Below, one piece after another: positions 1-64,000 of a DNA stretch of 64,000 nt. The DNA is taken from positions 42,087 through 106,086 of the forward strand of contig CACMIP010000001.1 in assembly GCA_902613795.1 (NCBI GenBank), given 5' to 3'. The translations under genes and the position numbers were made by a program. The stretch is from an uncultured OCS116 cluster bacterium (lineage in GTDB: Bacteria; Pseudomonadota; Alphaproteobacteria; Rhizobiales; TMED25). A model generated the notes under the pieces. That model was not told the DNA's origin. It searched no databases and saw only the letters and a program-made list of their open reading frames with translations. Numbering within the stretch: the stretch's first letter is position 1; every line of letters starts with the position of its first letter.

Positions 1-525
1 TTCACCGCATATATATGCCCCTGCTCCATGGTGCACGTAAATATCAAAATCCCAACCCGATTGACATGCATTTTTTCCGATAAAGCCGGCTTCATAGGCT
101 TCGTCAATTGCCTTTTGTAAGGAGTATCTCTCATTTACATATTCGCCTCTAACATAAACATAACAGACATTGGCACTCATCGCGAATGAGGCAATTAAAC
201 ATCCTTCTATGAATTGATGGGGCTCATTTCGTAATATTTCCCTATCTTTACAGGTGCCAGGCTCCGACTCATCTGCGTTGACAACAAGATAGTGTGGGCG
301 ATCCTTTACCTCTTTTGGCATGAAGGACCATTTTAATCCAGTTGGAAAACCGGCGCCACCCCGACCCCTTAGGCCGGATGCCTTTAATTCTTCAATTATC
401 CAATCTTTGCCCTTACTTAATAAAGTTTTCGTGCTATCCCAATTACCCCTCCGGATTGCAGCGCTAATTTCTGAGCTGTTGGCCCCGTATATATTTGTAA
501 ATATTTTATCTTCATTCTTAAGCAT
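1..525 (-). CDS. nuoF: NADH-quinone oxidoreductase subunit F, N-terminal part (gene runs off the left window edge)
   Basis: Not in the ORF track; the + ORF 320..538 is its antisense shadow. Minus-strand translation from ATG at 525 gives [14 protein letters not shown]...[19 protein letters not shown]...[18 protein letters not shown]...[11 protein letters not shown]. These are the NuoF/51-kDa NADH/FMN-site motifs. The ATG overlaps the nuoE stop (ATGCTTAA). Confidence 0.9.
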
Positions 526-1162
526 TTTTGGCCTCTAAACCTGGTTTTGTTCTATTTTTTGCAATCTCTTCTATTTCATCCTCAGTTAAAATTTGTATAT
601 TTTTATTATCTGGAGCTGATGAAAGCCTGTCTTTATAAGAGCCAGGTTTTATCTCTTTTTTATTCCTTAGATCGTCTATAATATTTTTTAAATCAGTTAC
701 TGCTAAATCTTCGTAATAATCATCGTTTATCTGAATTACTGGTGCATTACAACAAGCACCAAGACATTCCACTTCTACCCACGATAGATTGTCTTTGCTT
801 ACTGAACTCTGCTCTCCAATTTCTTCATACAGTAGACTCTTTAATTTTTCCGAACCTGATAGCATACATGGTGTAGTACCACATATTTGAAAATGATGAG
901 CACCAACTGGGTTAAGATTAAACATAGTGTAGAATGTTGCAATCTCCATCACACGAATTTGTGGTAGATCTAGAAATTTGGCAATATAATCTATAATATC
1001 CGATGATAACCAACCTTTATTTTGTCTCTGTGCAATCCACAAAATTGATATAATCGCTGATCCCTCTCTACCTTTAGGGTATTTCTTAAGCTCCCTTTCA
1101 GCTAGTAATAAATTCTCCTTAGTGAAGCTGAAGTTATTATTATTTTTTTTGTTTTCTGTCAT
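518..1162 (-). CDS. nuoE: NADH-quinone oxidoreductase subunit E (24-kDa, 2Fe-2S)
   Basis: CGTTPCML ... [11 protein letters not shown] cysteine motifs. Sits between nuoD and nuoF. Confidence 0.9.
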
Positions 1163-1170
1163 TATATAAT

Positions 1171-2364
1171 CTACCGATCTACTTCGCCAAAAACGATGTC
1201 AAGAGAGCCTAGTACAGCTGACACATCAGCGAGCATATGCCCTTTACACATGTAATCCATTGCTTGTAAATGAGCGAATCCTGGTGCCCTGATTTTACAG
1301 CGATAAGGTTTATTTGAGTCGTCAGAAACTAAGTACACACCGAATTCCCCTTTTGGTGCTTCAACGGCTCTATAAATTTCACCTTTTGGCACATGGTATC
1401 CCTCTGTGTATAATTTAAAATGATGTATCAGAGCTTCCATTGACTTTTTCATTTCAGCTCTTTTGGGTGGAAATAATTTATTATTTTCTGTTGATACAGG
1501 GCCACCCTCTTTTCTTAACATATCTATACACTGTGACATTATTTTTAATGATTGCTTCATTTCTTCAACCCTCAAGAGATATCTGTCATAACAATCACTA
1601 TTCTTTCCAATAGGAATTTCAAATTCTAGCTCCGAATATATTTCATACGGTTGAGATCTTCTCAGATCCCAAGGGAGCCCAGTCCCCCTAATCATTACTC
1701 CAGAAAAGCCATATTGTTGGGCGTCTTCCTGGCTTATGAAGCCAATATCAACATTTCTTTGTTTAAAAATTCTATTCTCAGTTAACAGCTCTTCGATATC
1801 ATTAATAACAACTGGATGCGTTTCTGTAAAATTCTCGATATCATCTATAAGATCATCGGGCAGGTCTTGATGCACGCCCCCAGGTCGAAAATATGCTGCA
1901 TGCATCCTACTTCCAGATGCTCTTTCATAAAAGCACATCAATTTCTCGCGTTCTTCAAAACCCCAAAGTGGTGGGGTCAAGGCACCGACATCCATTGCTT
2001 GTGTTGTGATATTTAGTAGATGAGATAATATTCTTCCTATTTCCGAGTATAATACTCGAATTATCTGTCCACGACGAGGAACATCAATACCCAATAAGGA
2101 CTCGACAGCAAGAGAAAAAGCATGCTCTTGGTTCATGGGTGCGACATAGTCAAGGCGGTCAAAATATGGTACTGCCTGAGTGTATGTTTTATTTTCAATA
2201 AGCTTTTCTGTGCCCCGATGCAAAAGTCCAATATGGGGGTCAACTCGATCTACAATCTCACCATCAAGCTCAAGTACCAATCTTAAGACTCCATGCGCAG
2301 CTGGATGCTGTGGTCCAAAATTTATTGTGAAAGTATTATCTTTTTTTGTATTAGTCATCTTCAT
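1171..2364 (-). CDS. nuoD: NADH-quinone oxidoreductase subunit D (49-kDa)
   Basis: [14 protein letters not shown] near the N-terminus and DIVFGEVDR at the C-terminus. Start trimmed from the ORF-track 2442 to ATG 2364 (MKMTNTKK), which overlaps the nuoC stop; the upstream 26 codons lie inside nuoC. Confidence 0.9.
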
Positions 2365-2971
2365 TGGTCTCGTTACTGTTTGCTTCTGAAATATGCCCCA
2401 ACCATGGGCTCTCAAAATCAAAATCTCTAAATTCTTGTCCAAGCTCCACGGGCTCTTGAATTACCCTTTTTTGCGTATCATCGTATCTAACTTGAGTGTA
2501 ACCAGTAAGAGGAAAATCTTTTCGTAAAGGGAATCCCTGAAAATTGTAATCCGTCAGCATACGTCTCATATCAGGATGATTGGAGAAAGTTATTCCGTAT
2601 AGATCATATGCCTCTCTCTCGTACCACTCTGCTGCTGGAAAGATGTTGACAATGGATGGGACTGGTTGGTTATCACTGGTTGAAATTTTAACTCTTATTC
2701 GTTTATTTTTTGTCATTGATAATAGATGGTAAACGACATCAAATCTGTCAGGCCGATTTGGGTAATCAACTCCACAAATGTCGATTAATGTTGAATATTG
2801 TAAGTCTCGTGACTCTTTTAAGAATCTAATAAAATCATGAGTAATTTCTGATGCGATAGAAACCGAAAAATCATGGTAGGATTCGATATTTATAATTGAT
2901 TTTTTGAAGTTTGCATGAAGTAGTTTCTGAATGTCTTCATCATTTAGGTTTGCGGGGGTTTTTTTAGGCAT
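2351..2971 (-). CDS. nuoC: NADH-quinone oxidoreductase subunit C (30-kDa)
   Basis: [29 protein letters not shown] motif; operon position. Confidence 0.9.
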
Positions 2972-2983
2972 TGGAATACTTGA

Positions 2984-3505
2984 TTATCTTGTTATATTTC
3001 CGGTTCTTCGTATTTTTCGTTGCAATTGTAGAATCCCATACAATAACGCTTCTGCTGTTGGGGGGCATCCAGGAACATAGACATCTACTGGTACAATCCT
3101 ATCACAGCCTCTAACTACAGAATATGAATAATGATAGTATCCTCCACCATTTGCACAACTACCCATAGAAATAACATAGCGTGGCTCAGGCATTTGGTCG
3201 TAAACTTTTCTTAAAGCCGGTGCCATTTTATTTGTAAGTGTTCCAGCAACAATCATGAGATCGGATTGCCTTGGTGAAGCTCTTGGCGCAGTGCCAAATC
3301 TTTCAAGATCGTATCTTGGCATAGATGCCTGCATCATTTCGACTGCACAACAAGCGAGTCCAAATGTCATCCACATCAAGGAGCCAGTTCTAGCCCAATT
3401 TATTAACTCATCAACAGAGGTTACAAGAAAGCCTTTATCTGATAATTCCCCTGATAAACCTTTGAAATACTCGTCCTGATCTATGGTTTGATCTTGTATT
3501 GTCAT
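2984..3505 (-). CDS. nuoB: NADH-quinone oxidoreductase subunit B (20-kDa, N2 cluster)
   Basis: [20 protein letters not shown] and GCPPTAEAL motifs. Start moved to ATG 3505 (MTIQDQ), 1 nt after the nuoA stop; the longer track ORF overlaps nuoA. Confidence 0.9.
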
Positions 3506-3506
3506 A

Positions 3507-3896
3507 TTAGTCCCACTCGAGCGCACCTTTTTTCCATTCATATACAAAACCAACGGTTAGAACTGCTAAAAAGATCATCATGGATATGTAGCCGAACACA
3601 CCAATTTTACCTAGTGTAATCGCCCAAGGGAATAGGAATGCTACCTCAAGATCAAATATAATAAATAAAATTGCTACTAAGTAAAATCTTATATCAAACT
3701 TTACGCGGGCATTTTCGAATGGCTCAAAACCACATTCGTAAGTGGATAATTTTTCATTGTCCGGATTTGATTTCGCCAATATAAAAGATGAGCCCATGAG
3801 AGCGGCAGACACAACTATTGCAACACCAATAAAAATCAGAATAGGTAGGTAATCAAGAATGATTGGATTCATAAATAATTCCATGTGTAATTTCAA
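3507..3896 (-). CDS. nuoA: NADH-quinone oxidoreductase subunit A
   Basis: Small 3-TM protein ending [13 protein letters not shown] and first in the nuo order. Internal ATGs at 3884 or 3872 ([12 protein letters not shown]) are equally plausible starts. Confidence 0.85.
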
Positions 3897-3992
3897 TTAT
3901 TATTATTATAAATTGACTGTCATAACAAGTAATTTAATATTAAAATTTACATTATAAGCAACTTTTATAAATTTCAATTAATTGATAAAAAG

Positions 3993-4658
3993 ATGATTAC
4001 CCTATTTGACTTATCCGGAAAAAATGATTTACGCTTCAGCCCCTACTGCTGGAGGGTAAAATATCTATTAAATTTTAGGAAAATCACATACCAAGCTAAA
4101 CCAACCTGTTTTACTGAAAGAATGAATAATACTTTTTTTGGTGATGCAAAGTTACCGACAATCACGGATGATGGCATAAAAATAACAAACTCATTTAATA
4201 TTGCAGAGCACATTGAAAATAAGTATGTGGACATCGATCAAAGAATAATTAACTCAGATAATAAGTCATCATTATATTTCATAAATCATTGGTCCGATCA
4301 TTTTCTTAATGCCTCAATATTAGAGAGAGTGGCCTATGATATTATCAGTGTTCTTGATGATAAAGATATTGAATACTTTATTGAAAGTCGTAGTAAAAGA
4401 TTTGGGATGAGCCCAAAAGATTTTCAGGCGCGCAATATAAAGAAATCAGAAAATAGTTTTTATAAATGCTGTAATTTTCTTGATAAGATTTTAGAGAAGC
4501 AAAGGTATTTACTTGGTGAAAATATTACATACGCAGAGATGATTGTTCTTGGCTCATTTACATGGGGCGAAAAGGTTAGCAAAAATACGCAAATTGAAAA
4601 AAAATTTGAGAGATTGTCAGCTTGGAAAAAAGAGTTGACGATAACGTTAGGCCATTGA
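3993..4658 (+). CDS. Glutathione S-transferase-like protein (thioredoxin-fold N-domain)
   Basis: About 220 aa. N-terminal FSPYCWRVKYLL ... LPTITDDG pattern typical of the GST N-domain. Family-level call only. Confidence 0.55.
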   Translation: MITLFDLSGKNDLRFSPYCWRVKYLLNFRKITYQAKPTCFTERMNNTFFGDAKLPTITDDGIKITNSFNIAEHIENKYVDIDQRIINSDNKSSLYFINHWSDHFLNASILERVAYDIISVLDDKDIEYFIESRSKRFGMSPKDFQARNIKKSENSFYKCCNFLDKILEKQRYLLGENITYAEMIVLGSFTWGEKVSKNTQIEKKFERLSAWKKELTITLGH

Positions 4659-4680
4659 GATGCTAAAGAATTAGCATCTC
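4657..4680. terminator. Perfect 10-bp hairpin between convergent genes (possible bidirectional terminator)
   Basis: GAGATGCTAA-agaa-TTAGCATCTC begins within the GST-like stop codon and ends 16 nt before the Sel1-like stop. The flanking U-tracts are weak. Confidence 0.45.
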
Positions 4681-4695
4681 AATATGTCTTTTTAA

Positions 4696-5232
4696 TTAGT
4701 ATGGGCAGTCAACATAACCTGAACTTAAACAAGCATCTATTGCTTTTGCGGCTGACGCCATTTGTGCATCTGTTAGTTCCTGTTGGTAGGCTGAAGCTTG
4801 CTTTTGATATCTTCTCTGACTTTTTGACTTTGGATTCGCTGAAACCATTACCCAAGTATATGCTTTTTCTAAATCCTGCTCGACAGCATCTCCTTGATAG
4901 TATGCTTGACCTAAAGCGAATTGAGCAACTACGTTACCGCCTTTCGAAGCTCTTTCCCACCACTTAATTGCTTCATCCATTCTGTCTTGACCATCATCTC
5001 TGAATGCGTGTATGTGCCCAATTTCTTGTTGTGCTCTTGTTTGAGGATTCCAGAAAGGTATCCAAGAACCTTTTTCAGCAATTGGTTCATATATGGCGAT
5101 TGCCTGATCATAGCGTTTACCTTGCTGTGCAGTAGCTCCATCTCTCATATCTTGTGATGATGAGTAGCCAGCCCAAATAATAAGCGCAAAGCCAAGAACT
5201 AATCCAGCTCTCCATAAAATTCCTTTATCCAT
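4696..5232 (-). CDS. Membrane-anchored Sel1/TPR-like repeat protein
   Basis: N-terminal TM segment (AGLVLGFALIIWAG). Sel1-like repeats (AIKWWERASKGGNVVAQFALGQAYYQGDAVEQDLEKAYTW). C-terminal Cys pair (CLSSGYVDCPY). Amino-acid composition (A/Q/W/G-rich) differs visibly from its K/N/I-rich neighbours. Confidence 0.6.
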   Translation of the reverse strand: MDKGILWRAGLVLGFALIIWAGYSSSQDMRDGATAQQGKRYDQAIAIYEPIAEKGSWIPFWNPQTRAQQEIGHIHAFRDDGQDRMDEAIKWWERASKGGNVVAQFALGQAYYQGDAVEQDLEKAYTWVMVSANPKSKSQRRYQKQASAYQQELTDAQMASAAKAIDACLSSGYVDCPY

Positions 5233-5261
5233 TTTTTAAATCCTATTCTAAAATTAAAAGA

Positions 5262-5966
5262 CTAATACAATCCATATCTTAACATTACTTTGTAGGCTTC
5301 TCTGTTCCCTGATTCGGCTTGCTGACTTATATAATTATCTATCCGTTCATATTCTGACGCATAATTAACAGCTTCCTGCAGGGCTTCAAAACCAACCGCG
5401 CCTCTCATATTTAGATCCCTTATAAAATAGGATGGCGTACCAGAGACTGATAGAGAATAACCTAAAACTTTATTATTGGCAATCATATCATTTACTTCTT
5501 GGCTCTTAAAATCCTGCTCTAATTTTTCGATATCAAGACCAATTTCTGCCGCAATGTCTATCGCCATTTGATATGTTACTCTTCCAGGTTTATTAAGTAA
5601 TTCAGTGTGATATTCGAAATATTTTCCTTGAAACCCTGCCGCAATAGATAATTGAGACAGCTCATGTGAATTTTCATTTAAAATTGGATAATCCTTTAAC
5701 ACAACACGAACATTTGGATTTTTTGAAATCACAGCATTTAAATCAGCTAGCGCCCTTTTGCAATAACCACAATTATAGTCAAAGAATTCTACAATAGTGA
5801 TATCTCCTTCCGGGTTACCAATTATAAAATCATCAGGGTTTTCATAGAGTTCAGCTTGAAATTTATCAATTAATCTTGATTCTAAATATAACCTTTCAAT
5901 TGCAGACCCCTCTGATTTAGATACAAAGCAAGCTAAAATGATAAAAATGCTTAATAATTTTTTCAT
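5262..5966 (-). CDS. Periplasmic DsbA-family thiol:disulfide oxidoreductase
   Basis: Signal peptide plus the thioredoxin-fold active site FFDYNCGYCKRA (CxxC). Confidence 0.8.
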   Translation of the reverse strand: MKKLLSIFIILACFVSKSEGSAIERLYLESRLIDKFQAELYENPDDFIIGNPEGDITIVEFFDYNCGYCKRALADLNAVISKNPNVRVVLKDYPILNENSHELSQLSIAAGFQGKYFEYHTELLNKPGRVTYQMAIDIAAEIGLDIEKLEQDFKSQEVNDMIANNKVLGYSLSVSGTPSYFIRDLNMRGAVGFEALQEAVNYASEYERIDNYISQQAESGNREAYKVMLRYGLY

Positions 5967-5968
5967 TG

Positions 5969-6121
5969 TTATTCTTCCTTACATGGGGCTCCACATGGTG
6001 CACAAGCTTCTTCTGTTTGGCCAGGGGAAGATATTGATAAAACGGGACTTGTAAGATGATCGTAAATAATCAGTGTAAGAGTTAGAATAATAATGATTAT
6101 ATATACTTTTTTTTCATTCAT
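5969..6121 (-). CDS. Unannotated 50-aa single-TM peptide with CxxCxxxC tail
   Basis: Below the ORF-track size cutoff. ATG at 6121 overlaps the yeeE stop (TAATG). The TAA at 5969-5971 lies 2 nt before the dsbA-like ATG. Translation: MNEKKVYIIIIILTLTLIIYDHLTSPVLSISSPGQTEEACAPCGAPCKEE. The Cys tail is encoded by a locally GC-rich patch. Confidence 0.55.
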   Translation of the reverse strand: MNEKKVYIIIIILTLTLIIYDHLTSPVLSISSPGQTEEACAPCGAPCKEE

Positions 6122-7221
6122 TATCTGAAACCCACTTTATCTCTGTAAATAATACCAAAATATGTGCCAACAAAAGCCATAGCAAACCATATCCAACCGT
6201 GCAAACTACCTGAAGCTGTACCGCCCAAAAATGCCCCGATATTACAACCAAAACTTAAGCGAGCACCAATACCCATCAGTAATCCACCAATAGCCGCAGA
6301 TATTAATTCAACTTTTGGAGGCCATTTAGCAGAGGAAAACAGACCAATCATGGAGGCAAGGAGTCCTGCACCAATTATCATTCCAATATTTATTAAGCTA
6401 CTTGTATCGGAAAGTACAGAATGCTCGAGAGATCTTTTAGGCCCACTGTAATTCCAAAATGTGAATGACTCAATTGGAATTCCGACGGATTGAAATAGCT
6501 TTGCACCCCATAATGTAAAACCATAGGTCACACCCCACGGCGATCCAGAGAAAATCAGAACCAAAACACATAAAATTGCCACAGCAAAAGTTCCAAGAAG
6601 TAATTTTTTATCTATCATGATATTCCTTTTTCGAACATACATGTGAAACAAAAGGAATACTCCAAAAAGCGCAATGAAATTGACCAATGTTTTATAAATT
6701 ACGGTAGCGTTACCTGCAATAATAATCTGTCCAAGTGACATAATATCAATAACAAAGGGCAGCATGAATGTGCCAATAACTGAACCAATGATAAAGAATG
6801 GAAGGGCAACCATCATCCGCGTCGAGCCTGAACCGAATGTGAATAGAACACCAGAACCACATCCGTTTGCAAGTTGCATTCCAAAACCAAAAATGAAAGC
6901 ACCAATTAGCAAAGATAAATTTACAGGTGCATAGCTTCCTATGATATTTGGACTTAATTCTATTAGCGGAATGAAAATAACGCAGCAAAGAGAAGCCAAA
7001 AGAAAGTGACAAGAAATCATAGATGGATTCTTATTTACAATTAAGCTTCTCCATCCTGATGCAAATCCATATTGAAAAAAAAGAAATACGCCACCGAGCG
7101 ATATACCTAGTAATAATAAGATTATTCCTTGGCTACCAGAGTCAAAAAAACTTAGCAGGCCTAAAAATAGACCTGCTAGTGTAAGTAAGGTAAAAATACC
7201 AATATTACTTATTATCAACAT
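6121..7221 (-). CDS. yeeE: YeeE/YedE-family sulfur (thiosulfate) transporter
   Basis: Polytopic membrane protein with the two signature Cys loops LANGCGSG and SFGCNIGAF. Confidence 0.8.
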   Translation of the reverse strand: MLIISNIGIFTLLTLAGLFLGLLSFFDSGSQGIILLLLGISLGGVFLFFQYGFASGWRSLIVNKNPSMISCHFLLASLCCVIFIPLIELSPNIIGSYAPVNLSLLIGAFIFGFGMQLANGCGSGVLFTFGSGSTRMMVALPFFIIGSVIGTFMLPFVIDIMSLGQIIIAGNATVIYKTLVNFIALFGVFLLFHMYVRKRNIMIDKKLLLGTFAVAILCVLVLIFSGSPWGVTYGFTLWGAKLFQSVGIPIESFTFWNYSGPKRSLEHSVLSDTSSLINIGMIIGAGLLASMIGLFSSAKWPPKVELISAAIGGLLMGIGARLSFGCNIGAFLGGTASGSLHGWIWFAMAFVGTYFGIIYRDKVGFR

Positions 7222-7262
7222 AATAAATGTATATCATAATTTTTTGCTGAAAATAAACAATA

Positions 7263-8279
7263 TTAACCAATCATACCCTTCAGTTTATCAAGGTTTGACG
7301 GACCTGATGTCTCCAATGGTCGTGATGGGTCTTCAGTCCACTCCACCATTGAACCATCATATAATTTGACATTTTTGTTACCCAATATCTCTGATAGAAC
7401 AAACCAGTTATTTGCTGCCCAATGTCCAGTGTTGCAGTAACTTACCACATCTTCGTTGATGTAATCAGAGAAGATTTCCTTAAGTTCGGATTCTGTTTTT
7501 AGCGTATTGTTAGCCACGTTATATGCGTTTTCTTGAAACAACAGGACGGAACCAGGTAGTCTTCCAGCGGCGCGTGCTTTACCATGCTTTGCCTCGGCGT
7601 AAAATTGATTTTCTGGCCTACCATCTAGCAATATCACATCAGATTTTGAGTCTACAATTTTTGCGACATCACCTGTACTGATGTACAGCTCTGGGTTGAA
7701 CTTTGCTGTGAAATTGCCTGTATCTATCGTATCATAGGCGCCCGTTGCAATTTGATTTGGATATGCATTTTCCCATGCACTGTAGCCACCATCAAGAATA
7801 GAAACATTTTCGTGTCCAAACACTTTAAAGGTCCAATAACTTCTCGCGGCGCTACCAAAATCTGTTGAAGACACACCAGCAGGAATAATTACAACATGTG
7901 TATCAGAATTTACACCCAAACTCCTTGCGAGCTCTTGAAATTGGCTTTCAGTTGGCACAAGACCTACTGTGTTGTCCACTTTTACTCTCCAACCATCTTT
8001 CATGTAATCAGAATGGATTGATGTTGGAATATGACCCTCAAGGTACGTTTCATAACTTCCATCACCAATAGAGTTTCTTATATCTATAAGTAGAATGTTA
8101 TCATTCGTTTCGCCAGATTGAATTTTGTTGTATACCCAATCACTTGATACTAATGGTGTAGCATTTACCTGCGTACGCTCATCATGATCGCACCCACCTG
8201 CAGAAGCTGGTATGGGATTTGAAGCTGTTATAATTAGAATTGTGAATAGAGATAATACATTAAGTAGATATTTTGGCAT
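7263..8279 (-). CDS. Secreted tandem-rhodanese sulfurtransferase
   Basis: Signal peptide (possibly a weak lipobox, ASAGGC). Two rhodanese domains. Catalytic loop YCNTGHWAA in the C-terminal domain. Confidence 0.8.
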   Translation of the reverse strand: MPKYLLNVLSLFTILIITASNPIPASAGGCDHDERTQVNATPLVSSDWVYNKIQSGETNDNILLIDIRNSIGDGSYETYLEGHIPTSIHSDYMKDGWRVKVDNTVGLVPTESQFQELARSLGVNSDTHVVIIPAGVSSTDFGSAARSYWTFKVFGHENVSILDGGYSAWENAYPNQIATGAYDTIDTGNFTAKFNPELYISTGDVAKIVDSKSDVILLDGRPENQFYAEAKHGKARAAGRLPGSVLLFQENAYNVANNTLKTESELKEIFSDYINEDVVSYCNTGHWAANNWFVLSEILGNKNVKLYDGSMVEWTEDPSRPLETSGPSNLDKLKGMIG

Positions 8280-8426
8280 TTTGTTCTCCTTTAGTATCTA
8301 GTTTAAAATTTACCCCCGCTTTAGTACTTTTGGGTTATGCCATGGTGTACAAGTTGGTTATTAAATACCGTGATTCGTATTTAATGATCAGCGAAACCTA
8401 CTTTCAATACTCAAATTTTAAAAAAA

Positions 8427-8454
8427 AATATAGTTTCTAAAAAAATTTTGTAAA
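8427..8454 (-). promoter_or_regulatory. Candidate sigma-70 promoter for the rhodanese-yeeE cluster
   Basis: Minus strand reads TTTACA-16 nt-TATATT. This would give a leader of roughly 140 nt. Such hexamers are common in AT-rich DNA. Confidence 0.25.
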
Positions 8455-8523
8455 CAATGAATTGAATCTAAAAAAATGAATCAATGTGGAATAATATTTT
8501 CTTCAAATCTAATAGTTTTCCGT

Positions 8524-9966
8524 CTACCAAATTGAAGATATGTATTGAGCTTCCATAAATTCAAGCATTCCTTCATGACCGCCCTCTCTACCAAGACCAG
8601 ATTGTTTTGTGCCACCAAAGGGTGCTGCAGGATCAGACACGAGACCTCTATTTAGGCCAACCATTCCATAATCAAGTCGTTCGCACACTTGCATCCCTTT
8701 TTTCATATCCTCCGTAAAAACATAAGCGACAAGACCATATTCTGTATTATTTGCTCTATTAATTACATCCTCGGTGTCCTTAAAAGTTTGAATAGCGGCG
8801 ACTGGACCAAATATCTCATCATTTAAGCATTCAGAACTATCAGGCACATTAAATAGAACGGTAGGTGGATAATAAAATCCTGGTCCATCAATACTTTCAC
8901 CGCCAACTGAGAGCTCTGCACCCTTTTCGATTGCGTCTTTAACAAAATATGCAACTTTGTCCCGTGTTTCTGCATTTACCAAAGGACCAACATCAACAGT
9001 CTTATCTAGGCCATTACCAACTTTTAGCGAACCCATCCTCTGCGAAAATTTATCTTTAAATTCTTCAGCAATATTCTCATGAACATAAATTCTATTCGCT
9101 GCAGTGCAAGCCTCTCCTAAATTTCTCATTTTTGCAACCATACATCCATCTACAGCAGTTTCCATATCAGCATCATCAAATACAATCAAAGGAGCATTTC
9201 CCCCAAGTTCCATTGATGTCTTCAAAACCTGGTCAGAGGCAACTTTTAACAACTTTCTTCCAACCTCCGTTGACCCAGTAAATGATACCAGTCTCACTCT
9301 GTTGTCATGTAAAAGATGATCAACAAGTTTTGATGTATTGCGTGAAGGTAAAACAGAAATAAGTCCTTTTGGAACCCCAGCCTCCTCAAGTAATGGCATT
9401 AATTCGAGCATTGTTAGAGGGGTTTCTGATGCAGGTTTTATAATTACGGGGCAACCCGCAGCAATAGCAGGCGCTATTTTTCTAGTACCCATCGCCGCTG
9501 GATAGTTCCAAGGTGTTACCAAGACGGATATTCCAATTGGCTTATATTGAACAACAATCCTAGCTCCAGTTGCTGGTGCATGTGATATTTGCCCTATTCC
9601 TCTGACAGCTTCTTCAGAATACCACCTAAAAAATTCAGCTGAATAAAGTGCTTCACCTTTTGCATCCCCATATGCCTTTCCATTTTCAAGCGTGATCAGT
9701 TCAGCAAAATGTTCAATCTTGTCCATAAATAATTCATATGCTTTTCGTAAAATTACTGACTTATCTCTTGGTGAAACTCTTGCCCAACTCTCAAAAGCTA
9801 TTTCTGCCGCATTGATAGCTTTTTTAGCATCTTCAATACCTGCGGATGCAACTTTTGTAATAACTTCTTCAGATGCAGGATTGATTACGTCAAACGTAGC
9901 GCCACCCTCTCCATCTAACCATTTGCCATCAATGAATAATTTATTTTTATATTGCATAACTTTCAC
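8524..9966 (-). CDS. NAD(P)-dependent aldehyde dehydrogenase (succinate-semialdehyde dehydrogenase-like)
   Basis: 480 aa. ALDH motifs MELGGNAP (catalytic Glu) and GEACTAANR (catalytic Cys). Confidence 0.8.
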   Translation of the reverse strand: MKVMQYKNKLFIDGKWLDGEGGATFDVINPASEEVITKVASAGIEDAKKAINAAEIAFESWARVSPRDKSVILRKAYELFMDKIEHFAELITLENGKAYGDAKGEALYSAEFFRWYSEEAVRGIGQISHAPATGARIVVQYKPIGISVLVTPWNYPAAMGTRKIAPAIAAGCPVIIKPASETPLTMLELMPLLEEAGVPKGLISVLPSRNTSKLVDHLLHDNRVRLVSFTGSTEVGRKLLKVASDQVLKTSMELGGNAPLIVFDDADMETAVDGCMVAKMRNLGEACTAANRIYVHENIAEEFKDKFSQRMGSLKVGNGLDKTVDVGPLVNAETRDKVAYFVKDAIEKGAELSVGGESIDGPGFYYPPTVLFNVPDSSECLNDEIFGPVAAIQTFKDTEDVINRANNTEYGLVAYVFTEDMKKGMQVCERLDYGMVGLNRGLVSDPAAPFGGTKQSGLGREGGHEGMLEFMEAQYISSIW

Positions 9967-10074
9967 CTTGTATTAATAAATAAAGCATCTAAATAATATA
10001 TATTAATTGTTTTAAAATAGAAACTAAAGTTTAACAGTCAAAAAACAGTTATCACCCCTGGTAAAGCAGCAAAA

Positions 10075-10995
10075 ATGAGTCAAAACATAATCCAAATATC
10101 TCACCTTTCTAAAACCTATAAGGATGGAACAGTTGCTCTAGAAGACATAAATCTAAATATTACAGATGGTGAAATTATTGCCTTACTGGGTCCGAACGGT
10201 GCTGGTAAGACAACCCTAATTTCTGCCATTTGTGGTATTACAAATATATCATCAGGAAAGGTTACCGTCGGTGGGCATGATGTGATTGAAAATTATAAAA
10301 AAACTCGTGCCCTAATTGGCCTTGTACCACAAGAAATTGCATTACAACCATTTGAAAAAGTTATTGATGTTGTCAGATACTCTCGTAATTTATTTGGATG
10401 CGCAAATGATGATGCTCATATTGAAAAGATTCTCAGAAGACTTCTCCTTTGGGATAAAAAGGATAAGAGAATTGTTGAACTGTCGGGTGGCATGAAAAGA
10501 CGTGTAATCATTGCTAAGGCGCTGAGCCACGAACCAAAGATACTTTTCCTTGATGAGCCAACAGCTGGTGTTGACGTTGACTTGAGATTTGATATGTGGG
10601 AATTAATAAAGAAGTTAAGAGAAGATGGTACAACAATAATACTAACTACACACTATATAGAAGAAGCTGAGGAAATAGCAGATAGAATATCTATAATAGA
10701 TAAAGGGAAAATACAATTAACAGAAAAAAAGGCAGAACTAATGCAAAGATTAGGCAAAAAAGTCATTAATATTAAGCTTGATCAAGAAATAGATATTCAA
10801 CTATTCAGTGACGAATATAATCTTAGCCAAGGCCCCGATAAAGCTTCAATAATAATGCATTACAGTGATGCTAAAAAAGATGACTCTCTAGATAGATTGT
10901 TAGTAAAAATAAAAAAGGGAAAATATAAAATACTTAACATTGAGACAGACGAGAAATCACTTGAAGAAATTTTTCTTGACGTAGTAGGTAAGTAA
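10075..10995 (+). CDS. ABC transporter ATP-binding protein (ABC-2 type)
   Basis: Walker A GPNGAGKTT, signature LSGGMKRR, Walker B ILFLDEPT. Confidence 0.85.
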   Translation: MSQNIIQISHLSKTYKDGTVALEDINLNITDGEIIALLGPNGAGKTTLISAICGITNISSGKVTVGGHDVIENYKKTRALIGLVPQEIALQPFEKVIDVVRYSRNLFGCANDDAHIEKILRRLLLWDKKDKRIVELSGGMKRRVIIAKALSHEPKILFLDEPTAGVDVDLRFDMWELIKKLREDGTTIILTTHYIEEAEEIADRISIIDKGKIQLTEKKAELMQRLGKKVINIKLDQEIDIQLFSDEYNLSQGPDKASIIMHYSDAKKDDSLDRLLVKIKKGKYKILNIETDEKSLEEIFLDVVGK

Positions 10996-10996
10996 A

Positions 10997-11758
10997 ATGA
11001 ACTTCTACGCAATAAAAGCAATATATGTGTTTGAAATGTCCAGAACACTCCGGACACTCATTCAAAGTATTGCATCGCCGGTAATTTCAACAGTTTTGTA
11101 TTTCATCGTCTTTGGATCGGCAATTGGAAGCCGTATGGAAGACATTAGTGATGTGAGCTATGGGAGCTTTATCGTGCCCGGTCTAATATTGCTGACAGTA
11201 TGTCTGCAGAGTATATCGAATGCATCTTTCTCAATATATTTTCCGAAGTTTATTGGATCGATCAATGAACTTTTGTCTGCACCTGTCTCTTATCTTGAAT
11301 TAGTGATTGGTTTCATTTCTGCAGCTGTCACAAAATCAATGACGATCGGTTTAATAATTCTTATTACAGCATCTTTTCTTGTAGATATTGAAATTAGGCA
11401 TCCCATTTGGATGGTTTGTATTTTATTCCTATCTTGCGTTTCATTTAGCCTGATGGGCTTTATTGTAGGGATTTGGGCTCGAAGCTTTGAACAAATCACA
11501 ATTATACCCGACTTGATTATCACACCATTAGTATTTTTAGGCGGTAGCTTTTACTCAATTAGTCTTCTTCCTGATTTTTGGCAAAAAGTAACTCTATTTA
11601 ACCCAGTTGTTTACTTAATTTCTGGTTTCAGATGGGCTTTTTTTGGAAATGCTGATGTGTATATAGGGTACAGCATTCTTGCAATCTTAGTCTTTACTTT
11701 TACATGTATGCTAATAATCTGGAGAATATTTAAAACTGGTTATAGAATTAAAAGCTGA
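10997..11758 (+). CDS. ABC-2 type transporter permease
   Basis: Six-TM protein starting 1 nt after the ATPase stop. YadH-like size (253 aa). Confidence 0.8.
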   Translation: MNFYAIKAIYVFEMSRTLRTLIQSIASPVISTVLYFIVFGSAIGSRMEDISDVSYGSFIVPGLILLTVCLQSISNASFSIYFPKFIGSINELLSAPVSYLELVIGFISAAVTKSMTIGLIILITASFLVDIEIRHPIWMVCILFLSCVSFSLMGFIVGIWARSFEQITIIPDLIITPLVFLGGSFYSISLLPDFWQKVTLFNPVVYLISGFRWAFFGNADVYIGYSILAILVFTFTCMLIIWRIFKTGYRIKS

Positions 11759-11810
11759 ATTTTTGATTTTGTAATATTATATTAGAGGAATCAGATTAAG
11801 TCTTGGTGTG

Positions 11811-12533
11811 ATGCGAAAGTCTTACTCAAAAATATTAGCTCTGTCAACTTATGCATTTGCGTTAACTCTTCTCGTTTATTTATTTTTTATTACATTCACG
11901 ATAAATGAAATAAAATCATTAGAGTTTTTGGTAATTATCAGAGACTCATACGATGAACGTGCGCTAAATTTTTACCCACTAAAAGTGCTGTCTGTTTTCC
12001 TAATTTGTTTTTTTTGGGCTTTCTTCCTCGGATTTAACTCTCCAATTGCCATATTTGCAGGCATGATTTTAGGCACATATATGGGAACTATTATTTCTCT
12101 CATTGGATTAACCTTGGGCTCAGGTCTCTTGTATTTTTTTGCCCAGCTTTTTTTTAAAGAAGATATATCCAGTTTATTTAGCAAAAAATATCAAAGCATG
12201 AGATATCTTTTCCATCAGAATGAATTAATATTTTTTATTTTTTATAGGCTCTTTGTTGGTATCCCATTTGGATTATCAAACTTGTTAGCTATCCTATTCA
12301 ATGCACGAATTATAAATTTTTTATTAGGTACTGCAATTGGTATATTGCCATCAGTATTTATTTGGGCGTCAATTGGGAGAGGTTTTGATAAAATTTTAAT
12401 AGAAAGTGTGGGTATTCCAAAATTTATTGATATTTTAAAATCAGAGGAAGTCAGAATCCCATTAATTATATTCACAATTTTTATTTTATTTATATTTGTT
12501 TCAAAAAAATTTATAAATCGGCTTAAGGATTAA
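11811..12533 (+). CDS. DedA/TVP38-family (VTT domain) membrane protein
   Basis: Polytopic. FYRLFVGIPFGLSNLLA-type VTT core. The track starts at GTG 11808; ATG at 11811 is used here. Confidence 0.6.
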   Translation: MRKSYSKILALSTYAFALTLLVYLFFITFTINEIKSLEFLVIIRDSYDERALNFYPLKVLSVFLICFFWAFFLGFNSPIAIFAGMILGTYMGTIISLIGLTLGSGLLYFFAQLFFKEDISSLFSKKYQSMRYLFHQNELIFFIFYRLFVGIPFGLSNLLAILFNARIINFLLGTAIGILPSVFIWASIGRGFDKILIESVGIPKFIDILKSEEVRIPLIIFTIFILFIFVSKKFINRLKD

Positions 12534-12546
12534 CCTTTGGTGATTT

Positions 12547-13278
12547 TTAATTCTTTCTCTTTAGAAGCCTTTCCATATTTAAATTTTGTCTTTTTTGATA
12601 TGCATTGGGATTATAAATATCTTCAGACAACTCATATACATTTATTGAAGAGCTATTACCAGGAAAGTCAATGAATAAGCCATGCACAAGTCCACTCATC
12701 ACATAAGGTAATGAGTTAATTTTTCCCTCACTTTCGACTTTTCCTTGGTAAACTTTAAGCAGATTATCTGATGAAAAGATATCCACATTTAGATATCGAT
12801 GATATGTAATATCTTTTAACGCCTTGTAACCAATGAGAATTCTTTTTCGTGGGCTTTTTGTTTTAATTCTAAATGAAAAATTATCTCTCTTTTTTTCATA
12901 TATTACATTACCTCCCTTCCTTGTGTATTTATATACAGGATAATTAATATATTTGACCCTCTCATTTATTCCGTATTCAAACTCGAAAAAAAAATCTGCC
13001 TCATCCGGATCATTTACAATAATGTAATTTAACGCCTCCAACTCATTTATGAATAATTTTTTATATGTTCTGTATTCCAAGTCAGTATTCATTGAGTGCT
13101 TTTTATGAGATATAAAAAGTTTAATATTATTGATTTTTTTGAATTCAAGATCATGAAAAACCTCGACCACCATCTCTAGTTTGTATTCATTATTATAAAG
13201 AGTCGTGGTCGAGGCATCTTGGGGAGAAATACCAAGAAATATGAGAAGCACAACAAGATATTTTGCATAAGACTTCAT
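12547..13278 (-). CDS. Hypothetical secreted protein (Cys-free, very AT-rich gene)
   Basis: Signal peptide MKSYAKYLVVLLIFLGISPQDA. I recognise no motif. Confidence 0.45.
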   Translation of the reverse strand: MKSYAKYLVVLLIFLGISPQDASTTTLYNNEYKLEMVVEVFHDLEFKKINNIKLFISHKKHSMNTDLEYRTYKKLFINELEALNYIIVNDPDEADFFFEFEYGINERVKYINYPVYKYTRKGGNVIYEKKRDNFSFRIKTKSPRKRILIGYKALKDITYHRYLNVDIFSSDNLLKVYQGKVESEGKINSLPYVMSGLVHGLFIDFPGNSSSINVYELSEDIYNPNAYQKRQNLNMERLLKRKN

Positions 13279-13343
13279 ACCGATAAAAATTAAAACAGAA
13301 ATGTGTCTTATTTATGTCAAAGTGACTTCATTGAGATTTGTAT

Positions 13344-14066
13344 CTATATGCCAACATTATTATAAACGTCCCATCGTTTCTTTAAATATTGACAGGTATC
13401 GCAATATTTCTTTCCAGCTGGTATTTCGTCACTACTTAGCTGATTTTTCGCTTCAATAATTTTATCTTCGACCCAATCAGCATTGCATTCCAGCTCTACC
13501 AGATGAAGATCAAATTTTAAAATTTGGTTGAACATAGGCTCGTTTTTTTGTCCATTATAATATACAAGGTATGCGGTGTCAGAAACTTCGAAACCATTTT
13601 TTCTGAACAACCATTGGTACATTTCAAGTTGTCTCTGATAGCCTCTTGCATACTCATATTTTTTTGTCTCATTCCAATCAAATATTTTTTTTGAGGTTGA
13701 TTTGACATCCGAGACAATCAATTGTCCATTCGGTTTGACCCACACATCATCAATTGCACCATAAAAGTGGTAGCCATGAGCCTCTGATGTGTAGGAAAGA
13801 CCTTGTCTAAAATTTCTCCACTTATCAATATCATCATGCATGAATGGTATTGCATCAATATTGTATTCCAAAAATAATGGGTGTGGCTCACCTTTTTTTC
13901 GATAATGATCGAACTCATTTTTACACAACTCATCAACTGCTGAATTCAACGTGAACGGAATCTGTGACAAACTAACTCTGTATTTATATTGAAGCACAAA
14001 ACATCTTGGGCAGCCTAAATATTTTTCAACACCTGAACGACTTATCTTTTGCAAATTTGTATCCAA
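13344..14066 (-). CDS. PD-(D/E)XK (Cas4/RecB-like) nuclease-fold protein with 2+2 cysteines
   Basis: GAIDDVW ... LIVSDVKS ... QLEMYQWL matches the D...(D/E)xK...QxxxY core. N-terminal CPRC and C-terminal CDTC pairs. Confidence 0.55.
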   Translation of the reverse strand: MDTNLQKISRSGVEKYLGCPRCFVLQYKYRVSLSQIPFTLNSAVDELCKNEFDHYRKKGEPHPLFLEYNIDAIPFMHDDIDKWRNFRQGLSYTSEAHGYHFYGAIDDVWVKPNGQLIVSDVKSTSKKIFDWNETKKYEYARGYQRQLEMYQWLFRKNGFEVSDTAYLVYYNGQKNEPMFNQILKFDLHLVELECNADWVEDKIIEAKNQLSSDEIPAGKKYCDTCQYLKKRWDVYNNVGI

Positions 14067-14144
14067 CGCTATTTGAAAATAAACTAATCATAACATGATA
14101 AAAATTAATAATAAATAACTATGAAGATCAAATTGGATTAGAAG

Positions 14145-14222
<78 letters not shown>

Positions 14223-14226
14223 GTAA

Positions 14227-14302
14227 TGGTAGGCGGTGACAGGCTCGAACTGCCGACCCTCTCGGTGTAAACGAGATGCTCTCCCAACTGAGCTAACCGC
14301 CC
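14227..14302 (-). tRNA. tRNA-Val (anticodon TAC)
   Basis: Minus strand: GGGCGGTTAGCTCAGTTGGGAGAGCATCTCGTTTACACCGAGAGGGTCGGCAGTTCGAGCCTGTCACCGCCTACCA. Anticodon stem TCTCG/CGAGA with loop TTTACAC. Lies 4 nt upstream of tRNA-Asp. Confidence 0.9.
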
Positions 14303-14367
14303 ACTACAATAAACAATACATACAGTAAAACAAATAAAAAATCTAGAAATAATATACTAAGTTGAAT

Positions 14368-14398
14368 AAAAAAAACGTGCAGTTTTTAAGCTGCACGT
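14368..14398 (-). terminator. Rho-independent terminator downstream of hup
   Basis: Minus strand: ACGTGCAG-cttaaaaa-CTGCACGT followed by TTTTTTT. Lies 36 nt after the HU stop. Confidence 0.7.
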
Positions 14399-14433
14399 AA
14401 TTTGGTTTAAAAGAAAAACTGTATTAAATTATT

Positions 14434-14706
14434 CTAGTTTACTGCATCTTTAAGAGCTTTACCCGCCTTAAATTTTGGACTTTTTGATGCCTTAATTTGA
14501 ATAACTTCACCTGTACGTGGATTTCGGCCTGTTGTAGCTTTTCTATTTGCCACAGAAAATGTTCCAAAACCAACGAGTCTTACGTCGCCCCCACCACTTA
14601 GAGCGGATGAGATAGAGTCAAAGACAGAGTCAACTGCGCTCGCTGCTGCAGTTTTTGAAATACCAGCCGCATCAGCGACATTATTAATTAAATCATTCTT
14701 ATTCAT
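14434..14706 (-). CDS. hup: DNA-binding protein HU
   Basis: 90 aa. MNKNDLI...GFGTFSV..R.ARTGRNPRTGE..I arm motif. Confidence 0.9.
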   Translation of the reverse strand: MNKNDLINNVADAAGISKTAAASAVDSVFDSISSALSGGGDVRLVGFGTFSVANRKATTGRNPRTGEVIQIKASKSPKFKAGKALKDAVN

Positions 14707-14805
14707 AGTATTAGCCCTTTCAGAGTTTATATTTAATAATTTAACAGAAATAGTTAATTAATGGTTAATCCTAACAATTGATGCAGCGCTAATCAAAAAA
14801 AATAA

Positions 14806-14837
14806 GTGAAAAATAAGAAAAACAGCAGAAATCTGCT
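14806..14837 (-). terminator. Weak hairpin plus U-rich tract downstream of lon
   Basis: Minus strand: AGCAG-attt-CTGCT then GTTTTTCTTATTTTT. The stem is only 5 bp. Confidence 0.3.
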
Positions 14838-14924
14838 ACTTATACACCATTTTAGTAAAAAAAATAAAAATTTAGCGAAAAATTGTAAAAACTGAGCTTG
14901 GTGTAATTTGACTCACAGAATCAG

Positions 14925-17345
14925 TTAGTGCGCTATTGTTGGCCGATCTTTTTCCTTTGAACCGGCTATACTTTGATCGTGAGCCTCAATATCTTCTTTG
15001 CTCCATTCTATTGGTTTGAGCTGTGATGCAAGGGCGCTCTGAATAATTTCATCAATATTTGAAACAGGTACAATTTGCAAATCTTTTGTAATTTCATCTG
15101 AAATCTCAGATAGGTCTTTTTCATTCTCATTCGGAATAAACACTGTTTTTATACCACCCCTTGACGCTGCCAGTAACTTTTCCTTTAACCCTCCAATGGG
15201 CAATACGCGACCTCGAAGTGTTATTTCGCCTGTCATTGCTACATCTTTTTTTACAGGGACTTGTGTCATCAATGAAATCATTGCTGTTGCCATGGCCACG
15301 CCAGCGGATGGTCCATCTTTTGGGGTTGCGCCTTCAGGCACATGAACATGTATGTCTCGTTTATCAAATAGAGGAGGCTTTATTCCATATTTCGTCGCGT
15401 TCGACCTTACGTACGATGCTGCGGCAGAAATTGATTCTTTCATCACATCTTTTAGGTTTCCTGTTACAGTCATGGAGCCTTTTCCTGGCATCATTGCACC
15501 TTCAATTGTCAGTAATTCACCGCCATATTCAGTCCAAGCTAAACCTGTCACAATTCCAATTTGATTGTCGCGCTCTGCCTCTCCATACCTAAATTTGTAA
15601 ACACCTAAGTAGTCAGAAATATTATCTTTTGTTATTTTAATATTTTTTATGCCATCTGATAAAATGTTTTTAGTAGCTTTTCGTGAAATCTTTGATAGCT
15701 CTCGCTCTAGGCTCCTAACCCCTGATTCTTTTGTGTATCGCCTTATGGTCTCGAGGAGCGCTGTGTCATCGATGTTTATTTCTGACTCATCAAGTCCATG
15801 TTGTTTGAAAACTTTTGGCAAAAGGTGTTTTTTTGATATTTCTAGTTTTTCATTTTCTGTGTAGCCGGCAATTCTAATTATTTCCATTCTATCCATGAGT
15901 GCGGGTGGAATATTTAAGGTGTTAGCTGTTGTAATAAACATTACATCAGATAGATCGTAATCAACTTCTAAATAATGATCATTGAATTTATCATTTTGTT
16001 CTGGATCCAGCACTTCTAATAGAGCCGCCGAAGGATCACCTCTATAATCTGAGCCTAATTTATCAATTTCATCTAAAAGGAATAACGGATTTTTTGTCTT
16101 CACCTTTTTCATAGATTGTATAATTCGTCCAGGTAATGAACCAATGTATGTTCTTCTATGCCCTCTTATTTCAGCCTCATCTCTGACTCCACCTAAGCTC
16201 ACTCTTACAAAATCTCTGCCTGTTGCCTGAGCTATAGATTTACCCAAAGAAGTTTTACCAACACCAGGTGGGCCAACAAGGCATAAAATAGGCCCCTTTA
16301 ATTTCTTTGTTCTTTTCTGAACCGCTATATACTCAATTATTCTTTCTTTTACTTTTTCAAGGCCATAATGATCATTATCTAAAATATCTTCAGAAAATGT
16401 TATTGGTTTATTAAACCGTGATTTCTTTGCCCAAGGTATCGATACAATCCAATCTAAGTAATTTCTGACGACCGTAGCTTCCGCGGACATTGGGCTCATT
16501 TGTTTAAGCTTCTTGAATTCTGATTTTGCTTTTTCTCGCACATCTTTTGGCAGCTTTAAATTTTCGAGCTTATTTTCGAGCTCATTAATATCATCGCCCG
16601 CATCCTCAGAGTCTTTACCTAACTCTTTTTGGATTGCTTTCATTTGCTCATTCAAATAATACTCCCTTTGAGTTTTTTCCATCTGACGTTTGACGCGCCC
16701 TCTAATTCTCTTTTCAGTCTGCAGCACATCTATTTCACCCTCAAGAAAACTTAGTATCAATTCGAATCGTTCTTTCAGGTTATTAATTTCAAGTATTTGT
16801 TGTTTTTGTGATAGTTTTATTTGTAAATTTGATGCAATTGTATCTGCTATTTTTGAGTAATCATCAATCTCAGAAACGGTGTTAAATGTATCAGTAGATA
16901 TTTTTCGATTAATTTTAGTATAACTCTCAAATTGCATTAAGCAGGATCGCGCCAACGCCTCAATTTCTGGATCATCAAGAACGATCTCATTTACCAGATC
17001 AACTTCTACCTGATGAAATTTATCTCCCGGTACGAAGTTACGAATTTTTGCCCTACTCGTACCTTCAACCAGAACCTTGACAGTATTATCTGGTAGTTTT
17101 AATAATTGCATTATTGATGCGACAGTGCCATGGGTGTAAAGATTATCTTCGGTTGGATCTTCCGTTGTAGAGTCTTTCTGTGCAACCAGAAACAGCTCTC
17201 TATCATTATTCATGACCTCCTCGAGTGCTTGTATTGATTTTTCTCTGCCAACAAAAAGGGGGACAACCATATTCGGATAGACTACGATATCACGTAGCGG
17301 AAGGATGGGATATAAACCTTTATTAACTTTTATGACATCATCCAT
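14925..17345 (-). CDS. lon: ATP-dependent Lon protease
   Basis: 806 aa. Walker A GPPGVGKTS. Protease site PKDGPSAGVAM. Confidence 0.95.
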   Translation of the reverse strand: MDDVIKVNKGLYPILPLRDIVVYPNMVVPLFVGREKSIQALEEVMNNDRELFLVAQKDSTTEDPTEDNLYTHGTVASIMQLLKLPDNTVKVLVEGTSRAKIRNFVPGDKFHQVEVDLVNEIVLDDPEIEALARSCLMQFESYTKINRKISTDTFNTVSEIDDYSKIADTIASNLQIKLSQKQQILEINNLKERFELILSFLEGEIDVLQTEKRIRGRVKRQMEKTQREYYLNEQMKAIQKELGKDSEDAGDDINELENKLENLKLPKDVREKAKSEFKKLKQMSPMSAEATVVRNYLDWIVSIPWAKKSRFNKPITFSEDILDNDHYGLEKVKERIIEYIAVQKRTKKLKGPILCLVGPPGVGKTSLGKSIAQATGRDFVRVSLGGVRDEAEIRGHRRTYIGSLPGRIIQSMKKVKTKNPLFLLDEIDKLGSDYRGDPSAALLEVLDPEQNDKFNDHYLEVDYDLSDVMFITTANTLNIPPALMDRMEIIRIAGYTENEKLEISKKHLLPKVFKQHGLDESEINIDDTALLETIRRYTKESGVRSLERELSKISRKATKNILSDGIKNIKITKDNISDYLGVYKFRYGEAERDNQIGIVTGLAWTEYGGELLTIEGAMMPGKGSMTVTGNLKDVMKESISAAASYVRSNATKYGIKPPLFDKRDIHVHVPEGATPKDGPSAGVAMATAMISLMTQVPVKKDVAMTGEITLRGRVLPIGGLKEKLLAASRGGIKTVFIPNENEKDLSEISDEITKDLQIVPVSNIDEIIQSALASQLKPIEWSKEDIEAHDQSIAGSKEKDRPTIAH

Positions 17346-17378
17346 AATGCAAACTCACAATTTAATCATATAGTATTA

Positions 17379-17407
17379 ATTTGGAGCTTAACGTAACGAC
17401 TTTCAAG
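17379..17407 (-). promoter_or_regulatory. Candidate sigma-32 (heat-shock) type promoter upstream of lon
   Basis: Minus strand: CTTGAA-17 nt-CCAAATTA. The -35 is perfect and the -10 is only a partial match to CCCCATnT. Ends about 34 nt before the lon ATG. Confidence 0.3.
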
Positions 17408-17442
17408 TTTTTTTAATAGAAATAAACTATTATTAGCAGATA

Positions 17443-18711
17443 TCACGCAGAATTCCCTAAATCTTCTTTTTGATCTGAGTAGATATACAGAGGTCTAGAT
17501 TTACCCTCAATAACTTCGTTTGAAATTACAACTTCTTCAACAAGCTCCAGCTCAGGTAATTCGAACATTGTTTCAAGGAGTATAGACTCTAAAATTGAAC
17601 GAAGTCCACGCGCACCTGTTTTTCTTTCAATTGCTTTTTTTGATATGGTCCTTAGCGACTCATCTGAAAAAGTTAGCTTTACATTCTCAATTTCAAACAT
17701 TCTTTGATATTGTTTTATTAAGGAGTTTTTTGGCTCGGTGAGAATTTTGACTAGTGTCTCCTCATTCAAATCTTCGAGAGATGCAATAACTGGAACTCTT
17801 CCAACAAATTCAGGTATGAGCCCAAACTTGAGCAAATCTTCTGGCTCCAATACCCTAAATAACTCATCCAAATTCTTCTCTTCTACTTCATCGATGCTGG
17901 CACTGAAACCCATTGAGGTGTCGTTAGTTCTTTTTGCAATTATCTTTTCTAGCCCTGCAAAAGCTCCGCCACAAATAAAAAGTATATTTGTGGTATCTAC
18001 TTGTAAGAATTCTTGCTGGGGATGTTTTCTTCCTCCCTGAGGCGGAACACTTGCAATTGTGCCTTCCATGATTTTGAGTAAGGCTTGCTGCACACCCTCG
18101 CCGGACACGTCTCTTGTGATTGATGGATTATCAGATTTTCGGCTAATTTTATCAACTTCATCGATATAAACAATTCCACGTTGTGCTTTTTCAACATTGT
18201 AATCTGCAGCCTGTAATAGTTTAAGAATTATATTCTCAACATCCTCACCAACGTAGCCAGCCTCCGTAAGACTTGTTGCATCAGCCATTGTAAATGGAAC
18301 ATCCAATATTCTGGCCAGTGTTTGGGCCAGAAGCGTTTTACCACTCCCAGTTGGACCAACTATAAGTATATTTGATTTTGATAACTCAACATCGCTTGAC
18401 GCTTTAACTTCCGTACTTAATCTTTTGTAGTGGTTGTGTACAGCAACCGATAGTACTTTTTTTGCATGTTTTTGACCAATAACATACTCGTTTAATATGT
18501 TAAATATCTCGGATGGAGATGGGAGTTCTTTATCAGATTTTATGATTGATGATTTAGTTTCTTCTCTTATTATATCAGTGCATAAATCAACACATTCATC
18601 ACAAATGAATACTGTAGGACCTGCAATAAGCTTTCTTACTTCATGTTGACTCTTTCCGCAAAATGAACAATACAGTGTTGATTTTGTGTCATTATTTCCA
18701 ACTTTACTCAT
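17443..18711 (-). CDS. clpX: ATP-dependent Clp protease ATP-binding subunit ClpX
   Basis: N-terminal zinc finger CSFCGK...CDEC. Walker A GPTGSGKT. Confidence 0.95.
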
Positions 18712-18780
18712 GTATCACCATAAAATTAAATTAGCTTATTTTATCCCACATTTGTTAATAATAGATAAATTTGGGATCTG

Positions 18781-19404
18781 TTATTTTTCATCAGATTCTT
18801 CCCTGGATGCGATTACTGCATCAACGATTCCAAATTTTTTTGCCTCCTCAGAGTCCATAAAATAATCTCGGTCTAAGGTTTTTTCAATTGTATTGTATGA
18901 TTGCCCTGTATGATTAACATAAAGATCATTGAGCCTCTTTTTTATCTTAATGATATCTTCCGCATGCCTTTCAATATCACTAGCCTGACCAGAAAAACCT
19001 CCAGATGGTTGATGGACCATAACTCTCGAGTGCGGGAGGCAATACCTCATCCCCTTCTCACCCGCGGCCAACAGTAAGGACCCCATTGATGCCGCCTGAC
19101 CAATGCAGAGAGTTGATACAGGAGGTCTAATAAATTGCATAGTGTCATAAATTGCCATGCCGGCAGTTACTATACCACCAGGTGAGTTGATATATAGAGA
19201 TATCTCTTTTTTGGGATTTTCAGCTTCCAGAAATAATAATTGCGCTGTTACTATTGTAGCAACACTATCATCAATTGGACCTGTTATAAAAATTATCCTT
19301 TCCTTCAAAAGCCTCGAGAATATGTCATAAGCTCTCTCACCTCTATTCGATTGCTCAACAACCATTGGTATTAGGTTCATTGCAAGGTCCTCTTTTTTTG
19401 TCAT
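18781..19404 (-). CDS. clpP: ATP-dependent Clp protease proteolytic subunit ClpP
   Basis: [22 protein letters not shown]; active-site region GQAASMGS. Confidence 0.95.
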
Positions 19405-19412
19405 TTTGTTAC

Positions 19413-20885
19413 CTATTTTTTCGTTTTTGATTTACTTGGTTTTTTGTCAGCAGTTCTTTTTGTAGATTTAGCGACTTTCTTTTTTGTTTTTGGATTGGTC
19501 TTCTGTTCTTCATGGTCATGCTCGTGTTCATTACCTAATAGTTTAGCCCTATCTACCTGCTCCTCCTTAATTTTGACCAGAGTTAGTATATGATCAACTA
19601 CTTTTTCCTCTACTAATGGAGATCTTATCTGCATCATAGCTCCCGGATTTTCCTGGTATAATTTAATTATTTCACTTTCCTGACCTGGATAATTTCTGGC
19701 TTGTTCAAAAAGTGCTTTGTTTACTTCATCATCAGATACAGTAATTGACTCATCTTCAGCAATCTTGTTAAAGAAGAGTCCGAGTCTTACTCTACGTTGT
19801 GCTATATCGTCATATTCTTTTCTTGTTTTCTTCTCATCTTTGATAACATCTTTGACCTTTTTTCCAGATTTCTCAATATCCGCAATATAATTATTCCAAA
19901 TTGAGTCACTTTCATCCTTTACAAGGGTCGGGGGTAAATCAAATTTCAGTTTTGGATCTAAGCCATCAAGTAAATTCCTCTTTAAATCAGATTTAGAAAT
20001 CGACTCATAATCCTTTTCAAGTTGTTCAGAGATTTGCTCTTTCAGCTTTTTCAAATCATCAAACCCAAGCTTTTTGGCGAAGTCATCACTGATCTTTGTT
20101 GGTACTTCTTTTTCGATTTTCTTTACTTTTGTTTCAAATATAGCATCCTTATTGGCTAGATGCGGAACTTGATAATCCTCTGGAAATCTTACATTGATAT
20201 TCAACTCTTGATCTTTTGCCGAGCCAGTTAATTGTTCTTCAAAACCCGGAATAAATGCACCAGAACCTATGACTAGCGGAGCATCATTTGCAGTACCACC
20301 ATCAAAAATTTCACCATCAATCTTCCCGACGAAGTCAATTATTAGCTGATCTCCAGATTCGGCTTTTTCCGTTGATTTTCTCTCCTCGTAACTCTTATTC
20401 TCGTCTGCAATCCGCTGTAATGCCTCATCAATATCCTCTTTCGTGACTTTTGCTATTTTCTTTATGATGGATATCGTACTATATTTAGGTACATCTATTT
20501 CTGGTATTATTTCATAAACCATTTTGTAAGATAAATCCTTCTCTAACCTAATGATTTTATCGATTTCTTCTTTTTCTTTGTCCTCTGATGGCTTGCCTTG
20601 ATAAAATGATATCTTAGGCTGAATCGCAGGTCTTTCATTACGATCACTAATTGCTTTAGCAGATGTTTCCTTTACTAAGTTTTCAATAATTTCAGGCATA
20701 AGCCGCTGCCCAAAAACTTTTCTGAGGTGGTGAATTGGAGCTTTTCCGGGTCTGAAGCCTTTTAACTGGACAGTATTTTTCAGCTCTTCCAACTTAGAGA
20801 GAAGCTTATCCTCAATATTATCACGCGGAACATCAACTTTGATTTCCCTATTTAAATCTTTTGCTAAAACCTCAGAAACATTCAT
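19413..20885 (-). CDS. tig: Trigger factor with His/Lys-rich C-terminal tail
   Basis: GFRPGKAP ribosome-binding signature and an FKBP-type middle domain. The last ~40 aa are [37 protein letters not shown]. Confidence 0.9.
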
Positions 20886-20910
20886 ATTATACTCACTTGT
20901 CGAATTTAGA

Positions 20911-20996
20911 TGGTGCGGGCGAAGGGAATCGAACCCCCACTCCTAAAAGGAACCAGAACCTAAATCTGGCGCGTCTACCAGTTCCGCCACGCCCGC
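20911..20996 (-). tRNA. tRNA-Leu (anticodon TAG), long variable arm
   Basis: Minus strand: GCGGGCGTGGCGGAACTGGTAGACGCGCCAGATTTAGGTTCTGGTTCCTTTTAGGAGTGGGGGTTCGATTCCCTTCGCCCGCACCA. Acceptor stem GCGGGCG/CGCCCGC. Anticodon loop TTTAGGT. Lies 25 nt upstream of tig. Confidence 0.9.
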
Positions 20997-21132
20997 AGGA
21001 TTAATACGTTATAATATAATCATTGTGAATTTAAAACAAAATTCTAAAAAAAATAAACATTGCGATGACAAGAGCAAAGTCATAATAATTGTCTAAAATT
21101 TAGTCAATATGCTTATATTTTAATCATTTTTC

Positions 21133-21154
21133 TAGATTTTTAATATAAAATCTA
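21133..21154 (+). promoter_or_regulatory. Inverted repeat upstream of the glnB sigma-54 promoter (possible activator site)
   Basis: TAGATTTT-taatat-AAAATCTA, centred about 75 nt upstream of the -24/-12 element. Does not match the NtrC consensus TGCACC-N5-GGTGCA. An AT-rich palindrome like this could arise by chance. Confidence 0.2.
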
Positions 21155-21209
21155 CAATAATCACAAAAAAAACCGATGAAAAAAGCGTATTTGTCATATT
21201 TTCATATGT

Positions 21210-21225
21210 TGGCACGTTTTTTGCA
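21210..21225 (+). promoter_or_regulatory. Sigma-54 (-24/-12) promoter of glnB-glnA
   Basis: TGGCAC-gtttt-TTGCA has exact GG/GC spacing and matches the TGGCAC-N5-TTGCW consensus. Lies 32 nt before the glnB ATG. Confidence 0.6.
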
Positions 21226-21238
21226 TACTTATCCTTAA

Positions 21239-21595
<357 letters not shown>

Positions 21596-21615
21596 TAAAA
21601 AAGGAGTATGATATT

Positions 21616-23025
21616 ATGCCAAAAGTTAGTGATATTTTAAAAGAAATAAAAGATACAGATATAAAGTTCGTTGATCTACGTTTTACAGACCCAAGAGGAA
21701 AACTTCAACACGTGACCATGGACGCATCTGTTATGGATAGTGACGCATTCGCAGAAGGTATTATGTTCGACGGATCATCGATTGCTGGATGGAAGGCCAT
21801 TAATGAGTCTGACATGACTCTAATGCCAGACCCAGATACTGCACACACAGATCCGTTCTTTGCGCAGTCAACAATGGGAATTTTCTGTGATATTTTGGAC
21901 CCTATATCTGGCGATGGCTATGAGAGAGATCCTCGTTCTGTTGCAAAGAAAGCAGAAGCTTACTTAAAATCGACAGGTATTGGAGACACTTCGTCTTTTG
22001 GTCCCGAGGCTGAATTCTTCATGTTTGATGATGTAAGGTTTGCAGCGGATCCATATCAGACTGGTTTTGAACTAGATTGCACAGAGTTGCCATCAAATAC
22101 CGCAACAGAATATGAGTCAGGTAACCTCGGTCATAGACCAAGAACGAAAGGTGGTTATTTCCCTGTCCCTCCTGTGGACTCAGCCCAAGATATTAGATCT
22201 GAAATGATCAGTGTTATGGCTGATATGGGTGTGGTTACAGAAAAGCATCACCACGAAGTCGGTGCAGCACAACATGAATTAGGTATCAAATTTGATAGCC
22301 TAACAAAAATTGCTGATAAGCAACAAATTTATAAATATGTTGTTCACCAAGTTGCAAATGCCTACGGTAAAACAGCGACCTTCATGCCAAAACCAATATA
22401 TGGTGATAATGGAACAGGTATGCATTGCCACCAATCAATTTGGAAGAATGGTAAACCAGTGTTTGCTGGCTCTGAGTATGCTGGATTATCCGAGACTGCT
22501 CTTTATTATATTGGCGGTATTTTAAAGCATGCTAAAGCTATAAATGCTTTTACAAATGCATCAACTAACTCATACAAAAGACTTGTTCCGGGATTTGAAG
22601 CTCCTGTGCTTCTAGCGTATTCTGCCAGAAATAGATCTGCATCATGCCGTATTCCTTTTGGGCAATCACCAAATTCAAAGAGGATTGAAATACGTTTTCC
22701 TGATCCATCTGCTAATCCTTATTTAGCGTTCTCATGCATGCTTATGGCGGGTATTGACGGTATCAAAAACAAAATTCATCCAGGTAAGCCAACAGATCAC
22801 GATCTGTATGAATTACCTGAAAAAGAACTGAAGAAAATACCAACCGTGTCTGGAAGTCTTAGAGAGGCTCTTGCAAGCCTTGAAAAAGATAATAGCTTCC
22901 TAACAGAGGGTGATGTATTTACCAAAGACCAGATTGAGGCTTATATTGAACTCAAAATGGAAGAAGTCATCAGGTTTGAGCACACACCTCATCCTGTAGA
23001 ATTCGATATGTACTATAGTGTGTAA
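21616..23025 (+). CDS. glnA: Glutamine synthetase type I
   Basis: 469 aa. [24 protein letters not shown], and the NPYL adenylylation-loop region. Confidence 0.95.
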
Positions 23026-23049
23026 ATAACTAAATATTACTAACAAGAG

Positions 23050-23089
23050 AACCAAAAGTAGCATTGATGTGTTACTTTTGGTTTTTTTT
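23050..23089 (+). terminator. Rho-independent terminator of glnBA
   Basis: AACCAAAAGTA-12 nt loop-TACTTTTGGTT running into an 8-T tract. Confidence 0.8.
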
Positions 23090-23143
23090 ATCCAACAGTT
23101 TTCATATAATAGAAAAATCTATTGATTCTTTTCTTATGCAATT

Positions 23144-25123
23144 ATGAATGACCTTTTTGAAAAATTACCTGAGCCGAATTCAGAAAATATAAAAGTTAAA
23201 AAGACCAAAAAAACCAACGGTGCTGACTACACCGCAAAAAATATAACAATATTAGAAGGCTTAGAACCTGTTAGAAAAAGACCAGGAATGTACATAGGTG
23301 GTGTAGACTCAAGAGCCCTTCATCATCTATTTAATGAGGTTATTGACAATGCGGTTGACGAGGTCGTTGCTGGGCACGCAAGTGAAATCAATGTGAGGCT
23401 CAATGGAGATAACGAATTATTGATAACTGATAACGGACGCGGTATCCCAATTGACTCGCATCCAAAGTTTCCCAATAAGTCAGCCTTAGAGATTATCCTC
23501 ACTACCCTTCATGCTGGGGGTAAATTTGATAATAACTCATATAAAACCTCAGGTGGGTTACACGGGGTTGGTATATCCGTAGTGAATGCATTATCTGAAT
23601 ATTTGTCTGTAGAAGTTGTACGCGAAAAGTCACTATATGGACAAGATTTTGCACGCGGTAAACCCACGACAAAACTTGAAAATAAAGGCAAAACCAAAGA
23701 ACAAAATGGAACTACAATTCGTTTCAAGCCAGACAACGAGATATTCGAGGATGGGCTTGATTTTAATTCAGATGAGCTTATCGAAATACTTAAAACAAAA
23801 GCCTATCTTGTTTCTGGTTTAAAAATAACTTTTACTGATGCAAGCGATACAATTGACCCCAAGCAAGTACAATTTTATTTTCCAAATGGAATTGCAGATG
23901 TCATTGAGGAAAATGCCCGCCAAAAAGACTTGATAATTAACTCACGTTTTACTGGATCGTCATCAGCCAAATCTTCAGCAGGTAAAGTTGAATGGTCCTT
24001 CATATGGGCAGCAGATAGAAAAAATAAAATAAAATCTTTTTGTAATACAATTCCAACTATAAACGGAGGCACGCACGAAAATGCTCTTAAAAGTGCCATC
24101 CTCAAATCAATCAAACGCTACGGCGACATAATTGGTATAAGAAATACAAAAATCATTACGCTTGATGACCTAATAGAAAGTATGGATGGTATATTATCTA
24201 TTTTCATTGCAGATCCAGAGTTTCAAGGCCAAACAAAAGAAAAATTAAGTTCAAAAAATGCGACCACTCTTACAAGTAAAATTATCGAGGATAACTTTGA
24301 TTATTGGTTATCAGAAAATCCAACCGACGCAGAAAAATTAATCAGCTTTCTTATTAACACAGCAAATACGAGAATTAATAGCAAACACGAAAAGGATTTA
24401 AGCCGAAAGTCTGCCTTAAGAAAACTGAGGCTTCCTGGAAAATTAGCAGATTGTCTCGAAGATAAAGCTGCTGGTACTGAATTATTTATCGTTGAAGGTG
24501 ACTCAGCAGGTGGATCTGCAAAACAGGCTAGAGATAAAAAGTATCAAGCCGTCCTGCCCTTACGGGGTAAAATATTAAACATTGCGAGCAGTAGCGCACA
24601 AAAATATTTTCAAAATCAACAGCTGAAGGATTTAGTTCAGGCCCTAGGCTGCGGAACATCTCAGACTTACGATGATGGAAATTTAAGGTATGATAAAATT
24701 ATTATAATGACCGATGCTGATGTTGATGGGGCCCACATAGCATCTTTATTGATCACGTTTTTCTATATTGAGATGCCTGAATTAATAAATAACGGGCATT
24801 TGTATGTCGCTGTTCCGCCCCTTTATAAATTATCAGCTAATAATAAAATATTCTACGCCATTGATGACGACGATAGAGAAAGAATAATAAAAGAGCATTA
24901 CAAGAAAAGCGAAAAGATTGACATATCACGTTTCAAAGGTTTAGGTGAAATGCTTCCAAATCAGTTAAGAGAAACAACAATGAATAAAACGACAAGAAAG
25001 CTATTAAAAATAACAATGGATAGCTATTCCTCGGACCAATACGCAAAAACTATCGATGAACTAATGGGTAATAAACCAGACGCAAGATTTAAATTCATTC
25101 AAGAAAATGCAGACTTTAATTAA
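23144..25123 (+). CDS. parE: DNA topoisomerase IV subunit B
   Basis: GHKL ATPase and Toprim motifs (RKRPGMYIGG, DNGRGIP, EGDSAGGSAKQARD, IMTDADVDGAHI). At 659 aa it lacks the long GyrB insertion, which favours ParE over GyrB. Confidence 0.8.
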   Translation: MNDLFEKLPEPNSENIKVKKTKKTNGADYTAKNITILEGLEPVRKRPGMYIGGVDSRALHHLFNEVIDNAVDEVVAGHASEINVRLNGDNELLITDNGRGIPIDSHPKFPNKSALEIILTTLHAGGKFDNNSYKTSGGLHGVGISVVNALSEYLSVEVVREKSLYGQDFARGKPTTKLENKGKTKEQNGTTIRFKPDNEIFEDGLDFNSDELIEILKTKAYLVSGLKITFTDASDTIDPKQVQFYFPNGIADVIEENARQKDLIINSRFTGSSSAKSSAGKVEWSFIWAADRKNKIKSFCNTIPTINGGTHENALKSAILKSIKRYGDIIGIRNTKIITLDDLIESMDGILSIFIADPEFQGQTKEKLSSKNATTLTSKIIEDNFDYWLSENPTDAEKLISFLINTANTRINSKHEKDLSRKSALRKLRLPGKLADCLEDKAAGTELFIVEGDSAGGSAKQARDKKYQAVLPLRGKILNIASSSAQKYFQNQQLKDLVQALGCGTSQTYDDGNLRYDKIIIMTDADVDGAHIASLLITFFYIEMPELINNGHLYVAVPPLYKLSANNKIFYAIDDDDRERIIKEHYKKSEKIDISRFKGLGEMLPNQLRETTMNKTTRKLLKITMDSYSSDQYAKTIDELMGNKPDARFKFIQENADFN

Positions 25124-25148
25124 TATAAAATGAACAATAACGTTTAAC

Positions 25149-26165
25149 ATGTTAGGTGATACTGATTACATAGCACTTCTAGAGCAATTGGATGAAGGCG
25201 TCATAATAGTGTCTGCAAACTATAACGTGCTTTATGGCAATAAAACTGCCATAGGTTATTTTGGGGATAAGTTATTAGATGTACCAATATACAACCTAAT
25301 TAGAAATAGTGAAGTTATTGATGCAATAAATGACTCTGCTGAGATCAATATTTCGTTTCCTTATACTTCAAGTGATGGAATATATAAACTTCAGCTTTCC
25401 TATAACCATAAGCCAGGAAAACCAGGTATCTTAATAATAAGCAATCAAACAGAAGAAGAAAATTTTGATAGTATAAGGCGTGATCTTATTGCAAATGTAA
25501 GTCATGAACTTAGATCTCCCTTAACCAGCATTTCAGGCTTTATTGAAACTTTGCAGAACGAAAAACTAAGTCAAAAACAATACTCTAAGTTTCTTGATAT
25601 CATGAGCGAGGAAGCAAATAGAATGGATAGAATTATATCTGATCTATTATCCCTTTCAAAAATAGAAATTAATGAATTTATTGAACCTCAAACTGAAATA
25701 AATCTTATGGAGCCGATTTTGCTTGCAAAAAATGCACTTGAGTTAAGGGCAAATGAGCTTGGTAAAAAAATAATTGTGGACCAAAAATTGGATATAGCTC
25801 CAATGATAAAAGCAGACGCGGACCAAATCATTGAGGTATTTCATAATCTTATTGATAATGCCATAAAATATTCAATTGAAAATAGTACAATAAAGATAAT
25901 TTTAGAGGTGATTGATGATATCAATCCAAAACAGATGAGTGTTACGGTTGAAAATATCGGTACGGGGATTGGAGAAGAGCATCTACCTAGGCTTACGGAA
26001 AGGTTTTATCGCGTTGATAAAGCCCGATCTCGAAATGTCGGGGGTACTGGGCTTGGCCTTGCAATAGTTAAACACATATTATTAAGGCATTCAGCAGATA
26101 TGGAAGTATCAAGCCAAGTAAATGGTAAAACAAGATTTACTGTTCTCTTCCCTATTTATGGTTGA
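25149..26165 (+). CDS. phoR: Phosphate regulon sensor histidine kinase PhoR, soluble (no TM segment)
   Basis: N-terminal PAS-like region, H-box ANVSHELRSPLTSISGF, and an HATPase domain (GGTGLGLAIVKH). Starts 25 nt after parE, so there is no room for a membrane anchor. Confidence 0.8.
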   Translation: MLGDTDYIALLEQLDEGVIIVSANYNVLYGNKTAIGYFGDKLLDVPIYNLIRNSEVIDAINDSAEINISFPYTSSDGIYKLQLSYNHKPGKPGILIISNQTEEENFDSIRRDLIANVSHELRSPLTSISGFIETLQNEKLSQKQYSKFLDIMSEEANRMDRIISDLLSLSKIEINEFIEPQTEINLMEPILLAKNALELRANELGKKIIVDQKLDIAPMIKADADQIIEVFHNLIDNAIKYSIENSTIKIILEVIDDINPKQMSVTVENIGTGIGEEHLPRLTERFYRVDKARSRNVGGTGLGLAIVKHILLRHSADMEVSSQVNGKTRFTVLFPIYG

Positions 26166-26177
26166 ATGATTATGCAA

Positions 26178-26195
26178 TTGTAATGTTTTTGTAAT
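26178..26195 (+). promoter_or_regulatory. Pho box (two 11-bp-phased direct repeats) upstream of arsC
   Basis: TTGTAAT-gttt-TTGTAAT. Same 7+4 unit as upstream of pstS and pstC. Lies 65 nt before the first possible arsC start. Confidence 0.6.
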
Positions 26196-26259
26196 ATTTG
26201 CAAAACAGTATTGAGAGGATATCCTAACAACTAGATAATTACAAATAAACTCTAATTAT

Positions 26260-26760
26260 TTGAATGGATTACTTAAATTGAAAATTCTGAACTGTTTATT
26301 TTTGTGTACCGGAAACTCATGTCGATCAATAATTGCTGAATCGATAATGAATAAAATAGGAAAAGATAAATTTCGTGGCTTTTCTGCGGGTTCATCACCA
26401 GTTGGGTTTGTAAATCCAATGAGCATTTCGTTGCTTGAAAGCTTAGGTCACGACGTAAGTGGCTTAAGCTCTAAAAGCTGGGATAAATATGCATCTGCAC
26501 CTCACATGGATTTTATAATTACAGTATGTGACAACGCGGCTGGAGAGGCATGTCCCGTTTGGCCTGGTAAACCAATAAGTGCACATTGGGGTGTGGCAGA
26601 TCCATCTTTGGTGGCAGGAAGTAACGAGGTTAAATATCAGGCATTCCTTGATACATATTTAGTTTTTGAAAAGCGAATAAAAAAACTGATTAGTCTGACG
26701 GATAACGATAACATAGTGACGAGTGATATTTTACAAAATATTACGATTGCGATGCGGTAG
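26260..26760 (+). CDS. arsC: Arsenate reductase, LMW-PTPase / thioredoxin-coupled type
   Basis: P-loop CTGNSCRS (CX5R) plus the Cys pair VCDNAAGEAC. There is no in-frame ATG upstream of the catalytic motif, so the start must be TTG (26260 or 26278). Confidence 0.8.
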   Translation: MNGLLKLKILNCLFLCTGNSCRSIIAESIMNKIGKDKFRGFSAGSSPVGFVNPMSISLLESLGHDVSGLSSKSWDKYASAPHMDFIITVCDNAAGEACPVWPGKPISAHWGVADPSLVAGSNEVKYQAFLDTYLVFEKRIKKLISLTDNDNIVTSDILQNITIAMR

Positions 26761-26766
26761 ATTCGA

Positions 26767-27426
26767 ATGACAGTGCAAGATTTTAAAAAATATTTTATTG
26801 AATTTTTAGGCACCTCAATCTTATTGGCCACTGTGATTGGCTCTGGCATAATGGGAGAGATGTTATCTGATGGCAATGACGCAATTGCACTTTTAGCAAA
26901 CACGATTGCAACAGGCGCAATACTCTATGTATTGATCACAATGTTTGGGGCCATCTCTGGTGCCCATTTTAATCCCGCCGTATCACTGGTATTTCTTATC
27001 AAGAGGGAAATTGGTTTTAATATATTCATTTTATACATTGTTGCACAAGTGCTTGGAGGGCTGCTTGGTATGCTAATTGCCCACTTTATGTTTGATATCG
27101 ATTTAATACAGTACTCATCAAAAATTAGAAGTGGGCCTTCGTTGTGGTTTTCAGAATGCATCGCCGCATTTGGGTTGATATTGACCATCCTGTTTACAAT
27201 AAAAGAAAATATAAAATCTGTCGCCAGCTCGGTAGGTCTGTACATAACTGCCGCTTATTGGTTTACTGCCTCAACATCCTTTGCAAATCCTGCAGTAACA
27301 ATTGCTAGAACATTCACAGATACTTTTTCTGGGATTCATTATTCAGGAACTATATATTTCATAATTGCCCAGTGTTTTGGCGCATTATTGGCTCTCATTA
27401 TCTATAACGCCATTTATAAAAAATAA
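26767..27426 (+). CDS. MIP-family channel (aquaporin/aquaglyceroporin, AqpS-like context)
   Basis: Two NPA boxes (HFNPAVS, FANPAVT) and six TM segments. Starts 6 nt after arsC. Confidence 0.85.
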   Translation: MTVQDFKKYFIEFLGTSILLATVIGSGIMGEMLSDGNDAIALLANTIATGAILYVLITMFGAISGAHFNPAVSLVFLIKREIGFNIFILYIVAQVLGGLLGMLIAHFMFDIDLIQYSSKIRSGPSLWFSECIAAFGLILTILFTIKENIKSVASSVGLYITAAYWFTASTSFANPAVTIARTFTDTFSGIHYSGTIYFIIAQCFGALLALIIYNAIYKK

Positions 27427-27476
27427 CCTTTTGAGTCACTATCCACTAACCTGTTGATAAGTATATCAATCATATT

Positions 27477-27505
27477 TTGTAATATTTTTGTAATACAAAT
27501 GTCAC
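27477..27505 (+). promoter_or_regulatory. Pho box array (three phased repeats) upstream of pstS
   Basis: TTGTAAT-attt-TTGTAAT-acaa-ATGTCAC. The 7+4 periodicity is the same as the E. coli CTGTCAT-type Pho box. Confidence 0.7.
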
Positions 27506-27582
27506 ATTCATGCAAAGAAAACAAAACATACCAGTATCGTACGCAAGACGTATTTTTTTTTAAATCAAATCGGAGAAAAACT

Positions 27583-28665
27583 ATGAGAAAACTATCTGCT
27601 CTTGCTCTCGCCGCTTTAGCTTCATTTATATTAGCCCCTTCTAGTGAAGTCGAAGCACGAGATCAAATTAACATTGTTGGTTCATCAACAGTTTATCCAT
27701 ACGGTACTGTGAATGCCCAAAGATTAGGTGAGTCAGGCTATAAAACACCAACATATAACCCAATTGGCACCGGTGGTGGAATGAAAGCATTCTGCGCGGG
27801 CGTGGGAGTTGACTATCCTGATATTACCGGAGCATCTCGTCCAATGAAAGCCAAAGAGGCAAAGCTCTGTCAAGAAAATGGCGTAACAAACGTGATCGAG
27901 GTTATGTGGGCTAATGATGGTATTACATTCTCGCACTCAAATGAAGCTGTAGAATTTGAGCTTACAAGAGAAGAAATATTCACAGCAATGGCTGCAAAAG
28001 TTGTCGTGGATGGTGAAGTTGTTGAAAACCCATATACATCATGGAATCAAATAAACTCAAGCTTGCCAGATTATAAGATTGAAGTATTAGTTGCGCCCCC
28101 AACCTCTGGTACACGAGATGCTTTTGATGGAAAAGTCATGGAAGCTGGATGCACTCTTGAAGCGGTCACAGGCAGCGATGATGGCTGCACAGATTATCGT
28201 GAAGATGGACGTATCATTGAAATGGGTGAAAACGATACATTAATTGTTCAGAAACTTGTCGAAGACGTCGAACGTTTTGGTTACTTTGGTTACTCCTATC
28301 TTAAGGATAACGGAGATAAACTTCAGCCGTCCAAAGTCGAAGGCGTAATGCCATCAGGCGCTACAATTGCATCATACGAATATCCAATGGCCAGACCACT
28401 CTTTATCTACCTAAAAGCTGACCATATTGGTGTTATACCTGGTATTCAGGAATTTGCGCAAATGATGGTTAGTGATAATGCTATAGGCGATAATGGCTAT
28501 TTAACAAAGATAGGTGCAGCACCTATGGTGCCAGAGCTTGTTGATAGAGTAAGGAATATCACTGATAGCTTAGACCCAATGGGTTTTGATATTGCTGACT
28601 GTGCGAACAAAGTTCATCCTCTTAAAGATGCAGGTTACGCATTTTCTAGCGGACTTTGTAAATAA
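27583..28665 (+). CDS. pstS: Phosphate ABC transporter substrate-binding protein PstS
   Basis: Start reset to ATG 27583 (GGAG RBS 8 nt upstream; signal peptide MRKLSALALAALASFILAPSS). GSSTVYPY motif. Confidence 0.9.
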   Translation: MRKLSALALAALASFILAPSSEVEARDQINIVGSSTVYPYGTVNAQRLGESGYKTPTYNPIGTGGGMKAFCAGVGVDYPDITGASRPMKAKEAKLCQENGVTNVIEVMWANDGITFSHSNEAVEFELTREEIFTAMAAKVVVDGEVVENPYTSWNQINSSLPDYKIEVLVAPPTSGTRDAFDGKVMEAGCTLEAVTGSDDGCTDYREDGRIIEMGENDTLIVQKLVEDVERFGYFGYSYLKDNGDKLQPSKVEGVMPSGATIASYEYPMARPLFIYLKADHIGVIPGIQEFAQMMVSDNAIGDNGYLTKIGAAPMVPELVDRVRNITDSLDPMGFDIADCANKVHPLKDAGYAFSSGLCK

Positions 28666-28677
28666 TTATCTAAATAG

Positions 28678-28700
28678 AAAGAGGGGCATAGCCCCTCTTT
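28678..28700 (+). terminator. GC-rich hairpin between pstS and pstC (attenuator/terminator or RNA-stability element)
   Basis: AAAGAGGGGC-ata-GCCCCTCTTT, 13 nt after the pstS stop. No long U tract follows. Confidence 0.5.
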
Positions 28701-28759
28701 CAGCATCTAATAGCGTTTATTCCCTAATAGTGATTGATTAAATTCTGCAAAAATATATT

Positions 28760-28799
28760 TTGTAATATTTTTGTAACATTTTTGTAAGATTTGTTTACT
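28760..28799 (+). promoter_or_regulatory. Pho box array (four phased repeats) upstream of pstC
   Basis: TTGTAAT-attt-TTGTAAC-attt-TTGTAAG-attt-GTTTACT. Ends 40 nt before the pstC ATG. Confidence 0.7.
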
Positions 28800-28838
28800 C
28801 ATCACTTTTAAAACTATCACAAGCAAGGAGTATGAATA

Positions 28839-30275
28839 ATGATCTATATATCACTTTTGCTTGTATTTTTGGTTTCCTATTCTTTTTATTTCATTGGCAA
28901 GAAAAGAGCCCTCAACATTTCGACTCAGCGAGATCAAACCCTCTCTGCTTTACCAGATTATTATGGCTATTATTCGGTAATTATCATACTAGTACCAGCT
29001 ATATTGATTTGGTTCTTTCTTTTGATTTTTAAATCAAATTTCCAGGAAATATATGTAATGTCACCCTTTTTGTTCCCTGATATTGACACATGGAGCGCAA
29101 GTAAAACCGGTTTAATAATGAATAAAATTACAAACTTGTCATATATTGTAAATTTATCTGACATTGATTTGTCCGTGGGGGATAAATCAATTTTAAAAAT
29201 GGCGAGTGATAGTGAACTTATTGCGGCAAAAAACCTGGCGAGTTTTGATAAAATATATGGTTGGGCCAATGTTACTCTATTCATAATACTTCCTGTTTTT
29301 TTAGGTTTCATCGCAACAAGATCGATTTCAAGTAAACTTAACGCGCAACCTATCGTGGAACGCGTAATATCTTATGTGATAAAAGGTAGTTCCTACATAG
29401 CAATATTAATAACATTTGGAATATTTTTCTCACTTATATTTGAAGCTGTAAATTTCTTCAGATACGTAAATTTTGTTGATTTTTTCTTCAATACCTCTTG
29501 GAATCCAAATAGAGCTTTTGTGATCAATGCTTCCGAAGGGTTTGATCAAGAGGCGTTGAAAGATGCCTTCGGATTTATTCCTCTCCTGACAGGTACAATT
29601 TTAATTGCCACTGTTGCAATGATCGTGGCAATTCCGCTTGGGCTGCTCACTGCTATATATTTAGCTGAATACGCATCTACGAGAGTGAGGGACATAGCAA
29701 AACCAATAATAGAAATTTTGGCTGGTGTGCCGACTGTTGTCTATGGTTTCTTTGCCGCACTATCACTTGCACCTTTTATAAAAGATGTTGGTGAAAGCGT
29801 TGGTTTACCTGTTTCAGCAGAAAGTGCTTTAGCAGCAGGTCTTGCGATGGGCGTCATGATCATACCATTTGTATCATCATTGAGTGACGACGTAATAAAG
29901 GCGGTGCCAAACTCTCTGAGGGAAGGCGCTTATGCATTGGGTGCCACAAAATCAGAAACCATAAAAAAAGTCGTTCTTCCTGCGGCGCTTGCTGGAATCA
30001 TGGGATCATTTTTGTTGGCCATTTCTCGAGCAATTGGTGAGACAATGATAGTGGTGATGGCAGCAAGCCTTCGAGCAAATCTAACATTTAATCCTTTAGA
30101 GCCTGCTACAACAATAACAACACAGATAGTAACAAGCCTCATCGGAGATGTCGAATTTGATAATCCAAAAACACTAGTCGCATTTGCACTAGGACTAACG
30201 CTATTTATCATGACACTAATACTTAATGTAGCTGCAATACTTATCGTTAAAAAATATAGAGAAAAGTATGACTGA
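28839..30275 (+). CDS. pstC: Phosphate ABC transporter permease PstC (long N-terminal extension form)
   Basis: 478 aa. C-terminal core with the SRAIGETMIV EAA-type loop. AAGGAG RBS. Confidence 0.9.
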   Translation: MIYISLLLVFLVSYSFYFIGKKRALNISTQRDQTLSALPDYYGYYSVIIILVPAILIWFFLLIFKSNFQEIYVMSPFLFPDIDTWSASKTGLIMNKITNLSYIVNLSDIDLSVGDKSILKMASDSELIAAKNLASFDKIYGWANVTLFIILPVFLGFIATRSISSKLNAQPIVERVISYVIKGSSYIAILITFGIFFSLIFEAVNFFRYVNFVDFFFNTSWNPNRAFVINASEGFDQEALKDAFGFIPLLTGTILIATVAMIVAIPLGLLTAIYLAEYASTRVRDIAKPIIEILAGVPTVVYGFFAALSLAPFIKDVGESVGLPVSAESALAAGLAMGVMIIPFVSSLSDDVIKAVPNSLREGAYALGATKSETIKKVVLPAALAGIMGSFLLAISRAIGETMIVVMAASLRANLTFNPLEPATTITTQIVTSLIGDVEFDNPKTLVAFALGLTLFIMTLILNVAAILIVKKYREKYD

Positions 30276-31518
30276 TTTATCCAAACGACTAGCCTCTGAG
30301 AAAAGATTCAAATATTTTGCTATGTTTGCAATGTGTTTATCACTGTTCTTTGTCGTTATCCTTATGCTGAAAATATTTACAACTGGAAGCGGAGCTTTTA
30401 TTCGAACAACAATTGAAGCGAGTGTTTATTTCGATCCCAGCGCAATTGAAGTCACTAACGAGTCCTCTGTAAAGGCGATAAACAAAGCATCTTATGTAAA
30501 TCTTGCGGATCAAATTGTAAAAGATAATCATCCCAATCTTAGTGATGAAAAATTTATTTTGGTGCGAGAAATGTATACACGTAAATTTGACTTTCAGCTA
30601 AGAGATTATATAGCAAGTAATCCCAACATAATTGGGAAGACAGTCACGATGGAAATCACCGCTTCTTCAGACTTAGATCAAATCGTTAAAGGAAATTACC
30701 CAAGAGATGTGCCAGAGGCACAGAGAAAAATCAATGATTACCAATTATCGGTGCTTGATAGTTTGGATGCCGATGGTAAAATATCTTCAACTTTTAATCT
30801 TTGGTTTTTTACAAATGGTGATTCAAGAGATCCCGAGACAGCCGGTATACTTGGTGCCTTGATGGGATCATTCTATGCTCTTTTGATATGCTTTTCATTT
30901 GCATTCCCCGTGGGTCTATTAGCATCAATTTATCTAGAGGAATTCGTGCGACCAGGAAAATTAACGGATTTTATAGAGGTTAATATTAATAATTTAGCTG
31001 CTGTACCATCAATTGTTTATGGACTGCTTGGTTTGGGTATGCTCATAGGAGTATTTGGAATGCCATACCAGGTACCACTAGTTGGTGGCCTAGTGCTAGG
31101 ATTTATGACATTACCAACCATAATTATTGCATCTAGGGCCTCATTAAGAGGCGTGCCTCCATCTATTCGAGAGGGCGCCCTCGCCGTTGGTGCTACAAAA
31201 ACTCAGACGGTTTTTCATCACGTGATACCCCTATCCTTGCCTGGATCCCTGACTGGAACGATTATTGGAATGGCGCAAGCCCTTGGTGAAACCGCGCCGT
31301 TGCTCATGGTTGGTATGGTTGCATTTGTCATGGATATACCTGGTGGAGCGCTCGATCCAGCTACCGGACTACCATCCCAAATTTATCTTTGGTCAGAGAG
31401 TGCGGAGAGAGGTTTTCTGGAGAAAACCTCTGCTGGCATTATGCTCTTACTAGGTTTCTTAATAATAATGAATACAATTGCTGTAATAATAAGAAGAAAA
31501 TTGGAGGTCAAATGGTAG
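30268..31518 (+). CDS. pstA: Phosphate ABC transporter permease PstA
   Basis: 416 aa. [14 protein letters not shown] loop. Overlaps the pstC end by 8 nt. Confidence 0.9.
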
Positions 31519-32282
31519 AAAACGATACTCTCGCTTTACAAACTAATAATGTATATGTGCATTATGGAAGTAAGATGGCAATAAATAACGTAGCTGTTGA
31601 TTTCCATAAAAATCAAGTAACTTCACTTATTGGACCATCTGGCTGCGGAAAATCAACATTTCTAAGATGTCTAAATAGAATGAATGATGTGATAGATATT
31701 TGCAAAGTTCAAGGTGAGTTTCATCTGAATGGAATTGATATTTATGGTCCAGAAATTCAAGTCGAAAATCTTCGCAAGCAGGTTGGTATGGTATTTCAGA
31801 AACCCAATCCTTTTCCAAAAACTATATATGAAAATGTTGCTTATGGACCAAAGATTCATGGTCTTGCATCTACAAAATCAGAGCTTGATGATATCGTCAA
31901 GGATACTCTAAACCGTGCCGGCTTATATACTGAAGTAAAGGATAGATTGGACGACATAGCGACCGGTCTATCCGGTGGCCAGCAACAAAGATTGTGTATT
32001 GCAAGAGCGATTGCAATAAAGCCAGAGATAATACTTATGGATGAACCGTGCTCTGCATTGGATCCAATTGCAACTGCCGTTATTGAAGAGCTGATAAACG
32101 AATTAAAAGAAAACTACACTATTGTCATTGTTACACACTCGATGCAGCAAGCTGCAAGAATATCAGATAAAACTGCATATTTTCATTTGGGTGAAATGAT
32201 TGAATTTGGCATAACTTCAAATATTTTTACAAACCCTAATCATGAAATGACTGAAGCTTATATTTCTGGTAGAATAGGATAG
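31512..32282 (+). CDS. pstB: Phosphate ABC transporter ATP-binding protein PstB
   Basis: Start reset to ATG 31512 (MVENDTLAL), overlapping the pstA stop. [30 protein letters not shown]. Confidence 0.95.
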
Positions 32283-32291
32283 GAGATAGAA

Positions 32292-32981
32292 ATGACACAA
32301 CACATTAATTCAGCATTTGATGCAGGCTTAGCTGACGTAAATATGCAAATAGCAAAGCTCGGAGCGCTCGCTGAGACGCAACTCGATAATTCATTAACTG
32401 CCTTGAAAGATAAGAATATAAAAAAATTTGACTCAATAATAGAGCGCGATAAGAAACTTGACGAGTTAACGGCAGAGGTAAGCTCATCAGTTTTTGAGCT
32501 TATCGCACTATGGTCACCCATTGCTTATGATCTACGAAGTTTATTGGTTGCCGACAGAGTTGGTGCAATTCTTGAGAGGGTCGGGGATTACTCAAAAAAT
32601 ATAGCAAGACGCAGCCAAGTCATTGTGACAGAAGAGAGCTTTGATAGGCTTCCCGTTAATATAGTTGGACTTGGGGAGCACGTCCAAGGACTCCTTCACA
32701 GAAGCCTTGATGCATACATGGAAAATGATCTGCAAAAGGCAATGAATATCTGGGAGTCAGATATTGATACGGATCGCCTATATCTTAGTATTTTTAAGGA
32801 GATTGTCAGCTACATGTCAGATAATCCAGACGATGCTAAAATGTTAACTCACATGATTTTTATATCGAAGAACCTTGAAAGAGTTGGGGATTACACGACA
32901 AGTATCGCAAAGCAAACATACTTTCTCTCAGAGGGGGAATATCCCGATACTAAAAGACCTAAGGCAATGACAACATATTGA
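32292..32981 (+). CDS. phoU: Phosphate signalling complex protein PhoU
   Basis: Two PhoU repeats (ILERVGDYSKNIA and NLERVGDYTTSIA). Confidence 0.9.
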   Translation: MTQHINSAFDAGLADVNMQIAKLGALAETQLDNSLTALKDKNIKKFDSIIERDKKLDELTAEVSSSVFELIALWSPIAYDLRSLLVADRVGAILERVGDYSKNIARRSQVIVTEESFDRLPVNIVGLGEHVQGLLHRSLDAYMENDLQKAMNIWESDIDTDRLYLSIFKEIVSYMSDNPDDAKMLTHMIFISKNLERVGDYTTSIAKQTYFLSEGEYPDTKRPKAMTTY

Positions 32982-32988
32982 GGTTTGA

Positions 32989-33675
32989 ATGATGCTGGCA
33001 TTAGTTGCCGATGATGAAAAAAATCAATTAGAATTAATATCTTTTCATCTAGAAAAAAACGGATTCGATGTTATAACGGCAGAAGATGGTGAATCTGCAT
33101 TTGAGCTAATTGTTGAGCGAAAACCCGACATAGTAATTCTAGACTGGATGATGCCTAATGCCTCAGGTATCTCTATATGCCGCAGAGTCCGATCATCCAA
33201 AGAGCTCAAGAGTCTGCCAATTATAATCTTAAGCGCTAGAGGTGAAGATATTGATGCTTCACATGGGTTATTATCAGGTGCTGACGACTATATAACAAAG
33301 CCCTTCTCGCCTATCGAATTAATCGCAAGAATAAAATCACTCTTAAGAAGAACAACAAAAAATTTAGAGTCTTCCATAATTGAATATGGTGATTTAACCT
33401 TAGATACTGGTAAAAAAGTTCTAAAAAGTAATGATAAAGACATAAGAATTGGGAAAACTGAATATAAGATTATTACTCTTCTAATGTCGAGACCGGAGAA
33501 CGTATTTTCCCGTGCTCAGATAATTGATTACGTTTGGGAAAATAATCCAGAAATAGACGATAGGACAATTGACGTGCATATCAGCCGTCTCAGGAAAACC
33601 CTAAGTGATAGCTATAATGGAAAATGTAAAATTAACACTGTGCATGGGTTTGGTTATTGTATAAGCAATAATTGA
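32989..33675 (+). CDS. phoB: Phosphate regulon response regulator PhoB
   Basis: Receiver domain (VILDWMMPNASG) plus OmpR/PhoB winged helix (IDVHISRLRKTL). Confidence 0.9.
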   Translation: MMLALVADDEKNQLELISFHLEKNGFDVITAEDGESAFELIVERKPDIVILDWMMPNASGISICRRVRSSKELKSLPIIILSARGEDIDASHGLLSGADDYITKPFSPIELIARIKSLLRRTTKNLESSIIEYGDLTLDTGKKVLKSNDKDIRIGKTEYKIITLLMSRPENVFSRAQIIDYVWENNPEIDDRTIDVHISRLRKTLSDSYNGKCKINTVHGFGYCISNN

Positions 33676-34041
33676 TTATTTAATTTCGAGCTCAGATATT
33701 GGGGTAATCTCAACCGACTCGCCACAACCACACGCTGATGTCTCATTTGGATTATTAAACTTAAATCCAGCGCTAAATTTTTCTTCAACATAATCCATCT
33801 CTGTCCCAAGAAGATATAAGATGGCTTTTGGATCGATAACAATGGTAACCCCATCCTGCTCAACTACCTCATCACCATCTGAAATCTCAGACACATAATC
33901 CATTGAGTAGTGAAGGCCGGCACAGCCACCTTTTTCGATACCGATGCGCAAAATCTTATTTTCTTGATTTGAGTCATCAATTAAATGATTAACTCGTTCA
34001 ATTGCACGTGGAGTTAAACTAATGATATTTGACTTAACCAT
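33676..34041 (-). CDS. sufA: A-type Fe-S cluster carrier (SufA/IscA/ErpA family)
   Basis: GGCAGLHY and the C-terminal CGCGES motif. Last gene of the suf operon. Its stop abuts the phoB stop. Confidence 0.8.
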   Translation of the reverse strand: MVKSNIISLTPRAIERVNHLIDDSNQENKILRIGIEKGGCAGLHYSMDYVSEISDGDEVVEQDGVTIVIDPKAILYLLGTEMDYVEEKFSAGFKFNNPNETSACGCGESVEITPISELEIK

Positions 34042-34053
34042 ACAACTCTATCC

Positions 34054-34401
34054 TTACATCATATTAAGCGCAACTTGGGCTTCTTCTGACATCATCGAGA
34101 TATCCCACGGAGGATCAAATACTAAGTTTGCTTTTGCTGACGCAATGCCTCCGACAGATAACACGGCATCCTCGACCCATTTTGGCATATCACCAGCAAC
34201 GGGGCACCCAGGTGCAGTGAGGGTCATCTCAACATCTACATGAAAATTTTCGTCAATATCTACTTTATAAATAAGACCTAGTTCATATATATCGACAGGG
34301 ATTTCAGGGTCGTAAACTGTCTTTAGGGCAGACACAATCTTTTCTGTCAAATCCGCTATTGCATCTTCATCTAATATTGGTTTCTCTGTCATAGCAGTCA
34401 T
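34054..34401 (-). CDS. sufT: SufT-like DUF59 Fe-S assembly protein
   Basis: VYDPEIPVDIYELGLIY and TLTAPGCP motifs. Confidence 0.7.
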   Translation of the reverse strand: MTAMTEKPILDEDAIADLTEKIVSALKTVYDPEIPVDIYELGLIYKVDIDENFHVDVEMTLTAPGCPVAGDMPKWVEDAVLSVGGIASAKANLVFDPPWDISMMSEEAQVALNMM

Positions 34402-34407
34402 TAGCCC

Positions 34408-35625
34408 TTATGAAAAAAATTTTCTACAATATATCAAAGACTCACACAAACTATCAATATCTTTCTCATCATTATACATAGCGATGGATGCGCGACAAGT
34501 TGAGGTGACACCGAAGGATTGCATTAAAGGCTCAGCACAGTGTGTCCCTGCCCTTATCGCGATACCTTTTTTATCAATTATTGTGCTTACATCGTGCGGG
34601 TGGGCACCGTTCATATTAAATGAAAAAATTCCTTTGCTATGAGCGGGATCTACAAAAAAAGATAGGCCATCAATTTCCTGTAACTTTCCTTTCGCGTAAT
34701 CTGATATTTTAGCTTCGTGTTTATGAATTTCCTCAATACCAATGTCATTGATATACTTAATGGCATGCCCTAGTCCTACCGCCTGAGCGATTGGAGGGGT
34801 TCCAGCTTCAAATTTTTGTGGAGCATCGGCATAGGTAACATTGTCCATTGTAACTTCAGCGATCATCTCCCCACCCCCTTGAAAGGGCATCATATCCTTT
34901 TGGCGCTCTTTCTTCGCGTACAAAACACCAATACCCGAAGGGCCATATAGCTTGTGACCAGTGAATACATAAAAGTCAACATCCACTTCATCAACATCAA
35001 TTGTATCGTGCACCGCGCCTTGCGTACCGTCAATAAGAACAGGTATATCATTATTATGGGCAATATTTACAATATCCCTTATTGGCTGAACAGTTCCAAG
35101 AACGTTGGACATATGTGTCATGGCAATCATTTTAGTTTTCTTGGTAATCAGCGAGTTAAGATGATCAATATCTATGAGTCCATTATCATCGATATTTACC
35201 CATTTTAATACAGCACCGTTTCTCTCTCTGAGAAAATGCCACGGGACTATATTAGAGTGATGCTCAAGCATAGATATTATAATCTCATCACCATTTTGAA
35301 TATTTACTGAACCATAAGATGATGCAACCAAGTTTATGGCTTCAGTTGCATTTTTTGTAAATATAATCTCTTCACTTGATTTTGAATTAATAAATCGTGC
35401 AATTTCATTTCTAGCATCTTCAAAATTTTCAGTCGCCTTCATCGATAGATGATGTATACCTCTATGCACATTCGCATATTCTTGCTCATAGACTTTCGTC
35501 AAACGATCGATAACTGTTTTTGGCTTTTGTGATGAAGCTGCATTATCTAAATATACAGCGTTACCCTCATTTATCTTCATATTTAGAAACGGGAAATCAG
35601 AGCGTATCTTCTTAATATCAAACAT
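34408..35625 (-). CDS. sufS: Cysteine desulfurase SufS (group II)
   Basis: PLP-Lys region FTGHKLYGPSGIGVLY. Active-site RAGTHCAEP. Confidence 0.9.
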   Translation of the reverse strand: MFDIKKIRSDFPFLNMKINEGNAVYLDNAASSQKPKTVIDRLTKVYEQEYANVHRGIHHLSMKATENFEDARNEIARFINSKSSEEIIFTKNATEAINLVASSYGSVNIQNGDEIIISMLEHHSNIVPWHFLRERNGAVLKWVNIDDNGLIDIDHLNSLITKKTKMIAMTHMSNVLGTVQPIRDIVNIAHNNDIPVLIDGTQGAVHDTIDVDEVDVDFYVFTGHKLYGPSGIGVLYAKKERQKDMMPFQGGGEMIAEVTMDNVTYADAPQKFEAGTPPIAQAVGLGHAIKYINDIGIEEIHKHEAKISDYAKGKLQEIDGLSFFVDPAHSKGIFSFNMNGAHPHDVSTIIDKKGIAIRAGTHCAEPLMQSFGVTSTCRASIAMYNDEKDIDSLCESLIYCRKFFS

Positions 35626-36967
35626 TGAGATTACCCTTTGAAACTCGATTGAGCATGTTATTCATTACATCCGCAAAAGTTTCTAATATCTTCTTATCTT
35701 TTATCTCCTCAAGCGCATCGGTCAAGAAAGCATGGACAAGCAGTCTTTTTGCCTCTTCCTCAGGTATTCCGCGTGATTTAAGATAAAATAGTGAGTCCTG
35801 GCTAATTTGCCCTGTGGTCGCACCATGACCACATTGCACATCATCTGCATAAATTTCAAGTTCAGGCTTCGCATCGTGCTCAGCATTCTTTGAGAGTATA
35901 AGCGCATCAATTGATTGCTTTGCTATTGTCTTTTGTGCAATATCATCAACTATAATATTACCTTGAAAGACGCCTTTTGAGTTATCGTTCAATATGGATT
36001 TATACTTCTCCCTACTTATTGTGTTAGGTGCTTTATGCTTAACAGTCAGCATGGTGTCAATATGACTATCACCATCGAGAAGGTTAATTCCGGAAATAGA
36101 TATATTACTATTCGACCCATTGCAATTAATGTCCCTGAATTCACGCAGTAATTTTGAGCCAGAAGATATTGTAAAACTATTAAATTCTGTATCATTTGCA
36201 ATATCTGCATATTGTTGATTAAATCCAATTGTGATTTGATTGTGGGCTTGATATTTAACGTTGTTTACAACGCAATTATCACCAATTTTCCAAATAATCG
36301 AAGATGTATAAAGTGCTTCAATGTCAACTTTATTTGATATTTTGAATTCTATGATGTTGACGTGTGCGCCATTTTGTACATTTATCATATGCCTATAATT
36401 ATAGAAACCATCATTATTTCCAACATGTATGATGTATATGTTATCGGCTATACCCTTGTTGTTATTAATGTTTATTATGGCACCATCTTCCATCAGGACT
36501 GTGTTTAAATTGAACATCTCATTTACATTCTGCGAGTGTTTTTCAGAATTTAGTTTAATTGCCCAATCTGGGATGGGGTCTTTCTTTAAAGATGTGACGC
36601 TGACTGTTTCCATATCACTATTGACAATGGATAATTGGCTCTGCATTGCTCCATCCATAAAAACAAGAACACTATCTTTATTTTCTTTTGCTTTTTTTAC
36701 AATCTCGAAATTATTTATGAAATTATCGAGGTTGACCGGCACAGGTTTAACATCCGATTGAGATGGGATTCTCTCAAGCTTGCTTGTGATATTGGTATAT
36801 TTCCATTGCTCATCTCTGCTGGTGGGCAAGCCGTGTACTCTAAAGAGCTCATATGCACCGAGTCGAGCTGGATATAACGGATGCTTGATATCTTGATTGC
36901 TTATATTGTGTTTACAATAAGCAATTACTTGCTCTTCTACATTGATATTTTTTTCTTCAGTTAACAT
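35618..36967 (-). CDS. sufD: Fe-S cluster assembly protein SufD
   Basis: 449 aa. C-terminal PELEIYADDVQCGHGATTGQI...LFYLKSRGI. Lies between sufC and sufS. Confidence 0.85.
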   Translation of the reverse strand: MLTEEKNINVEEQVIAYCKHNISNQDIKHPLYPARLGAYELFRVHGLPTSRDEQWKYTNITSKLERIPSQSDVKPVPVNLDNFINNFEIVKKAKENKDSVLVFMDGAMQSQLSIVNSDMETVSVTSLKKDPIPDWAIKLNSEKHSQNVNEMFNLNTVLMEDGAIININNNKGIADNIYIIHVGNNDGFYNYRHMINVQNGAHVNIIEFKISNKVDIEALYTSSIIWKIGDNCVVNNVKYQAHNQITIGFNQQYADIANDTEFNSFTISSGSKLLREFRDINCNGSNSNISISGINLLDGDSHIDTMLTVKHKAPNTISREKYKSILNDNSKGVFQGNIIVDDIAQKTIAKQSIDALILSKNAEHDAKPELEIYADDVQCGHGATTGQISQDSLFYLKSRGIPEEEAKRLLVHAFLTDALEEIKDKKILETFADVMNNMLNRVSKGNLNV

Positions 36968-36974
36968 TTAAAAA

Positions 36975-37715
36975 CTATTTAATGTAGTTATTGTAACCGG
37001 ATTTCTCTAACTCTAGCGCGAGTGAACTATCACCTGTTTCTATGATTTTGCCATTATACATGATATGGACAAAATCAGGTTTTATATAGTCGAGCAGTCT
37101 TTGATAATGTGTAATGACAATAAAGGATCTTTTTTCATTCCTTAAATTATTTACACCTTCAGCAACAAGTCTTAGCGCATCAATGTCTAAGCCAGAATCT
37201 GTTTCGTCTAAGATACAAATCTCAGGGTCCAAAAGGGCCATTTGTAGTATTTCATTTCTTTTCTTTTCACCACCTGAAAAACCAACATTTAGAGGTCGTT
37301 TTATCATGCTGTCATCAATATTTAATTCTGCAGATTTTTTCTTAACAAGCTTCATAAAATCTGGTGTCGATAAAACCTCTTTATTATTGGCTTTGTAATG
37401 AGCTTCTAATGAGCTTTTTAAGAAAGTTAGCGTCGTAACCCCAGGTATTTCAATTGGATACTGAAATGCTAGGAATAAGCCCTTCGTTGAGCGCTCATCT
37501 GCTTCTAGATCAAGCAAATCCTCACCATTTAAATTTATCTCACCATTTAGTACCGTGTAATCTTCTTTTCCAGCACAAACGTGCGCAAGAGTTGATTTAC
37601 CGGAACCATTGGGACCCATAATTGCGTGCACTTCCCCAGGCCCAACATCCAAGCTAAAATTATTAAGAATTTCATTATCTTCGACTGAGACTGTAAGATT
37701 TGATACATTAAACAT
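36975..37715 (-). CDS. sufC: Fe-S cluster assembly ATPase SufC
   Basis: GPNGSGKSTL, FSGGEKKRNEILQ, ILDETDSGLD. Confidence 0.95.
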   Translation of the reverse strand: MFNVSNLTVSVEDNEILNNFSLDVGPGEVHAIMGPNGSGKSTLAHVCAGKEDYTVLNGEINLNGEDLLDLEADERSTKGLFLAFQYPIEIPGVTTLTFLKSSLEAHYKANNKEVLSTPDFMKLVKKKSAELNIDDSMIKRPLNVGFSGGEKKRNEILQMALLDPEICILDETDSGLDIDALRLVAEGVNNLRNEKRSFIVITHYQRLLDYIKPDFVHIMYNGKIIETGDSSLALELEKSGYNNYIK

Positions 37716-37725
37716 AAGAGACTAT

Positions 37726-39192
37726 TTACCCCACGCTTCCTTCAAGTGAAATTCCCACTAGCTTTTGGGCTTCTACTGCAAATTCCATTGGTAACTCTTG
37801 CAAGACCTCCTTGCAAAATCCATTAACGATTAAGGCAATTGCATCTTCAATGTTGATACCTCGTTGGCCACAATAAAATATCTGGTCATCTGATATTTTT
37901 GAAGTAGTTGCCTCATGCTCAAAAACCGAGGTTGAGTTTTTTGTTTCTATATATGGAACTGTGTGTGCTGAGCATTTATTTCCAATTAGTAATGAGTCGC
38001 ATTGAGTAAAGTTACGTGCATTTTCTGCGCGGCGGTGTGATGAAACTAAACCACGATATGCATTTGAGGAGTGCCCGGCTGATATGCCTTTTGATATAAT
38101 CTTACTACTCGTATTCTTTCCCAAGTGAACCATTTTTGTTCCAGAGTCTATTTGCTGATATGAATTAGAAATTGCAATGGAGTAAAATTCTCCGACTGAA
38201 TTATCGCCGCGCAAAATACAAGAAGGGTACTTCCATGTCACAGCAGAGCCAGTTTCCACTTGGGTCCATGAGATCTTTGAGTTCTTTCCTCTGCAGTCAC
38301 CTCTTTTTGTGACAAAATTATATATGCCACCAACACCGTTCTCATCTCCTGGATACCAATTTTGGACGGTTGAGTACTTGATTTCAGCGTTTTCAAGTGC
38401 TACCAACTCAACGACTGCAGCATGAAGTTGATTTTCATCTCTTTGTGGCGCCGTGCATCCCTCTAGATAACTGACATATGATCCTTTATCAGCGATGACT
38501 AGCGTTCTCTCGAACTGCCCTGTATTTTCAGCATTTATCCTAAAGTAAGTCGATAGCTCCATTGGACATCGTGTATTTGGAGGTATGTAAACAAACGATC
38601 CATCAGTAAATACGGCAGAATTGAGTGCTGAGTAATAATTATCTGATTTTGGAACAACGGAGCTGAGATATTTTCTTACTAACTCTGGATGATCTTTAAT
38701 GGCTTCTGATATTGAGCAAAAAATTATCCCCTCTTCTGAGAGCTTTTCTTTAAATGTAGTGACAACAGATACCGAGTCAAAGACGGCGTCAACAGCGATA
38801 TTACTTTTTACACCTGAGAGTATTTCCTGTTCTTTTAGTGGGATACCGAGTTTATCGTAGGTTTTCAATAGCTCAGGGTCAACTTCATCTAGTGACTTTG
38901 GACCATCAACATCTTTTGGTGCTGAGTAGAAATACATATCATTGTAATTGATTGAAGGATAATTTACCTTAGCCCATTCGGGTTCCTTCATTGATAAAAA
39001 TCTTTGATAGGCGTCCAATCTCCATTCGAGCATCCACTCAGGCTCATTTTTCTTTTTTGAGATGAATTTTATTGTTTCTTCTGTTAGGCCGATTGGTGCT
39101 GTTTCAGTTTCTAAATCCGTAGACCAACCAAACTTGTATTTATCTACACCTATGTCATCGACTTGTTTTACTGTTTCTTTAACTGCGGGCAT
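37726..39192 (-). CDS. sufB: Fe-S cluster assembly scaffold SufB
   Basis: 488 aa. [23 protein letters not shown] and the C-terminal FYCGQRGI...LIVNGFC. Confidence 0.95.
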
Positions 39193-39245
39193 ATCATTAC
39201 TATAACGTTATGGTTAATAAAAATAGTTTATTTTAATATAATTGT

Positions 39246-40379
39246 TTAAAAGTTAAAATTCATCCCTTGAAGCGTATTATCTAACGTTTTGAGAAAAAAA
39301 TCTACTTGTTCAGGATAGTTATGCCAGCCAAAACTAACTCTTATTGCGCTATTTGCTTCGCTTTCATGATAATTTAGAGCACGTAAAACATGTGAACCAC
39401 CAATTTTTCCAGACGAACAAGCAGCCCCTGCACTAACTGCTATACCTTCAATATCAAGACCTATAATTATTTTTTCTGATTTAAGCCCCGGAAATATTAA
39501 CGTTGAAATACTTGCATCTTTTTCTGAGCCGAGCGCCGGGATTATAATATTTTTTGAAATTTTCTTTACACCGTCTATCAGCTTTTTGTGTAATTTTAAA
39601 TTATTTCCGCGTTCGCTATCCATTTTGCTAATACATGCCTCAAGCGCTATTTGAAAGGCTGAGATACCAATTACATTCTCAGTGCCAGCTTTTCGACCGA
39701 ATTCCTGTTCTCCGCCAAAAACTTGTTTGTATACAGGCTGACTATGACGCATGTATGCAAGCCCAACGCCATGCAGTCCTCCAATTTTATGTGAAGCAAA
39801 TGAGGCAAAATCTACATAGGCTACAGCCTCCCGCACATCCATTTTTCCGAGTGCCTGTATCATGTCCGAGAAGAAAAGTGCTTCGTATTTTTTGCATATT
39901 TTTGAGATATCTTCTATTGGTTGCAATAGGCCTGTTTCGTTATTTACAAGCATTACGCATACAAGTGTTTTACCTGATAAACTCCCCAAGCGATTTTCAA
40001 AATCAGCTAAATTAATTACTCCATCTGGTGTTAGTTGACATTTTACTTTATTAACATCTGTTGACTTTACCGTGTCAATTACTGCACTATGTTCTGTTTC
40101 AAGATACAAAACATTTGTTATGTTGTAGGTGTGTATGGCATGGCGTATGATATAATTACACGCCTCAGTTCCGCTTGAAGTAAAAAGAATATTTTCTGTC
40201 TGACACTCCAGGATTTCTGAGATTAGGTCTCTGGCTTTACTAATTTGTGCTCTCGATTTTTGACCTTCTTGATGGACCGAAGACGGATTATAAAATCCTT
40301 CTGCACTTCCGCTCTTCAGAAATTGACCCACTTCATTTCTGATTGGCGTTGATGCGGCATTATCAAAGTATACTCTCAT
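39246..40379 (-). CDS. NifS/IscS-like class V cysteine desulfurase (first gene of alpha-type suf operon)
   Basis: SSGTEACN, FASHKIGG (PLP Lys), SAGAACSSG (active Cys). Confidence 0.85.
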   Translation of the reverse strand: MRVYFDNAASTPIRNEVGQFLKSGSAEGFYNPSSVHQEGQKSRAQISKARDLISEILECQTENILFTSSGTEACNYIIRHAIHTYNITNVLYLETEHSAVIDTVKSTDVNKVKCQLTPDGVINLADFENRLGSLSGKTLVCVMLVNNETGLLQPIEDISKICKKYEALFFSDMIQALGKMDVREAVAYVDFASFASHKIGGLHGVGLAYMRHSQPVYKQVFGGEQEFGRKAGTENVIGISAFQIALEACISKMDSERGNNLKLHKKLIDGVKKISKNIIIPALGSEKDASISTLIFPGLKSEKIIIGLDIEGIAVSAGAACSSGKIGGSHVLRALNYHESEANSAIRVSFGWHNYPEQVDFFLKTLDNTLQGMNFNF

Positions 40380-40441
40380 GAGTCAAATATCCATTTGTAT
40401 CAATAAAAATTTCAACGGTGTTAAAAGCACTAAAAATATAG

Positions 40442-40459
40442 AATTCCATATTTGGAATT
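40442..40459. promoter_or_regulatory. Perfect 7-4-7 palindrome in the suf / hydrolase divergent promoter region (candidate operator)
   Basis: AATTCCA-tatt-TGGAATT, 63-80 nt upstream of the nifS-like ATG. I recognise no known consensus (IscR/RirA/Irr). Confidence 0.3.
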
Positions 40460-40603
40460 AAAAACATAATGCAAATCCTTCGCATTGAGAATTACTACTT
40501 ATATAATCCGAAAATAAAAAAATTCATCCCATTGAACAAATATATTTACTATTGTTAATCATATATGCTAATTATTGCAAGTTGAATGCATTGGGAGGGA
40601 TAA

Positions 40604-41245
40604 ATGCCAGAGATCATGTTTAATGGTCCATCAGGTCGTATTGAAGGACGCTACCACCACAACGAGAGTCCTGAATCTAAAATTGTTCTCTTGTTACACC
40701 CTCACCCAAAATTTGGTGGCACAATGAATAACCCAATTATACACAACGCGTACTATACTTTTGTTAAGAATGGGTTTTCAGTTTTAAGATTTAATTTTAG
40801 AGGTGTGGGAAAAAGTCAGGGAGAGTATGATGCGGGCATTGGCGAGCTTTCTGACGCAGCATCTGCCTTGGATTGGATACAAGAGTTAAATAGGGACTCA
40901 ACAGGTTGTTGGGTTGCTGGATTTTCCTTTGGAGCCTGGATAGCAATGCAATTACTGATGAGGCGACCCGAAATAGAGTCATTTATATCGATATCTCCGC
41001 CCGCTAATCTGTATGATTTCAATTTCTTGGCGCCCTGCCCCTCATCAGGACTGATAATCAATGGATCGGATGATATTGTTGCACCAAAACCTGACATTCA
41101 AAAGCTTGTCGATAGACTCAAATCCCAAAAAGGTATTGAAATTAATCACTCACTAATCGATGGAGCAAATCACTTCTTTGATAATGAAATTGACTCACTT
41201 AACGATGAAATTTCAAAATACATATCAAAAATACTCAATAAATAA
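40604..41245 (+). CDS. Alpha/beta hydrolase (COG2945-like)
   Basis: Nucleophile elbow GFSFGAW (GxSxG). About 210 aa. Confidence 0.6.
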   Translation: MPEIMFNGPSGRIEGRYHHNESPESKIVLLLHPHPKFGGTMNNPIIHNAYYTFVKNGFSVLRFNFRGVGKSQGEYDAGIGELSDAASALDWIQELNRDSTGCWVAGFSFGAWIAMQLLMRRPEIESFISISPPANLYDFNFLAPCPSSGLIINGSDDIVAPKPDIQKLVDRLKSQKGIEINHSLIDGANHFFDNEIDSLNDEISKYISKILNK

Positions 41246-41250
41246 ATCAC

Positions 41251-42363
41251 TTAACCAATTGGCCTGAATATAGACCCGCCACTCATCGCTGATTGGATAC
41301 CTGTTGTAGTAGGATATGAAATATCTAAATTTAATAGGCACCTTACCGCTAGATAAGCAAAAGCTTCAGACTCAACATACCTACTGCTGATACCAATACT
41401 GTCTGATGTAATTACCTCTTTTTTTGATAATTCTGAAATTTTTTTCGTTATGTATTTATTTTTACTACCGCCGCCGCATATAATAATTTTGTTGACATCA
41501 GTTGGAAAATATTTCACAGCGTCAACTATTGTATTTGCCGTAAAATAACTTAAAGTTGAAATTAAATTTTGAGGTGATTCTTCGCAGCTTTTAAGATATT
41601 TATGGAAATAATTTCGATCTAATGATTTTGGTGGTGCTTGATTAAAAAATTCGTCACTCATTAATATTGCAAGAAATTTACTATCTACATCTCCCTGTAA
41701 TGCCAATCGACCTTCATGGTCAAATTCTTCTGAAAAATACTTAATCATCATATCATCTATCAAACAGTTGCCAGGGCCAGTATCGCATGCAATGACGCAT
41801 TCGCCGTCAATGTAAGTCATATTTGATATACCCCCAATATTCACAACTGCTATTGGTCCCTGAAAGGCTTTACTAAATCGTGCGGCGTGATATATTGGAG
41901 TAAGAGGGGCGCCTTGACCACCATTTAATATATCGCACATTCTAAAATTAAAAATAACAGGGATATTTAACATATTCGATAAATATTTTGGATCTCCAAG
42001 TTGTATTGAAATTTTATTTAATGGACTGTGATATACTGTCTGACCATGGTAGCCGATTAAATCTACTTTTAATGATCGGTCAGTATTCTTCTCTAAAATT
42101 TCATTGATAGCAGATAGATTTAGGTCGGAAAGAGATCTTTTCAATTTATGTATGTCAGCCCAGCTTATGTTTTTTTCGTGAAATTGTTCTGATGCCTCTT
42201 TTAATTTAACTTTTATATCAACCGGATAGTCAATTGAGCAATTCAAGATATAATCATAAACCATAAATCCGTCAGTTTGTATTAAAGAAGCATCGATACC
42301 ATCCATGGAGGTTCCGCTCATTAAACCAATAGAATAAAATTTTTTTACATTTTTTTTACACAT
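41251..42363 (-). CDS. anmK: Anhydro-N-acetylmuramic acid kinase
   Basis: N-terminal GLMSGTSMDGIDAS motif. 370 aa. Divergent from tyrS, as in many proteobacteria. Confidence 0.85.
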   Translation of the reverse strand: MCKKNVKKFYSIGLMSGTSMDGIDASLIQTDGFMVYDYILNCSIDYPVDIKVKLKEASEQFHEKNISWADIHKLKRSLSDLNLSAINEILEKNTDRSLKVDLIGYHGQTVYHSPLNKISIQLGDPKYLSNMLNIPVIFNFRMCDILNGGQGAPLTPIYHAARFSKAFQGPIAVVNIGGISNMTYIDGECVIACDTGPGNCLIDDMMIKYFSEEFDHEGRLALQGDVDSKFLAILMSDEFFNQAPPKSLDRNYFHKYLKSCEESPQNLISTLSYFTANTIVDAVKYFPTDVNKIIICGGGSKNKYITKKISELSKKEVITSDSIGISSRYVESEAFAYLAVRCLLNLDISYPTTTGIQSAMSGGSIFRPIG

Positions 42364-42427
42364 TTATATTGATATGTAAGCCAACGTATTTAATATAAAT
42401 TTAATTTTTATCAATTTATCTTAAGAC

Positions 42428-43684
42428 ATGGCAAACTTGAATAAGAAAAAATTTAAATCGGAATTTTTGCATACTCTAAATGATAGAGGCTTTATTCACC
42501 AAACCTCTAATGATGATGACGCAGACCATTATTTAAATAGTGGAAATGCAGTGGGTTATATTGGATTTGATTTGACCGCAAAAAGCTTACATGTTGGCTC
42601 TCTCCTGCAAATTATGCTTCTAAAATGGATGCAGGTTTACGAACATAAACCTATCATTCTTTTTGGAGGAGGAACGACTTTAATTGGTGACCCCTCAGGA
42701 AAAGATGAGACCAGAAAAATAATAAAGGAGAATGATATTAGCCAAAATGAGATTGGGATTTTGAAAGTATTTAAAAAATTTCTTAATCTTGATAAAAGTA
42801 AGATAATCATAGAGAATAATGCAAATTGGCTGAAAGATCTAAATTATATTTCCTTCTTAAGAGACTATGGAAAACATTTTACCCTAAATAGAATGTTAAC
42901 ATTTGACTCTGTCAAATTAAGATTAGACAGAGAGCAGCCTCTTACATTTTTAGAGTTTAATTATATGCTGTTTCAGGCATATGACTATCTTGAATTATTC
43001 AGGAGGCATGGTTGTAGAGTGCAAATGGGCGGCTCTGATCAATGGGGAAATATTATAAATGGTATCGAGTTAGTCAGACGAACATGCAAAGATGAGGTAT
43101 ATGCCATAACTACGCCACTAATTACAACAGCATCAGGCACAAAAATGGGAAAAACAGCAGATGGCGCAATTTGGCTAGATGAAGACCTTACAGATCCCTA
43201 TGATTTTTGGCAATTCTGGAGAAATACTGATGATAAGGATGTAATTAGATTTTTAAAACTTTTTACAGACTTATCAATGGAGGAGATAAATAGATTATCT
43301 AAACTCAAAGGCGAGGAGATTAATGAGGCTAAAAAGATCCTTGCTAACGAACTGACCAAAAATACTCATGGTGAGGATACTTCTAAAAAGGTTTACAATT
43401 CTGCCTTGGAGACTTTTGAAAAGAAGGTAATATCAGAAAATCTTCCCGTCAGAATATTAAATTCTAGTAGTTTTTCTAATGGATATGGGCTCCTAAGTAT
43501 TTTAGTTGAGGTTGGGTTTGCAAGTTCAAACAGTGACGCAAGAAAATCCATATATAATGGCGCGATAAGGCTTAATGATATAAATCTTAACGATCCATCA
43601 AAAGTTTTTACAAGTGAAGAAATTAATGGCTCAAAATTATCCTTTGGAAAGAAAAAACACTTGCTTTTGAGAGTAAATAATTAA
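42428..43684 (+). CDS. tyrS: Tyrosine--tRNA ligase
   Basis: HIGH-class HVGS and KMSKS-class KMGKT motifs. C-terminal S4-like domain. Confidence 0.95.
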   Translation: MANLNKKKFKSEFLHTLNDRGFIHQTSNDDDADHYLNSGNAVGYIGFDLTAKSLHVGSLLQIMLLKWMQVYEHKPIILFGGGTTLIGDPSGKDETRKIIKENDISQNEIGILKVFKKFLNLDKSKIIIENNANWLKDLNYISFLRDYGKHFTLNRMLTFDSVKLRLDREQPLTFLEFNYMLFQAYDYLELFRRHGCRVQMGGSDQWGNIINGIELVRRTCKDEVYAITTPLITTASGTKMGKTADGAIWLDEDLTDPYDFWQFWRNTDDKDVIRFLKLFTDLSMEEINRLSKLKGEEINEAKKILANELTKNTHGEDTSKKVYNSALETFEKKVISENLPVRILNSSSFSNGYGLLSILVEVGFASSNSDARKSIYNGAIRLNDINLNDPSKVFTSEEINGSKLSFGKKKHLLLRVNN

Positions 43685-46600
43685 TCATAATCAAAAGCGT
43701 CCCTGAATATACCTGGAGCCAATAGTCCAGTTGGATTTACTATAAGAAGAGTGTTCTCGCCCCATGAGTCCCTCGCGATCTGAAAAGGAAGTGAAAACAT
43801 ACAGTTATCATCTCCCCCTGTTAGTACCGGGCCAAATATTGGGATAGTCCCAAATGATGCATTCAATTCATATTCCGGGCAATAGGTACCAGGTAATTTT
43901 AATGTACCCGTCTCATTATTTAATTGACCACTTAGTTGAAACTTCACATTTTGACCAAAAAGCTCAGCCCCGTCGATAAGAAGTGTTTCATCAATAATTC
44001 TATATCTTGCCCTTGAGTCAAATTGAACTCTGTTAATGTCAATTAATTCACTTGGACTTGACTCCACAAATAATCTTGCTAAATACTTATCATTATAGAT
44101 ATCAATATTTTCAATAAATACTTCGCCACTCATATTATTAATATTTGGACCGGTGGCTCGTAATTGTAAATTCCCATTGAAACCATTCTGATATAGCCCT
44201 AGGAAGCCCAAAAAAGCACCCGCATCTGAGGCATTTACGCCTAAGTCTGCTGGCAGATTTTCTTCTTGTAGGGTGTATTTGACTTCAATTCGTTTATTGG
44301 TATCCTGATTAAAAAAACCATCCAACTGCATCCGATTAAGTTTTTTATTTTGCACAATGATTTCACCTGAAAGCAGTCCAATTTCTCGATTATTACCAAT
44401 CACCTTATCAATGTTAACGATATTTAAGCGCATATTTGGTAGATTTTTCAAAATATTTTTATCATTCCTCTCTCTAGAAAATAAATTTTCTTGGATGAAG
44501 GCCGATAGGTCAGCTTCTTTTGCTATTACTTCAGCCATAAGTATATTATTTTCAACATAACCAATTACCTGCGCATCTGAGATATCATCAGATGATAAAT
44601 TTAATACTTCAAAATCTACTAAATCCCAATTATTTGTTAGGGGGTTAAAAGACCTCCTTAGTTCCAGTTCAAAAACAATATTCTCTGCGTTATACTCCAT
44701 TTTGTATTTTGCAATTCCGTCATTAGTGGGCTTATCTACTATAAATCTAACTTCAGCCCTATCATTCGTAAGCTTCACATTTTTAAAAAATGGATATAAA
44801 ATACTTACATTTGTTAAGTCACTTTCGATACTAACTTTATCAAAAGAGTTGATATCTAAACTATCAATGTCTGATAGGGGTAGTACGATATTTACCTCTG
44901 TTGGTATCCTGCCTAATCCAGTTATATAATTTGCTAAAGCTGGCTGGAGTATACTCAATTCTGTTGGACTGGGTTGCGCTTCAATTGCTATCTCCAATTT
45001 AGGCTCTGCTGACGAGATATCAGCGAGAATATCAAATTTAGACTGTATTCCACTAATATTAAACTCACCAGACGAGCTTATTTTTGAGTTCTCAATCTCA
45101 AAAACAGCAAGCGGCGAAACAAAAACATTCTCGTTATCAAGTCTAAATGAGAACTGTTCAACTTCAATGTTTGCCTTTAAATCTTCACCAAAACTAGGTC
45201 CGGTAGCTGTAGGAAACTTAACATTGGCAGCAATATTAGCGTTACCTGAGATCCTTGACTCCACTGATTTTAACTTTTCAGGATCAATCCCTAAATATGC
45301 CAAATAATCAACGCAAACATTTAGCTCACACTCTGCGTTTATGTCAAATGCGGCAATGCTTTGTTCGCCAATAATATTAATTTCACCTGAAGTTTGTGTT
45401 ACGTTTGCTAGGCCTTTTTCAAGCACTAAATTTCCATTAAAAATTTCAGCTAATATTTTCCCATCATTGAGTATTATCGTTCCACTTCCTTCAGAGATTT
45501 TTGGGTGACCTTTATAGTAGGAGAATTCAGAGTCGCTGAACTTCAAACGCATATCAACTGAGGAATTACTCTCTTTATCAGTCATCCTATTAAGTGTTAA
45601 CTCATCAATAGATCCTGAAAATACATTTTGACTGAACCAATTAGTGATTTTATTTTCATTTATTAAGGAAAATAATTCTTTAACATTTTCAACATTTGAA
45701 TTTTCAATCATTATTTCAATTCCTTTAAGATTAGCAAGCTTCTCTTCTCTAATACTTACCTTGCCCTCACTGAGTTCACCGTCTAATTTTTGAAAATTAA
45801 TTTCATTGTTTGCAGGATCAACATTCACAATAACGTTACCGTTATTAACTATTTTACGCCCGCTCTTGAAAAGGCTTAAGCCCGAAAGATTGGCGTCAAA
45901 TGTTGTTACTTTACCCCCGCCATCATAATTTAACTTAATTACCCCTTTGGTGTTCAAGCTAAAATCATCATGCTTAATTTGTATCTCATTAATATCTACC
46001 TTTCCCTCGGAACTGATATAGGAAACGCTAAAATATGCATCTTCGATATTATGAATATCTTGTTTCGAGTATGGCAGTTCTACTTCAAAGCTACCCGCAC
46101 CGATGTTTAAATCTAAGGTCGAGTCAATTATCCTTCCCAATGAATTAAAATTAAGATTGAGACGTCCTGATAAACTGCCATCATAAATATTTTCATAGGA
46201 TGCAGAGTCGATACCCGCCATAAACTCATTTATATTTATATTCTTAAATATGATGTCTGCATTCGTAATACCGTTCTCAGTATTATGATTTACTAAAATT
46301 TCTACATTTTGAGAATCTAATGAGGAGTCCCTGATATATTCAAATTTCAAGTCTTGAGAGCCATTAATTGTTTCTGAGCTAAATGATAGATCATCCAATT
46401 TAACTTGCCGGTCGGTTGACTCAATCAAAATAGATCCATTCTCTAAACTTAGAGTGTTATTCGAATTTTGTTTAGCATTATTATTCTGTAGCGCAACATT
46501 TATAGCGCTAAGCATATTTTGATAAAAATGATGAGATGTGACTGCCTGATTTCCAAATTCTAAAGCATCAATATATGCCACCTGATTTTGCTCATTAATT

Positions 46601-47061
46601 ATTAACTCACGATCTAAATTTGTTCCGAGGTCCTGAAGAAGAATGTCCAGATTTACAAAAATTTGAGGATCATAAATCGTAATATCATTAAAATTTCTAC
46701 CATTAAATAATTCGGATATTGGACCGAAAATTGAGCTCAAAAATCCATTCTTAAGTCTAGTATTCGCAGCAGTAATTGTTGTGCCCATTCGATCACTCTT
46801 TATTCGCATCCCTTCAAGGGATACCGAAATTTCTTGATTTTCTGATTTCGACAAAACAATCTTTTCAAAATCAAATTTGAGTCCTGAATAATTTTGATTT
46901 AAGTACCCTTGGACTTGGGAGTTTATAAATGTGACATCAAGATCACCAGACTCAAGCTTGCTATCCAACCATGACTTGAAAATAAGGAAAAGTGATAATG
47001 TAATTGCAGCTAGGATGCCCATAAAATAAGATAGATATTTAAAAACTGGTCTTAACTTCAT
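43681..47061 (-). CDS. AsmA/YhdP-like large envelope protein (DUF3971-type architecture)
   Basis: 1126 aa. Single N-terminal TM anchor followed by a long repetitive beta-rich body. Assigned from architecture only. Confidence 0.5.
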   Translation of the reverse strand: MKLRPVFKYLSYFMGILAAITLSLFLIFKSWLDSKLESGDLDVTFINSQVQGYLNQNYSGLKFDFEKIVLSKSENQEISVSLEGMRIKSDRMGTTITAANTRLKNGFLSSIFGPISELFNGRNFNDITIYDPQIFVNLDILLQDLGTNLDRELIINEQNQVAYIDALEFGNQAVTSHHFYQNMLSAINVALQNNNAKQNSNNTLSLENGSILIESTDRQVKLDDLSFSSETINGSQDLKFEYIRDSSLDSQNVEILVNHNTENGITNADIIFKNININEFMAGIDSASYENIYDGSLSGRLNLNFNSLGRIIDSTLDLNIGAGSFEVELPYSKQDIHNIEDAYFSVSYISSEGKVDINEIQIKHDDFSLNTKGVIKLNYDGGGKVTTFDANLSGLSLFKSGRKIVNNGNVIVNVDPANNEINFQKLDGELSEGKVSIREEKLANLKGIEIMIENSNVENVKELFSLINENKITNWFSQNVFSGSIDELTLNRMTDKESNSSVDMRLKFSDSEFSYYKGHPKISEGSGTIILNDGKILAEIFNGNLVLEKGLANVTQTSGEINIIGEQSIAAFDINAECELNVCVDYLAYLGIDPEKLKSVESRISGNANIAANVKFPTATGPSFGEDLKANIEVEQFSFRLDNENVFVSPLAVFEIENSKISSSGEFNISGIQSKFDILADISSAEPKLEIAIEAQPSPTELSILQPALANYITGLGRIPTEVNIVLPLSDIDSLDINSFDKVSIESDLTNVSILYPFFKNVKLTNDRAEVRFIVDKPTNDGIAKYKMEYNAENIVFELELRRSFNPLTNNWDLVDFEVLNLSSDDISDAQVIGYVENNILMAEVIAKEADLSAFIQENLFSRERNDKNILKNLPNMRLNIVNIDKVIGNNREIGLLSGEIIVQNKKLNRMQLDGFFNQDTNKRIEVKYTLQEENLPADLGVNASDAGAFLGFLGLYQNGFNGNLQLRATGPNINNMSGEVFIENIDIYNDKYLARLFVESSPSELIDINRVQFDSRARYRIIDETLLIDGAELFGQNVKFQLSGQLNNETGTLKLPGTYCPEYELNASFGTIPIFGPVLTGGDDNCMFSLPFQIARDSWGENTLLIVNPTGLLAPGIFRDAFDYD

Positions 47062-47212
47062 GAAATATTTAGAAACCTACAAACAAAAAATATTATTAGT
47101 TTTAGACTTAACAATCCTTGTAAAAATAACTTAATGTAATAATATTAATATAGATATCTAAATATTTAGTTATCTTATCTTTAATTCTCACTAGAATATA
47201 CAGGAGTCAGTA

Positions 47213-47674
47213 ATGATAAACGAAGGTGATAATGCAATAAACTTTAAAATGCCAATTGACGATGAAAACTTTGTAACACTTGACTCATTTCCTGATAACA
47301 ATATTGTTCTCTATTTTTACCCCAAAGATGATACGCCCGGTTGTACAAGAGAGGCTATTGATTTTACTTCTCACATAAATGCTTTTAAAGAATGTAAAAC
47401 AACAATCATAGGGGTATCCGCAGACTCAATATCTAAGCACAAAAAATTTATTGAAAAGCACAAACTTGAAGTTATTCTCGCCTCCGATGAAGACAAAAAG
47501 GTTTGTGAAGACTATGGGGTTTGGATTGAGAAAAGTATGTACGGTAAAAAGTTTATGGGCATCGAAAGAGCGACCATATTGATTGATAAAAATCGAAAAA
47601 TTAGAAAAATTTGGCGTAAAGTGAACGTTACCGGACATGTCGAAGAAGTATTGGAGGCTGCACAAAATATCTAA
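47213..47674 (+). CDS. bcp: Peroxiredoxin Bcp/PrxQ
   Basis: YFYPKDDTPGCTREA peroxidatic-Cys motif. 153 aa. Confidence 0.85.
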   Translation: MINEGDNAINFKMPIDDENFVTLDSFPDNNIVLYFYPKDDTPGCTREAIDFTSHINAFKECKTTIIGVSADSISKHKKFIEKHKLEVILASDEDKKVCEDYGVWIEKSMYGKKFMGIERATILIDKNRKIRKIWRKVNVTGHVEEVLEAAQNI

Positions 47675-47677
47675 GTT

Positions 47678-48773
47678 TTAAAGTAATTCTGTCAGTGCCG
47701 ACTCAAGGAAACCATCAATATCTCCATCTAATATCGCGTCAGGGTTGGAACTCTCAAGTTTTGTCCTGAGATCTTTTACCTGACGATAGGGATGCAACAC
47801 ATACGAACGAATTTGATGCCCCCATCCTATATCAGACTTTTCCTTATTTGCAATGTTGGCAGCTTCTTCTCGCGCTTTTATTTCACTCTCATAGATCTTT
47901 GCACGTAACATATTCCAGGCTGTTTCTTTATTTCTATGCTGCGATCTCTCATTTTGACATTGAACAACGATACCAGTAGGCAGATGGGTAATACGTACCG
48001 CGCTATCTGTTGTATTAACATGCTGCCCCCCTGCTCCACTCGCTCGGTATGTGTCAATTCTTACATCTGATTCTGAAATTTTTATATCAATTTTATCATC
48101 GATTATTGGATAAATGCTGACAGAAGCAAAGCTTGTGTGTCTTCTAGAATTTGAGTCAAAGGGTGATATTCGAACCAATCTGTGTACACCATTTTCTTGT
48201 TTGAGCCAACCATGAGCAAATTTTCCGCAAATCGAAATTATTACACTTTTAATTCCTGCCTCATCTCCATCATGCATACTAATTTGAGTGGTTTTATATC
48301 CTTTTTTCTCTGCCCATTTTAGATACATTCTTAATAACATACTGACCCAATCTTGGCTCTCAGTGCCACCGGCCCCAGCATGTATTTCCAAGTAGGTATC
48401 ATTTGAGTCAACCTCCCCGGAGAATAATGTTTCTAAGTACTTTAACTGGACTTTTTTTTGTATTTCAGTGATATTTTTTTGCGACTCTTCTAATAAATCT
48501 GTATCACTCTCATCTAGTGCTAATTGATATATATCCATGGAGTCTGAAAAAGATACCTTTAGGAGTTCATAGTCGTTTAAACACTGCTCGAGATTTTGTC
48601 TTTCTTGCATTACCTGCTTGGCATTTTCAGGGTTATTCCAAAAATTTTCATTTTCAATTAGGTTATCTAATTCTTTTAACCTCTCTTGAGCGGTATCTAA
48701 TTCAAAGACCCCTCCAAGTCAATTTTAACTTATTATCAATGTCTTGTGTAATTATCTTAAAATCAAAATCCAT
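47678..48773 (-). CDS. prfB: Peptide chain release factor 2, requires programmed +1 frameshift
   Basis: Frame 1: ATG 48773 gives MDFDFKIITQDIDNKLKLTWRGL then an in-frame TGA. The +1 frame continues ELDTAQERLKELDNLIENENFWNNPENAKQVMQERQNL into track ORF 47678..48610. SPF (RISPFDS) and GGQ (SGAGGQHVN) motifs are present. Confidence 0.9.
48702..48715 (-). other. RF2 autoregulatory +1 frameshift site
   Basis: Minus strand: GGAGGGG-T-CTT-TGA-A. An internal SD-like element is followed by a slippery CUU and an in-frame UGA, the same architecture as E. coli AGGGGGUAUCUUUGAC. Confidence 0.85.
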
Positions 48774-48785
48774 AGAAATATCCTT

Positions 48786-50624
48786 TTAAAAAAACTCCCA
48801 CACGTAATTGTCTGTGTAATTATATCGACTGCCAGTGTTTTTGTTTATTTGTTGTGCATTAATTTTATCTGGGATTAAAAAATCACTCAACTGCATTTTA
48901 TCCACTAGATCAAGTGAGTTTGAAGCAATGTCATTCATAACGGTTATCAGATGATCTTCCTTTTGTAAGTTAACACCTGAAATAATAGCAAAAAAAGCAA
49001 CATTACCTGTAAATCTTAAATAAAATAATTTATCTTGATTTTGGTGGTAATAAAAGCAATTTCCCTGTTCAGCATATTTATTATTTTTGCTTATTTCTAT
49101 TTCCTCCATATTACAAAATAAGCTTTTTACTTTAAAGGCAATATCACTTTCAAGGAGCTTCACAATACCATCATCTTTATGTAAATAAATTTGATTCCCA
49201 TTCATATCATCAATTTTGTCCACATAATATGTTTCGAGCAGCAATCCGTCTGTAAGAATTGGAATGTATAATGATAAAACGTCATCTAAGTTCAATTCTA
49301 TTTTTTCATCCCAATTATAGGTAATGTCACCTCCATGCATTTTATCTTGAAGATACTCTAATAAATACACTTCAGCTTTACCCTTCAAATTTTTATCAGC
49401 TACAGCAGCATTTGAGCTAAATAATTCTCGTAGAGTGACAAGACTCGGATACGTATCTGTAGTGTCAATTTTTGTTGAGAGTAACTTTTTATTTAAATCT
49501 ATTCCCGAGCTTAAAATGCCGCCAAAATAAATAGGTCTCAATATTGATCTGGCATTTGTATTGATGTTATAGTTTTTTGTATTTTTTTGACTGTCTTGAA
49601 TCTCAACTAAAGTTCTTCCAGAAATTAGGGATATGATTTTAATATCAGCACTAAAATCCACCCGATTTTGCATCCCTCCGAGATTATTAATCTGGTCGCT
49701 AACATAATCTGTTGCGTTTTGATTAATGGTTAAGAAGTAAGTTAGACCGTAATTTCTGTCTGTATTAGCATTAAAGTAAAGATTACTCTTGACCTTGTCT
49801 TTAATACTCCCATCCAAAAGGTTTGGTTTGCTGTATAAATCACTATCAACGTAATTAATTTTCGATCCTTGCATGATCTCAGCCACTAGTTTTGTTATGA
49901 CACCATTTTCTGCCATTCTATCTAGAACCCAATCCCTTCGCTCTTTGATCGCTTCATAGTTTTCTTGAGGATCATAATTGCTTGGCGCTTTTGGAAGAGC
50001 AGCTAAAAGAGCCATTTCTTCAATATCCAATTCATTCAGAGTTTTTCCAAAATATTTCTCAGAGGCGGCAACTATCCCGAAAGCGCCCCTCCCTAAATAT
50101 ATTTCGTTTAAATACAACTCTAATATTTTATCTTTTGAGAGAGATCTCTCCAATTTAATAGCATAAATAATCTCTTTCAACTTTCGTGCAAAAGTCCGTT
50201 CATTATCGTTAAGTAAATTTTTAATTAATTGTTGGGTTATTGTCGAGGCACCAATTAACCTACTATTATCGCGCAGAAACAGATAGTTATAAATATTCTG
50301 TGACGTTGCCCTGATAATGCTTTTAAAATCAAATCCCGGATGGTCGAAAAAGCTTTTGTCCTCGGCAGATATGAATGCAAGCTTCAAATATTGTGGTATA
50401 TTCTGATCTGTCACATAAATACGGTGGACATCATATTCTTCTGCAATTAATACCCCGTCTTCTGAAAAAAATCTGTTTGCGCTAGTCGGTTGCGATTTTA
50501 AGATATTTTCGAAAGCAAAAGTATCTTTCGTGTAGTAAAAATACATGAATATTAACGCAACAAAAAAACTAACAGCCGCGAGTATGAATAAACTGAATAA
50601 AGCCGTTATAAACTTTAAGAACAA
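48786..50624 (-). CDS. Class-A-PBP-like protein: intact GT51 transglycosylase domain, C-terminal domain with degenerate transpeptidase motifs
   Basis: N-terminal TM. GT51 motifs SAEDKSFFDHPGFD, GASTITQQLIKN, RKLKEIIYAIKLE. The C-terminal 370 aa contain no SxxK. The best by-eye equivalents are SILRP (for SxxKP), SSN (SxN) and FTGN (for KTGT). Confidence 0.7.
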   Translation of the reverse strand: MFLKFITALFSLFILAAVSFFVALIFMYFYYTKDTFAFENILKSQPTSANRFFSEDGVLIAEEYDVHRIYVTDQNIPQYLKLAFISAEDKSFFDHPGFDFKSIIRATSQNIYNYLFLRDNSRLIGASTITQQLIKNLLNDNERTFARKLKEIIYAIKLERSLSKDKILELYLNEIYLGRGAFGIVAASEKYFGKTLNELDIEEMALLAALPKAPSNYDPQENYEAIKERRDWVLDRMAENGVITKLVAEIMQGSKINYVDSDLYSKPNLLDGSIKDKVKSNLYFNANTDRNYGLTYFLTINQNATDYVSDQINNLGGMQNRVDFSADIKIISLISGRTLVEIQDSQKNTKNYNINTNARSILRPIYFGGILSSGIDLNKKLLSTKIDTTDTYPSLVTLRELFSSNAAVADKNLKGKAEVYLLEYLQDKMHGGDITYNWDEKIELNLDDVLSLYIPILTDGLLLETYYVDKIDDMNGNQIYLHKDDGIVKLLESDIAFKVKSLFCNMEEIEISKNNKYAEQGNCFYYHQNQDKLFYLRFTGNVAFFAIISGVNLQKEDHLITVMNDIASNSLDLVDKMQLSDFLIPDKINAQQINKNTGSRYNYTDNYVWEFF

Positions 50625-50908
50625 TTTTATCCCCCATTTGGTAAAATTTTAATTTTCAATAAATCTTCTTGCTAAAATATCAAAATTATCAATATAATAT
50701 CAATTATTATATATTTTTAGAATCATAAATATATCATTGTTAGAGATTTTATTATGTTAAATATACACACAAACAAGCAAGAAAGAGTCTCATCGAGGTT
50801 CGGCTATATTTATCATAAAAACCCAATAAATTTAATAGCACGACCAAAAAATAGTAAGAATACTTACAGACTAAAGACTATTTGTGCTACAATCAAAAGG
50901 AATAAAAG

Positions 50909-52918
50909 ATGCCATACCGAATGCTCATCGATGCAAATCATGATGAGGAAACTAGAGTCATTGTTCTCAATAAAGAAGGTAAAATTGAAGAATTTGATAT
51001 TGAGGCCAAAGATAGAAACCAAATCCGCGGAAATATATACTTAGCAAAAGTTACAAGAGTAGAGCCTTCACTTCAGGCTGCATTTGTTGAATACGGTGGT
51101 AATAGACATGGCTTTCTTGCCTTTAATGAGATACACCCAGATTATTATCAAATACCAACATCCGAAAGAAAAAAGCTGCTTGATGAGGAATCGGAATTAG
51201 CAACAAATACTGACACTTCTGTAGATATTAATGAGCCTGAATCTGATGAAGCTGAGGGTATTATAAATCACGAAGAGTCTAGGGGAGACTACAAGCAGAG
51301 AAAACGATATAAAATACAAGAGGTAATAAAAAAAAGACAAATCATACTTGTGCAAGTTACAAAGGAAGAGAGAGGTAACAAAGGGGCCGCGTTGACGTCA
51401 TATATCTCACTAGCAGGTCGCTATTGTGTCTTAATGCCAAATACCGCAAGAGGTGGTGGAATATCTCGCAAGATATCCGATGTTAAGACACGAAATAAAA
51501 TCAAAGCCTCGATAGACTCGCTCAAGATACCAGATGGGATGGGAGTCATAATAAGAACTGCAGGTGCTCAAAGGACAAAAACAGAAATTAAGCGAGATTT
51601 TGAATATCTAACTCGTTTATGGCAAACGATAAGGGACCTAACCTTGAATTCTTCAGCACCCGAGCTAATTTATGAAGAGGGCAGCCTAGTTAAAAGGTCA
51701 ATCCGAGACCTCTACAATAAAGATGTCGAAGAAATTGTAATTTCTGGCGAGAACGCATTTATTGAGGCAAAAAACTTTATGAAAATGCTTATTCCTAGCC
51801 ATGTTAAATTTATAAAAAAATATTTGGACACCGTCCCCCTTTTCATTAAGTATGATGCCGAGTCCGAGCTAGATAATATGTTCCATGAAAATGTAAGACT
51901 TCCTTCTGGTGGATACCTCGTTATCAATCAAACAGAAGCGCTCGTTGCTATTGACGTAAACTCAGGTAGGTCAACCAGAGAGCACAATATTGAAGATACG
52001 GCTCTCCGTACAAATCTTGAGGCGTCAGATGAAGTGGCTCGACAGTTGAGACTCAGGGATTTAGCTGGTCTTATTGTTATCGATTATATCGACATGGAGG
52101 AACGAAGAAATAATAGATCAGTTGAGAAGCAATTAAAAGATGCGCTGCGAGCTGATAGAGCGAGAATACAAGTTGGCCACATTAGCCAATTTGGATTGAT
52201 GGAGATGTCAAGGCAGAGAATGAGATCCTCACTTTTAGAAAAAGCTGGATCGATCAGCTCCCAGTCCGTTCAAATCATTCGCGCTATTGAACAAGATCTT
52301 TTCAAAAACGGTAAAAATAATATCGAGCTTTATACAAATAATGAACTATCTGGTTACTTACTCAACACCAAAAGGAAAAATTTATACGAAATAGAAGACA
52401 GATATGGAATAACGATTGAAATAAAAGTTGCGGAGATTGATGGGGATGAAATATTTAAAATTGAACGAAGCGAATTAAAACTAAATCCTAAGCTGTCCAA
52501 CTCAGCGGTAAGTATAGATAGCGTTTACGAAGATAAATCAGATGTTAAAACATCTATTGATGATAAAGCGGAGCAAGAAATTAATGTAAAAACGGAACCC
52601 AAACCCAAACAAACTGCAAAGCGCAAGTCACCAGCAATCCAGAAAAAAATAAAAACCGCGAATAAGCACACAAATAAAAAAGATAAATCAGAGATGGATG
52701 AAGAAATAGCCGATACCAAAACCACAGCAAAGCCTACGAAAAAGAAAAAAGTGGAAACAAATAAGCGCAATAAGACAAAAGCCAGTGATCCAGTGGAAGG
52801 TAAGAAAATAACGAGAGCAAAGAAAGTAACCGCTAAGAAAAAACCTCCTAGTAAGGAAAAAGTAGAGAATACGCTGAAGCCAGTTGAAAATCCAAAAACG
52901 GGTTGGTGGGATGATTAA
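50909..52918 (+). CDS. rne: Ribonuclease E
   Basis: S1 domain with an acidic insertion. Catalytic core (AIDVNSGR, LAGLIVIDYIDM). Lys-rich C-terminal tail ending KTGWWDD. Confidence 0.9.
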   Translation: MPYRMLIDANHDEETRVIVLNKEGKIEEFDIEAKDRNQIRGNIYLAKVTRVEPSLQAAFVEYGGNRHGFLAFNEIHPDYYQIPTSERKKLLDEESELATNTDTSVDINEPESDEAEGIINHEESRGDYKQRKRYKIQEVIKKRQIILVQVTKEERGNKGAALTSYISLAGRYCVLMPNTARGGGISRKISDVKTRNKIKASIDSLKIPDGMGVIIRTAGAQRTKTEIKRDFEYLTRLWQTIRDLTLNSSAPELIYEEGSLVKRSIRDLYNKDVEEIVISGENAFIEAKNFMKMLIPSHVKFIKKYLDTVPLFIKYDAESELDNMFHENVRLPSGGYLVINQTEALVAIDVNSGRSTREHNIEDTALRTNLEASDEVARQLRLRDLAGLIVIDYIDMEERRNNRSVEKQLKDALRADRARIQVGHISQFGLMEMSRQRMRSSLLEKAGSISSQSVQIIRAIEQDLFKNGKNNIELYTNNELSGYLLNTKRKNLYEIEDRYGITIEIKVAEIDGDEIFKIERSELKLNPKLSNSAVSIDSVYEDKSDVKTSIDDKAEQEINVKTEPKPKQTAKRKSPAIQKKIKTANKHTNKKDKSEMDEEIADTKTTAKPTKKKKVETNKRNKTKASDPVEGKKITRAKKVTAKKKPPSKEKVENTLKPVENPKTGWWDD

Positions 52919-54248
52919 TGGAAATCGGATTTTTTTAAATACATTAAATAAATGCATACTTATCCTATTTATTCTATTTTTTCCAATAAGTGACACTTAT
53001 TCAAAAACAATTGTTAAAGATGCAGAAATTGAAAAGCTCTTGTCCGAGTATACCGCTGATCTTCATAAAATTGGACTTGGGGTAACAAGTCAAAATATAT
53101 TCATTGTATCAGATCAAAGTATTAATGCGTTCGTAACTGCTCAGGGCAATATATACATAAATACCGGCTTAATATATCACGCAGATAGACCAAATGAGGT
53201 TAAATCTATAATTGCACACGAGATTGGTCACATTTTGAACAATCATCACATAACTCGGATGATTGAATACGAAAACTTCCAAAAAAAACAAAAAATTGCG
53301 CAAATTATTGGCATTGGCACTGGCTTAACCGGAATGCTTACTGACACAGATGCAATGTCTGATATTGGTACCGGGATTACGCTCGGCGGCTCGGATCTTG
53401 CAAGAAGAGATTATCTTCAACATTCACGGGTCCAAGAATATGAAGCTGATATGAGCGCCATTAGTATGATGGAGTCGATCGGGGAGTCATCAAATGGCTT
53501 GCTTCAAATGCTCGAAAAAATTAAAAAATCACAACTAGTCTATAGCGTTGACATAAATCCTTTAGAGTTAACCCATGAATTACCCCAAGACAGAATAGAT
53601 TTTCTAAAAAACAAAATATCAAAACAGAGATCTTACGAAGTTCAAGATAGCGAAGAACTCATACATAGGCATAATCTAGCCAGGGCTAAAATAATTGGCT
53701 ATCTAGATCTCCCAAATAAATTCGTTGAAGATACACCATATGCAAATTATTCAAAAGCAATATCATACTATCAAAAAGGTAAGTATGAAAAATCAAAATC
53801 TATAATGATTAGGTTGATTGAAGAATTTGAATATGCATATTTTTATGAACTTTTAGCGCAGATATATTTTGAAATTAACGAGTATGAACTTGCAATAGAG
53901 ACCCTAAAAAGGGGTAAAACTCTTCTTGATCAGCCCGAGTTAGAGTTTTCAATACTTCATGCAAAAATTCTCACTAAAATCGATGGAGATGAAAATATAC
54001 GTGAAAGCATCTCACTTCTAGATCCTCACAAAGACCAAACTATAAGGAATGTTAGAGTTTATTGGCAGCTATCAAAGTCATATTTTAAACTAAATAATAT
54101 CCCGATGGCTGACCTTAGTGTTGCTCAATACTATTCAATACTTGGATACAAAGACATGGCACGCAACTTTGCAAAGCGTGCAAAGAATGGGCTAACTCCA
54201 TACTCATCAGAATGGCTTCTGGCAGACGACATTCAAAATATTAACTGA
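52911..54248 (+). CDS. M48-family metalloprotease with TPR-like C-terminal domain (BepA/YfgC-like)
   Basis: HEIGHILNNH (HExxH). Signal/anchor sequence. The start ATG at 52911 overlaps the rne stop; the track start 52884 is also possible. Confidence 0.75.
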   Translation: MINGNRIFLNTLNKCILILFILFFPISDTYSKTIVKDAEIEKLLSEYTADLHKIGLGVTSQNIFIVSDQSINAFVTAQGNIYINTGLIYHADRPNEVKSIIAHEIGHILNNHHITRMIEYENFQKKQKIAQIIGIGTGLTGMLTDTDAMSDIGTGITLGGSDLARRDYLQHSRVQEYEADMSAISMMESIGESSNGLLQMLEKIKKSQLVYSVDINPLELTHELPQDRIDFLKNKISKQRSYEVQDSEELIHRHNLARAKIIGYLDLPNKFVEDTPYANYSKAISYYQKGKYEKSKSIMIRLIEEFEYAYFYELLAQIYFEINEYELAIETLKRGKTLLDQPELEFSILHAKILTKIDGDENIRESISLLDPHKDQTIRNVRVYWQLSKSYFKLNNIPMADLSVAQYYSILGYKDMARNFAKRAKNGLTPYSSEWLLADDIQNIN

Positions 54249-54299
54249 ATAAATAAATAATTAGTTCAAATTTAATCAAATATGGTCTTTAATGACCTC

Positions 54300-54752
54300 A
54301 TGAGTTACAATTCTAAAATTTTCATTATTAATGGACCCAATCTTAACTTGTTAGGTAAAAGGGAGCCCGAACATTATGGTAATAAGACACTGAATGATAT
54401 AAAAGAAAACTGCATAAAATATGTAGCAAAAAAAAATATTGAATTAATATTTGAACAATCAAATGATGAAAGTGTAATAATTGAGATGATACAAACCGCC
54501 TCAGATAGTGATGGTATAATAATAAACGCAGGCGCTTATACACATACATCCATTGCAATTCATGACGCGCTAAAATCGTCAAATTCACCTGCAATAGAGG
54601 TTCATTTATCAAATATACACAAAAGAGAAGAGTTCAGGCATAAATCATATATCTCAGGTGTAGTAGACGGTATAATAATAGGGCTTGGTGACCAAGGGTA
54701 CATATTGGCAATAGATGCAGTCACAAAAATAATGAATGAAAGAGTCAGCTGA
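54300..54752 (+). CDS. aroQ: 3-dehydroquinate dehydratase type II
   Basis: IFIINGPNLNLLGKREPEHYG and NAGAYTHTSIA...H.SN motifs. ATG 54300 is preferred over the track start 54282. Confidence 0.9.
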   Translation: MSYNSKIFIINGPNLNLLGKREPEHYGNKTLNDIKENCIKYVAKKNIELIFEQSNDESVIIEMIQTASDSDGIIINAGAYTHTSIAIHDALKSSNSPAIEVHLSNIHKREEFRHKSYISGVVDGIIIGLGDQGYILAIDAVTKIMNERVS

Positions 54753-55234
54753 TGGTAAAAAAACCCATAAATGAGATTGAGATAATTAGAGAGATCTCAA
54801 CCATTATAAAAGATCAAAATCTTTCTGAAATTGAAATAGAAAGAGATGGTGTAAAAATTAGAGTGCAAAATCAAAGTTTACAGACCAACCAAGTCATTCA
54901 AACCATTGCACCACCATCGCCAAATCAAGTTACAGCCCCACAACCTACTCCTGCAGTTAGCGATGATCCAGTAGTCCCAGCTCCATCAAAAAATGAAAGT
55001 TCAAAATACGTAAAATCACCAATGGTAGGTACCTGCTATTTATCGCCCGAGCCTGGCAGTAAACCGTTTATTGAAATTGGAAAAAAAATCAATAAGGGAG
55101 ATCCTATTATCATCATTGAGGCGATGAAAACCTTCAACACAATACCAAGCACTGAGACGGGCATCATAAAAAATATATTTGTTACTGATGGACAACCAAT
55201 TGAATTTGGCGAAGATATCATAGAAATAGAATGA
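54752..55234 (+). CDS. accB: Biotin carboxyl carrier protein of acetyl-CoA carboxylase
   Basis: Pro/Ala linker and biotinyl-Lys motif IEAMKTFN. TGATG overlap with aroQ. Confidence 0.9.
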   Translation: MVKKPINEIEIIREISTIIKDQNLSEIEIERDGVKIRVQNQSLQTNQVIQTIAPPSPNQVTAPQPTPAVSDDPVVPAPSKNESSKYVKSPMVGTCYLSPEPGSKPFIEIGKKINKGDPIIIIEAMKTFNTIPSTETGIIKNIFVTDGQPIEFGEDIIEIE

Positions 55235-56577
55235 AGAAATTTTTCGAGAAGGTCTTAATTGCCAATCGGGGTGAAATAGCACTTAGGGTTCATCGTGCAT
55301 GCAAAGAACTGGGAATTAAGACTGTTGCAGTTCACTCTTCAGCTGATAATGAAGCTATGCATGTTAAATTAGCAGATGAGAGTGTTTGTATTGGACCACC
55401 CCAAGCAAAAGATAGCTACTTAAATATTCCTTCGATCATATCTGCCTGTGAAATAACTGGTGCAGAAGCAGTTCATCCAGGATACGGTTTTTTATCTGAG
55501 AATGCTCACTTTGCAGAAATACTTGAGGCTCATAATCTTACATTTATTGGACCTAGCTCGGAGCACATCCAGATTATGGGAGATAAAATAACAGCAAAAG
55601 AGACCGTATCAAAATTAGGAATACCGGTTGTGCCAGGTTCTGATGGCAAAATTGAGGACCTAAGTCACGCAAAAAAGATTGCCGATGAAATAGGTTATCC
55701 AATACTAATCAAGGCCTCATCCGGAGGTGGCGGTAAAGGAATGAAAATTGCGCATACCTCAACAGATCTTGAAAATGCATTCAATCTCGCAAAAGTTGAG
55801 GCTAAAGCATCATTTGGAGACGACACGGTCTACATTGAAAAATATTTAAATGCCCCGAGACATATTGAGATTCAGATATTTGGAGATAAGCATGGAAATG
55901 CAATACACCTCGGGGAAAGGGATTGTTCTTTGCAAAGAAGAAATCAAAAAGTTCTTGAAGAGGCAACCTCGCCCGTTATTGATGATAAGCAGAGAGAAAA
56001 AATTGGTAATATTGCGTCTCAAGCCATATCAAAGCTTGGATATGTTGGTGCTGGAACTATTGAATTTTTATATCAAAATGGAGAATTTTACTTTATTGAA
56101 ATGAACACAAGATTACAGGTTGAGCATCCAATAACAGAAATAATTACAAACATTGATTTAGTAAAAGAGCAAATATCTGTTGCAGCAGGTAACAAACTAT
56201 CCTTAAAACAAGAAAATGTGATGATTAATGGTCACGCGATAGAATGCAGAATTAATGCTGAAAATCCGGAGACATTCGTTCCTTCGGCTGGTAAAATTAT
56301 AGCCTATCACCCAGCAAGTGGGCCAGGTGTGAGGGTTGATAGTGCTGCATATGCAGGATACTCAATCCCACCATACTATGACAGCATGATTGGCAAATTA
56401 ATAGTTTTTGGCCAAGATAGAAATGACTGCCTTGCGAAGCTTGATAGGGCGCTAGATGAATTTGTAATTGAGGGCGTAGAGACAACACTTCCATTATTTA
56501 AAGACCTACTCAGAAATAAAGATATTCAAGAGGGTAATTATAATATCCACTGGCTAGAAAAATACCTTGACCAATAA
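55231..56577 (+). CDS. accC: Biotin carboxylase
   Basis: ATP-grasp motifs (KASSGGGGKGM, EMNTRLQVEHP). ATGA overlap with accB. Confidence 0.95.
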   Translation: MKKFFEKVLIANRGEIALRVHRACKELGIKTVAVHSSADNEAMHVKLADESVCIGPPQAKDSYLNIPSIISACEITGAEAVHPGYGFLSENAHFAEILEAHNLTFIGPSSEHIQIMGDKITAKETVSKLGIPVVPGSDGKIEDLSHAKKIADEIGYPILIKASSGGGGKGMKIAHTSTDLENAFNLAKVEAKASFGDDTVYIEKYLNAPRHIEIQIFGDKHGNAIHLGERDCSLQRRNQKVLEEATSPVIDDKQREKIGNIASQAISKLGYVGAGTIEFLYQNGEFYFIEMNTRLQVEHPITEIITNIDLVKEQISVAAGNKLSLKQENVMINGHAIECRINAENPETFVPSAGKIIAYHPASGPGVRVDSAAYAGYSIPPYYDSMIGKLIVFGQDRNDCLAKLDRALDEFVIEGVETTLPLFKDLLRNKDIQEGNYNIHWLEKYLDQ

Positions 56578-56584
56578 CTTAGTT

Positions 56585-57028
56585 TTATTGTTTGATCTCG
56601 TTTAATATTATCTCTTCTTTGTCATGACAATCTTGCAGACGTATTTCGTAGTATGAATTCTCCATTTCAGAATTCAAACTTGGATTTTGGTTATATAATA
56701 GGAAATTTCTGTAAATTCTCGTCTCATTTGGCTCGTTGCGCTCTATATCAATATTACCAACTAGCTCCCGTGGGGAAATTAGTTCAAAACATGAATTTAC
56801 CTTTATAACTAAATTCTTATATTGCGTCTCTGAGTTCATTGGAATAGTTAGAACTTTACGATCCAGGTTTATCGTATTTGAGATCAAAATAACCGCATTT
56901 TTATATTTTGTAACTTGTTCTGCAAATATTTCTGATATTGATACAATCAAATAAATTGAAAAAAAGAATAATCTCAGAATTTGATTAACTTGTTGTATTG
57001 CTTGATCCTCAAGAGCCAAATACTGCAT
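56585..57028 (-). CDS. DUF2155-like secreted protein
   Basis: Signal-like segment ILRLFFFSIYLIVSISEIFA. From memory, the pattern LDR.....L.I........NL.I.V..C ... YEIRLQDC resembles DUF2155, which commonly follows mlaD/NDUFA12 in alphaproteobacteria. Start uncertain (57043 or 57028). Confidence 0.45.
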   Translation of the reverse strand: MQYLALEDQAIQQVNQILRLFFFSIYLIVSISEIFAEQVTKYKNAVILISNTINLDRKVLTIPMNSETQYKNLVIKVNSCFELISPRELVGNIDIERNEPNETRIYRNFLLYNQNPSLNSEMENSYYEIRLQDCHDKEEIILNEIKQ

Positions 57029-57455
57029 TACCAAGCAGTCCAATAAGATCGATTGATCCCTGAGTTAACTCTATAGAGTCTCCTGCAATAAGCATTTCAT
57101 CTGAGCCCCCTGGTTCAATGGCAACATAGTTCCCCCCTAAGAGCCCTTCAGAACTGATTTTAGCGCTGCTGTCAGTAGGTATCTTTATCTCGTTATTAAT
57201 TTGCATCAAAACCACTGCATCATATGTTTGCCCATCAAGATTTTGCGATGTAACTGAGCCAATTTTTATTCCAGACAACCTGACGTCTGCACCCGTCATA
57301 AGACCCGAAACCTCAGTGAATATTGCAGATATTTCATAAGTTTGAGAAGAATTGCTTTTACCTGAATTCGTATAAGCATAGTAAAAAAATATAATCGCAA
57401 CCAATATTACACCCAGTCCAACAAGGCTTTCAAAAAAATTACTTTTCATGCGCAC
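57009..57455 (-). CDS. mlaD: MlaD/MCE-domain protein
   Basis: N-terminal TM. MCE core FTEVSGLMTGADVRLSGIKIGSV. Confidence 0.7.
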   Translation of the reverse strand: MRMKSNFFESLVGLGVILVAIIFFYYAYTNSGKSNSSQTYEISAIFTEVSGLMTGADVRLSGIKIGSVTSQNLDGQTYDAVVLMQINNEIKIPTDSSAKISSEGLLGGNYVAIEPGGSDEMLIAGDSIELTQGSIDLIGLLGNAVFGS

Positions 57456-57468
57456 ATCCCTATTTTAG

Positions 57469-57858
57469 TTACGGACTCCAAGACTCATAGTTTCCTTTTT
57501 GCTCATCATTAACTATTTTTTTAGATAAACTACCTGATGGTCGATATGCACTATCGGAGCCAGTAAGGTTCGGCAAATGACTTTTCATCCACTTTTTGTC
57601 AGATCTCTCGTCATCAGAGGGTATTTCATCAACAACCCCGTGCAACCAAGTATGCCACTTTGCGGGTACTTTTGAAGAGTCCACATAGCCATTATAGATA
57701 ACCCATCTTCTTTTCTTGTTGGCCCCCACTTTGCTTATGTAGTATTTATTTCCAAATTGATCTTGTCCAATATTTTGGCCAAATAGCCTTGTATATAACA
57801 TCGTTGAGATAGTTTGTCCGTTCCACCAAGTGAAAGCTTGTTTTATAAGTCTGAGCAT
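57469..57858 (-). CDS. NADH:ubiquinone oxidoreductase 17.2-kDa subunit homologue (NDUFA12 family)
   Basis: GQDQFGNKYY......RRWVIYNG...S.VPA.WH.WLH pattern typical of NDUFA12-like proteins. Confidence 0.8.
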   Translation of the reverse strand: MLRLIKQAFTWWNGQTISTMLYTRLFGQNIGQDQFGNKYYISKVGANKKRRWVIYNGYVDSSKVPAKWHTWLHGVVDEIPSDDERSDKKWMKSHLPNLTGSDSAYRPSGSLSKKIVNDEQKGNYESWSP

Positions 57859-58058
57859 TTTAATTTCTTAATAAATTAAATATTATGTTACATAAAAAAA
57901 GAATCAAGTTAGTTTTATATTTAAATAACAAATTTTATATTAACATATAGTTTTTTATTTACTTTCTGAAAAAAAACTTTTTTTCTGAACAAACTTTACT
58001 TTTTGGTAAGGATCTACATATAGTATGTGTTGTATCTTTTACAGCACTAATTATTGTA

Positions 58059-58070
58059 TTTGTGCACAAA
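58059..58070. promoter_or_regulatory. Perfect 12-bp palindrome in the nrdJ upstream region (candidate operator)
   Basis: TTTGTGCACAAA, 107 nt upstream of the nrdJ ATG. Its GTGCAC core stands out in very AT-rich DNA. No known consensus assigned. Confidence 0.2.
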
Positions 58071-58176
58071 AGTAAAACATTGTTAAAAAGTATAAATAAT
58101 TAAAATTATCTGTAGACATAAACAACAAAAAAATTAAATTAGTAGTTCTGCGAGTACACAAGAAAGAAGGAATAAG

Positions 58177-61100
58177 ATGAAAATAGATAGATGTTTCACA
58201 AAAGAGAATGAATCCCCATACACACAAATTGAATTTACCAAAACATCAAGTCAAATAAAGAATCCAGATGGCTCTATTGTATTTAAGCTTGATGATATTG
58301 AAGTACCCAAAAACTGGAGCCAAGTTGCCGCAGATATTATTGCCCAAAAGTATTTTCGAAGGGCTGGTGTACCGCAGTCTCTAAAAAAAGTTGAAGAAAA
58401 TGATGTCCCTAGTTGGTTATGGAGAAGCGTTCCGGATTCAGATGAGACTGAAATGGGTTCAGAAACAAGCTCTAAACAAGTATTTGATAGGTTAGCGGGA
58501 ACCTGGACTTATTGGGGTTGGAAAGGTAATTATTTTGATACGGAAATTGATGCTAAAAACTATTTTGACGAGCTCAGATATATTCTTGCAAGCCAAATGT
58601 GTGCACCAAATAGCCCGCAATGGTTCAATACTGGATTGCATTGGGCATATGGTATAGATGGACCTGGACAAGGTCATCACTACGTAGATTATAAAACAAA
58701 AAAATTAACCAAATCAACATCTGCTTATGAGCATCCTCAACCGCATGCTTGCTTCATTCAATCTATTCAAGATGACCTGGTTAACGAAGGTGGAATTATG
58801 GATCTATGGACAAGAGAAGCTAGACTCTTCAAATACGGCTCCGGTACTGGTTCAAATTTCTCAAAAATTAGAGGAGATGGAGAGGGGCTATCAGGTGGTG
58901 GTAAATCATCCGGATTAATGAGCTTTTTAAAAATTGGTGACAGATCAGCAGGCGCTATAAAATCAGGTGGAACAACGAGGCGTGCCGCAAAAATGGTTGT
59001 GGTTGACATTGATCACCCGGATGTCGAAGAATTTATAGACTGGAAAGTAAAGGAGGAGAAGAAAGTTGCTGCTCTTGTAACGGGATCAAAAATATGTGCA
59101 AAACATCTAAATTTAATTCTTAAAGCTTGTGTCAATTGTGAAGGCTCTGAGAAAGATTGTTTTGATCCAAAAAAGAATCCTGCACTAAAGAAAGAGATAA
59201 TCAGCGCGAGAAAATTGCAAGTTCCAGAAAATTATATAAAAAGAGCAATTCAATTTGCTGAACAAGGATATACCTCCATGGCCTTCGAAACCTATGATAC
59301 TGACTGGGACTCTGAGGCTTATCTGACTGTCTCAGGTCAAAACTCTAATAATACTGTTCGCTTATCAGATGACTTCATCCATGCGCTAAAAAGTAATAAT
59401 GATTGGCACCTAAGATCTAGAAAAGATAGTTCGCCTGTAAAGACAATTAAAGCGAATGACCTTTGGGAACAAATCGGTTATGCTGCATGGGCTTCAGCTG
59501 ATCCAGGGCTCCAGTTTCATACAACAATAAATGACTGGCATACCTGTCCTGAAGGAGGAGAAATCCGTGCATCAAATCCATGCTCGGAATATATGTTTCT
59601 TGATGATACAGCGTGTAATTTAGCATCAATTAATTTAATTAAGTTCAGAAATAAAGATGGAAGTTTTAAAATTGATGAATTCATTCACACCGTCAGACTA
59701 TGGACGATGGTTCTTGAAATATCAGTCCTAATGGCACAGTTCCCATCAAAGAACATTGCAAAGCTCTCATACGAATATCGCACTTTAGGTCTTGGCTATG
59801 CAAATATTGGCGGTTATTTAATGACAAACGGTATCGCTTATGACTCTGATGAAGGACGTGCAATTTGTGGTGCTATAACAGCATTAATGACGGGAATAGC
59901 ATACAAAACATCCGCAGAAATGGCATCAGAGCTTGGGCCATTCCCTGATTATAAAAGAAATGCAAAACATATGCTCAGGGTAATGTCAAATCACCGTAAC
60001 GCTGCGCATGGTAATACGGATGGCTATGAAGGGCTATCCACAAATCCCGTTCCTCTAAATCATGCCAATATTAAAGAAAAGAATTTGTTAGCTGCAGCAA
60101 CAAAATCTTGGGATGATGCAGTTGAGTTAGGTGAGAAACACGGATATAGAAATGCTCAGACCACAGTGATAGCCCCAACCGGTACAATCGGCTTGGTCAT
60201 GGATTGTGATACAACAGGCATCGAGCCTGATTTCGCACTGGTAAAATTTAAAAAACTGGCCGGGGGTGGCTATTTCAAAATAATTAATAGAGCAGTGCCA
60301 GAGGCATTAAAAACACTTGGCTACGGAGATAATGCAATCAATAACATAGTTGACTACGCTGTTGGTCAAAATACACTGAAAAATGCCCCAGGAATTAACC
60401 ATGAAAAACTAGAAAGTAAAGGTTTTCAAAAAAAACAACTTGATGCCATCGAAGAGCAACTTGAAAATGCATTTGATATTAAGTTTGTATTTAATAAATG
60501 GACTTTAGGTGAAGACTTTTGCAAGGATGTTCTGAAAGTTAGTGCAGAACAGCTTGAGGATTTCTCTTTTGATCTCTTGGAGCATCTTGGATTTAGTGAA
60601 CAAGATAAAATTGATGCCAATATTTACTGCTGTGGAGCCATGACCGTAGAAGGTGCGCCAAGTTTAAAAGATGAGCATTTAAATATTTTTGACTGCGCGA
60701 ATCCCTGCGGTAGAACAGGAAAGCGTGCATTGTCAGTTGATAGTCATATTTTAATGCTATCAGTGGCCCAGCCATTTATATCCGGCGCAATATCCAAGAC
60801 GATTAATATGCCAAATACAGCGTCAGTTGAAGATTGCAAGAACGCTTATTTAAAGTCATGGGAGCTCGGGCTTAAAGCAAATGCACTATACAGAGATGGG
60901 TCAAAATTATCACAACCATTAAACGCCCAGGTACTTGACGAAGAAAGCGATGATGAGGCTGATATAGAACCAGCCGCTGAAAGAACAATTGATAAAATAA
61001 TAGAAATAGCAGAGAGAACGGAAAGGGAAAAGCTGCCTGATAGACGAAAAGGGTATACGCAAAAAGCAGTCGTTGGTGGTCATAAAGTTTATCTAAGAAC

Positions 61101-61785
61101 TGGCGAATATGATGATGGCAGAATAGGTGAAATATTCATTGACATGCATAAGGAAGGTGCAGCATTCCGATCACTAATGAATAATTTTGCAATAGCAATA
61201 TCATTAGGATTACAATATGGTGTTCCACTTGATGAGTATGTCGACTGCTTCACTTTCACAAGGTTTGAACCAGCTGGCTTAGTGCAAGGTAATGACGCGA
61301 TAAAGAATGCTACATCTGTCCTTGATTATATATTCAGAGAGCTCGCGATTTCATATCTTGAAAGAAATGATTTAGCACATGTAGACCCAAGCACAATATC
61401 ACCTGATACCATAGGAAATGCTGAACTTGATCATCCTGCGCCTGCAACAAGATATATAAGTACAGGGTATGGCAGAAGTAAAAATGATAATCTCTTCATT
61501 CTGCCATCGGCCGACTTACAGCTGACAGGAACGAATGATATGTTAACAGCGGCCGCATCCAATGTGAGTATGAGTAATACGGGTATGTCAGAGAGTACAG
61601 AGTCGCAACCAGCTCAAGCAAATGTTGCGACTGATGTGGAGATTGAAAAGAATGACCTGATAACGCAAGCTAGAATTAAAGGCTATGAGGGCGTGGCTTG
61701 CGATGACTGTGGAAACTTCACGATGGTAAGGAATGGAACGTGTCTTAAGTGTGATACGTGTGGTGCTACAAGTGGCTGCAGTTAA
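58177..61785 (+). CDS. nrdJ: Class II (adenosylcobalamin-dependent) ribonucleotide reductase
   Basis: 1202 aa. Active-site region [23 protein letters not shown]. Cys-rich C-terminal tail [28 protein letters not shown] (zinc-ribbon plus terminal Cys pair). Confidence 0.9.
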
Positions 61786-62378
61786 GATTGTAGGTATTTA
61801 AGTTGGATCGTATTGGAGTCTAGGCGTATTGTATCACTTTGGTACATCCCGTATTTATTCATGTAATCATCAACTTGTGCGAGCTCTGTGATCCCCTTTA
61901 TCATTTGGATACCCTCTTTTAACTCATAGCTTTCTTTTACAGAAAGATGAAATTCACTGTAGGCAAATTGATCAAATACTAATTGATATACGCCCTGACC
62001 ACCGGCGACAGCAATTTTATTTGGGAAGGTATTGTACTTTAATAGGATTTGACTCATTGAGATATCATTTGGATTAAAAAAACACAGATCATCTCGCATC
62101 TTATATCCATTTATTTGACTCGTTGGAATCAGCCTATTACGTCGATTTTCTGAGAATTTTTCATAACTTGCCCTTCCAATTACTACCAAATCAGAATGAT
62201 TAAGATCCTCTTGGAATAATTCCCAGTCAGAATTAGATCTTAAGTCAGATGGCATTGATCCGCGAGAATCTGCTATATAGCAGTCTGTCGATATGATTGC
62301 ATGGCCGATGACGGTTACATTTTTGTTATTTTTTTTCAATTGATTTAATTGATAATTCAGTAAGCTGAGATGGTTCAA
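61782..62378 (-). CDS. Dihydrofolate-reductase-fold (RibD C-terminal-like) protein
   Basis: [11 protein letters not shown] and [10 protein letters not shown] resemble DHFR-like/RibD_C motifs. The annotated ATG overlaps the aspS 3' end by 53 nt, so the start is uncertain (a TTG at 62339 is possible). Confidence 0.5.
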
Positions 62379-64000
62379 CGCTTGATGGTGCTCCCATTAG
62401 AAGATCCTCAGCTTGTTGATTCATTGGAAACATTGTAACTTCTCTGAGGTTTTCTTCATTAGCTAGGAGCATAACAATCCTATCGATGCCCGGTGCAATA
62501 CCGCCATGAGGTGGAGCTCCAAACTTGAGCGCGTTATACATTCCTGAAAATTTTTCTTCTAAAATTGACTTATCATATCCTGCAATTTCAAATGCCTTTT
62601 CCATTATTTCAGGGACGTGATTCCTAATTGCACCAGATGAAAGCTCTATTCCGTTACACACAATATCATATTGGTATGCCAATACATTTAGCGGATTTTC
62701 TTGAGTTAGACTTTCAAGCCCACCTTGTGGCATTGAGAAAGGATTATGAGAGAATTGATATCCTTTTGATTCGTCATCAAACTCAAACATTGGATAATCT
62801 ACAATCCAGCAAAATTTATAAATCATTGGGTCGATAAGTTCCAATTGCTCACCAATTTTTGCCCGAGCCTTCCCAGCAAAATCGTAAAAGTTTGAGGGCA
62901 CACCACAAACAAAAAAAACAGCATCCTCGTCCTCAAGCATCAGCTCACTTTTTAGTTTCTGCACCTTATCATCACCAATATTCTTTGCAATCGGACCCAT
63001 ACCTCCACCATCTTTGAAAAAGATGTAGCCAAGTCCAGGCTGGCCCTCGCCTTGTGCCCAAGAGTTCATGCGATCACAAAACGCCCTACTTCCACCTTTT
63101 GGTGCAGGGATAGCCCAAACCTCAGCTTTTTCAGACCAATCTCTGCCAGTTGCCGACTTCTCGAGGATATCAGCAAAAATCTTAAAGCCAGATTTTGTAA
63201 ATATATGACTTACATCGGTCATCTCTATTGGTATGCGTAAATCAGGTTTGTCAGATCCATATTTTCTTAATGCGTCCATGTATGGAATTTTTGGAACTAC
63301 TTTATCAACCGTCATGCTACCAGAAAATTCTTCAAAAACGCCTAATAGGACAGGTTCGATAGCATTAAATACATCATCTTGTGTTACAAAGCTCATCTCT
63401 ACATCCAATTGATAAAATTCACCTGGCGATCTATCTGCCCTAGCATCCTCATCTCTGAAGCATGGGGCAATTTGAAAATAGCGATCAAAGCCCGCCATCA
63501 TAATAAGCTGTTTGAATTGCTGTGGCGCTTGAGGTAAGGCGTAAAACTTTCCCGGATGCATCCGCGATGGCACGAGGAAATCCCGTGCCCCTTCCGGGCT
63601 AGAAGCTGTCAGAATTGGTGTTTGGTATTCATTGAAATTAGCATCGAGCATTCTTTTTCTGATTGATTGAATTATTTTTGAGCGCAATACAATATTGTTA
63701 TGTATAGTTTCTCGTCTTAAATCCAGAAACCTATATTTCAATCTAATGTCTTCAGGGTAATCCGGTTCTCCAAAGATAGGTAGTGGCAATTCTTCAGATT
63801 TTGATAGTATCTCAATCTCGTTTATGAAAAGCTCAATATCGCCGGTAGGTAGAGACGAAATCGATTTATCTACATTGATTGTTTCGTCCATTCGAGCTTT
63901 AACTGTCCCTGTTAGACAAACAACCCACTCAGATCTAACTTTTTCAGCGACTGAAAATGCTTCCGTTCCTGGTTCAACAACACATTGAGTAACACCATAA
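62326..64000 (-). CDS. aspS: Aspartate--tRNA ligase (N-terminus beyond the right window edge)
   Basis: Class II motifs ([14 protein letters not shown]-like [30 protein letters not shown]). The reading frame stays open upstream of the track ATG 63891 (…[40 protein letters not shown]…) to position 64000. Confidence 0.9.

Follow-up and report, generated by a model that had tools for sequence, protein, structure and literature searches.

Organization of the phosphate locus

The stretch of DNA analysed here (64 kb, hereafter the window) belongs to an alphaproteobacterium of the marine PS1 clade. Gene calls with NCBIfam models gave the order parE-phoR-[arsC-MIP]-pstSCAB-phoU-phoB, with all genes on the forward strand. 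This agrees with the initial annotation, in which the order phoR-pstSCAB-phoU-phoB was described as broken between phoR and pstS by an arsenate reductase gene (arsC) and a MIP channel gene. The genes, together with one RNA hairpin, are as follows:

23144-25123, + strand: parE (NCBIfam)
25149..26165, + strand: phoR, phosphate-sensing histidine kinase (NCBIfam TIGR02966 phoR_proteo, E 1.5e-81)
26278..26760 (ORF 26260-26760), + strand: arsC, LMWP-type (thioredoxin-type) arsenate reductase (Pfam LMWPc, E 1.6e-14)
26767..27426, + strand: MIP channel of probable AqpS/AqpN (NIP-like) type, 219 aa (Pfam MIP, E 2.1e-25, 90.3 bits)
27583..28665, + strand: pstS, phosphate-binding protein (TIGR02136, E 1.2e-36)
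28677..28701, + strand: hairpin 3' of pstS (RNA fold -21 kcal/mol, z -4.65, 0/200 shuffles equally stable)
28839-30275, + strand: pstC (TIGR02138, above cutoff)
30268-31518, + strand: pstA (TIGR00974, above cutoff)
about 31512-32282, + strand: pstB (TIGR00972, above cutoff; 256-aa call taken from orthologous contigs)
32292-32981, + strand: phoU (TIGR02135, E 6.9e-49)
32989-33675, + strand: phoB, response regulator predicted to bind the Pho boxes (TIGR02154, E 2.7e-79)

PhoR comprises 338 aa with a non-hydrophobic N-terminus, as judged from the N-terminal translation, and its gene begins only 25 nt after parE. The arsC-MIP pair was inserted just beyond the 3' end of phoR, upstream of the phosphate ABC transporter encoded by pstC, pstA and pstB (28839..32282). 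The hairpin that follows pstS is likely an intra-operon terminator or attenuator. No terminator-like hairpin was found between phoR and arsC, nor a stable hairpin between MIP and pstS, and an Rfam search of the region 25000-29000 at E values up to 1 returned no match to a known leader or riboswitch. Recent foreign acquisition of the pair was considered and set aside, as the GC content at 26000-27500 (0.35-0.40) equals that of the flanks.

Predicted functions of the inserted genes

ArsC scored 54.8 bits against Pfam LMWPc, above the cutoff of 23.2, and also matched TIGR02691 arsC_pI258_fam (E 3.4e-22), where its 79.1 bits fall under the equivalog cutoff of 174.3. The protein belongs to a divergent alphaproteobacterial subgroup that is annotated 'arsenate reductase ArsC' in source records. 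Its P-loop, LCTGNSCRS, aligns with CTGNSCRS of Bacillus subtilis ArsC (1JL3), with CX5R, Cys10 and Arg16 all present. The relay cysteines, Cys82 and Cys89, are kept in the alignment of itvCdnaageaCP with vtlCgdaa-dkCP, with a one-residue insertion between them, and the general acid Asp105 is kept in the alignment of hwgvaDP with hwgfdDP. The arsC product is, as such, a predicted thioredoxin-coupled arsenate reductase with a complete cysteine relay.

The earliest in-frame ATG of arsC (26347) lies 3' of the catalytic loop, and in-frame TTG codons occur at 26260 and 26278. Translation probably starts at TTG 26278, which fits the N-termini of relatives whose ATG precedes the catalytic cysteine by 9-10 residues, with TTG 26260 as the alternative. 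We noticed that metagenome gene callers begin this gene at an internal ATG, yielding 137-138 aa products without the catalytic cysteine. Because that start cuts off the residue, surveys using such calls may misjudge the gene.

The second gene starts 6 nt after arsC (spacer 26761-26766) and encodes a channel with two NPA motifs, HFNPAVS and FANPAVT, the latter continuing as FANPAVTIAR with the conserved Arg that follows this motif. Among solved structures, its top match is the rice metalloid channel NIP2;1 (E 4.6e-10), with AQP1 close behind (E 1e-9), and we propose that the channel serves as a predicted exit route for As(OH)3. The initial annotation had recognized a thioredoxin-type arsC with the motif CTGNSCRS, its obligatory TTG start for want of an in-frame ATG ahead of the catalytic loop, and a two-NPA MIP channel 6 nt downstream; each of these descriptions is borne out here.

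Pho boxes upstream of arsC, pstS and pstC

Direct repeats of 7-nt units precede arsC and two of the pst genes:

26178..26195, + strand: Pho-box dimer TTGTAAT-GTTT-TTGTAAT, predicted PhoB~P site for arsC-MIP (exact pattern match)
27477..27505, + strand: pstS Pho boxes, three 7-nt units with an 11-nt period, TTGTAAT-ATTT-TTGTAAT-ACAA-ATGTCAC (pattern match, PWM)
28760..28788, + strand: pstC Pho boxes, TTGTAAT-ATTT-TTGTAAC-ATTT-TTGTAAG (pattern match, PWM)

The arsC box begins 12 nt past the phoR stop and consists of two units with a 4-nt spacer, each agreeing with CTGTCAT at 5/7 positions. In the 64 kb, two sites, 26178 and 27477, carry the exact pattern TTGTAAT-N4-TTGTAAT and no others do; overlapping copies that are nearly exact lie at 28760 and 28771. 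The claim that the repeat upstream of arsC is of the unit type preceding pstS and pstC is accordingly exact for pstS and near-exact for pstC. Allowing up to two mismatches, we counted nine matches in the window against 2.6 expected, and none of 100 shuffles reached nine. We also built a PWM from the pst promoter sites alone, leaving the arsC site out of the training set. The arsC site scored 20.5 bits and was the top non-training match in the 64-kb window, compared with a mean maximum of 13.8 in the null, in which 21.05 was reached once in 200 simulations. A PWM scan had been proposed in the initial annotation; on the 64-kb window the pst-trained matrix confined intergenic matches of at least 9 bits to the arsC, pstS and pstC spacers, and all other matches at that threshold were intragenic, the top one (16.1 bits) falling within pstC. 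By sequence, the repeat before arsC qualifies as a Pho box at which PhoB binding is predicted. Pho-box predictions for Sinorhizobium meliloti and twelve proteobacteria were reportedly made by Yuan et al. 2006.

The accompanying promoter is less distinct. A sigma-70 scan of this AT-rich region returned 20 sites against 15.9 expected, with no clear -10 element after the arsC box. The hexamer 13 nt past the box reads TATTGA in the window and TATTAT in a relative (L087), is inconsistent across relatives, and belongs to a class of -10-like hexamers that are abundant in AT-rich DNA.

Conservation and insertion of the cassette in PS1 relatives

We gathered PS1 relatives by a contig search separate from the scan of genome contigs that supplied the MIP homologues discussed below (mostly 53-64% identity among the matches listed). 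The order phoR-arsC-MIP-pstS is common to L087 (MIP 91% identical), L093 (77%) and L096 (ArsC 68%), and L089 (80%) has the different order parE-arsC-MIP-phoR-pstS. In all four of these diverged relatives, arsC is preceded by a Pho-box dimer with a score of 15-23 bits. The boxes of L089 and L096 read CTGTCAT-ATTT-TTG(T/C)AA(T/C) and include the canonical CTGTCAT half-site. In a five-way alignment, the box forms the densest invariant run of an otherwise diverged spacer, the other conserved stretch lying around the start codon. The initial annotation had suggested looking for arsC-aqp inside the pst loci of related genomes, and the four relatives above answer in its favor. The arrangement does not extend to the lineage of L007, L090 and L100, in which the pair lies outside the pst locus behind a weak box (13.2 bits), or to L104 and L105, in which phoR directly adjoins pstS with no pair at the junction, parE being upstream in L105 as well. 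Presence or absence of the cassette is, in other words, polymorphic within the PS1 family.

The pair-less contigs also point to how the insertion came about. When L105 was compared with L093 by blastn, a segment of L105 of ~49 bp aligned at both flanks of the 1.3-kb insert. What is duplicated is the phoR 3' end together with the pstS Pho box up to its second unit. The arsC-MIP pair appears, on this alignment, to be a 1.3-kb insertion at the phoR-pstS junction bracketed by a duplicated segment, and because the junction is duplicated, arsC and pstS each own a Pho box. Within the window, the two junction copies outside the box share no significant similarity (p about 0.24), so the duplication claim rests on the comparison of L105 with L093 and on the multi-lineage alignment. 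One further trace was placed by alignment with L105 and other junctions:

27450..27460, + strand: CCTGTTGATAA, a remnant in the right-hand junction copy that resembles the phoR 3' end of pair-less relatives

This remnant, presumably non-functional, is also still recognizable beside the right-hand copy.

No ArsR-like gene at the locus, arsR common near homologous channels

An HMM trained on 54 neighbours of MIP homologues detected no ArsR-like ORF of at least 50 aa in the 64-kb window. The only match in the window was a weak one to arsC itself, which traces to contamination of the seed set by fused ArsR-ArsC ORFs. A Pfam scan of ten ORFs of 112-219 aa (arsC, MIP and eight others) found no ArsR-type HTH domain, and both searches uphold the earlier statement that the window holds no arsR-like gene. 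The same HMM found no ArsR-like ORF at the PS1-family loci L002, L007, L087, L089, L090, L093, L096 and L100. We also examined the arsC promoter for an operator. Its only palindrome, GGATATCC at 26216-26223, is missing from L087 and the other relatives, and no inverted-repeat operator is conserved.

A different arrangement prevails among the MIP homologues of 53-64% identity. Among the matches listed, arsR lies within 3 kb of the channel gene in 54 of 79 other alphaproteobacterial genomes and upstream on the same strand in 50 of the 79; an LMWP or Grx-type arsC adjoins it in most of them. Since 54 of these 79 genomes (among the matches listed) have the channel near arsR, loss of ArsR would be the derived state. 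Pho-box-like repeats are not restricted to the ArsR-less loci. In five of the loci (L011, L030, L047, L073 and L074), they stand upstream of arsR-led operons and are followed there by an ATATCC...GGATAT inverted repeat, and across the promoter regions of arsR-arsC-aqpS operons in the 79 genomes Pho-box-like repeats are enriched approximately six-fold, again among the matches listed. Pho boxes ahead of ars operons that include arsR suggest a wider gating of arsenic resistance by phosphate status than is annotated at present. It is conceivable, and we put it forward tentatively, that a PhoB layer on alphaproteobacterial AqpS-type ars operons is old and widespread, and that streamlined oligotrophs of the sea, among them the PS1 clade and perhaps SAR11, discarded ArsR. 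They would have kept a Pho box-arsC-aqp cassette that is mobile, varies between populations, answers to phosphate status alone and takes its PhoB site along when it moves.

Proposed regulation and competing explanations

Arsenate enters cells by the Pst and Pit phosphate transporters, and ArsC reduces As(V) to As(III). Phosphate starvation is the condition of greatest arsenate influx, via Pst. Taking the above observations together, we consider it likely that the pst/pho locus of some PS1-clade bacteria harbors a two-gene arsenate-detoxification cassette under PhoB control instead of arsenite-sensing control. PhoB control of the pair is well supported by comparative genomics and is still a prediction. 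Under low phosphate, PhoR would be activated and PhoB phosphorylated, PhoB~P dimers would occupy the direct repeats at 26178-26195, and the arsC-MIP bicistron would be transcribed along with pstS and pstCAB, its transcript possibly continuing into pstS, as no terminator precedes that gene. The later steps follow from what is established for these families: the induced Pst system would let arsenate in, the ArsC cysteine relay would turn it into As(III), and the channel would pass As(OH)3 out down its gradient. With no arsR close by, we predict that the module follows phosphate status and not intracellular arsenite.

Since the arsC box came from a duplicated pstS promoter region, it could be historical and not selected; the presumably non-functional remnant beside the right-hand copy has likewise stayed recognizable. 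The box would then be a passive relic of the junction duplication, with arsC-MIP expressed mainly by constitutive read-through from parE-phoR. The box does sit within the duplicated ~49-bp segment and has no convincing -10 element on its 3' side; phoR follows parE closely, and the phoR-arsC spacer is without a terminator-like hairpin, so that read-through transcription into arsC could contribute. We nevertheless regard this explanation as unlikely, since both box units are near-invariant across lineages whose ArsC identity is 68-77%, in contrast to the diverged spacer downstream, and since L089 retains the box even though its upstream gene is parE and not phoR. In addition, L089 and L096 share an identical CTGTCAT-ATTT-TTG variant, which suggests that the box travels with the cassette. 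A second possibility is dual regulation, in which an ArsR encoded elsewhere in the genome adds arsenite-relieved repression to PhoB activation. The arsR search covered 64 kb of the genome, the arsR-led operons noted above combine Pho-box-like repeats with an inverted repeat, and the arsC promoter does contain a palindrome. That palindrome, however, is not kept even in the 91% relative, the PS1-family loci searched encode no ArsR-like ORF, and, according to the available text of PMC6426599, SAR11 genomes that carry this pair lack further genes related to arsenic; on balance we find an additional ArsR improbable.

PhoB control could also hold without any connection to arsenic. In this case the pair would serve phosphate starvation itself, for example as a low-molecular-weight phosphatase acting on a phospho-substrate partnered by a channel that passes glycerol or some other small solute. 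Such a role would accommodate the ArsC score under the equivalog cutoff, the annotation of its top solved-structure match as merely 'low molecular weight phosphatase family protein', and the promiscuity of MIP channels. It is nonetheless very unlikely in our view, because the residues of the thioredoxin-coupled cysteine relay are all present, in most other genomes among the matches listed arsR/arsC operons contain close homologues of arsC and MIP, and the top solved-structure match of the channel is a metalloid-conducting NIP. We retain PhoB-controlled arsenate detoxification as the preferred explanation.

Relation to known systems and ecological significance

The closest precedent comes from SAR11. 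In Pelagibacter HTCC7211 (ecotype 1a.3), LMWPc_ArsC and the aquaporin next to it have been described as an 'arsenic toxicity resistance module' (Giovannoni et al. 2019, PMC6426599). As reported in the available text of that study, SAR11 arsC is up 2.3-fold in P-starved cells, and its genome frequency is inversely related to ocean phosphate. The two modules agree in their two genes, in gene order and placement on one strand, in a host among marine oligotrophic Alphaproteobacteria and, in that text, in the lack of arsR and other ars genes. In contrast, the pair in the window is embedded between phoR and pstS with its own Pho box, and the available text describes neither a regulatory site nor a link to pst for SAR11. 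In S. meliloti, AqpS takes the place of ArsB in the operon arsR-aqpS-arsC-arsH, and there, too, As(V) reduction falls to ArsC and As(III) exit to a MIP channel (PMC6426599 and PMC6138428, available text). Set against that operon as there described, the PS1 cassette lacks arsR and arsH, has the order arsC-MIP and is predicted to be under PhoB control.

Phosphate-dependent control of arsenic genes is likewise on record. PhoB or Pho-box control of arsenic genes was reported for aioBA of Halomonas HAL1 and for the aio genes and pst1/pho1 of Agrobacterium tumefaciens (PMC4563254, PMC7533571, PMC3834237). As in PS1, arsenic genes of these arsenite oxidisers adjoin pst/pho and have a Pho box in an arsenic-gene promoter; they depend on the phosphate two-component system, as is predicted for the PS1 pair. 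However, they occupy large arsenic islands that include an additional, dedicated copy of pst/pho, the regulated genes encode arsenite oxidase, and ArsR and AioXSR are involved, whereas the PS1 cassette is a minimal reductase-channel pair within the window's pst/pho locus. In marine cyanobacteria, P limitation induces arsenic-detoxification genes such as Crocosphaera arsB, which serve as markers of P stress (PMC11665274). A response of arsenate-detoxification genes to phosphate limitation would be common to both, although the cyanobacterial systems rely on ArsB/Acr3 pumps and the regulators SphR/PtrA and show no integration into a pst operon. The HIMB59 phosphate-island paper leaves arsenic unmentioned.

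These precedents bear on the earlier interpretation of the locus. Its gene identities, interrupted locus, local absence of arsR, TTG start and Pho-box identity all stand, strengthened by the persistence of the arsC box in diverged relatives and by the within-clade presence or absence of the insertion. Its implied novelty was too high, because an ArsR-less ArsC-aquaporin pair with an arsC induced by P starvation had already been described in SAR11 (PMC6426599), as had P-limitation induction of arsenic-detoxification genes and As/P co-regulation through PhoB (PMC11665274, PMC4563254, PMC7533571). The PS1 arrangement makes sense as a variation on known biology and does not represent a novel type of system.

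Arsenate can be many times more abundant than phosphate in ocean gyres depleted of the latter, as stated in the available text of PMC6426599, so that each high-affinity phosphate importer also imports arsenate. If our reading is correct, a Pho-wired detoxification pair without an arsenic sensor would be a compact genomic answer to this influx, and it could explain at the promoter level why SAR11 arsC is weakly induced by P starvation. Because some PS1-family members have the cassette and others do not, it might also mark adaptation to waters with little P and a high As:P ratio.

Organization of the pst/pho locus and identity of the arsC-MIP pair

The arsC and MIP channel genes lie between phoR and pstS, separated by 6 nt, in a region encoded on one strand.

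Features of the locus in the window
23144-33675, +, parE-to-phoB region, all genes on one strand, parE first (gene content)
25149-26165, +, phoR (gene content)
26178-26195, +, predicted Pho box TTGTAAT-GTTT-TTGTAAT, 12 nt past the phoR stop
26260-26760, +, arsC ORF, low-molecular-weight-phosphatase (LMWP) type
26767-27426, +, MIP channel, 219 aa
27450-27460, +, right-hand junction copy CCTGTTGATAA, followed by the pstS box
28677-28701, +, strong hairpin 3' of pstS (-21 kcal/mol, z -4.65)
27583-33675, +, pstS, pstC, pstA, pstB, phoU and phoB

Gene content, repeat and start codon results bore out every element of the initial annotation's observation: a thioredoxin-type arsC with CTGNSCRS and a two-NPA MIP channel interrupting the pst/pho order, a repeat shared with the pstS and pstC promoters, no arsR-like gene in the window, and an arsC lacking an in-frame ATG before its catalytic loop. 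The arsC product carries LCTGNSCRS and, aligned with Bacillus subtilis ArsC (1JL3), keeps the CX5R loop, both downstream relay cysteines and the DP general-acid motif. It passes the Pfam LMWPc model and scores below the NCBIfam equivalog cutoff, which places it by sequence in a divergent subgroup. The first in-frame ATG (26347) is downstream of the catalytic loop, and in-frame TTG codons occur at 26260 and 26278. The product called by NCBI starts at TTG 26260 (166 aa), and that of one ENA cluster at TTG 26278 (160 aa); metagenome gene callers (L001, L003-L006 and L087, homologous contigs) begin at the internal ATG, giving products of 137-138 aa without the CTGNSCRS loop.

Both NPA motifs were found in the MIP protein. 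Among solved structures it matches NIP2;1, a metalloid channel of rice, best and AQP1 nearly as well; the NIP2;1 match would fit the bacterial AqpN/NIP-like clade of the literature. Identical copies occur on marine metagenome contigs and in the NCBI MAG GCA_002167385.1, and a 91%-identical homologue carries the UniRef name 'PS1 clade'; these matches assign the window to a marine alphaproteobacterium of the PS1 clade. The GC content of the pair is in line with that of its flanks (source organism about 36%).

No stable hairpin was found in the MIP-pstS spacer of the window. A second Pho-box set (28760-28788) lies between the pstS hairpin and pstC; hairpin and boxes both recur in the relative L087, and L089, L093 and L096 have another hairpin after pstS without a second Pho box. 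The window PhoR appears to be a cytoplasmic PAS-kinase form without a membrane anchor, because it has just 338 aa, its N-terminal part (25149-25450) is non-hydrophobic, and E. coli PhoR aligns only from about residue 105.

A predicted Pho box upstream of arsC

By sequence, the arsC-upstream motif has the proteobacterial Pho-box architecture of 7-nt direct repeats with an 11-nt period, and its half-site is the canonical CTGTCAT in two relatives. Across the 64-kb window, exact matches to TTGTAAT-N4-TTGTAAT are confined to 26178 and, upstream of pstS, 27477, with near-exact overlapping copies upstream of pstC at 28760 and 28771. Allowing up to two mismatches, the window holds nine matches against 2.6 expected, a count reached in none of 100 shuffles. 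We built an 18-nt weight matrix solely from pstS and pstC promoter sites of three PS1 species; no arsC site entered the training set. On both strands of the window the arsC site was the top non-training match (20.5 bits); the top score per run of 200 first-order Markov simulations was 13.8 bits on average, and a single run reached 21.05. All other matches of at least 9 bits outside the three pst-locus spacers were intragenic.

The highest match outside the three promoters (16.1 bits) is TTGGAATATTTTTCTCAC, inside pstC at 29416-29433. A perfect 8-bp palindrome, GGATATCC (26216-26223), lies between the arsC box and arsC and is similar to half-sites of putative ArsR operators in other genomes; it is absent at the same place in L087.

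Relatives and origin of the arsC promoter

Homologue look-ups placed the pair inside the pst locus in four further lineages, and a metagenome scan with PstS added two pair-bearing contigs, L101 and L123.

Pair-bearing pst loci of the four further lineages
L087, MIP 91% identical, phoR-arsC-MIP-pstS
L093, MIP 77% identical, phoR-arsC-MIP-pstS
L096-L099, ArsC 68% identical, phoR-arsC-MIP-pstS
L089, MIP 80% identical, parE-arsC-MIP-phoR-pstS

A sixth lineage (L007, L090 and L100; MIP 72-73% identical) carries the pair outside the pst locus behind a weaker box (TTGTAAT-AAAA-TTTTAAT, 13.2 bits), and the PS1-family contigs L104 and L105 from the same scan have phoR directly beside pstS. In this sixth lineage ('Rhodobiaceae bacterium MED766'; L007:5387-6657) the pair follows a gene for a Y-family polymerase (IMS) and has a divergent MarR-family gene beside it.

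A Pho-box dimer of 15-23 bits precedes arsC in all four further lineages (TTGTAAT-GTTT-TTGCAAT, TTGTAAT-ATTT-TTGCAAT, CTGTCAT-ATTT-TTGCAAC and CTGTCAT-ATTT-TTGTAAT). In a five-way alignment of the arsC-upstream regions, invariant columns are packed most densely at the box, in a spacer that has otherwise diverged; a second conserved stretch surrounds the start codon. Because L089 retains the box behind a different upstream gene and shares its CTGTCAT variant with L096, the comparison suggests that the box moves together with the arsC-MIP cassette.

Judged from these loci, the pair is an insertion whose presence varies within the PS1 clade. Pair-less L105, which also has parE upstream of phoR, matches L093 at 83% over parE-phoR and 90% over pstS-pstC (blastn); L107, which stops short of phoR, is 97% identical to L105 across pstS-pstC. 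Since an L105 segment of about 49 bp (the 3' end of phoR and Pho-box units 1-2) matches both flanks of the 1.3-kb L093 insert, the arsC box is, on this alignment, a product of pstS promoter-junction duplication at cassette insertion, and its later conservation is an argument for function. Apart from the box, the window's own two junction copies have lost significant similarity to each other.

Five other loci (L102, L103 and L124, also L106 and L108) encode PstS and PstC 80-90% identical to those of the window and PhoR just ~34-57% identical, with GC of ~32-35% and the box variant CTTTAAC-ATAT-TTGTAAC; pst transporter genes may have been exchanged horizontally among these marine lineages.

ArsR and Pho-box-like repeats in other genomes

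We compared 79 other genomes, among the matches listed, with MIP homologues 53-64% identical. Because arsR lies within 3 kb of the homologue in 54 of these 79 listed genomes (upstream on the same strand in 50 of the 54), usually with an LMWP arsC between the two, the family is, judged by gene neighbourhood, the arsenite channel of AqpS type that ars operons encode, with ArsR control as its usual state. A search of the 64-kb window and of seven PS1-family loci turned up no ArsR-like ORF.

Scanning the 79 loci with [CT]TGT[CA]A[TC]-N4-[CT]TGT[CA]A[TC] at up to two mismatches gave nine matches between -200 and +100 nt relative to the first ars/aqpS operon gene against 1.4 expected from the rate across all 79 loci, an enrichment of about six-fold. 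At up to one mismatch, 6 of 17 matches in 1.7 Mb fell within 1.1 kb upstream of the MIP gene. Several are perfect (e.g., CTGTCAT-TGAT-CTGTCAT in an Ahrensia MAG).

Pho-box-like repeats just upstream of arsR-arsC-aqpS operons
L047:991-1008
L074:5102-5119
L075:5408-5425
L011:5060-5077
L030:5112-5129
L073:5067-5084

These six loci belong to unrelated Alphaproteobacteria. Downstream of most of the repeats comes an inverted repeat, ATATCC...GGATAT, resembling an ArsR operator. This succession before ars operons suggests that PhoB and ArsR jointly control them in some Hyphomicrobiales; the PS1 arrangement would then stand at the extreme that lacks ArsR.

Predicted regulation and relation to known systems

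From what is established for these protein families, arsenate would enter the cell via Pst, be reduced by ArsC and leave as As(OH)3 via the MIP channel. Under phosphate limitation, PhoB~P would activate arsC-MIP together with pst, and this predicted PhoB control is well supported by comparative genomics. Transcription could also reach the pair by read-through from parE-phoR, since a terminator was looked for in the phoR-arsC spacer of the window and none was found, and an ArsR whose gene lies in another part of the genome could act on it in trans.

No paper was found on Pho boxes preceding arsC or aqpS, on the pair inserted into a pst operon, or on phosphate or arsenic genetics of the PS1 clade. 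Giovannoni et al. (PMC6426599) describe SAR11 ecotype 1a.3 as having two arsenic genes only, LMWPc_ArsC and an adjacent downstream AqpS-related aquaporin, the same gene order as in the window, and put them forward as an arsenic-resistance module; there, arsC rose 2.3-fold in P-starved HTCC7211, and SAR11 arsenic-gene frequency was inversely related to ocean phosphate. In marine cyanobacteria, arsenic-detoxification genes induced by P limitation serve as a P-stress marker (PMC11665274), and PhoB/Pho-box control of arsenic genes is documented at arsenite oxidase loci (PMC4563254, PMC7533571, PMC3834237). Because module, induction and PhoB control of arsenic genes are already described, the arrangement in the window is a variant, in regulation and in position, of a module and a principle that are both known.
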